Part shown: positions 1-64,000 of the stretch, piece after piece
Layout of the letters: every line of letters begins with the position of its first letter
Numbering within the stretch: position 1 is the first letter of the stretch
Source: Escherichia coli
GTDB lineage: Bacteria > Pseudomonadota > Gammaproteobacteria > Enterobacterales > Enterobacteriaceae
Strand: one strand, 5' to 3'
Assembly (NCBI RefSeq): GCF_003334765.1
Contig: NZ_QOWT01000012.1
Length of the DNA stretch: 64,000 nt
Translations under genes and position numbers: made by a program
The notes under the pieces: generated by a model
What the model saw: only the letters and a program-made list of their open reading frames with translations
Databases searched by the model: none
What the model was told of the DNA's origin: nothing

Positions 1-59
1 ATCGAACCAAGGACACGGGGATTTTCAATCCCCTGCTCTACCGACTGAGCTATCCGGGC
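1..59 (-). tRNA. pheU: tRNA-Phe (anticodon GAA), 5' portion only; rest lies left of window
   Basis: Reverse complement of 1..59 reads GCCCGGATAGCTCAGTCGGTAGAGCAGGGGATTGAAAATCCCCGTGTCCTTGGTTCGAT, a tRNA-Phe D-arm, anticodon loop and T-arm; truncated by window edge. Confidence 0.85.
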
Positions 60-165
60 AACGGGGCGCATTAAACCGTAATCTGCACATCTCGTCAACC
101 TAATTTCAGTAAAAGCGATTCAACTGCTTAAGATTGCGGCAAATCGCTTCTTTTCTGTGTTTCTG

Positions 166-741
166 TCAGGTCAATGCACCACCCTGGCGGCAGCGGGCGA
201 AGCGCAGGATATCTTCCGCCAGCCGATGTGCAGTGTCGACATCCGCCTGGCTACGATTCACCAGCATTCGGCTTAAACAGCCTTCCAGCACCAGTTCCAT
301 CTGCTTTGCTACCATCGCCGGATCGTCAACTTCCAGTGTGGTTAACAGTTCGTGGGTGAAATCGTAGGCCGCGCTTTTTTGCTGATCGGCCAGTTGATGA
401 ATAGGGTGGCCAGGATCGGGATAAAACGTACAGGCAGCGATAAATAGACAGCCCGGATAGCGGTTGTTTTTAACGCACTCCGATAACGCCTGATAACGTG
501 CCAGCAGCTTTTGTTCGGCGGTTTGCGTTTCGTCCAGCATCAGCTGACGACGCCAGACATCTATCTGTTGGCTAAGATAACGCAGCGCATCGTAGAGGAT
601 TGCCTCTTTGTCTGGCCAGAAGCGGCGTAGCTCGTCCAGTGGATAATCCACACGTTCAGCAACCATCTCCAGCGTGGTGTTGGCAATCCCTTGTAATTCT
701 AATAATTTCAGGGCTTCTCCCAGTACATCTTCACGTTGCAC
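166..741 (-). CDS. yjdC: TetR-family transcriptional regulator
   Basis: ORF track 166..765 (-); N-terminal HTH region and position between tRNA-Phe and dsbD; start trimmed to internal GTG (VQREDVL...) from recalled protein length, alternative start at 765. Confidence 0.75.
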
Positions 742-777
742 GCTATTTTCCTCCGTCTTTCCCACTGCAAGTGTCGT

Positions 778-2475
778 TCACGGTTGGCGATCGCGCAAAT
801 GTGCGCTGAAGGTTTCAGCATCCATAAAGCCCGTGACGCGTGCTTGTGGATGCTCCTGGCCTTGTCCGTCAAAAAAGAGAATTGTCGGTAGGCCAAGGAC
901 ATTAAGATGCTTTAACAGCGCCACATCTTGTGCGTCGTTGGCCGTGACGTTGGCCTGAAGTAAGACCGTGTCTGCTAACGCTTTTTGCACCTGCGGGTCG
1001 CTGAAGGTGTATTTCTCAAACTCTTTACAGGCGACGCACCAGTCGGCATAAAGATCTAACATCACCGGTTTGCCTTTGGCTTCAACGAGCGCCTGATTTA
1101 ACTCATCTACCGTTTTGATTTGTGTAAAGTTGAGATGCGTCTGAGTTTGCGCGGTATGCGTCGCACCAAATGCCCAATCCTGAAGTGGGCGCACGCTAAC
1201 CAATGCCGCTGCCAGCAGAATAATTTGCACAATACGCATCCAGCCGCGTTTAGCCTGTAGGCTGGTGATAAAGGCCCAGCCAAAGAATGCGACACCCAGC
1301 GCCGACCACAAGCGTAATCCCCATACATCACCAATCACTCGCTCCAGCAGGAAGACCGGCAGTGCGAGGATCACAAAACCAAACGCGGTTTTGACTTGTT
1401 CCATCCACGGGCCGCTTTTCGGCAGCAAGCGGTTACCAAAGACGGTAATTAGCATCAGCGGCAGGCCCATGCCCAACGCATAGAGATAAAGCGTGCCGCC
1501 GCCCAGCCACATGTTCCCGCTTTGGGCGATATACAGCAGAATCGCGCTAAGCGGTGCGGTGGTGCATGGTGAACAGATCAGTCCGGCAATCGCCCCCATA
1601 ACAAACACACCGCCAGGTGAGCCGCCCTGTTGGCGATTGCTCATCAACGTGAGACGTGTTTGCAGCGAAGAGGGGAGTTGCAGGGTAAACAAGCCAAACA
1701 TTGACATCGCCAGCAAGGTAAAGACGATGGCGAGGCCAATGAGCACGTATGGGTGCTGTAGCGCCGCCTGGAACTGTAACCCTGCGGCGGCAACCACCAG
1801 ACCCAGCGCCGTGTAGGTCAGCGCCATCCCCTGCACATAAATAAAGGTCAGCAACAATGCTCTGGCAGTGGAGAGCCGCTGTTTACCACCCAGCACGATG
1901 CCAGAAATCAGTGGGTACATTGGCAGCACGCATGGCGTAAAGGCGATACCAATACCGATCAACAACGCCCAGAGCGCGGAAAAGGGCAATTGCGCGGTGG
2001 GCTGCTCTTGCTGCGGAACAGACACAGGCTGTGGCGCTGCGTTGTTGGCGACCACTTCGCTTAACGGAACGGTTTTGGTTTCTGGCGGATAACAGAAACC
2101 GGCATCAGCACAGCCCTGGTAGGTGACAGTTAACGTCGCTCCCGCACTCGCCTGGTTGATGGTGACGGGAAGCGTCAGCCGATCGCGGTAAATCTCGCTT
2201 TTGCCGTAAAACTCATCTTCATGCCAGACGCCTTGCGGCAGCTGCACGTCGGCAATTTTCGCGTGTTCCGGCGTAATGCGGATCTGTTTACGGTAGAGGT
2301 AGTAACCGTCTTTGATCTGCCAGGTCAGATTAAGGTCATGTTGGTTTTGCTGAAAATCAAAAGCAAAGGCTTGATCCGCGGGGACAAATTGTGAACGTCC
2401 CGGCGCGTCGAATAATCCGGCAAAAACGGAAGTGCTGCAAAGTAGCAGGATCAGCGTAAAGATGCGTTGAGCCAT
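778..2475 (-). CDS. dsbD: thiol:disulfide interchange protein DsbD
   Basis: ORF 778..2556 (-); signal peptide after MAQRIF, multi-TM core, C-terminal thioredoxin-like WCVACK motif; start trimmed to Met at 2475. Confidence 0.9.
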
Positions 2476-2789
2476 GAGAGGTAATCTGTGTCTCCGTGTG
2501 TAACAGGTAAAACCAGAAGTTCCGGGGTTTGATATGGATGATGAGACTTCAGGCATTCCAGCAGTGCCTGCTGGTGAGATACGGTAGTTTTTAAAATCAT
2601 CTGCACTTCGTATTCTTGCTCCAGCTTACCTTCCCAGTAATAGAGAGAGGTAGCGCCGGGGATCAAGGTCGCGCAGGCCGCCAGTTTTTCCGCCAGCACT
2701 TTGGCGGCTAAATCCTGGGCTGTCGCTTCATCTGGTGCCGTACATAGCACCACGACAGACGCGGTATTCGAACTTTTTTCATCAAGCAT
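2451..2789 (-). CDS. cutA: divalent-cation tolerance protein CutA
   Basis: ORF 2451..2795 (-); about 112 aa beginning MLDEKSSN; overlaps dsbD start by 25 nt. Confidence 0.9.
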
Positions 2790-2904
2790 AAACACCTCGC
2801 AAGAACAGATGGAACCGCAAGAGAGAGGTCACTATACAACGGACGGGGGAAGGATGTTAGTCGGCGGGAAAGAAAGCGGGGCGTGAACGCCCCGCGATTG
2901 ATCA

Positions 2905-4206
2905 TTACAGCATGAAGCTACCCAGCACGAAGCCGAAGCAAACGGCCAGGGCAACACCCAGAGTACCCGGGATGAAGAACGGATGGTTGAAGACGAATTT
3001 ACCGATACGGGTAGTACCCGTGTCATCCATCTGTACCGCAGCAACCAGCGTCGGGTAGGTCGGCAGAATGAACAGACCAGACACCGCAGCGAAAGAAGCA
3101 ACAGCGGTCAGCGGTGAAACGTTCAGTGCCAGAGCCATCGGCATCAGTGCTTTTGCGGTTGCAGCCTGAGAGTACAGCAGAGCAGAAGCAAAGAAGAAGA
3201 TGACGGCCAGCAGCCACGGATGACCCTGAATCACTTCACCAGCGGTATCTTTGATCCAGTCGATGTTGTTGGAAACGAAAGTATCGCCCAGCCACGCAAC
3301 ACCCAGGATACAAATACAGGCGCTCATACCTGCTTTGAAGGTGCTGGAGTTGAGGATGTTGTCGGTATCGACTTTACAGATAACGGTGGTCAGAGTTGCA
3401 ACGCTGAGCATGATGATCAGGATTGCGTTGGTGGTGTTCATCAGCGGTTTTTCAACCAGACCCATGCTTGGGCTGTTGATGATTGCATAGATAACCACGC
3501 CAACTACGCCCAGCAGGAACAGCCAGACGGACGTTTTTGCACCGGATTTGATTTCAATCTGCTTTTCACCGCGCAGTTCAACCAGGCCCTCTTCCAGACG
3601 CTTGCGATAAATCGGATCGTCAGAGAGTTTGGAGTTGAACAGCATAGTGACCAGGAAGGACATCACCAGAACCGCCAGCAGGGTGGACGGGATGACCACG
3701 GAGAGCAGATGGAGGTAGCTGATGCCATGACCTTCCATCACGGAAGACATGTAAACCACTGCCGCTGAGATTGGCGATGCGGTGATCGCAATCTGCGCGG
3801 ATACCACTGCAGTAGACAGCGGACGGCAAGGTTTAACGCCTTGTTCCTTCGCAACTTCAGCGATAACTGGCAGTGTCGCCAGAGAGATGTTGCCAGTACC
3901 AGCAAAGATAGTCAGGAAATAGGTCACGATCGGTGCGAGGATCGTGATGTATTTCGGGTTACGGCGCAGCAGCTTTTCTGTCTGATGAACCAGATAGTCC
4001 AGACCGCCAGCAACCTGCATGGCAGAAATAGCGGCGATAACCGCCATGATAATGGAGATGACATCGAACGGGATGTTACCGGGTTTAACGCCAATAGCGG
4101 CAAGAACCAGCACCCCCAATCCGCCTGCAAAACCAATACCTATTCCCCCCAATCTGGCGCCCAAGAAGATCGCCAGCAAAACTATGATGAGTTCTACAAC
4201 TAGCAT
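2905..4206 (-). CDS. dcuA: anaerobic C4-dicarboxylate transporter DcuA
   Basis: ORF 433 aa, polytopic membrane protein, immediately downstream of aspA on same strand. Confidence 0.9.
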   Translation of the reverse strand: MLVVELIIVLLAIFLGARLGGIGIGFAGGLGVLVLAAIGVKPGNIPFDVISIIMAVIAAISAMQVAGGLDYLVHQTEKLLRRNPKYITILAPIVTYFLTIFAGTGNISLATLPVIAEVAKEQGVKPCRPLSTAVVSAQIAITASPISAAVVYMSSVMEGHGISYLHLLSVVIPSTLLAVLVMSFLVTMLFNSKLSDDPIYRKRLEEGLVELRGEKQIEIKSGAKTSVWLFLLGVVGVVIYAIINSPSMGLVEKPLMNTTNAILIIMLSVATLTTVICKVDTDNILNSSTFKAGMSACICILGVAWLGDTFVSNNIDWIKDTAGEVIQGHPWLLAVIFFFASALLYSQAATAKALMPMALALNVSPLTAVASFAAVSGLFILPTYPTLVAAVQMDDTGTTRIGKFVFNHPFFIPGTLGVALAVCFGFVLGSFML

Positions 4207-4323
4207 ATTAGCCTTCCTTGTTTTTTAACAAGTTGATATTAGATTGTTATTTTTAAGTTACTGCTCACAAGAAAAAAGGCACGTCATCTGACGTGCCTTT
4301 TTTATTTGTACTACCCTGTACGA

Positions 4324-5760
4324 TTACTGTTCGCTTTCATCAGTATAGCGTTTTGCTTTGTAAGCCGGGTGCATCAGATTCTGTACGGAGAAAATATCGT
4401 CAAGTTCCGCTTCAGTCAACAGACCGCGTTCCAGAACGACTTCACGTACACTCTTACCGGTTTCGGCACAGATTTTACCCACGATGTCACCGTTGTGGTG
4501 ACCGATGAACGGGTTCAGGTAAGTAACGATACCGATAGAGTTGTAAACGTAACCTTCGCACACTTCTTTGTTAGCAGTGATGCCGTTAATGCATTTTTCC
4601 AGCAGGTTGTAGCAAGCGTTGGTCAGAATGTGAACGGATTCGAACATGGCCTGGCCAATGACCGGCTCCATAACGTTCAACTGCAGCTGACCTGCTTCTG
4701 CTGCCATGGTAACAGTGGTGTCGTTACCGATGACTTTGAAGCATACCTGGTTAACCACTTCCGGAACAACCGGGTTTACTTTAGCTGGCATGATGGAAGA
4801 GCCCGCCTGCAGTTCCGGCAGGTTGATCTCGTTCAGGCCGGCACGTGGGCCTGAAGAGAGCAAGCGCAGGTCGTTACAGATTTTGGACATCTTCACAGCC
4901 AGGCGTTTCAGCGCGCCGTGAACCATAACATAAGCGCCGCAGTCAGAGGTCGCTTCGATCAGGTCTTCAGCCGGTACGCATGGGAAGCCAGTAACTTCAG
5001 CCAGTTTTTTCACTGCCAGCGGAGAGTACTCTTTCGGCGTGTTCAGACCAGTACCGATTGCTGTTGCACCAAGGTTAACTTCCAGCAGCAGTTCAGCGGT
5101 ACGTTGGATGTTTTTCACTTCTTCTTTCAGCAGGATGCTGAAAGCGCGGAATTCCTGACCGAGGGTCATCGGTACTGCGTCCTGCAGCTGGGTACGACCC
5201 ATTTTCAGGATGTCCTGGAATTCGACAGCTTTACGTTCAAAGCCTTCACGCAGTTGGTTAATCGCATCTACCAGCTTAATCAGGGAAGAGTAAACTGCGA
5301 TACGGAAACCGGTCGGGTAGGCGTCGTTAGTGGACTGACATTTGTTAACATGGTCGTTCGGGTTCAGGTACTGATATTCACCTTTTTGGTGACCCATCAG
5401 TTCCAGACCGATATTGGCCAGCACTTCGTTGGTGTTCATGTTTACGGAAGTACCTGCGCCGCCCTGGTAGACGTCTACCGGGAACTGATCCATGCATTTT
5501 CCGTTGTTCAGGACTTCATCACATGCGGCAATGATGGCATTCGCTACACTTTTAGGAATGGTTTGCAGCTCTTTGTTTGCCATAGCTGCGGCTTTTTTAA
5601 CCATTACCATACCGCGAACAAATTCAGGAATATCACTGATTTTGTTGTTGCTGATATAGAAGTTTTCAATCGCTCTCAGAGTGTGAACACCATAGTAGGC
5701 ATCAGCTGGAACTTCCCTGGTACCCAACAGATCTTCTTCGATACGAATGTTGTTTGACAT
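4324..5760 (-). CDS. aspA: aspartate ammonia-lyase
   Basis: ORF 4324..5805 (-); fumarase/aspartase family (GSSxMPxKxN signature region [10 protein letters not shown]); start trimmed to [13 protein letters not shown] at 5760. Confidence 0.95.
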
Positions 5761-5942
5761 GTGAACCTTCTTTTTCAAGCTGCCAATGATTTGCTTTAAA
5801 CACACAGAATATATGTGGTTTCGAATGTTTTTCGACCGACGATTATCCCCTGCATCGACCGAATACCCGAGATCATATGCTGCTTGAGGATTTCTACCGT
5901 AATCTGGATCACTTTAAGTGTCGGTTTTTACCCCTTAATTAT

Positions 5943-5964
5943 TAATTTGTGAAATAGATCACCG
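5943..5964. promoter_or_regulatory. CRP-like dyad (TGTGA-N6-TCACC) in aspA/fxsA divergent intergenic region
   Basis: TGTGA at 5948..5952 and TCACC at 5959..5963 with 6-nt spacer; resembles CRP consensus TGTGAnnnnnnTCACA. Sequence match only. Confidence 0.3.
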
Positions 5965-6096
5965 CTTTGGGATTACTACCAAAAATAGTTGCGCAAACAT
6001 CTTGAAATTTTGCTAATGACCACAATATAAGCTAAACGCGATTCGCAACCCATTCAGGTAGCCGGGGTTAACCGGCTGCTATTACAGGAGAAACCT

Positions 6097-6573
6097 TTGC
6101 GCTGGTTACCTTTTATTGCCATTTTCCTTTATGTCTATATTGAGATTTCAATCTTTATTCAGGTTGCCCATGTATTGGGGGTATTGCTGACCCTCGTGCT
6201 GGTTATATTCACGTCAGTTATCGGTATGTCACTGGTACGTAACCAGGGCTTTAAGAATTTCGTGCTGATGCAGCAAAAAATGGCGGCGGGTGAAAACCCA
6301 GCGGCGGAGATGATTAAAAGTGTTTCGCTGATCATTGCTGGTTTGCTGCTTTTATTACCGGGCTTTTTTACCGACTTCCTCGGTCTTCTACTTTTATTGC
6401 CGCCGGTGCAAAAGCATCTGACAGTGAAGTTGATGCCGCATTTGCGCTTTTCTCGCATGCCTGGCGGCGGTTTTAGCGCCGGGACCGGTGGCGGTAATAC
6501 TTTTGATGGTGAGTACCAGCGAAAGGATGATGAGCGCGACCGCCTTGATCATAAAGACGATCGCCAGGATTAA
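6097..6573 (+). CDS. fxsA: inner membrane protein FxsA
   Basis: ORF 158 aa beginning MRWLPFIAIFLYVYIEISIF, TTG start at 6097; membrane N-terminus with acidic C-terminal tail. Confidence 0.85.
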   Translation: MRWLPFIAIFLYVYIEISIFIQVAHVLGVLLTLVLVIFTSVIGMSLVRNQGFKNFVLMQQKMAAGENPAAEMIKSVSLIIAGLLLLLPGFFTDFLGLLLLLPPVQKHLTVKLMPHLRFSRMPGGGFSAGTGGGNTFDGEYQRKDDERDRLDHKDDRQD

Positions 6574-6579
6574 TGTCGA

Positions 6580-6620
6580 AACGCCGGATTATGTGGTTAT
6601 GCCATTTTCCGGCGTTTTTC
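6580..6620. terminator. hairpin plus T-run between convergent fxsA and yjeH
   Basis: Stem aacgccgga (6580..6588) pairs with tccggcgtt (6608..6616), followed by T-run; overlaps yjeH stop codon at 6589..6591. Confidence 0.5.
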
Positions 6621-7845
6621 GTTTTGGCAGCAACAGCCATAACCCCGCCAGCATGATCAGCGCATAGAGACTTTTCCAGCCGACCATTGCCAGTAACAGA
6701 ACGCATAACAGCCCGCCAACCACCGCCAGTAGTCGATAACGTCCTTGCAATAATTTACAGCCTGCCAGCATGCATAACAGATAAATCATAATAAAGATGC
6801 CATTGGCATAAATAATAAGAGCGTCCAGATTGATCTCTAAAGCATGAATCACCAAAGTGCTCACCACACAGCAGCCGAGCACCGCATTGAGGGCATTATT
6901 CGGGATATGGCGAGAAGAGAGGCGTGCCAGGTAGTGGTCAGGATTATGTTGCGCCTGCGACCAGACCAGGCGGGCGAAGCTCTGTATATAAATGTTGAGA
7001 CTGGCAAAGCAGGCCAGATAGCCAATCACGCAGGCAATCCATAACGCTCCTACACCGAACAACTGCACTACAATTTTTGGAAGCGATGCTGCCGCCGCCA
7101 TTTTTTCACCATAGGCGTCGAAGTGTAAGACGACTACCGTACAGCCCCAGTAGACTAATCCTGCCAGCAGCAGACCAATCATCAAAGCACGAGGAAAATC
7201 ACGCTCTGGATTTTTAAATTCCGAGGCGAGATGGGCAAATGCCTCCAGACCGACAAAACACCAGAACATCACTGATAACGCAGCAAATAACCCGGTAAGT
7301 TCGATATTACCAGGTGCCGGAAAGGGGATATTCGCAGGTTTGATATCGCCCGCCCACCAGATAGCGACAATCAGCGCGACGATAAGTCCGGCAATAACGG
7401 TTTGTAGATTAGCACTGGAACTGGCACCGCGAGTACCGATATACCACACCAGCGCCAGCGTACCGAGTTCTGCCAACAACAGTTGCCAGCTATGCCAGCC
7501 AAACATCGCCTGGCCGAACCCGGCGGCAATTTGTAGTGCGGCAGGCAAACCCACGGGAATGACCGATAAAAACAGCCAGCCGGTGACTCGCTCAAGCCGC
7601 GAACCAAACGCCATACCGACGAAGTGCGCGACGCCGCCTGCGCTGGGATAGTGGCGACCCAGAATCGCAAACACAATCGCAATCGGGAACACTAAGATAA
7701 TCAAAACGGGCCACGCCCACAGGCTGTTATTGCCCGCTACCAGCGCAGCTAACGCAGGAACGGCAAACACGCCAGTGCCTAATAATGACGTCGATAGCAG
7801 GCCAATGCCCTGGGCCAGCCCCAGTTCTTGTTTGAGTCCACTCAT
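6589..7845 (-). CDS. yjeH: APC-family amino-acid exporter YjeH
   Basis: ORF 6589..7905 (-); polytopic membrane protein; start trimmed to MSGLKQELGL at 7845 (ATG confirmed). Confidence 0.8.
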   Translation of the reverse strand: MSGLKQELGLAQGIGLLSTSLLGTGVFAVPALAALVAGNNSLWAWPVLIILVFPIAIVFAILGRHYPSAGGVAHFVGMAFGSRLERVTGWLFLSVIPVGLPAALQIAAGFGQAMFGWHSWQLLLAELGTLALVWYIGTRGASSSANLQTVIAGLIVALIVAIWWAGDIKPANIPFPAPGNIELTGLFAALSVMFWCFVGLEAFAHLASEFKNPERDFPRALMIGLLLAGLVYWGCTVVVLHFDAYGEKMAAAASLPKIVVQLFGVGALWIACVIGYLACFASLNIYIQSFARLVWSQAQHNPDHYLARLSSRHIPNNALNAVLGCCVVSTLVIHALEINLDALIIYANGIFIMIYLLCMLAGCKLLQGRYRLLAVVGGLLCVLLLAMVGWKSLYALIMLAGLWLLLPKRKTPENGITT

Positions 7846-8011
7846 GGGTTGATGTCCGATTGCGCCCAAATTTTGGGCAACTGCGTAGATTTTCGATGGT
7901 AGCACAATCAGATTCGCTTATGACGGCGATGAAGAAATTGCGATGAAATGTGAGGTGAATCAGGGTTTTCACCCGATTTTGTGCTGATCAGAATTTTTTT
8001 TCTTTTTCCCC

Positions 8012-8040
8012 CTTGAAGGGGCGAAGCCTCATCCCCATTT
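8012..8040 (+). promoter_or_regulatory. sigma-32 heat-shock promoter of groES-groEL
   Basis: CTTGAA at 8012..8017 and CCCCATTT at 8033..8040 with 15-nt spacer, matching sigma-32 -35/-10 consensus (CTTGAAA / CCCCATNT), about 80 nt upstream of groES. Confidence 0.75.
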
Positions 8041-8069
8041 CTCTGGTCACCAGCCGGGAAACCACGTAA

Positions 8070-8414
<345 letters not shown>

Positions 8415-8445
8415 TCCGCGCACGACACTGAACATACGAATTTAA

Positions 8446-10104
<1,659 letters not shown>

Positions 10105-10132
10105 TTGCCCTGCACCTCGCAGAAATAAACAA

Positions 10133-10166
10133 ACCCCCGGGCAGAAATGTCTGGGGGTTTTTCTTT
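10133..10166 (+). terminator. rho-independent terminator after groEL
   Basis: ccccc (10134..10138) pairs with ggggg (10153..10157), inner cag/ctg pair, followed by TTTTTCTTTT. Confidence 0.75.
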
Positions 10167-10241
10167 TGGTCATCTTTCTAGTATAAGATTCAGACACGGA
10201 CGACGCGAGTGGCGTCCAGCTCATTGATTATGGGGAATAAC

Positions 10242-10595
10242 ATGCACGTAAAATACTTAGCAGGGATTGTCGGTGCCGCGCTACTGATGGCGGGTTGTAG
10301 CTCCAGCAACGAATTGAGTGCTGCCGGTCAGAGTGTACGCATTGTGGACGAGCAGCCAGGCGCAGAGTGCCAGCTGATTGGTACTGCGACAGGTAAGCAA
10401 AGCAACTGGCTTTCCGGGCAACACGGAGAAGAAGGCGGTTCTATGCGCGGCGCAGCAAACGATCTGCGCAACCAGGCGGCTGCAATGGGCGGTAACGTGA
10501 TTTATGGCATCAGTAGCCCGTCGCAGGGAATGTTGTCCAGTTTTGTCCCGACGGATAGCCAGATTATCGGTCAGGTTTATAAGTGCCCGAACTGA
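10242..10595 (+). CDS. yjeI: predicted lipoprotein YjeI
   Basis: ORF 10209..10595; start trimmed to MHVKYLAGIVGAALLMAGCSSS (lipobox LMAGC). Confidence 0.8.
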   Translation: MHVKYLAGIVGAALLMAGCSSSNELSAAGQSVRIVDEQPGAECQLIGTATGKQSNWLSGQHGEEGGSMRGAANDLRNQAAAMGGNVIYGISSPSQGMLSSFVPTDSQIIGQVYKCPN

Positions 10596-10630
10596 TGTGA
10601 TCCAGAGGCTGGGTGACAAACGTATAATTG

Positions 10631-10729
<99 letters not shown>

Positions 10730-10797
10730 TGACCAACGATCACGTTATCAGTCATTTCAGGCTGGATGGCTCCAGCCTCGCATTAGCAAAGATGAGA

Positions 10798-11667
10798 TTA
10801 TTTCGCCTGTGGTGCAGTTTTGCTGGTGGATTGAACACGTAAGTGATGCAGCGCGCGTAAGCATTGATCCTGGGTTAGCGGTTGGGCGTTATTCGCCGCT
10901 ACGGTGCGAACATAGACCTGACATGGCACACCCGCGAGTTTTTTCAGTCGTGGGCTGAAATCAAGCATTCGGCGAGTGATCGCTTCTATTTCTTTACCCG
11001 GCGTTGCTTCACGCGTTTTCACCACTGCGCCGCTAAATTGTTCTTTGCCACTTTCATCTTTAAAGCGGTAAAGCACCGCCAGATAATGGTCGAACAAGTT
11101 ATGTTTCCATTCCGGTTGGGAATAGGTGTCATATTCCAGATTGCCATTGTCCTGGCAGTCAACGTCGTATAACGGCAGGAAATCTAACAGTGAGGTAATA
11201 CGTAATGCCAGTTCACGCATTTCCGCATTATTAATTGCATGAATGATTGCTCGCGCCAGCATTTCAATCTGCAACTCATTGACGACTAACTCACATTTGC
11301 TACCGTCATGTAGCGTTAATACGAAGGTAAGATTTTCGCCTTGATTATCGGTAAGTTCCAGCGTGTTAACCCGACGATTAATATCGGCATTTTTAAGCTC
11401 ATCAACCAGAATTTCTGGGATGTTTTCTGCCATTTTCTTAATGACTTTATCGCGAGCTTGCTCATACTGAAGGTGTGCAGCAGCATCCAGTTTATGCTTT
11501 TGATGCAGACGACTTTCCAGCGCAATCAGCAGGTCGCGCAGTTCCATGACAGACATAAAGAACAACGATTCTTTATTGCGAGGTTCTTTAATTTTCAGCG
11601 CCAGTGCAATGAAATTATTACTCTTGCGAATAACACCGGTATTAACACCCTTGATGCTTATGGCCAT
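10798..11667 (-). CDS. yjeJ: uncharacterised protein YjeJ
   Basis: 289-aa ORF, no recognisable catalytic motif; AT-rich gene with very AT-rich upstream region (11668..11880). Confidence 0.7.
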   Translation of the reverse strand: MAISIKGVNTGVIRKSNNFIALALKIKEPRNKESLFFMSVMELRDLLIALESRLHQKHKLDAAAHLQYEQARDKVIKKMAENIPEILVDELKNADINRRVNTLELTDNQGENLTFVLTLHDGSKCELVVNELQIEMLARAIIHAINNAEMRELALRITSLLDFLPLYDVDCQDNGNLEYDTYSQPEWKHNLFDHYLAVLYRFKDESGKEQFSGAVVKTREATPGKEIEAITRRMLDFSPRLKKLAGVPCQVYVRTVAANNAQPLTQDQCLRALHHLRVQSTSKTAPQAK

Positions 11668-11930
11668 GTAGGTTCTCCCTAACCATTTCTCAATTAAATA
11701 ATTAATTTTAATTTATAAGCCAGATAAATGGGCTTGGTAGTAATAGTTGTTAAAATAACATAAATAGCCGTACTCACTCTATATAAACAGAAAAGAAAGG
11801 TTAATTATTGGTGTTAGCTATATAAAAAGTAACAACAGCAATGCATATGAATAATTAAAGGTTATGCAACGGGCAAAGATTAAACTTCCCAGTTTAATGA
11901 CAGGTTGCTGTACTTGCGTTTGTTGCTCTT

Positions 11931-12029
11931 GCCGGATGCAGCGTAAACGCCTTATCCGGCCTACAGTTCATTGCAAATCCATTCAATTTCAATGCACGAT
12001 GTAGGCCTGATAAGCGTAGCGAATCAGGC
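11931..12029. repeat. BIME: two inverted REP elements
   Basis: gccggatgcagcgtaaacgccttatccggcctaca and tgtaggcctgataagcgtagcgaatcaggca in inverted orientation. Confidence 0.85.
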
Positions 12030-12061
12030 AATTTTAATGTTTAACTTCCCTGTTTAATCAG

Positions 12062-13090
12062 TTACTGCTGGCGTAGCTGGAGATCCAGCGGCGTTTTGCT
12101 GGGTTCGCCGCCAATTTCTCGCGCCAGTTTCGGCACCAGATATCCCGACACCAGTGTCAGCAACTCACGCATAATCTGCCGTGCTTCGTCATCACTCACC
12201 ATAAAATGCGCCGCGCCCTGTACTTTATCGAGCACATGCAGGTAATACGGCATTACGCCGGCATCGAACAACGCATTACTCAGGTTTGCCAGCGTTTGTG
12301 CGTTATCGTTCACATCACGTAACAGAACGCTCTGGTTCAGCAAAGTAACGCCTACCCGGCGCAACTTAGCCATCGCCTGACGGAATGTTTCATCTACCTC
12401 ATTGGCATGGTTGATGTGATTCACCAGCAAGATTTGCAGCGTAGAACGGGCAAAGCATTCAACCAGCGCCTCGGTGATACGTGCCGGGATCACAATCGGC
12501 AGACGGCTGTGAATCCGCAGACGTTTTATATGCGGGATGGCTTCCAGTTGTGTGAGCAACCAGTCCAGCTCGTGATCTTTCGCCATCAGCGGATCGCCGC
12601 CGGAGAAAATCATCTCGTCCAGTTCCGGATGCGCAGCAACATACTCAAGTGCAGTTTGCCAGTTACGCTTGTTGCCCTGATTTTCGGCATAGGGGAAGTG
12701 ACGACGGAAGCAATAGCGGCAATTTACCGCGCAGCCGCCTTTGACCAGCAAAAGCGCCCGGTTGTGGTATTTATGCAACAAACCAGGCACTACGCTGTGC
12801 TGTTCTTCCAGTGGGTCGGTGGAGAATCCGGGCGCGATGACAAACTCATCTTGCGAGGTAAGTACCTGACGCAAAAGAGGATCGTCCGGATTGCCTTTCT
12901 CCATGCGATCGATAAATGAGCGGGGCACACGCAGGGCAAAAAGCTTTTTGGCGCTGCGTCCGGCTAACAGTTTTTCCTCCGCGTCTATATTCAAAAGACG
13001 CAGAAGTTCATCAGGATCGGTCACAACATCGGCAAGTTGCGTTAACCAATCTTCTCTGGATGGGGTATTTAGGGTTACAATATGCGCCAT
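12062..13090 (-). CDS. epmB: EF-P beta-lysylation enzyme, lysine 2,3-aminomutase-like radical SAM protein
   Basis: 342 aa with CxxxCxxC radical-SAM motif (CAVNCRYCFRR); divergent from efp. Confidence 0.9.
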   Translation of the reverse strand: MAHIVTLNTPSREDWLTQLADVVTDPDELLRLLNIDAEEKLLAGRSAKKLFALRVPRSFIDRMEKGNPDDPLLRQVLTSQDEFVIAPGFSTDPLEEQHSVVPGLLHKYHNRALLLVKGGCAVNCRYCFRRHFPYAENQGNKRNWQTALEYVAAHPELDEMIFSGGDPLMAKDHELDWLLTQLEAIPHIKRLRIHSRLPIVIPARITEALVECFARSTLQILLVNHINHANEVDETFRQAMAKLRRVGVTLLNQSVLLRDVNDNAQTLANLSNALFDAGVMPYYLHVLDKVQGAAHFMVSDDEARQIMRELLTLVSGYLVPKLAREIGGEPSKTPLDLQLRQQ

Positions 13091-13131
13091 TTTGTGGCTT
13101 AGCTACCAATTAACAAATTTCAGAGGGCCTT

Positions 13132-26824: not shown

Positions 26825-27793
26825 TTAGACCTGGTCTTTTTTGTCGTCAACCAATGGGCTGGCGTCGTGTTCTGCTTCGATCTCTTCAGCAGGAAGCGGG
26901 GCAGGTTCAGCGTCTGGCGTAACAAAGGTTTCGGTAGATACTGCCAGCGGCTGGCCAATTTTCGTGACAGACAGGCTTTCCAGTTGCTCAACCAGATTCA
27001 CTTTACCCGGTGCAAACAGGTTGATAACGGTGGAACCGAGTTTAAAGCGACCCATTTCCTGGCCTTTCAGCAGTGCCACAGAACCGTCGTTTTCCCCGGC
27101 AGGCCAGGTCCAGCGCTTGATGATACCTTCGCGCGGCGGCGTAATGGTGCCCGCCCAGACCGTCTCAATGCTGCCAACAATCGTCGCTCCGACCAGAATC
27201 TGCGCCATTGGGCCAAATTCGGTATCGAAAAGGCAAATCACGCGTTCGTTACGGGCAAACAGATTCGGCACGTTCTGAGCCGTGAGATGGTTAACGGAGA
27301 AGAGATCGCCCGGCACGTAGATCATCTCACGCAGAATACCGTTGCACGGCATGTGTACGCGGTGGTAGTCACGCGGGGAGAGGTAAGTGGTCACAAACGT
27401 ACCGTTGCGGAACAGGTCCGCCATCAGATAGTTGCCTGCCAGCAGGGCTTCGAGGCTGTAGTTGTGGCCTTTGGCTTGCAGGATTTTATCTTCTTCGATT
27501 TTACCCAACTGGCTGATAACGCCATCGGCAGGCATGACCAGTACATTCGGATCGGTATCGATTGGGCGTACTTCGTCACGCAGCGGACGGACAAAGAATT
27601 CGTTAAAGGTGCGGTAGCTGGCGGTGTCCGGCTTTTGCGCCTCTTTCATGTCGACCTTGTAGTATTTAACGAACAGATCGATAACCAGTTTTGTCAGCCA
27701 TCCTGCCCGCTTGCTTGCGCCCCAACCCGCCAGGCGAGTAAGCCATAGTTTCGGCAGAATGTACTGTAGCGAAAGTTTAAATGAATTTAACAA
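26825..27793 (-). CDS. psd: phosphatidylserine decarboxylase proenzyme
   Basis: 322 aa with LGST self-cleavage motif ([11 protein letters not shown]). Confidence 0.92.
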
Positions 27794-27889
27794 GGTAGCC
27801 TCCAGGCCATTGTTTTGTCGTTCCTGATCCGGCCTACATGCCGGATCCTGAAAAAAAGGGGACGATTCTAACGACGGTTAGCTTAATTG

Positions 27890-28942
27890 TCAGTCATCCG
27901 TATCAGAAAAGTTTTTACGCGTTTTTACCTGCGCCATGCTTTCCAGAATACGGTGATAGTTTTCGAAACGGGTTTCCGCGATTTTCCCTTCCTCAACCGC
28001 TTCCCGGATAGCGCAGCCCGGATCGGTATCGTGTTTGCAATCGCGATATTTACACAGACCTAAATAGTCATGGAATTCGACAAAGCCCTGAGTGATTTGT
28101 TCCGGCTCCAGGTGCCAGAGGCCGAACTCACGCACTCCTGGGGAGTCAATCACATCACCGCCGTGCGGGAAGTGATACAGCCGAGCGGCGGTCGTGGTGT
28201 GCTGACCGAGCCCCGAGTTGTCAGAGATATCGTTGGTCAGGATCTCTTTTTGCAGCCCCAGCAACGCATTCAGCAGGCTGGATTTGCCGACGCCAGACTG
28301 CCCGGCAAAAATGCTGATGCGCCCGGTCAACGCCTCTTCCAGCGGTTTTAGCCCATCCTGAGTATGGCTGGAAACCATCAATACGCGATAACCGATATTG
28401 CGGTAGATATCCATCTGCTCGTTGACGAACGCCATGCCTTCGTCGTCCAGCAGGTCTATCTTGTTGAGCACAATAATCGGCTCAATCTGCAAGGTTTCGC
28501 AGGCCACCAGGTAACGGTCGATAATATTGAGCGACAGCTCCGGCAAAATGGCGGAGACAATGACAATCTGGTCGATGTTGGCGGCAATAGGTTTTACGCC
28601 GTCGTAGAAATCCGGACGCGTCAACACCGAGGTACGCTCATGCACCGCTTCCACGATCCCTTTGACATTTACGCCTTCCGCCGCCGGTTTACCCGGACGC
28701 CAGACTACGCGGTCGCCGGTTACCAGCGAACGGATGGTACGGCGAATATTGCAGCGGTGAACGTCGCCATCGGCGGATTCCACATCAGCGTGCATACCAA
28801 AGCGGCTGATGACGATACCTTCATCAGGCTCGCCAAACAGATTGTCGTCGTAGTCGGGCTTCTCCTTAGACGTTTTAAGACGACGCTGGTGATTGGCGTT
28901 CACGCGGCGCTGCTGGCCTTTGGAGAGTTTATTTTTACTCAA
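27890..28942 (-). CDS. rsgA: ribosome small-subunit biogenesis GTPase RsgA
   Basis: ORF 27890..28975; start trimmed to TTG (…[13 protein letters not shown]); G-motifs ([14 protein letters not shown]) and C-terminal zinc-finger Cys cluster. Confidence 0.85.
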
Positions 28943-29036
28943 TCGTACAGACTCCTGGTCGCCCCTGATGGGCAAAACATCTATGATACACGCAATTGTG
29001 GATCAATATAGTCACTGTGAATGGGTGGAAAATAGC

Positions 29037-29582
29037 ATGAGTGCCAATGAAAACAACCTGATTTGGATCGATCTTGAGATGACCGGTCTGGATCCCGAGC
29101 GCGATCGCATTATTGAGATTGCCACGCTGGTGACCGATGCCAACCTGAATATTCTGGCAGAAGGGCCGACCATTGCAGTACACCAGTCTGATGAACAGCT
29201 GGCGCTGATGGATGACTGGAACGTGCGCACCCATACCGCCAGCGGGCTGGTAGAGCGCGTGAAAGCGAGCACGATGGGCGATCGGGAAGCTGAACTGGCA
29301 ACGCTCGAATTTTTAAAACAGTGGGTGCCTGCGGGAAAATCGCCGATTTGCGGTAACAGCATCGGTCAGGACCGTCGTTTCCTGTTTAAATACATGCCGG
29401 AGCTGGAAGCCTACTTCCACTACCGTTATCTCGATGTCAGCACCCTGAAAGAGCTGGCGCGCCGCTGGAAGCCGGAAATTCTGGATGGTTTTACCAAGCA
29501 GGGGACGCATCAGGCGATGGATGATATCCGTGAATCGGTGGCGGAGCTGGCTTACTACCGCGAGCATTTTATCAAGCTGTAA
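29037..29582 (+). CDS. orn: oligoribonuclease
   Basis: ORF 28893..29582; start trimmed to [27 protein letters not shown] (DEDD exonuclease motif I), ATG confirmed at 29037. Confidence 0.92.
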
Positions 29583-29707
29583 AATTTTTCCTGGTCACGT
29601 AAGCGCCGGAATCCACTTGCGGCGGCGTGATTTTGACGCTAAATTGAACGTCTTGCTGATAATTTCAGCACTTGAGATAAAAACGCAAAAAAAACTTTTT
29701 TGGGGGG

Positions 29708-29735
29708 TTGCAGAGGGAAAGATTTCTCGTATAAT
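29708..29735 (+). promoter_or_regulatory. sigma-70 promoter for tRNA-Gly array
   Basis: TTGCAG (29708..29713), 16-nt spacer, TATAAT (29730..29735), followed by GC-rich discriminator GCGCCTCC typical of stringently controlled stable-RNA promoters. Confidence 0.7.
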
Positions 29736-29792
29736 GCGCCTCCCGTAACGACGCAGAAATGCGAAAATTACGAAAGCAAAATTAAGTAGTAC

Positions 29793-29868
<76 letters not shown>

Positions 29869-29903
29869 AAATTTGAAAGTGCTGTAAGGCACAGACCACC
29901 CAA

Positions 29904-29979
<76 letters not shown>

Positions 29980-29997
29980 AATTCTTCTCTCAATAAA

Positions 29998-30247
29998 ATA
30001 TCCACAGCGACGCGATGCGTTATTGCTGGTTTTTGTTGTCTCTGACAAACTCTTGTAAACAGAGTTATCCACAGCCTCAGGCTGTAATCTTAATTTCAAA
30101 GAAACTTCGCACGGTGAATAGTATTTTTTTAACCTATTGATAGATAAGTTAAAAATTAAGATTCCGTTTTGTCGAGTCGATCACTTGACGATTTTATTCG
30201 TCTTGAATTGCAATGCGTTTTTATTTTTATTCACAAGCTGTGGATGA
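29998..30247. promoter_or_regulatory. datA: datA-like DnaA-box cluster (DnaA titration / DnaA-ATP hydrolysis locus)
   Basis: DnaA boxes: ATATCCACA (29998..30006), TTATCCACA perfect (30065..30073), TTATTCACA (30227..30235), TCATCCACA on minus (30239..30247); IHF consensus WATCAANNNNTTR on minus at 30130..30142. Position beside the tRNA-Gly array matches recalled datA location. Confidence 0.7.
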
Positions 30248-30248
30248 A

Positions 30249-31386
30249 TCAGGCGTCACGCGGTAACCCTTTTTCAATCACCCGAACCAGACGCTGTTTT
30301 TTCGGCAATTGCACTTCGACTATGCACGCATTTCGTCTCTCTATTTGCTGCGCAATCGCCCACGCTATGTGCTCATCGAGAAGTGGGTGCTCACCTTTAC
30401 GACTTTCCAGCGCTGTCAAAATCGTTTCATCCCAAGGGGCATTGCCTAATGCTACGGCGATATTACGCAGCCAACGCAGGTGACCAATACGACGAATCGC
30501 CGATCCTTCCGTGACTTTTAAAAACTTCTCTTCGCTCCAGGCGAATAACTCAATGAGTTCCGGTGCGTGTAGCGGCTTACGCGGGCTGAAATCCTCTTCT
30601 GTGGTGAGTTGTGAATAGCGATTCCACGGGCAGATAAGCTGGCAGTCATCGCAACCGTAAATACGGTTTCCCATTAACGGTCGCAACTCTTCCGGGATCG
30701 CCCCTTCAAGTTCGATGGTGAGATAAGAGATACAGCGGCGAGCATCGACGGTATATGGCTCGACGATGGCACCGGTCGGGCAAATCGTCATACAGGCCAC
30801 GCATTTGCCGCATCCTTCCTCGACTGGTTGATCCACGGGCAGCGGAATATCGACCAGCAATTCGCCTAAAAAGAAGAACGAACCGGCCTCGCGATTGAGG
30901 ATAAGTGAGTGCTTACCTGTCCAGCCGAGCCCAGCTTTTTCAGCTAACGGGCGCTCGAGAATAGGCGCAGAATCGACAAACGGTCTAAAATTCAGCGAAA
31001 CACAATGTTGCTGAATCATCTCGCCCAGCTTTTTGAGTCGGTTGCGCAGAAGTTTGTGATAGTCACGGCCCAGCGCATAACGGCTAACATAGCCGAGTTT
31101 GGGGTTTTTCAGCGTGCTGGCAAATGCGGCGTTAGCAGGAAGGTAATTCATCCGCACGCTGATCACGCGCAGCGTACCGGGCAATAACTCATGAGGGCGA
31201 GCGCGCAGCATACCGTGACGTGCCATCCAGTCCATTTCGCCGTGGTATTGTTTGTCCAGCCATGCTTGCAGTTTGGGCTCGGACTCGCTGAGATCGGTAT
31301 CGGTAATACCTACCTGCTGAAAGCCCAGTTCCAGCCCCCACTGTTTAATTTTTTGCGCTAACTGATTGAGATCGAGGGGCTCTGAC

Positions 31387-31388
<2 letters not shown>
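30249..31388 (-). CDS. queG: epoxyqueuosine reductase QueG
   Basis: ORF 30249..31496; start trimmed to MSEPLDLNQ; ferredoxin-type Cys clusters (CGKCVACMTICP, CDDCQLICPWN). Confidence 0.88.
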
Positions 31389-33367
<1,979 letters not shown>

Positions 33368-33385
33368 CCTTTGAAAGGTGGCGGG

Positions 33386-34723
33386 ATGATGTATCGCATC
33401 AGAAATTGGTTGGTAGCGACGCTGCTGCTGCTGTGCACGCCGGTGGGTGCCGCGACGCTCTCTGATATTCAGGTTTCTAACGGTAATCAACAGGCGCGGA
33501 TAACGTTGAGTTTTATTGGCGATCCTGATTATGCGTTTAGCCATCAAAGCAAACGCACCGTGGCGCTCGATATCAAACAAACGGGCGTGATTCAGGGACT
33601 GCCGTTGTTGTTCAGCGGCAATAATCTGGTGAAGGCGATTCGCTCTGGAACGCCTAAAGATGCACAAACGCTACGGCTGGTGGTCGATCTTACCGAAAAC
33701 GGTAAAACCGAAGCAGTGAAGCGGCAGAATGGCAGCAATTACACTGTCGTCTTTACGATTAACGCCGATGTGCCGCCACCGCCTCCTCCGCCGCCCGTGG
33801 TTGCGAAACGCGTTGAAACGCCTGCGGTTGTCGCACCGCGCGTCAGCGAACCGGCGCGCAATCCGTTTAAAACGGAAAGTAACCGCACTACGGGTGTTAT
33901 CAGCAGTAATACGGTAACGCGTCCGGCAGCGCGCGCGACGGCTAACACTGGCGATAAAATTATCATCGCTATTGATGCCGGACACGGCGGTCAGGACCCT
34001 GGCGCTATCGGCCCCGGTGGTACGCGGGAGAAAAATGTCACCATCGCCATCGCGCGTAAATTGCGTACTTTGCTCAATGACGATCCGATGTTTAAAGGCG
34101 TTTTAACCCGTGACGGGGATTACTTTATCTCGGTGATGGGGCGCAGTGATGTGGCACGTAAGCAAAACGCCAATTTCCTCGTGTCGATTCACGCTGATGC
34201 CGCACCGAACCGCAGTGCGACTGGCGCTTCCGTATGGGTGCTCTCTAACCGTCGCGCCAACAGTGAAATGGCCAGCTGGCTGGAGCAGCACGAGAAACAG
34301 TCGGAGCTGCTGGGTGGGGCGGGTGATGTGCTGGCGAACAGTCAGTCTGACCCCTATTTAAGCCAGGCGGTGCTGGATTTACAGTTCGGTCATTCCCAGC
34401 GGGTAGGGTATGATGTAGCGACCAGTATGATCAGTCAGTTGCAACGCATTGGCGAAATACATAAACGTCGACCAGAACACGCCAGCCTTGGCGTTCTGCG
34501 CTCGCCGGATATCCCATCAGTACTGGTCGAAACCGGTTTTATCAGCAACAACAGCGAAGAACGTTTGCTGGCGAGCGACGATTACCAACAACAGCTGGCA
34601 GAAGCCATTTACAAAGGCCTGCGCAATTACTTCCTTGCGCATCCGATGCAATCTGCGCCGCAGGGTGCAACGGCACAAACTGCCAGTACGGTGACGACGC
34701 CAGATCGCACGCTGCCAAACTAA
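33386..34723 (+). CDS. amiB: N-acetylmuramoyl-L-alanine amidase AmiB
   Basis: ORF 33371..34723; start trimmed to [22 protein letters not shown]; poly-Pro linker; Amidase_3 domain ([13 protein letters not shown]). Confidence 0.9.
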
Positions 34724-34732
34724 GGACGATTG

Positions 34733-36580
34733 ATGCCAATTCAGGTCTTACCGCCACAACTGGCGAACCAGATTGCCGCAGGTGAGGTGGTCGAGCGACC
34801 TGCGTCGGTAGTCAAAGAACTAGTGGAAAACAGCCTCGATGCAGGTGCGACGCGTATCGATATTGATATCGAACGCGGTGGGGCGAAACTTATCCGCATT
34901 CGTGATAACGGCTGCGGTATCAAAAAAGATGAGCTGGCGCTGGCGCTGGCTCGTCATGCCACCAGTAAAATCGCCTCTCTGGACGATCTCGAAGCCATTA
35001 TCAGCCTGGGCTTTCGCGGTGAGGCGCTGGCGAGTATCAGTTCGGTTTCCCGCCTGACGCTCACTTCACGCACCGCAGAACAGCAGGAAGCCTGGCAGGC
35101 CTATGCCGAAGGGCGCGATATGAACGTGACGGTAAAACCGGCGGCGCATCCTGTGGGGACGACGCTGGAGGTGCTGGATCTGTTCTACAACACCCCGGCG
35201 CGGCGCAAATTCCTGCGCACCGAGAAAACCGAATTTAACCACATTGATGAGATCATCCGCCGCATTGCGCTGGCGCGTTTCGACGTCACGATCAACCTGT
35301 CGCATAACGGTAAAATTGTGCGTCAGTACCGCGCAGTGCCGGAAGGCGGGCAAAAAGAACGGCGCTTAGGCGCGATTTGCGGCACCGCTTTTCTTGAACA
35401 AGCGCTGGCGATTGAATGGCAACACGGCGATCTCACGCTACGCGGCTGGGTGGCCGATCCAAATCACACCACGCCCGCACTGGCAGAAATTCAGTATTGC
35501 TACGTGAACGGTCGCATGATGCGCGATCGCCTGATCAATCACGCGATCCGCCAGGCCTGCGAAGACAAACTGGGGGCCGATCAGCAACCGGCATTTGTGT
35601 TGTATCTGGAGATCGACCCACATCAGGTGGACGTCAACGTGCACCCCGCCAAACACGAAGTGCGTTTCCATCAGTCGCGTCTGGTGCATGATTTTATCTA
35701 TCAGGGCGTGCTGAGCGTGCTACAACAGCAACTGGAAACGCCGCTACCGCTGGACGATGAACCCCAACCTGCACCGCGTTCCATTCCGGAAAACCGCGTG
35801 GCGGCGGGGCGCAATCACTTTGCAGAACCGGCAGCTCGTGAGCCGGTAGCTCCGCGCTACACTCCTGCGCCAGCATCAGGCAGTCGTCCGGCTGCCCCCT
35901 GGCCGAATGCGCAGCCAGGCTACCAGAAACAGCAAGGTGAAGTGTATCGCCAGCTTTTGCAAACGCCCGCGCCGATGCAAAAATTAAAAGCGCCGGAACC
36001 GCAGGAACCTGCACTTGCGGCGAACAGTCAGAGTTTTGGTCGGGTACTGACTATCGTCCATTCCGACTGTGCGTTGCTGGAGCGCGACGGCAACATTTCA
36101 CTTTTATCCTTGCCAGTGGCAGAACGTTGGCTGCGTCAGGCACAATTGACGCCGGGTGAAGCGCCCGTTTGCGCCCAGCCGCTGCTGATTCCGTTGCGGC
36201 TAAAAGTTTCTGCCGAAGAAAAATCGGCATTAGAAAAAGCGCAGTCTGCCCTAGCGGAATTGGGTATTGATTTCCAGTCAGATGCACAGCATGTGACCAT
36301 CAGGGCAGTGCCTTTACCCTTACGCCAACAAAATTTACAAATCTTGATTCCTGAACTGATAGGCTACCTGGCGAAGCAGTCCGTATTCGAACCTGGCAAT
36401 ATTGCGCAGTGGATTGCACGAAATCTGATGAGCGAACATGCGCAGTGGTCAATGGCACAGGCCATAACCCTGCTGGCGGACGTGGAACGGTTATGTCCGC
36501 AACTTGTGAAAACGCCGCCGGGTGGTCTGTTACAATCTGTTGATTTACATCCGGCGATAAAAGCCCTGAAAGATGAGTGA
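34733..36580 (+). CDS. mutL: DNA mismatch repair protein MutL
   Basis: Begins [38 protein letters not shown] (GHKL ATPase). Confidence 0.95.
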
Positions 36581-37523
36581 TATCAGTAAGGCGAGCCTGC
36601 CTAAGGCGATTTTTTTGATGGGGCCGACGGCCTCCGGTAAAACGGCGTTAGCCATTGAGCTGCGTAAAATTTTACCAGTAGAGTTGATAAGCGTTGATTC
36701 TGCCCTTATTTACAAAGGGATGGATATCGGGACGGCGAAGCCGAACGCTGAAGAGTTACTCGCCGCGCCGCACCGATTGCTGGATATTCGCGATCCGTCG
36801 CAGGCTTACTCGGCTGCTGATTTTCGCCGCGATGCGCTGGCGGAAATGGCCGATATCACCGCGGCGGGGCGGATCCCACTGTTAGTGGGCGGTACGATGT
36901 TGTATTTCAAGGCATTGCTGGAAGGGTTGTCGCCGCTACCGTCGGCAGACCCGGAAGTACGGGCCAGAATTGAGCAACAGGCGGCAGAGCAAGGTTGGGA
37001 GTCATTGCATCGTCAACTTCAGGAGGTAGATCCGGTTGCGGCAGCAAGGATTCATCCAAATGATCCACAAAGGCTTTCCCGGGCACTGGAAGTTTTTTTC
37101 ATTTCGGGTAAAACTTTAACGGAACTGACGCAAACGTCAGGAGACGCTCTACCGTATCAGGTGCATCAGTTCGCCATCGCCCCGGCGAGCCGTGAACTGC
37201 TCCATCAACGCATTGAGCAGCGTTTTCATCAGATGTTGGCTTCAGGTTTTGAAGCAGAAGTCCGGGCGCTTTTTGCCCGAGGAGATTTGCATACGGACTT
37301 GCCTTCCATTCGTTGCGTGGGTTATCGCCAGATGTGGTCTTACCTTGAAGGCGAAATCTCATACGATGAAATGGTTTATCGAGGTGTTTGCGCCACGAGA
37401 CAGTTGGCGAAGCGGCAGATAACCTGGCTGCGTGGTTGGGAAGGGGTTCACTGGCTTGACAGTGAAAAACCAGAACAGGCGCGTGACGAAGTATTACAGG
37501 TTGTTGGTGCTATCGCAGGCTGA
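36573..37523 (+). CDS. miaA: tRNA dimethylallyltransferase MiaA
   Basis: 316 aa with P-loop GPTASGKT; 8-nt overlap with mutL. Confidence 0.93.
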
Positions 37524-37596
37524 ATGTGTACAATTGAGACGTATCGTGCGCAATTTTTTCAGAATCGAAAGGTTCAAAGTACAAATAAGCATATAA

Positions 37597-37917
<321 letters not shown>

Positions 37918-37992
37918 GGTTTCGGGCTGTTTTTTTACACGGGGAGCCAGCGATCCTGCGTTCCCCGCTGATCTATTTAGAGGGTTATACGC

Positions 37993-39273
37993 TTGTTTGA
38001 CCGTTATGATGCTGGTGAGCAGGCGGTACTGGTACACATCTATTTTACGCAAGACAAAGATATGGAAGACCTCCAGGAGTTTGAATCTCTGGTCTCTTCC
38101 GCCGGTGTCGAAGCATTGCAGGTGATTACCGGTAGCCGTAAAGCGCCGCACCCAAAGTATTTTGTAGGTGAAGGTAAAGCAGTTGAAATTGCGGAAGCTG
38201 TCAAAGCGACGGGTGCTTCGGTCGTTCTTTTTGACCATGCCCTGAGCCCGGCGCAAGAGCGTAACCTGGAGCGTTTGTGCGAGTGTCGTGTTATCGACCG
38301 CACCGGCCTTATTTTAGATATTTTCGCCCAACGTGCGCGTACCCATGAGGGTAAGTTGCAGGTTGAGCTGGCGCAGCTGCGCCATCTGGCTACGCGCCTG
38401 GTGCGTGGCTGGACCCACCTTGAAAGACAGAAAGGCGGGATAGGTTTGCGTGGTCCGGGTGAAACCCAGCTCGAAACCGACCGTCGTTTGTTGCGTAATC
38501 GCATCGTGCAGATACAGTCGCGCCTGGAAAGAGTTGAAAAGCAGCGTGAGCAGGGGCGGCAATCGCGTATCAAAGCCGACGTTCCTACTGTTTCGCTGGT
38601 GGGATATACCAACGCCGGTAAATCTACCCTTTTCAATCGCATCACCGAAGCGCGGGTCTACGCGGCAGACCAGTTGTTTGCCACCCTCGACCCGACGTTG
38701 CGGCGTATTGACGTTGCAGATGTCGGTGAAACCGTACTTGCAGATACCGTAGGGTTTATTCGCCACCTGCCGCACGATCTGGTGGCGGCATTTAAAGCCA
38801 CGTTACAAGAGACGCGGCAAGCCACATTACTGCTGCACGTCATTGATGCGGCGGATGTGCGTGTACAAGAAAACATCGAAGCGGTGAATACGGTTCTTGA
38901 AGAGATCGACGCTCACGAGATCCCAACCCTGCTGGTGATGAACAAGATCGATATGCTGGAAGATTTCGAACCGCGTATTGATCGGGACGAAGAGAACAAA
39001 CCGATCCGTGTCTGGCTTTCCGCACAGACCGGAGCGGGGATACCACAGCTTTTTCAGGCTTTGACGGAGCGGCTTTCCGGCGAGGTGGCGCAGCATACAT
39101 TGCGTCTGCCACCGCAGGAAGGGCGTCTGAGAAGTCGTTTTTATCAGCTTCAGGCAATAGAAAAAGAGTGGATGGAGGAGGACGGCAGCGTAAGTCTGCA
39201 AGTTCGTATGCCGATCGTTGACTGGCGTCGTCTCTGTAAACAAGAACCGGCGTTGATCGATTACCTGATCTAA
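37993..39273 (+). CDS. hflX: GTPase HflX
   Basis: 426 aa, TTG start; G-domain motifs ([21 protein letters not shown]). Confidence 0.92.
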
Positions 39274-39358
39274 CGGCGTAGCGTCTGAAGCGTGGAGTCA
39301 TATCCTCTGGCGTCGAAAGACAACAGGGATCACCGCATAACAAATATGGAGCACAAAC

Positions 39359-40618
39359 ATGGCGTGGAATCAGCCCGGTAATAACGGACAAGACCGCGAC
39401 CCGTGGGGAAGCAGCAAACCTGGCGGCAACTCTGAGGGAAATGGAAACAAAGGCGGTCGCGATCAAGGGCCACCTGATTTAGATGATATCTTCCGCAAAC
39501 TGAGCAAAAAGCTCGGTGGTCTGGGCGGCGGTAAAGGCACCGGATCTGGCGGTGGCAGTTCATCGCAAGGCCCGCGCCCGCAGCTTGGCGGTCGTGTCGT
39601 TACCATCGCAGCGGCAGCGATTGTCATTATCTGGGCGGCCAGTGGTTTCTATACCATTAAAGAAGCCGAACGCGGCGTGGTAACACGCTTTGGTAAATTC
39701 AGCCATCTGGTTGAGCCGGGTCTGAACTGGAAACCGACGTTTATCGACGAAGTCAAACCGGTGAACGTGGAAGCCGTGCGTGAACTGGCCGCTTCTGGTG
39801 TGATGCTGACGTCGGACGAGAACGTAGTGCGCGTTGAGATGAACGTGCAGTACCGCGTCACCAATCCGGAAAAATATCTGTATAGCGTGACCAGCCCGGA
39901 TGACAGCCTGCGTCAGGCTACCGACAGCGCCCTGCGTGGAGTTATCGGTAAATACACCATGGACCGCATTCTGACGGAAGGTCGTACCGTGATTCGTAGC
40001 GATACTCAGCGCGAACTGGAAGAGACGATTCGTCCGTATGACATGGGTATCACGCTGCTGGACGTCAACTTCCAGGCTGCTCGTCCGCCGGAAGAAGTAA
40101 AAGCGGCGTTTGACGATGCGATTGCCGCGCGTGAAAACGAACAGCAATACATTCGTGAAGCAGAAGCGTATACCAACGAAGTTCAGCCGCGTGCGAACGG
40201 TCAGGCGCAACGTATCCTCGAAGAGGCGCGTGCGTACAAGGCCCAGACCATCCTGGAAGCTCAGGGTGAAGTGGCGCGCTTTGCTAAACTTCTGCCGGAA
40301 TATAAAGCCGCGCCGGAAATTACTCGCGAGCGTCTGTATATCGAGACGATGGAAAAAGTGTTGGGTAACACCCGCAAAGTGCTGGTTAACGATAAAGGTG
40401 GCAACCTGATGGTTCTGCCGTTAGACCAGATGCTGAAAGGTGGTAACGCCCCTGCGGCGAAGAGCGATAACGGTGCCAGCAATCTGCTGCGTCTGCCGCC
40501 AGCCTCTTCCTCCACAACCAGTGGAGCAAGCAACACGTCGTCCACCAGTCAGGGCGATATTATGGACCAACGCCGCGCCAACGCGCAGCGTAACGACTAC
40601 CAGCGTCAGGGGGAATAA
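39359..40618 (+). CDS. hflK: FtsH modulator HflK (SPFH/band-7)
   Basis: 419 aa, Gly-rich N-terminus, single TM, SPFH domain. Confidence 0.93.
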   Translation: MAWNQPGNNGQDRDPWGSSKPGGNSEGNGNKGGRDQGPPDLDDIFRKLSKKLGGLGGGKGTGSGGGSSSQGPRPQLGGRVVTIAAAAIVIIWAASGFYTIKEAERGVVTRFGKFSHLVEPGLNWKPTFIDEVKPVNVEAVRELAASGVMLTSDENVVRVEMNVQYRVTNPEKYLYSVTSPDDSLRQATDSALRGVIGKYTMDRILTEGRTVIRSDTQRELEETIRPYDMGITLLDVNFQAARPPEEVKAAFDDAIAARENEQQYIREAEAYTNEVQPRANGQAQRILEEARAYKAQTILEAQGEVARFAKLLPEYKAAPEITRERLYIETMEKVLGNTRKVLVNDKGGNLMVLPLDQMLKGGNAPAAKSDNGASNLLRLPPASSSTTSGASNTSSTSQGDIMDQRRANAQRNDYQRQGE

Positions 40619-40620
40619 CG

Positions 40621-41625
40621 ATGCGTAAGTCAGTTATCGCGATTATCATCATCGTGCTGGTAGTGCTTTACATGTCTGTCTTTGTCGTCAAAGAAGGTGA
40701 GCGCGGTATTACGCTGCGTTTTGGTAAGGTACTGCGTGACGATGACAACAAACCTCTGGTTTATGAGCCGGGTCTGCATTTCAAGATACCGTTCATTGAA
40801 ACGGTGAAAATGCTCGACGCACGTATTCAGACCATGGACAACCAGGCCGACCGCTTTGTGACCAAAGAGAAGAAAGACCTGATCGTCGACTCTTACATCA
40901 AATGGCGCATCAGCGATTTCAGCCGTTACTACCTGGCAACGGGTGGTGGCGACATTTCGCAAGCGGAAGTGCTGTTGAAACGTAAGTTCTCTGACCGTCT
41001 GCGTTCTGAAATTGGTCGCCTGGACGTGAAAGATATCGTCACCGATTCCCGTGGTCGTCTGACCCTCGAAGTACGTGACGCGCTGAACTCCGGTTCTGCG
41101 GGTACAGAAGATGAAGTTACTACCCCGGCGGCAGATAACGCCATTGCCGAAGCGGCAGAGCGCGTAACGGCTGAGACGAAGGGCAAAGTTCCGGTCATCA
41201 ACCCGAACAGTATGGCGGCGCTGGGTATTGAAGTTGTCGATGTGCGTATCAAGCAGATCAACCTGCCGACCGAAGTGTCTGAAGCGATCTACAACCGTAT
41301 GCGCGCCGAGCGTGAAGCGGTAGCGCGTCGTCACCGTTCACAAGGTCAGGAAGAAGCGGAAAAACTGCGCGCGACTGCCGACTATGAAGTGACCAGAACG
41401 CTGGCAGAAGCTGAGCGTCAGGGCCGCATCATGCGTGGTGAAGGCGATGCCGAAGCAGCCAAACTGTTTGCTGATGCATTCAGTAAAGATCCGGACTTCT
41501 ACGCATTCATCCGTAGCCTGCGTGCTTATGAGAACAGCTTCTCTGGCAATCAGGACGTGATGGTCATGAGCCCGGATAGCGATTTCTTCCGCTACATGAA
41601 GACGCCGACTTCCGCAACGCGTTAA
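40621..41625 (+). CDS. hflC: FtsH modulator HflC (SPFH/band-7)
   Basis: 334 aa, starts 3 nt after hflK stop. Confidence 0.93.
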   Translation: MRKSVIAIIIIVLVVLYMSVFVVKEGERGITLRFGKVLRDDDNKPLVYEPGLHFKIPFIETVKMLDARIQTMDNQADRFVTKEKKDLIVDSYIKWRISDFSRYYLATGGGDISQAEVLLKRKFSDRLRSEIGRLDVKDIVTDSRGRLTLEVRDALNSGSAGTEDEVTTPAADNAIAEAAERVTAETKGKVPVINPNSMAALGIEVVDVRIKQINLPTEVSEAIYNRMRAEREAVARRHRSQGQEEAEKLRATADYEVTRTLAEAERQGRIMRGEGDAEAAKLFADAFSKDPDFYAFIRSLRAYENSFSGNQDVMVMSPDSDFFRYMKTPTSATR

Positions 41626-41706
41626 TATAACGACTGCGGTACAGGTCAATAAAGCCACCGCATCCTCAGGGATGTCGGTGGTTTTCTTTTTCTATAAGGA
41701 TAATGA

Positions 41707-64000: not shown

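Follow-up and report, generated by a model that had tools for sequence, protein, structure and literature searches.

The window, the whole 64-kb stretch of DNA that we analyzed, is part of an Escherichia coli K-12-type chromosome and carries the dcuA-aspA and fxsA-yjeH-groESL genes. RefSeq gives the gene order as cutA, dcuA and aspA on the minus strand, fxsA on the plus strand, yjeH on the minus strand, and groS-groL on the plus strand. The 701 bases surrounding the dyad that is the subject of this study match MG1655 at 100% and are present at 99% identity or more in 5419 of 5426 complete E. coli genomes. Window coordinates equal those of NC_000913.3 minus 4362567.

An earlier note on this DNA described the region between aspA and fxsA, which it took to be divergent neighbors, as a non-coding spacer of 290 bp that contains AT-rich tracts and a CRP-like dyad. 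The annotation bears out the divergent arrangement, and we found the dyad, TGTGAAATAGATCACC (hereafter dyad 1), exactly at the position given. The AT-richness also held, with 59.5% AT in the spacer and 48.1% across the window. The spacer is indeed non-coding, but its length is 336 bp (5761–6096) rather than 290 bp, because the annotated start of aspA is the ATG at 5760. The left edge of the earlier note, at 5806, derived from the longest open reading frame (ORF), which begins with a GTG at 5805. The Shine-Dalgarno sequence that precedes the ATG is invariant in all 24 aligned Enterobacterales species. Among 81 sequences, from the 80 species loci and the window, 33 have an in-frame stop codon no more than 15 codons upstream of the aspA ATG, so the extension to GTG-5805 is not conserved. 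A 45-amino acid ORF on the plus strand (5815–5952) was set aside, since it consists of non-coding-like, poorly conserved DNA that lies between conserved regulatory islands. Table 1 lists the features of the locus.

Table 1. Genes, sites and putative regulatory elements of the aspA–fxsA region (window coordinates)
Feature	Position	Strand	Remarks
aspA coding sequence	4324..5760	−	478 aa; RefSeq annotation; 100% identity to MG1655
aspA ATG (5760–5758) and Shine-Dalgarno AAGAAGGT (5771–5764)	5758..5771	−	RefSeq; invariant in the alignment
Inferred aspA transcription start, ~5865	5863..5867	−	Usual 6–8 nt from the −10; leader of ~105 nt
aspA −10 hexamer TATGAT, in block CAGCATATGATC (5871–5882)	5872..5877	−	24-species alignment: columns invariant or nearly so
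Dyad 2, CRP/FNR family, CGTAATCTGGATCACT (AGTGATCCAGATTACG in aspA orientation)	5898..5913		Centre 5905.5, ~−40.5 by inferred start
NarL heptamer TACCCCT, between the dyads	5929..5935	+	Sole TACYYMT match in the spacer; 0.15 expected
CRP site 1 (dyad 1, the dyad of the earlier note), TGTGAAATAGATCACC	5948..5963		Centre 5955.5; ~−90.5 from the inferred aspA start
Sigma-32 (RpoH) fxsA promoter: CTTGAAA (6001–6007), 13-nt spacer, CACAATAT (6021–6028)	6001..6028	+	Conserved islands
GC-rich hairpin in the fxsA leader, GUAGCCGG-GGUUAA-CCGGCUGC	6057..6080	+	Minimum free energy fold; 9 bp
fxsA coding sequence	6097..6573	+	TTG start; annotation; divergent from aspA in 78/80 species

Conserved islands of the aspA–fxsA spacer

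We scanned species-representative genomes with AspA and obtained 80 Enterobacterales loci, ranging from Escherichia to Yersinia, Serratia, Hafnia, Edwardsiella, Budvicia, Pantoea, Erwinia, and Pectobacterium. In 78 of these 80 loci, fxsA is the divergent neighbor of aspA. An alignment of the spacers of 24 species has a mean column identity of 44%, from which sharp conserved islands stand out. These islands consist of the fxsA start and its Shine-Dalgarno sequence; CTTGAAA and CACCATnT, both on the fxsA strand; the CRP dyad; AGTGATC; the block CAGCATATGATC; and the Shine-Dalgarno sequence and ATG of aspA. Within the CRP dyad, the columns G, A, and TCACA are invariant in the alignment.

Two of the islands, CTTGAAA and CACCATnT, make up the sigma-32 promoter of fxsA, which is conserved throughout the order and whose −10 element reads CACCATnT in most of the other species. 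A genomic-SELEX peak for RpoH within the spacer, among the strongest after ybeD, maps to position ~5978 of the window, in agreement with this promoter, and the fxsA promoter is in use as a sigma-32-dependent reporter. Downstream, the hairpin predicted in the fxsA leader lies immediately before the Shine-Dalgarno sequence, 17 nt ahead of the start codon, and is not followed by a run of uridines. When we folded the leaders species by species, most Enterobacteriaceae and Erwiniaceae had a hairpin of unrelated sequence in this position, and there was no asymmetry between the strands. RNAalifold found no consensus structure in the fxsA leaders, because the hairpins cannot be aligned by sequence, and Rfam returned no match for positions 5600–6300 at E values up to 1.

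Binding of CRP to dyad 1

To score dyad 1, we used a CRP matrix derived from 105 sites identified by ChIP-seq (Haycocks et al., 2015, Table 1; PMC4287617). The aspA/fxsA and yjfY/rpsF sites, both of which lie inside the window, were omitted from the training set. With this matrix, dyad 1 scores 14.5 bits, which ranks first among the ~64,000 positions of the 64 kb and exceeds the score of 68% of the 105 ChIP-seq sites, placing it above their median. In first-order random sequence, 0.37 matches with this score are expected per 64 kb and ~0.002 per 336 bp. The matrix scan that the earlier note had proposed as a check supports the CRP reading, with dyad 1 at the top of the window.

Published binding data point to the same site. 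In enterotoxigenic E. coli (ETEC) H10407, whose aspA/fxsA spacer is identical to that of the window, the motif under a high-confidence CRP ChIP-seq peak at aspA/fxsA is GGTGATCTATTTCACA (Haycocks et al., 2015; PMC4287617), the exact reverse complement of dyad 1. Sites were assigned in that study as MEME motifs beneath ChIP-seq peaks, not as footprints. The published peak centre lies 175.5 bp from dyad 1, while dyad 2 would give a distance of 125.5 bp. We rejected this gap as evidence against the assignment. At all five loci that we checked (aspA/fxsA together with yjfY/rpsF, malE/malK, fdhD/fdoG, and galP), the peak centres of Table 1 of PMC4287617 fall 169.5–196.5 bp below the listed motifs. 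Since a similar offset is present at every one of these loci, the gap at aspA reflects a systematic shift of the table, and users of these data should correct for it. With the published data re-checked in this way, dyad 1 is a high-quality CRP site that is occupied by CRP in vivo in H10407.

We also asked how the site is positioned in other species. The CAGCATATGATC block, which contains the aspA −10 hexamer, was matched at 9 or more of its 12 positions in 76 of the 81 sequences (75 of the 80 loci and the window), and the hexamer itself is TATGAT in 66 of these 76. In every one of the 76 sequences that keep the block, a CRP site scoring 10.9 bits or more lies upstream of the −10. The distance from the centre of the CRP site to the first T of the hexamer is 77.5–80.5 bp in 74 sequences and 69.5–70.5 bp in the other two, both from Pantoea, in which it is one helical turn shorter. 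The background rate for a CRP match at such a distance is 0.3%. The distance from dyad 1 to the aspA ATG varies among species from about −178 to −262, indicating that the CRP site is tied to the promoter and not to the start of the gene. The earlier note had also suggested a comparison with aspA promoter elements, and here dyad 1 keeps a fixed distance to a conserved −10 in 76 of 76 sequences.

Conservation within the dyad follows its half-sites. TCACA is present in 76 of 76 sequences and GTGA in 71 to 76 of them, and all four bases occur at the six positions between them. Fixed half-sites around a free N6 are the signature expected of a site for a CRP dimer. One might still suppose that dyad 1 is a chance match devoid of function, since the bare pattern TGTGA-N6-TCACA, with up to one mismatch, occurs three times in the 64 kb compared to 1.8 expected, a frequency not beyond chance. 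Dyad 1, however, is the top matrix match of the window and lies under a ChIP-seq peak, and its half-sites are invariant across six Enterobacterales families despite the mean column identity of 44% in the spacer. Conservation and the ChIP evidence together exclude a chance origin, the probability of which we consider negligible. The reading of dyad 1 as a CRP site in the earlier note is thus borne out by the matrix scan, by published ChIP-seq binding, and by a fixed position relative to the aspA −10.

Several other CRP- and FNR-like sequences are present elsewhere in the window. The sequence TGTGATGAACTTCAAA (62244–62259; 13.3 bits with the CRP matrix) lies 20–35 bp upstream of yjfY and is the motif under the yjfY/rpsF CRP ChIP-seq peak (Haycocks et al., 2015; PMC4287617). 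The 3′ part of yjfY itself contains a strong FNR-type dyad, TTGATATAAATCAC (61981–61994; 16.8 bits). A CRP-matrix match of 14.2 bits, TGTGCTGGGGCTCACA (31482–31497), lies where the starts of queG and nnr overlap; it is absent from the published list of CRP ChIP-seq sites and may be a chance match. In the yjeH/groS spacer, the CRP/FNR-like dyad TGTGAGGTGAATCAGG (7949–7964) lies no more than 1 bp from the centre of a published FNR ChIP-seq peak (~7956). Finally, the small RNA AspX, annotated in RefSeq at 4272–4384 on the minus strand, covers the 3′ end of aspA and the aspA-dcuA spacer, and this spacer has an FNR ChIP-seq peak (~4267) and a weak FNR-like dyad (4218–4231).

The aspA promoter and its proximal dyad

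From the conserved −10, transcription of aspA would be expected to start near position 5865 (Table 1). The supplements of Ettwiller 2016 contained no coordinate matching a start of aspA or fxsA. At the −35 position, the aspA promoter reads ACGGTA, which is not a usable −35 element; a poor match at this position is typical of activator-dependent promoters. With the conserved −10 and standard promoter spacing, we infer that dyad 1 is centred at about −90.5 and dyad 2 at about −40.5. Genome-wide, the commonest positions of CRP sites relative to transcription starts are about −40.5 and −92.5 (Haycocks et al., 2015; PMC4287617), and the two dyads at aspA would thus occupy approximately these modal positions.

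The predicted aspA leader contains further elements. On the minus strand, a sigma-70-like match, TCGAAA-16-TATATT (5808–5835), would give a start near 5801, and CACATATAT, near the same positions, is conserved in Enterobacteriaceae. A direct repeat of TTTCGA, with copies at 5819–5824 and 5830–5835, has a period of 11 bp. The centre of a published FNR ChIP-seq peak (~5835–5851) is close to the sigma-70-like match. The element at 5808–5835 could be a second, gene-proximal aspA promoter or a leader element.

Dyad 2 lies exactly 50 bp downstream of dyad 1, and the distance between the two is 49–52 bp across species. Its distal half, AGTGATC, is kept throughout the order, and the full dyad is found only in Enterobacteriaceae. 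With the CRP matrix, dyad 2 scores 12.8 bits (ln p −10.96), the fourth-best match in the window. For comparison, we scored the spacer with an FNR matrix derived from 63 predicted sites located at FNR ChIP-seq peaks (Myers et al., 2013, Table S6; PMC3688515), which themselves span 11.8–20.8 bits. Dyad 2 is the best FNR-matrix match in the spacer, at 9.0 bits (ln p −8.89), a score below the range of these ChIP-supported sites. Both of its half-sites begin with GT, and it reads as more CRP-like than FNR-like.

According to previous work, aspA is both a CRP and an FNR target. Myers et al. (2013; PMC3688515) place it among their FNR ChIP-seq targets, describe its FNR and CRP sites as distinct and CRP as a potential co-activator, and cite Golby 1998, Goh 2005, Gosset 2004, and Spiro for this gene. 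The aspA/fxsA region is also a known FNR target in Grainger et al., and a transcriptome paper describes aspA as activated by CRP and FNR and repressed by glucose. For the aspA/fxsA FNR peak, Myers et al. (2013; PMC3688515) give a PatSer value of −8.94. As the ln p of −8.89 that we obtained for dyad 2 reproduces this value, dyad 2 is probably the distinct FNR site that they describe. Its distance from the published FNR peak centre (~5835–5851) is 55–70 bp, which falls inside the scatter of this dataset at other loci (13–160 bp) but is not a precise fit.

These data also bear on the idea that dyad 1 is itself an FNR site and directly mediates the anaerobic induction of aspA. CRP and FNR dyads are related, an FNR ChIP-seq/ChIP-chip peak lies inside the aspA/fxsA spacer, and dyad 1 is the second-best FNR-matrix match in the spacer (ln p −8.2). 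Nevertheless, dyad 1 departs from TTGAT-N4-ATCAA at 3 of 10 positions, and both of its half-sites are GTGA rather than TTGA, with a G at the base that discriminates between CRP and FNR. This discrimination is reportedly due to a G/T base-pair difference described by Bell and colleagues in 1989. The FNR score of dyad 1, 7.6 bits, is far under the range of the ChIP-supported sites, whose minimum among the 63 is 11.8 bits. Across species, the median FNR score of dyad 1 is 5.2 bits, while its CRP score is always at least 10.9 bits. Moreover, the published PatSer value is fitted better by dyad 2, and Myers et al. (2013; PMC3688515) state that FNR and CRP have separate sites at aspA. We therefore find it highly improbable that dyad 1 is the FNR site, and the FNR matrix scan proposed in the earlier note speaks against that assignment. 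The note had considered dyad 1 to be consistent with catabolite or anaerobic control of aspA; the catabolite part, through CRP, stands, but anaerobic control maps best to dyad 2.

NarL was the third regulator for which the earlier note had suggested a scan. Dyad 1 contains no NarL heptamer. The TACCCCT heptamer nearby is not part of a 7-2-7 pair and, in the 24-species alignment, is kept only in Escherichia, Salmonella, and Citrobacter. NarL is given as a regulator of aspA in Table S9 of Myers et al. (2013; PMC3688515), and aspA does not appear as text in the MotifAdjuster supplement of NarL positions. Although Cra activation of aspA has been reported in one paper, inspection of the spacer by eye revealed no convincing Cra box.

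Because dyad 2 reads as more CRP-like than FNR-like, we considered that this site, an FNR site in the literature, might be a CRP-type site shared by both regulators. We hold this possibility only tentatively and think it rather doubtful. If it were correct, aspA would be a CRP+CRP tandem promoter under aerobic conditions, with FNR replacing the proximal CRP, or cross-binding at its site, under anaerobic conditions. The ansB gene of Salmonella has been reported to have a CRP+CRP tandem promoter.

A probable role of dyad 1 in the activation of aspA

Taken with its position, the binding of CRP to dyad 1 makes it very likely that this dyad serves the aspA(-dcuA) promoter as its upstream activator site. 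With a start near 5865, dyad 1 would be centred at about −90.5, and dyad 2, at about −40.5, would overlap the missing −35. When glucose is absent, cAMP-CRP on dyad 1 would contact a C-terminal domain of the RNA polymerase alpha subunit, and CRP at −90.5 would co-activate transcription with the dimer at −40.5. Under anaerobic conditions this proximal dimer would be FNR, as the literature describes, and in air it may be CRP. Through such tandem activators, expression of aspartase would be both catabolite repressed and anaerobically enhanced.

As the spacer is shared, CRP at dyad 1 might instead act on the divergent fxsA promoter, alone or in addition to aspA. Dyad 1 precedes the predicted fxsA start by ~80 bp, and both aspA and fxsA are listed for the CRP peak (Haycocks et al., 2015; PMC4287617). 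The distance from dyad 1 to the fxsA −35, however, ranges from 39.5 to 49.5 bp across species, most of a helical turn, while the distance to the aspA −10 is steady at 77.5–80.5 bp; the variable spacing argues against a phased role for CRP at fxsA. Contacts between CRP and the alpha C-terminal domain are independent of the sigma factor. A position of about −80 is, however, non-canonical for class I activation, fxsA is an established heat-shock (RpoH) gene, and we found no CRP effect on fxsA in the literature that we examined. For these reasons, a role of dyad 1 at fxsA seems unlikely, and we favor its function as an activator site for aspA.

The dyad itself is not new. It is the already documented CRP site of E. 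coli aspA: the locus and the 16-mer, published as the reverse complement GGTGATCTATTTCACA, are the same, with no difference between them. The promoter anatomy is of the ordinary textbook kind, and the earlier note made a correct re-discovery. Databases of the RegulonDB/EcoCyc type presumably place the aspA CRP site at −90.5, in agreement with the geometry derived here.

Among known promoters, the layout most resembles that of ansB. Scott, Busby, and Beacham reportedly showed in 1995 that FNR at −41.5 and CRP at −91.5 together activate ansB. When we scanned the region upstream of E. coli ansB, its FNR site, TTGTTTAACGTCAA, and its best CRP-like site were 50 bp apart. As at ansB, the aspA promoter has two CRP/FNR-family dyads 50 bp apart and lacks a good −35, and the two genes act in one pathway (asparagine to aspartate to fumarate) and respond to the same physiological signals. 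The sites differ in quality, however. The upstream CRP site is strong at aspA, at 14.5 bits compared to 5.9 bits at ansB, whereas the proximal site of aspA is a poor FNR site, at 9.0 bits compared to 12.3 bits, and is more CRP-like. The likeness between the two promoters is one of layout and spacing, and synergistic dependence of aspA on both activators is a proposal.

Dyad 1 also has the consensus of class I sites of the lac type, from which CRP, bound upstream, contacts the alpha C-terminal domain. With a start near 5865, it would share with them an upstream location on the helical face of −61.5, −71.5, −82.5, and −92.5, as well as dependence on cAMP. Unlike a simple class I promoter, aspA would have a second dimer at about −40.5 in addition to its site at about −90.5, and is better described as a tandem (class III) promoter. 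Both elements of this ansB-type layout were found, with dimers ~50 bp apart and the proximal one overlapping a weak −35.

These results have little significance beyond bookkeeping and unlock no open question. They do illustrate cleanly how deep the conservation of a tandem CRP/FNR promoter can be, with an invariant TCACA held ~78 bp from the −10 in six families, and the comparative geometry yields a precise prediction of the aspA start site. For the bacterium, dyad 1 would explain why glucose shuts off aspartase and, with it, the aspA-dcuA aspartate/fumarate route, which is used in gut colonization and as a nitrogen source.

Follow-up and report, generated by a model that had tools for sequence, protein, structure and literature searches.

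The short spacer between rsgA and psd of Escherichia coli holds an inverted repeat which, as far as comparison of related sequences can tell, is a real stem-loop held by compensatory mutations across the Enterobacteriaceae and is conserved as structure and not as sequence. With its structure both conserved and covarying in the alignments, the element is a more solid one than the original prediction assumed. It was noticed in a window of 64,000 nucleotides (the whole stretch of DNA analysed here) which is E. coli K-12-like: a 501-nt query round the dyad is 100% identical to BW25113 and to many other strains, the dyad region covered by this query is present in 5426 of 5426 complete E. coli genomes, and the gene names rsgA and psd/asd are those of the RefSeq annotation of identical E. 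coli DNA. Window positions are converted to those of NC_000913.3 by adding 4362567. The hairpin is without description in the searchable literature or in Rfam, and its kind is familiar; the sole match of the Rfam covariance models was a spurious snoRNA (E = 9.5) away from the hairpin, and literature searches on psd with sRNA, Hfq, CsrA or CLIP found nothing.

On the plus strand the dyad reads GATCCGGC (27826-27833), CTACAT (27834-27839) and GCCGGATC (27840-27847), which makes a perfect 8-bp inverted repeat with a 6-nt loop, and the arms can be extended to 13 nt at 85% complementarity (27821-27833 with 27840-27852). The flanking genes are both on the minus strand, with the rsgA ORF stop at 27890 and the psd ORF start, a TTG, at 27793. 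Coordinates and sequence of the perfect repeat read as had been claimed, and its placement between these two genes matches the ORFs. Perfect 8-bp dyads with loops of 3-10 nt number about 20 to 33 in the 64-kb window (33 with nested ones), and 9.2 +/- 3.3 are expected from its dinucleotide shuffles. Because about 1% of the shuffled 96-nt rsgA-psd spacers contain such a dyad (54 of 5000 dinucleotide shuffles), the dyad by itself is weak evidence and only mildly unusual. As RNA, the 34-nt segment reaches -18.5 kcal/mol (z = -6.7 against shuffles). The elements of the psd leader round it are the following.

27851-27857, minus strand: U7 tract 3 nt 5' of the hairpin, with CCCC (27858-27861) before the tract, read from the sequence.
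27826-27847, minus strand: core stem-loop with RNA 5' arm GAUCCGGC (27847-27840), loop AUGUAG (27839-27834) and 3' arm GCCGGAUC (27833-27826), based on the inverted repeat, the fold and covariation.
27821-27852, minus strand: optional stem extension from fold prediction, in which UUC/GAA pairs close a 2x2 AG/AG internal loop.
27810-27825, minus strand: linker AGGAACGACAAAACAA, predicted to be unpaired and nearly invariant, based on alignments A2 and A4 (described below) and on folds.
27791-27809, minus strand: Shine-Dalgarno hairpin UGGCC-UGGA-GGCUA (27809-27796) together with the psd UUG start codon (27793-27791), based on folds and alignments.

Conservation was followed through a scan of species-representative genomes, which gave 80 psd loci with rsgA upstream in nearly all of them. 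The hairpin stands between the T-run and the conserved linker in every Enterobacteriaceae locus scanned (weakly in Cedecea), and the same position is occupied in 29 species-level Enterobacteriaceae genomes and in about 40 further distinct metagenome variants. The genera that bear it include Escherichia, Enterobacter, Citrobacter, Superficieibacter, Pseudescherichia, Siccibacter, Pseudocitrobacter, Kluyvera, Phytobacter, Mangrovibacter and Pluralibacter. Between genera the 5' arm differs (GAUCCGGC, GUUCCGGCG, ACCCGCU, UGCCUGACGCC, GGUCCCGC, AUCAGGCGC and others) with complementarity to the partner kept. The stem pairs by genus are all complementary, namely GAUCCGGC/GCCGGAUC, ACCCGCU/AGCGGGU, UGCCUGACGCC/GGCGUCGGGCA and GAUCCGACG/CGUCGGGUC, and metagenome contigs add further variants, for example GGUCCCGC/GCGGGGCC and GGCCCCCGC/GCGGGGGUC. 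The original prediction had staked itself on the dyad being present and conserved in relatives with the same gene order, and there the hairpin is kept, through compensatory changes and not through sequence identity.

Covariation was assessed in several alignments. In A2, a structure-naive MAFFT alignment of 28 genomes, 9 of the 10 pairs of helix 1 (8 core and 2 outer pairs) are changed on both sides; over 15 pairs, the Shine-Dalgarno helix included, 87% of the cells are paired, compared with at most 48% in slid controls, and 0 of 500 shuffles reach the observed value. A4, also structure-naive MAFFT and made of 40 distinct sequences, shows changes in both partners for 7 of 8 pairs; cells with a double change number 39, compared with 11 +/- 3 in shuffled and at most 17 in slid controls, and the covariation score is 0.41 against a control maximum of 0.13. 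All 8 of 8 pairs are double-sided in A5, a covariance-model alignment of 29 genomes which was fitted to the structure and so leans toward it. The slid control is more reliable than the shuffle, because kinship of the sequences inflates the shuffle control and sliding preserves relatedness. RNAalifold, unaided, predicts five core pairs from A4; it did not recover the hairpin on A2, because six divergent rows are misaligned there. A covariance model built from A4 (R1) has one match in the window and matches all Enterobacteriaceae loci, three Cedecea-like loci weakly, with 0 matches in the loci of Erwiniaceae, Yersiniaceae, Pectobacteriaceae, Hafniaceae, Morganellaceae and Vibrionaceae. Among the loci scanned the hairpin is absent in the other families of Enterobacterales (Pantoea, Erwinia, Yersinia, Photorhabdus and others), and since these families lack it, it is not essential for psd expression.

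Variation within the species was followed in a 73-nt segment, which is single-copy in 5426 of 5426 E. coli genomes (median 1 place), identical in 4303 of them and different at one position in 1120. In six aligned variant genomes the arms of the segment have 0 differences; every change affects the loop or how long the T/C run is. The loop reads AUUUAG in O157:H7, AUGUUG in E110019 and, inverted, CUCUAC in E. albertii-like sequences; E. coli-like metagenome contigs have the loop variants AUGUGG and AUGCAG, and one single contig has an arm-breaking change. The C4-T7 tract (27851-27861) is not of fixed length: T6, T7 and T8 as well as C3, C4 and C5 occur in E. coli genomes and metagenome contigs. 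Strain GPEC1054, whose rsgA is annotated as a frameshifted pseudogene, has a 22-bp tandem duplication of CGTTTCGAAAACTATCACCGTA in the rsgA 3' end (window 27949-27970); its 22-bp longer match was considered as a change of the dyad and set aside, the duplication sitting in rsgA and outside the dyad.

It could be argued that the repeat has no function at all and is a neutral GC-rich palindrome persisting by descent, as one 8-bp dyad is unremarkable in 64 kb and related sequences can mimic covariation in shuffle tests. This is considered highly unlikely, for many independent double changes keep complementarity, clearly above the slid controls, and the variation within the species avoids the arms.

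Which strand carries the structure can be judged from the tolerated mismatches. The stem columns hold 20 G·U/U·G cells versus 9 A·C/C·A cells, and in 21 of 29 species the sense strand gives the more stable fold; the G·U excess and the stability of the sense fold speak, though only moderately, for RNA structure formed by the psd-sense strand and against a DNA or antisense element. In hairpin-bearing species the distance from the hairpin 3' end to the psd start is constant at 24-35 nt and the rsgA-psd spacer measures from about 90 to 169 nt. Insertions in Siccibacter, Pseudocitrobacter, Kluyvera and BIGb0383 fall between the rsgA stop and the promoter, and where they shift the rsgA stop the hairpin stays with the psd leader. 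At the level of the aligned loci, these comparisons show a structure that is under selection, with the sense strand favoured, and that moves with the psd leader.

The position of the hairpin relative to the psd promoters follows from published work. Transcription of psd-mscM comes from a sigmaE promoter within rsgA and from psdP2, which is activated by CpxR via a GTAAA-N5-GTAAA box (Hassoun et al. 2021, PMC8138132). The distances given there are 41 nt from the CpxR box down to the P2 start and 197 nt from the sigmaE start down to P2 (PMC8138132). In the window the sigmaE promoter can be read as GGAAC-N18-TCGAA at 28103-28076 on the minus strand, with a start near 28069-28070, and arithmetic from both published distances places the P2 start at about 27872-27873 and the hairpin at about +26 to +47. 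Two features of this region are listed here.

27914-27928, minus strand: perfect CpxR box GTAAA-N5-GTAAA within the coding end of rsgA, the box of the published psdP2.
27865-27893, minus strand: sigma70 consensus-like promoter, CTGACA (27893-27888), 17 bp, TAGAAT (27870-27865), with 10 of 12 consensus matches.

The latter promoter overlaps the rsgA stop codon, and its predicted start at about 27858 would set the hairpin at about +12 to +33. The same layout of -35, 17-bp spacer and -10, with a GC-rich discriminator, is readable from Escherichia to Photorhabdus and Vibrio, and CTGACA-17-TAGAAT is put forward as a conserved, predicted sigma70-like promoter that is consensus-like. The two estimates of the start disagree (about 27872 for P2, arithmetic from PMC8138132, versus about 27858 from the conserved promoter prediction), and with either of them the hairpin falls within the psd leader, at about +26 for the first and about +12 for the second. 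Because the sigmaE, psdP2 and sigma70-like promoters are all upstream of it, it is part of the psd-mscM 5' leader. The idea of an element separating the two cistrons was therefore misplaced, the hairpin being downstream of both published psd promoters (PMC8138132). That paper leaves the hairpin unmentioned, and the strings "terminator", "palindrom" and "intergenic" have 0 occurrences each in it.

The sigmaE-type motif GGAAC-N18-TCGAA (28076-28103) inside rsgA is conserved beyond the Enterobacteriaceae, in Pantoea, Erwinia, Yersinia and Serratia, and the CpxR box is patchy outside the family, being found in some Pantoea, Dickeya, Rahnella and Hafnia (loci L029-L049). A common origin of the hairpin and the sigmaE or CpxR promoters was considered and rejected, as the sigmaE-like motif, and often the CpxR box, is present in the hairpin-less Erwiniaceae, Yersiniaceae and others.

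In the direction of transcription the hairpin is followed by CAGGAACGAC and by no U-run; the seven U (27851-27857) precede it. The absence of a U-run 3' of the dyad, already stated in the original prediction, holds on either strand, and the terminator scan gave 0 matches at the hairpin. Between 4382346 and 4392435 no RNA 3' end is reported in the Term-seq tables of Adams et al. 2021, though weak expression could hide one below threshold; psd and rsgA are without any row in these tables, where 4382346 is directly followed by 4392617 and 4378960 by 4392435. Because there is neither a U-run 3' of the hairpin nor a Term-seq 3' end, an intrinsic terminator is excluded.

A hairpin of this kind could also serve the upstream gene. 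After read-through from rsgA and an endonucleolytic cleavage further downstream it would, like a REP, block 3'-to-5' exonucleases and protect the 3' end of rsgA mRNA, and it is indeed GC-rich, stands 43 nt downstream of the rsgA stop and resembles the ends of REPs; the E. coli counterpart of the terminator-like hairpin of other families is, moreover, weak (-9.8 kcal/mol, z = -1.6). Such protection of rsgA is nevertheless thought quite unlikely, since the Term-seq data of Adams et al. 2021 are without a 3' end at rsgA/psd (low expression could hide one) and since insertions that displace the rsgA stop leave the hairpin together with the psd promoter and leader. Outside the Enterobacteriaceae another GC-rich hairpin occurs in the spacer, with the -10 hexamer TACAAT within its loop and the discriminator as its 3' arm (for example L035, at about 2440-2475 with psd at 2501, L037, L038, L046, L047, L060-L062, L069 and other loci). 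In Enterobacterales other than Enterobacteriaceae a T-run lies directly 3' of that hairpin, and the two resemble a terminator of rsgA that overlaps the core promoter of psd; Vibrio has the -10-loop hairpin and no T-run. The E. coli equivalent of the -10-loop hairpin is weak, -9.8 kcal/mol with a 16-nt loop.

A further reading stays at the level of transcription, with the hairpin as a pause hairpin or weak attenuator just after the psd promoters, possibly acting with the U7 tract. A -10-like hexamer just 3' of the start is a layout known for sigma70-dependent promoter-proximal pausing. If psdP2 starts near 27872, TAGAAT (27865-27872 region, minus strand) occupies +3 to +8 of the P2 transcript, and a sigma70-dependent pause from it would fall in the U-tract, which is an idea only. 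The promoter-proximal position 3' of the U-tract and this arrangement of TAGAAT at about +3 to +8 would suit a pause element, as would an elemental pause motif G(-10)/Y(-1)/G(+1) seen by eye at 27830/27820/27819. On the other hand, the hairpin lacks a U-run on its 3' side, the terminator scan and the Term-seq tables are both empty there, the hairpin-to-pause spacing is 6 nt versus about 11 nt in his-type pauses, and loop and flanks are without a conserved pause signal, so that the probability given to a pause or attenuator is very slight.

The original prediction described the dyad as REP-like but shorter. The likeness of sequence stands for K-12, in which the plus strand ATCCGGCCTACAT equals the 13-nt tail and CATGCCGGAT the 10-nt head of a REP when compared with the seven true REPs of the window, and so does the shortness, 22 nt against about 35; membership of the REP family does not. 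Tail comes before head, which is a permuted REP order, the central GCGGCG...CGCC part is missing with nothing between the two matches, and the full consensus of about 35 nt (GCCGGATGCGGCG...CGCCTTATCCGGCCTAC), read as one imperfect palindrome, is not matched. The genuine REP/BIME elements of the window, which served as the comparison set, lie at about 10629-10729, 11931-12036, 46472-46572 and 53279-53318; its BIMEs are inverted REP pairs about 47 nt apart, and there is one single REP in addition. The 11-mer ATCCGGCCTAC has 9 matches in the window at no more than one mismatch (0.58 expected), elsewhere only in true REPs, and GCCGGATC occurs 5 times (2.5 expected). The REP tetranucleotide GTAG/CTAC can be read in K-12 (loop AUGUAG); O157:H7 and E110019 have it altered, and E. 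albertii-like sequences have it inverted. A true member of the REP family was accordingly rejected as a candidate: the segment is single-copy, its order is permuted, it has no middle and the CTAC loop is lost within E. coli. The orthologous hairpins of other genera do not resemble E. coli REPs. The NC_000913.3 record used is devoid of repeat features, at the dyad as well as at the genuine BIME between rnr and rlmB, so that a missing REP annotation at the dyad carries no weight.

The protein-binding site of the original prediction, understood as a sequence-specific site on DNA, is unlikely, as the arms diverge freely between genera with complementarity retained; a sequence-specific DNA operator is disfavoured because the half-site sequence is not conserved among relatives. 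Taken broadly, as a degenerate REP or a palindromic protein site (an operator, a gyrase/IHF target or a Dam GATC pair), an element acting on DNA could appeal to the REP matches of K-12 (13 nt to the tail, 10 nt to the head), to the 11-mer ATCCGGCCTAC being otherwise confined to true REPs of the window and to the two GATC sites in the dyad. All the same, it is regarded as extremely unlikely: arm sequences change between genera and are complementary still, one strand tolerates G·U pairs, E. coli itself has genomes without the REP-like loop, each genome has the segment only once, and conservation of the GATC sites stops at Escherichia and Citrobacter.

Along the leader itself the order on the minus strand, 5' to 3', is CGTCCCC, U7 (27857-27851), CAG and then the hairpin, and a C-run followed by a T-run is retained in all Enterobacterales loci compared. 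The outer extension pairs of the stem find little support in the comparison of species (UA pairs in 14 sequences, 11 unpaired; CG pairs in 11, 9 unpaired), and the UUC/GAA extension was dropped as a firm part of the stem on account of this weak cross-species pairing. A long-range UCGU/ACGA pairing present in one MFE fold was likewise dropped, as by-eye reading found it not kept in Citrobacter, Siccibacter and Kluyvera. The K-12 loop can be read as AUG-UAG, a start codon with an immediate stop; this is probably coincidence, because it is not kept in other E. coli or in relatives. In the linker AGGAACGACAAAACAA, which is near-invariant across the Enterobacteriaceae, a GGA directly adjoins the hairpin at its 3' foot, and another GGA lies within the loop of the Shine-Dalgarno hairpin, at a CsrA-like spacing from the first. 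Judged by this two-GGA arrangement, the linker (27810-27825) could be a candidate protein or sRNA site. A putative RybB-psd pairing was considered and dropped for a mismatch in the seed. In the Shine-Dalgarno hairpin 97.9% of the cells are paired and variation consists of one-sided G·U to A-U changes only, so this hairpin is without covariation evidence either way. The psd UUG start codon is able to pair with CAA just 5' of it.

This anatomy leaves room for an effect on translation initiation, in which the hairpin would mark the 5' edge of the 30S region, keep the linker 27810-27825 free of pairing, for use as a standby or S1 site, and insulate the Shine-Dalgarno sequence and the UUG from variable upstream sequence. 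The constant hairpin-to-start distance of 24-35 nt, the invariant linker, the conserved and partly sequestering Shine-Dalgarno hairpin and the weak UUG start of psd all accord with it, and unrelated hairpins are found 25-35 nt 5' of psd in Rahnella, Edwardsiella and some Vibrionaceae (Grimontia, Enterovibrio). However, many Enterobacterales are without any hairpin there and the constant distance may merely mirror the conserved linker sequence, and for these reasons a translation element is judged distinctly improbable.

The leading proposal is that the hairpin would be a cis-acting structural element of the psd-mscM leader which acts on mRNA stability or processing. The probability given to it comes near to an even chance and stays a little below it, the effect on stability or processing is the inferred part of the proposed role, and confidence in a specific mechanism is moderate at best. 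Structures in 5' UTRs can obstruct RNase E. Every transcript entering psd, whether from rsgA read-through, the sigmaE promoter, psdP2 or the sigma70-like promoter, carries the hairpin, which by the mechanism envisaged would be a stable obstacle between the 5' end, or a processing site in the U-tract, and the A-rich linker with the coding region; the obstacle would limit 5'-end-dependent attack or scanning by RNase E, and the output of Psd and MscM might in this way be made independent of the choice of upstream promoter. What is found agrees with an RNase E obstacle in that a stable conserved leader structure lies 5' of the predicted unpaired A/U-rich linker (27810-27825). Against the proposed role it counts that an estimated 12-25 unpaired nucleotides precede the hairpin, which is not at the extreme 5' end: its distance is about 25 nt from the P2 start (arithmetic) and about 11 nt from the start predicted for CTGACA/TAGAAT. 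On these estimates the hairpin would not qualify for classic 5'-terminal protection of the ompA type.

A broader proposal is that U-tract, hairpin, GGA linker and Shine-Dalgarno hairpin may together form an undescribed, Enterobacteriaceae-specific cis-regulatory leader tuning Psd (phosphatidylethanolamine) and MscM post-transcriptionally, which is unlikely though worth keeping in mind. If true, it could work as an RNase E obstacle or processing site, as a platform for Hfq, CsrA or sRNA, or through UTP-sensitive slippage at the U-tract, and it would lay an extra layer on the sigmaE and Cpx envelope-stress control of psd-mscM. The gene psd makes the major membrane lipid of E. coli and, as only a few phospholipid genes are known to do, answers to both sigmaE and Cpx; in its regulation promoters alone have so far been dissected. 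Because the hairpin is maintained, stands in the common leader and is inside the published constructs, it could influence reporter read-outs and the basal level of Psd and MscM. Should it act on stability or translation, a post-transcriptional layer would be added; should it have no measurable effect, it would be a well-documented structure-conserved 5' UTR hairpin and no new category would be opened.

Among known systems, the intrinsic terminator resembles the element in being a GC-rich hairpin adjoining seven U, and differs in that the U-run stands before the psd hairpin and not after it. REP and BIME elements are likewise extragenic GC-rich palindromes, and the K-12 sequence is identical to their tail and head, whereas the psd hairpin is 22 nt long, single-copy and kept in position across genera while its sequence diverges. 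REPs can, as Newbury and co-workers reportedly found in 1987, act as 3' exonuclease barriers in operon mRNAs. The published psd promoter architecture (PMC8138132) covers the same region, and its constructs psdP2 -196/+95 and psdBis -391/+57 contain the hairpin, which is downstream of both promoters and not part of either. The stabilising stem-loops of 5' UTRs and RNase E obstacles, of which ompA hp1 is an example, share with the psd hairpin a stable leader structure, a variable loop and a stem conserved as structure only. Their difference from it is that the psd hairpin is by estimate about 12-25 nt from the 5' end and limited to one bacterial family. Richards and Belasco are said to have described such "scanning obstacles" to RNase E in 2019, and the psd hairpin is like the RNase E obstacles of 5' UTRs in standing between the 5' end and an A/U-rich unpaired segment.

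Follow-up and report, generated by a model that had tools for sequence, protein, structure and literature searches.

Between a pair of tRNA-Gly(GCC) genes and queG, the E. coli contig analysed here carries a group of DnaA boxes and an IHF-binding site (IBS), and the question raised by this locus is whether it represents datA itself, a relative of datA, or some other assembly of DnaA-binding sequences. The window referred to throughout is the whole stretch of 64,000 nt that was analysed. A first-pass annotation of the same DNA had described four DnaA boxes and an IHF consensus lying between a tRNA-Gly array and queG, and had compared the cluster to datA. All five motifs were found exactly where that annotation had put them, and the interval that holds them is a gap of 269 bp extending from the end of the last tRNA-Gly(GCC) gene at 29979 to the queG stop codon at 30249. 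We assign a probability of approximately 0.96 to the reading that this locus is E. coli datA, based on the identity of the gap to K-12 datA, on published chromatin immunoprecipitation data, and on conservation of the element across species. The match to datA proposed earlier is therefore borne out, and its wording as 'datA-like' was too cautious only in the suffix, the locus being datA proper.

The genes in this region are ordered orn (plus strand), two tRNA-Gly(GCC) genes (plus), the 269-bp gap, and queG (minus), with flanks as in K-12. Alignment with K-12 MG1655 revealed that every base from the end of orn into queG is the same except for the absence of one 112-bp tRNA-Gly unit, and that the interval between glyY and queG is 100% identical. 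The published datA site is intergenic, residing downstream of the glyVXY tRNA-Gly operon and by the 3′ end of queG (PMC10950094, PMC5742627); the gap examined here has tRNA-Gly(GCC) on one side and the queG 3′ end on the other, and the alignment, which could have mapped datA to a different place, maps it precisely to this one. The order, orientation and spacing of the elements are likewise all as published for datA, with box definitions taken from reviews and from a ChIP-seq table. Compared with K-12 datA (94.7 min; the DDAH system), boxes 1, 7, 2, 3 and 4, the IBS, their spacing and the flanking genes are identical, and the difference is confined to the three upstream tRNA-Gly genes of K-12 versus two in the present strain. 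All sequence-level features expected of datA are thus present, and we observed no sequence evidence against this reading. The stretch containing the boxes is 65% A+T, versus 48% for the window as a whole. The identity of datA is already known, such that its recognition from raw sequence was correct and leaves knowledge of E. coli unchanged. RefSeq carries no datA feature, however, and annotates the gap solely as 'yjeV' (17 codons) or as 'hypothetical protein', so that a look-up of annotations would miss datA. A position near oriC, which would have datA duplicated soon after initiation, is expected of this locus; oriC falls outside the window, and the relative distance between datA and oriC is reported to be conserved in 59 E. 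coli genomes (PMC4585315). The features of the locus are collected in Table 1.

Table 1. Elements of the datA locus and its flanks, in window coordinates
Feature	Coordinates	Strand	Details
Probable glyVXY promoter	29708..29744	+	-35 TTGCAG, 16-bp spacer, -10 TATAAT (29730-29735), G+C-rich discriminator GCGCCTCCC
Two tRNA-Gly(GCC) genes	29793..29868, 29904..29979	+	ARAGORN, Rfam and K-12 alignment
DnaA box 1	29998..30006	+	ATATCCACA, one mismatch
glyVXY intrinsic terminator/attenuator	30002..30038	+	3′ half of box 1 (CCACAG) is the 5′ arm of the stem; UUUUUGUUG after the stem
DnaA box 7	30053..30061	+	TTGTAAACA; upstream of box 2 in the same orientation, with a 3-bp spacer
Minimal datA region	30053..30235	+	183 bp, equal to the published length; element order agrees (PMC5742627)
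DnaA box 2	30065..30073	+	Perfect TTATCCACA
IHF-binding site (IBS)	30130..30142	-	TATCAATAGGTTA on the minus strand, TAACCTATTGATA on the plus strand
Invariant or near-invariant spacer positions	30195..30226		T30197, TTG 30203-30205, AA 30212-30213, T-tract 30218-30226; 17-genus alignment
yjeV	30213..30266	+	17-codon ORF; K-12 annotation; overlaps boxes 3 and 4 and the queG 3′ end
DnaA box 3	30227..30235	+	TTATTCACA; oriented as boxes 7 and 2
DnaA box 4	30239..30247	-	TCATCCACA on the minus strand; faces box 3 head-to-head, 3-bp spacer
queG (epoxyqueuosine reductase)	30249..31388	-	Convergent with the tRNA operon; stop codon 1 bp past box 4

The four boxes described at first do not complete the set. 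Among them, only boxes 2 and 3, which are of high affinity, are essential (PMC5742627); box 4 is merely stimulatory, and box 1 is dispensable for DnaA-ATP hydrolysis (PMC5742627, PMC10950094). The box that had been overlooked is box 7, which is of low affinity and is essential. Its position follows from a published DnaA ChIP-seq study, in which the datA peak at 4392740 is reported with the double box cTTGTAAACAgagTTATCCACAg (PMC11317965). This sequence is identical to positions 30052-30074 of the window, within which TTGTAAACA-gag-TTATCCACA occupies 30053-30073, and the match places box 7 immediately upstream of box 2. Box 2 of the window maps to 4392744 in NC_000913.3, and the peak in the paper is labelled NC_000913.2. 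In datA, boxes 2, 3 and 7 are described as sharing one orientation (PMC5742627), and here all three reside on the plus strand. Coverage at datA in the ChIP-seq experiment was 213 times the control, versus 218 and 174 at two oriC regions, which ranks datA among the regions most strongly bound by DnaA in K-12, whose sequence is identical to that of the window (PMC11317965).

The IBS matches the consensus WATCAANNNNTTR when read on the minus strand, and is the sole match between boxes 2 and 3. It fits the two consensus forms that have been published (PMC10950094), and is separated from box 2 by 56 bp and from box 3 by 84 bp, the same distances as in K-12. Across the window, matches to the IHF consensus are not enriched (four found versus 2.2 expected). 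In K-12, IHF has been found by ChAP-qPCR to bind datA after initiation, with binding regulated by glyVXY read-through (PMC10950094). A genome-wide IHF GeF-seq study did not substantially detect datA (PMC8407004), which suggests that occupancy by IHF is transient or weak.

All 5426 complete E. coli genomes contain the gap, 5423 of them at an identity of at least 95%. Beyond the species, one genome per species was scanned for a pattern consisting of box 2, 46-66 nt, TAANNNNTTGAT, 75-95 nt and TTATNCACA, yielding at least 120 loci; given that this number is a lower bound, the absence of Salmonella, Klebsiella and Yersinia from the matches listed is uninformative. In 72 of the loci listed, a convergent queG starts 17-53 bp past box 3, and usually one to five tRNA-Gly(GCC) genes lie upstream. 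Three further listed loci look homologous to datA, with no queG seen after box 3 (L009, L031 and L092). The fetched sequence of L092 stops 10 bp past box 3; in L009 and L031, tRNA-Gly lies at an upstream distance of approximately 1.5 kb, and queG was not matched after box 3. Distances of 1.2-1.5 kb between the tRNA-Gly array and the datA-like element were observed in L022 (Photorhabdus), L009 (a metagenome-assembled Enterobacteriaceae genome) and L031 (Tatumella). The distant tRNA-Gly genes or missing queG match at these three loci suggest that datA is not strictly dependent on its neighbors.

Among the matches listed, the 75 syntenic loci are distributed over Enterobacteriaceae, Erwiniaceae, Yersiniaceae, Morganellaceae and Hafniaceae. 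Within them the spacer between box 2 and the IBS measures 55-58 bp and that between the IBS and box 3 measures 83-87 bp, where the search tolerated a deviation of 10 bp in either direction; the spacers of the 45 non-syntenic matches listed are spread across the full permitted range. Although the search did not condition on box 7, all 75 of the syntenic loci listed carry ACA at its positions 7-9, and in 74 of them the spacer that follows reads GA[G/C]. Similarly, ACAGA (30059-30063) is invariant in an alignment of 17 genera. Box 1 is retained in most families of Enterobacterales, exceptions being Serratia, Rahnella, Rouxiella and Mixta, and box 4 is recognizable, at two or fewer mismatches, in just 34 of the 75 listed syntenic loci. 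Conservation of this layout across families supports the model in which datA acts as a looped complex, and goes beyond the 59 E. coli genomes surveyed previously (PMC4585315).

Several of the remaining matches are of a different nature. Those from Chryseobacterium, Bifidobacterium, Bacillus-type genomes and Lachnospiraceae were rejected as datA, having 6-21 boxes within 300 bp on either side in an origin-like arrangement. A group from Sutterellaceae (Sutterella, Parasutterella and a related metagenome-assembled Burkholderiaceae genome) shares a conserved 176-bp element in a context unlike that of datA, built from a perfect DnaA box and its inverted partner, an IHF-like site and a hairpin resembling a terminator, and then a second perfect box (L018, L025, L034, L036, L052, L055, L059, L078 and L010; for example, L059:2539-2714). 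In L059 the ORFs on either side of this element resemble priA and hemE, as judged by motif, and the element could represent an origin or another type of DnaA-regulatory site.

The first-pass annotation had further viewed the gap as a long intergenic region with no promoter role, a description that proved an oversimplification: box 1 lies partly within the glyVXY terminator, a putative promoter for yjeV has been reported, and IHF occupancy is under the control of glyVXY read-through (PMC10950094). A consensus scan of 29560-30320 returned no sigma-70-like site. The scan likewise did not call the segment that we list as the glyVXY promoter, which was read directly from the sequence; this segment is the probable source of read-through across datA, a role reported for the glyV-X-Y promoter (PMC10950094). 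For the yjeV promoter, the same report describes a limited requirement. We found no case in this locus of boxes placed over a sigma-70 promoter of a conserved downstream gene. The only plus-strand ORF downstream is yjeV, whose ATG occurs, among the 17 genera aligned, in E. coli and E. albertii only, and a conserved gene is thus unlikely. A conserved TTGAAT followed by the T-tract was considered as a promoter on either strand and was dropped, as no acceptable -10 element could be discerned by eye.

The RNA hairpin of the terminator at box 1 is predicted to fold with a free energy of -14.3 kcal/mol (z = -2.3). Another terminator-like hairpin, at 30169-30191, was rejected for its lack of minimum-free-energy support (z = -1.3) and its merely partial conservation. 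At 30071-30085, starting in the 3′ end of box 2, a further hairpin with a perfect 6-bp stem (ACAGCC-TCA-GGCTGT) is observed, and its conservation does not extend even to E. albertii.

Whereas K-12 carries three tRNA-Gly genes (glyV, glyX and glyY), the present strain carries two, lacking the equivalent of one tRNA together with a glyV-glyX-type spacer. The absence of this 112-bp unit brings the read-through promoter 112 bp nearer to datA, a shift that might affect read-through, and with it the timing of datA, in this lineage. The two-gene form occurs exactly in several other strains. At a coverage of at least 80%, a two-copy query matched 626 and a three-copy query 3798 of the 5426 complete E. 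coli genomes; from these indirect counts, approximately 1000 genomes probably carry other numbers of tRNA-Gly copies. A search of the locus against Rfam returned just the two tRNAs above threshold. A sub-threshold match to YrlA, a Y RNA-like family (29818-29956; 40.3 bits versus a gathering threshold of 69), was read as a tRNA-like artefact.

By analogy with K-12, whose published IHF-dependent DnaA-ATP hydrolysis at datA (PMC10950094, PMC5742627) concerns an identical sequence, a mechanism can be proposed for the present strain, with both binding and hydrolysis resting on those papers. ATP-DnaA would occupy boxes 2 and 3, for which its affinity is high, and would bind cooperatively at box 7, for which it is low. 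After initiation, IHF would bind the IBS and bend the DNA sharply, looping the DnaA molecules on boxes 7 and 2 onto the DnaA bound at box 3, and contact between these assemblies would lead to hydrolysis of the DnaA-bound ATP (DDAH) (PMC5742627, PMC10380432, PMC5835720). ADP-DnaA would then be released and the site would turn over catalytically, lowering the initiation potential and suppressing untimely re-initiation, with direct titration of DnaA expected to make a smaller added contribution (PMC5835720). Timing would be imposed by transcription, in that glyVXY read-through over the IBS before initiation is proposed to exclude IHF; the box 1 terminator and DnaA bound at box 2 would attenuate this read-through, and IHF, once bound, would block it in turn (PMC10950094). 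We infer that the mechanism is the same here despite the nearer promoter. In E. coli, datA is one of four known systems that set the cycle of ATP-DnaA and ADP-DnaA and thereby ensure one replication per cell cycle. DDAH is said to account for a fairly small share of total DnaA-ATP hydrolysis (PMC5835720), and near-normal behavior is reported to be possible in strains from which every extrinsic regulator is missing (PMC11331064).

Could such a cluster have arisen by chance from box-like 9-mers in A+T-rich intergenic DNA, or could it be a cryptic origin similar to oriC? The outcome of a density comparison depends on the consensus that is used. With TTATCCACA at one mismatch or fewer, the four matches in 250 bp form the sole such cluster in the window (P = 0.0025 when the window's own 25 matches are placed uniformly), and the only two perfect matches to TTATNCACA (and to TTWTNCACA) in the 64 kb both fall inside this gap. 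With the loose consensus TTWTNCACA at one mismatch or fewer, the window contains 115 matches, or 1.8 per kb, and four in 250 bp are reached by 53% of 1000 Markov-simulated 64-kb sequences as well as at two other places in the window. The suggestion that box density exceeds background consequently holds under the stringent consensus and fails under the loose one, and because the latter does not single out the locus, density is not our main evidence; the motifs are real, but their density by itself would not prove function. What decides against chance is that the gap is identical to the experimentally defined datA and conserved across an order. With regard to an origin, the boxes and IHF site do resemble the left half of oriC (R1-IBS1-R5M and onwards), where boxes of high and low affinity in the same orientation likewise flank one bending IHF site, the bend allows DnaA oligomers to interact as at datA, and two boxes are paired across a 3-bp 'gag' spacer (cTTCCTGACAgagTTATCCACAg) in the form seen for boxes 7 and 2 (PMC11317965). 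However, a search of 29980-30250 for the oriC 13-mer GATCTNTTNTTTT at up to two mismatches gave no match, leaving the gap without this unwinding element, and the gap contains a single GATC, at 30179. The box-to-box distance around the IBS is also longer at datA (PMC5742627); IHF binds datA after initiation and oriC before it; and the outcome at datA is ATP hydrolysis, while that at oriC is unwinding, with no DnaA-ATP hydrolysis observed (PMC10380432). We accordingly give no weight to either the chance or the origin reading.

A more substantial rival is the original model of datA, which was found and named as a DnaA titration site: a pure sink would bind many DnaA molecules and lower the amount of free DnaA with no catalytic hydrolysis. 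The very high ChIP signal speaks for such a sink, and reviews also state that direct titration occurs, on the grounds that point mutations in box 2 or the IBS merely reduce it (PMC5835720). Yet point mutation of the IBS, box 2 or box 7 is phenotypically equivalent to deleting the locus entirely, and what looks like titration has been described as 'largely explained by the DDAH activity' (PMC5835720). Moreover, simple titration has no need of an IHF site at a fixed distance, whereas the spacers are held to within 4-5 bp in five families among the listed loci, which argues for a specific looped complex, and conversion of ATP-DnaA to ADP-DnaA in vitro, dependent on both IHF and datA, has already been published for K-12. 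Titration as the sole activity therefore seems very improbable. The remaining possibility, that the element serves transcription termination through its hairpins and yjeV, draws on the overlap of the terminator hairpin with box 1, the second short hairpin over the 3′ end of box 2, the attenuation of read-through by DnaA bound at box 2 (PMC10950094) and the K-12 yjeV annotation that covers boxes 3 and 4. Outside Escherichia, though, the boxes are conserved and the yjeV start codon is not, the box 2 hairpin does not persist even in E. albertii, and conservation falls on the sites for DnaA and IHF and on the distances between them rather than on the hairpins. Published genetics links the boxes and IBS to control of replication initiation, and mutations in these elements are reported for K-12 to alter initiation timing while glyVXY and queG termination remain intact, leaving a termination role for the element as hardly credible, less so even than pure titration.

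The locus can also be compared with DARS2, another non-coding chromosomal cluster of DnaA boxes that is gated by cell-cycle-timed binding of IHF and is strongly bound by DnaA in ChIP-seq (PMC11317965). Its effect is the opposite of that of datA, as release of ADP regenerates ATP-DnaA (PMC10380432). In addition to Fis, DARS2 requires a core of three boxes (I-III), and it is located elsewhere on the chromosome, upstream of mutH (PMC10380432, PMC11317965).

Within the spacer between the IBS and box 3, the 17-genus alignment reveals a set of invariant or near-invariant positions that fit no DnaA, IHF or promoter consensus and that lie approximately as far to the right of the IHF site as boxes 7 and 2 lie to its left. 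That they form an unrecognised functional element of datA is a speculative and rather unlikely proposal. Were it so, one possibility is that they provide a docking surface that is reached across the IHF loop by DnaA oligomerized at boxes 7 and 2. Another is that they are the site for a factor that is reported to be needed for timely dissociation of IHF (PMC10950094).

Box-like sequences also occur elsewhere in the window. Four loose matches in 250 bp are found at 28791-29040, in the rsgA-orn region just upstream of datA, and in the yjeT-purA intergenic region at 41761-42050, with no further 250-bp stretch of this kind in the window. Over the whole window, the 25 nine-mers within one mismatch of TTATCCACA compare with 11.2 expected, a number reached by none of 100 dinucleotide shuffles, and 21 are still present when the four datA boxes are set aside. 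Two overlapping one-mismatch boxes on opposite strands (AGTGGATAATCCACA) are located at 638-652 in the dsbD/dicD region; this site is absent from the 16 DnaA-bound regions reported by ChIP-seq (PMC11317965), and the pair is probably coding sequence.

What the first reader, a model, noticed from the sequence alone, without database searches (positions are those of the whole stretch)
31386..31389. Head-to-head overlapping start codons of divergent queG and nnr
With the trimmed starts, the queG ATG (complement of 31386..31388) and the nnr ATG (31387..31389) occupy the same CAT/ATG tetranucleotide on opposite strands. Both promoters would then lie inside the other gene's coding sequence. Start assignments are inferred from recalled protein lengths, so one start could be wrong.
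Basis: inference. Interest (0 to 1): 0.25.

Follow-up and report, generated by a model that had tools for sequence, protein, structure and literature searches.

The report
Overlapping queG and nnr start codons
Two E. coli genes that point away from each other really do begin on the same four bases (CATG), and each has its promoter inside the other gene. This is already the standard annotation, and the overlapping transcripts have already been published.

Summary
CAT (31386-31388, queG, minus strand) and ATG (31387-31389, nnr, plus strand) share the tetranucleotide CATG, so the coding sequences overlap by 2 nt. These are exactly the RefSeq starts in K-12 MG1655 and the three other E. coli genomes I inspected. 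The same arrangement aligns in 29 of the species sampled across Enterobacterales, and candidate CATG starts recur in two more distant Gammaproteobacteria.

Published data (the Conway 2014 operon map, Lybecker dsRNA and p19-captured dsRNA, all relayed by Huang 2020, plus ExcludonFinder 2025) place the nnr-operon start at window 30999 and the queG start at window 31412. That is a 413-nt antisense overlap that yields dsRNA. I found matching -10 elements at both sites. TAAAAT lies at 30986-30991 and uses queG's rare AGA codon. The extended -10 TGGTATACT lies at 31428-31420 and uses nnr's rare ATA codon.

The queG element sits at the same position in all 34 Enterobacterales loci, including those where nnr has moved away. 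nnr's first ATG has a good Shine-Dalgarno sequence (GAGGGG). The internal ATG at 31402 is a weaker rival.

I could not find ribosome-profiling or N-terminal peptide data for either start. Verdict: real, conserved, already known, low interest.

The parts
31386..31389 (.). CATG tetranucleotide holding both start codons: queG ATG is the complement of 31386-31388, and nnr ATG is 31387-31389.
   Evidence: RefSeq uses the same starts. Residue 1 of both proteins aligns to this CATG in 29 Enterobacterales species.
30249..31388 (-). queG coding sequence (epoxyqueuosine reductase, 379 aa).
31387..32934 (+). nnr (yjeF) coding sequence, 515 aa. It is the first gene of the nnr-tsaE-amiB-mutL-miaA-hfq... 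operon.
   Evidence: Operon from Conway 2014.
31374..31379 (+). GAGGGG, the Shine-Dalgarno sequence for nnr, 7 nt before its ATG. The same bases encode queG residues E3-P4-L5 on the other strand.
   Evidence: Predicted duplex with the 16S rRNA 3' end is -7.2 kcal/mol, against -3.2 for the internal ATG at 31402. GAGGGG or GAGAGG is kept in almost all nnr-adjacent Enterobacterales loci.
31420..31428 (-). Extended -10 promoter element of queG, TGGTATACT on the minus strand. On the plus strand it is nnr codons S12-I13-P14 (AGT ATA CCA), including the rare ATA codon.
   Evidence: TGnTAnnnT starts 40-52 nt before the queG ATG in all 34 Enterobacterales loci (at -40 in 28 of them), also where nnr is not adjacent (L031, L033, L036, L046). 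It is found upstream of queG in 64 of 79 loci. The published transcript end at 31412 lies 7-8 nt downstream.
31389..31412 (-). queG 5' untranslated region of 24 nt, U-rich, with no real Shine-Dalgarno sequence. The transcription start at 31412 is taken from the literature.
   Evidence: The Conway overlap end 4392114 (U00096.2) converts to window 31412. SD duplex is only -2.7 kcal/mol. The region folds less stably than shuffled sequences, z = +1.5.
30986..30991 (+). -10 element TAAAAT of the nnr-operon promoter, inside queG codons N133-F134-R135. Its first T is supplied by queG's rare AGA arginine codon.
   Evidence: GGTCTAAAATTCAGCG is invariant in 18 Enterobacteriaceae loci while neighbouring third codon positions vary. 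Codon assignment. The published promoter position 4391701 converts to window 30999, 7-8 nt downstream.
30999..31412 (.). 413-nt stretch transcribed on both strands. It is the source of double-stranded RNA.
   Evidence: Huang 2020 Table 2 and supplement: p19 clusters at 4391754-4392109 and 4391759-4392107, Lybecker dsRNA at 4391717-4392100, Conway overlap at 4391701-4392114. ExcludonFinder 2025 lists queG-nnr among 16 divergent excludons.
31399..31419 (+). Hypervariable nnr codons 5-11. On the other strand they form the variable part of the queG 5' leader. The stretch includes the alternative ATG at 31402 (M6).
   Evidence: The frame stays open in 25 of 25 unique segments. Codon 6 is ATG, GTG, TTG, CTG or ATT in Enterobacteriaceae but GAG, AAG, GAA, CGA, CAG or TGC in other families.

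Best explanation
queG and nnr are a genuine head-to-head gene pair whose start codons share one CATG. Each gene is transcribed from a promoter inside the other gene, so the two promoters face each other 413 bp apart. The nnr-operon promoter (-10 TAAAAT, start about 30999) lies 388 nt inside queG. The queG promoter is an extended -10 (TGGTATACT, start about 31412) inside nnr codons 12-14. nnr is translated from ATG 31387 using the Shine-Dalgarno GAGGGG, which is also queG codons 3-5. queG is translated from a short, unstructured 24-nt leader without a Shine-Dalgarno sequence, and that leader is the complement of nnr codons 1-8. The two mRNAs are therefore complementary across both ribosome-binding sites. 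They pair into double-stranded RNA that RNase III cuts. Shown: the sequence layout, its conservation, the published transcript ends and the published dsRNA. Inferred: that the two ATGs are the codons actually used, and that the antisense overlap lets each gene dampen the other. The inferred routes are polymerase interference, ribosome-site occlusion and RNase III decay, as in a divergent excludon.
For: The layout and the annotation agree. Residue 1 of both proteins aligns at the same CATG in 29 Enterobacterales species, and candidate CATG starts recur in L064 and L070 (Tolumonas).

Evidence for nnr M1:
- Its Shine-Dalgarno duplex is -7.2 kcal/mol, against -3.2 for M6.
- The frame from M1 is open in 25 of 25 unique segments, while the +2 frame has stops in 12 of 25. 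All 25 have a stop in +1, but that is the fixed TGA inside CATGA.
- The one length change that keeps the reading frame is a 12-nt in-frame insertion in L010.
- Codons 2-4 (ACG GAC CAT) are conserved only where nnr is adjacent. They are unrelated in L028, L031, L033 and L036.

Evidence for queG M1: the only upstream in-frame start (GTG 31496) lies beyond the mapped transcript end, and the next Met is about 50 codons in.

Evidence for the promoters: the published ends at 30999 and 31412 each lie 7-8 nt downstream of a conserved -10 element. The queG element keeps its position even without nnr.

Evidence for dsRNA: the locus is a top-20 p19 cluster. It includes 21-22-nt duplex reads covering the nnr Shine-Dalgarno sequence and the CATG itself. 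ExcludonFinder lists queG-nnr as a divergent excludon.
Against: No direct translation-start data were found in the four supplements that could be searched.

One locus, L019 (a metagenome-assembled genome), has a 1-nt insertion that closes the frame from M1 and leaves only the M6-equivalent ATG.

Conservation of the ATG at 31387 is confounded by queG's own ATG. Likewise, GAGGGG is partly explained by queG's conserved P-L-D residues.

The generic sigma-70 scan found no promoter in 30900-31900; both elements lack a good -35.

The transcript-end coordinates come second-hand from a supplementary table, and my reading of its columns is an interpretation. No experiment shows that either gene changes the other's expression.
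Confidence: 0.8

Rival explanations
1. nnr is really translated from the internal ATG at 31402 (annotated M6), or from both codons. The coding sequences would then not overlap, and 31387-31401 would be only nnr leader and queG leader.
For: L019 has a +1 insertion, so only the M6-equivalent ATG is in frame with nnr. Codon 6 is a possible start (ATG, GTG, TTG, CTG or ATT) in every Enterobacteriaceae locus. The first 11 residues are not conserved outside Enterobacterales and codons 5-11 are hypervariable.
Against: The Shine-Dalgarno sequence is weak, -3.2 against -7.2 kcal/mol. Codon 6 is GAG, AAG, GAA, CGA, CAG or TGC in Mixta, Yersiniaceae, Budviciaceae, Edwardsiella and others, with no other start before the conserved S-[I/L]-P-H motif. 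The frame from M1 is open in 25 of 25 segments, and the L010 insertion is a multiple of three. Codons 2-4 are conserved only when nnr is adjacent. L019 is a metagenome assembly, so a single-base error is possible.
Confidence: 0.12
2. The layout is real but functionally neutral. It would be a by-product of genome compaction, frozen because any change would hurt two genes at once, and the antisense RNA overlap would have no regulatory effect.
For: No experiment links queG and nnr expression. The nnr -10 element TAAAAT is kept only within Enterobacteriaceae and is lost in sister families, so at least that promoter is replaceable. In Brenneria, Pectobacterium, Photorhabdus and Xenorhabdus the pair has been separated.
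Against: Divergent overlaps are strongly under-represented in prokaryotes, which suggests they are normally selected against. The tight adjacency (overlap or spacers of about 17-22 nt) is seen in several orders of Gammaproteobacteria. dsRNA from this locus is among the most abundant of the coding-gene clusters.
Confidence: 0.35
3. queG starts elsewhere: at the upstream in-frame GTG at 31496 (415 aa) or at a downstream methionine.
For: The minus-strand ORF is open up to 31496. The annotated ATG has essentially no Shine-Dalgarno sequence, -2.7 kcal/mol.
Against: All three transcript and dsRNA data sets end at window 31398-31412, downstream of 31496 on the queG strand. The ATG and the residues M-S-x-P-x-D-L align across Enterobacterales. 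The next in-frame Met is about 50 codons in and would remove conserved sequence. The leader is unstructured, which can substitute for a Shine-Dalgarno sequence.
Confidence: 0.03

Closest known systems
Divergent excludons (overlapping 5' transcripts of neighbouring opposite-strand genes; the Listeria concept, catalogued for E. coli by ExcludonFinder, NAR 2025, PMC12288877)
   Same: Neighbouring divergent genes whose transcripts overlap at their 5' ends. The overlap yields dsRNA captured by p19 after RNase III cleavage. queG-nnr is itself one of the 16 divergent excludons listed for MG1655.
   Different: Here the coding sequences themselves touch (a 2-nt overlap), so the overlap covers both ribosome-binding sites and 388 nt of queG coding sequence. 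Mutually exclusive expression, the functional hallmark of an excludon, has not been shown for this pair.
Head-to-head (divergent) overlapping coding sequences in prokaryote annotations (Lillo and Krakauer 2007, PMC2174442; Palleja et al. 2008, PMC2478687)
   Same: The 5' ends of opposite-strand genes overlap by a few bases. This class is known and rare.
   Different: I recall that many such cases are attributed to mis-called starts; I did not read Palleja et al. here. This pair is conserved at the same CATG in 29 species and has a good Shine-Dalgarno sequence for nnr, so it is unlikely to be a calling error.
Extended -10 (TGn) sigma-70 promoters
   Same: TGGTATACT with no recognisable -35, and a transcript start 7-8 nt downstream. 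That such promoters work without a -35 is established knowledge.
   Different: The element lies entirely inside the coding sequence of the neighbouring gene and fixes three of its codons, including a rare ATA. It has not been tested by mutagenesis.
Back-to-back bidirectional promoters with symmetric -10 elements (Warman et al. 2021, recalled from my own knowledge, not read here)
   Same: Divergent genes with very little or no spacer.
   Different: The two promoters here are 413 bp apart and fire towards each other, not away from a shared -10 region. This is not that architecture.

Membership tests
Head-to-head overlapping coding sequences | Two genes on opposite strands whose 5' coding ends share bases. 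| tested here: met
   CAT 31386-31388 and ATG 31387-31389. RefSeq gives the same coordinates in four genomes.
Head-to-head overlapping coding sequences | Both annotated start codons are the ones used in translation. | tested here: inconclusive
   Comparative support is strong. No ribosome-profiling or N-terminal peptide data were retrievable, and L019 argues for M6 in one genome.
Divergent excludon | Transcripts of the two neighbouring genes overlap in antisense at their 5' ends. | tested here: met
   From the literature, not my own data: overlap at 4391701-4392114 (413 nt), dsRNA at 4391717-4392100, p19 clusters at 4391754-4392109. Listed as a divergent excludon found in at least 50% of 58 RNA-seq samples. 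Matching -10 elements found here.
Divergent excludon | The overlap forms dsRNA that is processed by RNase III. | tested here: met
   p19-captured 21-22-nt duplexes map across the nnr Shine-Dalgarno sequence and the CATG (supplementary file 7 of PMC7373196). This is literature evidence.
Divergent excludon | Expression of one gene lowers expression of the other (mutually exclusive expression). | not testable with these tools
   No expression data specific to this pair were found. It needs promoter-silencing or rnc-mutant experiments.
Noncontiguous operon yjeV-queG-nnr (as listed by ExcludonFinder) | Genes of one operon separated by an oppositely transcribed gene that overlaps the operon transcript at both ends. 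| not tested
   Only the listing in Table 1 of PMC12288877. yjeV (30213-30266, +) does overlap the queG 3' end by 18 nt. A single yjeV-to-nnr transcript was not examined.
Extended -10 promoter | A TG motif one base upstream of a -10 hexamer of the form TAnnnT. | tested here: met
   TGGTATACT at 31428-31420 on the minus strand. TGnTAnnnT is found in 64 of 79 loci, about 10% being my rough estimate for chance in a 110-nt search space.
Extended -10 promoter | Transcription starts about 7 nt downstream of the hexamer. | tested here: met
   The hexamer ends at 31420 and the published end of the queG transcript is at 31412.
Leaderless mRNA (considered for queG because of TATGGT 5 nt before its ATG) | The transcript begins at, or within a few bases of, the start codon. 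| tested here: not met
   The published transcript end is at 31412, 24 nt upstream. p19 reads on the queG strand reach at least 31405.
Back-to-back bidirectional promoter | Two divergent starts arising from one shared or symmetric -10 region, firing away from each other. | tested here: not met
   The starts at 30999 (+) and 31412 (-) fire towards each other across 413 bp.

The most novel reading that the evidence does not exclude
The shared CATG, together with fully complementary ribosome-binding regions, could be a selected reciprocal switch. It would tie the last step of queuosine tRNA modification (queG) to the nnr-tsaE-amiB-mutL-miaA-hfq superoperon. Whichever mRNA is in excess would titrate and destroy the other, through pairing over both start sites and RNase III cleavage. 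A corollary is that the queG extended -10 element, rather than protein function, has dictated the N-terminal S-[I/L]-P-H codons of Nnr across Gammaproteobacteria. Neither point has been tested, and neither appears in the papers I could read.
Probability: 0.15. Interest if true: 0.45.

Novelty: already known. Interest (0 to 1): 0.18.

Why it matters
As it stands, the finding confirms that a well-annotated locus is annotated sensibly. It also gives a clean, conserved example of a rare class, divergent coding overlap. It shows how two promoters, a Shine-Dalgarno sequence and two start codons can all be written into coding sequence, with rare codons (ATA in nnr, AGA in queG) kept because they spell -10 elements. 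If the antisense overlap proved regulatory, it would connect queuosine maturation with the operon that supplies TsaE, MiaA and Hfq. That remains speculation.

Tried and rejected
- **Generic promoter and terminator scan of 30900-31900.** It found nothing. Both real candidates lack a -35 and fall below its threshold, so the negative result is uninformative.
- **Leaderless queG mRNA from TATGGT just upstream of its ATG.** Rejected because the published transcript end is 24 nt upstream.
- **A palindrome or hairpin centred on CATG.** The flanks are not complementary (read), and the queG leader folds less stably than shuffled sequences.
- **The TTG at 31366 as the nnr start (longest ORF).** It has no Shine-Dalgarno sequence (+0.7 kcal/mol) and the codon is not conserved.
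- **Direct start-codon evidence.** The supplements of TRAINSPOTTER, Nakahigashi 2016, Fijalkowski 2024 and INRI-seq hold nothing on these genes. The only INRI-seq match for nnr is an unrelated off-target list. No supplements are held for Meydan 2019, and Weaver 2019 is not held.
- **Independent transcription-start data.** Thomason 2015 is not held. No supplements are held for Conway 2014. The held Cappable-seq files contain none of the searched coordinates.

Full report
**Observation**

The window reads ...gatcgaggggctctgaCATGacggaccatacaatgaag... with C31386, A31387, T31388 and G31389. On the minus strand, ATG (complement of 31386-31388) opens [13 protein letters not shown]... and runs to the stop at 30249, giving 379 aa. 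On the plus strand, ATG 31387-31389 opens [15 protein letters not shown]... and runs to 32934, giving 515 aa. The two start codons share 31387-31388.

The window is E. coli chromosome, and the stretch is present in 5426 of 5426 complete genomes. RefSeq annotates exactly these starts in every genome I inspected:
- K-12 MG1655, with queG at 4392928..4394067 (-) and nnr at 4394066..4395613 (+)
- a K-12 derivative
- IAI39
- strain 504239

In the 50 kb around the site there are six divergent gene pairs, with spacers of 336, 275, 41, 324, 94 and -2 nt. Only this pair overlaps. Divergent overlaps are reported as strongly under-represented in prokaryotes (Lillo and Krakauer 2007).

**Conservation**

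A scan of one genome per species returned 80 loci encoding QueG. tblastn with both E. coli proteins places QueG residue 1 and Nnr residue 1 on the same CATG in 29 species. These span Escherichia, Citrobacter, Enterobacter, Kluyvera, Cedecea, Pantoea, Mixta, Serratia, Yersinia, Rahnella, Budvicia, Acerihabitans and Edwardsiella.

An anchored print shows gatcgaggggctNNgaCATGacggaccata nearly invariant, while nnr codons 5-11 are hypervariable. Outside Enterobacterales the pair is still often adjacent. In Tolumonas (L070) and in a gammaproteobacterial MAG (L064) the candidate starts again fall on a shared CATG. In L045, L061 and L068 my candidate starts give spacers of about 17-22 nt. In Brenneria (L028), Pectobacterium (L031), Photorhabdus (L033, L046) and Xenorhabdus (L036) nnr has been displaced.

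**Which start codons are used**

For nnr, the ATG at 31387 is preceded by GAGGGG at a 7-nt spacing, with a predicted duplex of -7.2 kcal/mol with the 16S rRNA 3' end. The internal ATG at 31402 (M6) has only GGA, at -3.2 kcal/mol. Four further observations favour M1:
- The frame from M1 to the conserved S-[I/L]-P-H motif is always 11 codons and is open in 25 of 25 unique segments. The +2 frame has stops in 12 of 25. All 25 have a stop in +1, but that is the fixed TGA inside CATGA.
- The one length change that keeps the frame, in L010, is +12 nt and in frame.
- Codons 2-4 (ACG GAC CAT) are conserved only where nnr is adjacent. In the four genomes where nnr has moved, this stretch is unrelated, so its conservation belongs to nnr and not to queG.
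- Codon 6 is ATG, GTG, TTG, CTG or ATT within Enterobacteriaceae, but GAG, AAG, GAA, CGA, CAG or TGC in other families, where no alternative start exists.

One locus argues against M1. L019, a soil MAG, carries a 1-nt insertion that leaves only the M6-equivalent ATG in frame.

For queG, the only upstream in-frame start (GTG 31496) lies beyond every mapped transcript end, and the next Met is about 50 codons downstream. Its leader has no real Shine-Dalgarno sequence (-2.7 kcal/mol) but is unstructured (z = +1.5 against shuffles).

I found no ribosome-profiling or N-terminal peptide data for either gene in the supplements that could be searched. Use of the two ATGs therefore remains an inference, though a well-supported one.

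**Promoters and transcripts**

Huang et al. 2020 (mBio, PMC7373196) mapped to U00096.2. [quoted passage not shown] Their supplement adds the following:
- an exponential-phase cluster at 4391759-4392107
- the Lybecker dsRNA MS-212, classed Divergent, at 4391717-4392100
- the Conway overlap at 4391701-4392114 (413 nt), with P 4391701 for the plus-strand operon that ends at 4408049

A listed read, CAUGACGGACCAUACAAUGAAG at 4392087-4392109, fixes the conversion as window = U00096.2 coordinate - 4,360,702. This agrees minus the 1,977-nt offset between versions 3 and 2. The nnr-operon start is therefore at window 30999, 388 nt inside queG. The queG start is at 31412, 24 nt upstream of its ATG and inside nnr codon 9.

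The sequence agrees at both ends. TAAAAT at 30986-30991 ends 7-8 nt before 30999. TGGTATACT at 31428-31420 on the minus strand ends 7-8 nt before 31412. Neither has a good -35, which explains the empty generic scan.

The nnr-side element GGTCTAAAATTCAGCG is invariant in 18 Enterobacteriaceae loci although flanking third codon positions vary. Its first T comes from queG's rare AGA codon for R135. In Erwiniaceae, Yersiniaceae and others the codon is CGN and the hexamer is lost.

The queG-side element overlaps nnr S12-I13-P14 (AGT ATA CCA, with the rare ATA). TGnTAnnnT starts 40-52 nt before the queG ATG in all 34 Enterobacterales loci, at -40 in 28 of them. This includes loci where nnr is not adjacent. 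The motif occurs upstream of queG in 64 of 79 loci overall. It is therefore a queG promoter that nnr's N-terminal codons have to accommodate.

Other published notes on the locus:
- ExcludonFinder (NAR 2025) lists queG-nnr among 16 divergent excludons of MG1655, and yjeV-queG-nnr as a noncontiguous operon.
- Conway 2014 describes the 14-gene yjeF...rlmB operon with 8 promoters.
- Maciag 2011 found yjeF-yjeE-amiB-mutL transcribed about 1.9-2.1-fold better by sigma-S than by sigma-70 holoenzyme in vitro. From my own knowledge, sigma-S promoters favour a C at -13, which would fit the TC just before TAAAAT.

**Mechanism**

Three things are shown: two facing promoters 413 bp apart, complementary transcripts covering both ribosome-binding sites, and dsRNA fragments that include the nnr Shine-Dalgarno sequence and the CATG. 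It is inferred that polymerase collisions, pairing over the start sites and RNase III cleavage let each gene dampen the other. No experiment on this pair tests that. The fact that several lineages have separated the genes, and that the nnr -10 element is family-specific, keeps a neutral reading alive.

**Comparison and verdict**

The locus is a member of two known classes, head-to-head coding overlaps and divergent excludons, and it is already listed as an excludon. It is neither a back-to-back bidirectional promoter nor a leaderless mRNA. Novelty is nil at the level of the finding. The promoter-in-codon details are a small addition. Interest is low.

Noticed in passing
window 29793-29979 (and 29582-29793): The window carries only two tRNA-Gly(GCC) genes after orn (29793-29868 and 29904-29979; ARAGORN and Rfam agree). 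K-12 MG1655, IAI39 and strain 504239 each have three (glyV, glyX, glyY). One repeat unit appears to have been lost.
   Followed up: partly
window 32906-32934: tsaE starts 29 nt before the nnr stop, a same-strand overlap. nnr ends with CCC TGA (32929-32934), a context that the FSscan paper cites as giving elevated +1 frameshifting in yjeF.
   Followed up: no
window 30213-30266: The 17-codon small ORF yjeV (MRFYFYSQAVDESGVTR) converges on queG and overlaps its 3' end by 18 nt. ExcludonFinder lists yjeV-queG as a convergent excludon.
   Followed up: no
window 31399-31419: Nnr residues 5-11 are hypervariable between genera (for example TMKKNPV, KMNTNRA, NLEKYGK, SKKQIGA), although the frame and length are kept. 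The stretch sits between two nucleotide-level constraints, the queG -10 element and the conserved ACGGACCAT.
   Followed up: partly
L019 (MAG, Proteobacteria bacterium CTSoil_132), about 13 nt beyond the CATG on the nnr side: A single-base insertion puts nnr out of frame with the shared ATG, leaving the M6-equivalent ATG as the only usable start. This is either a real start shift or an assembly error.
   Followed up: partly
window 14244-14290: Rfam finds a guanidine-II (mini-ykkC) riboswitch, 50.4 bits. It lies upstream of the sugE/gdx gene, by comparison with the annotation of a near-identical strain.
   Followed up: no
window 62357-62441 and 1-59: Rfam finds an RpsF leader (110 bits) near the right end of the window. 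It also finds a tRNA cut off by the left edge, probably the tRNA-Phe annotated there in a related strain.
   Followed up: no
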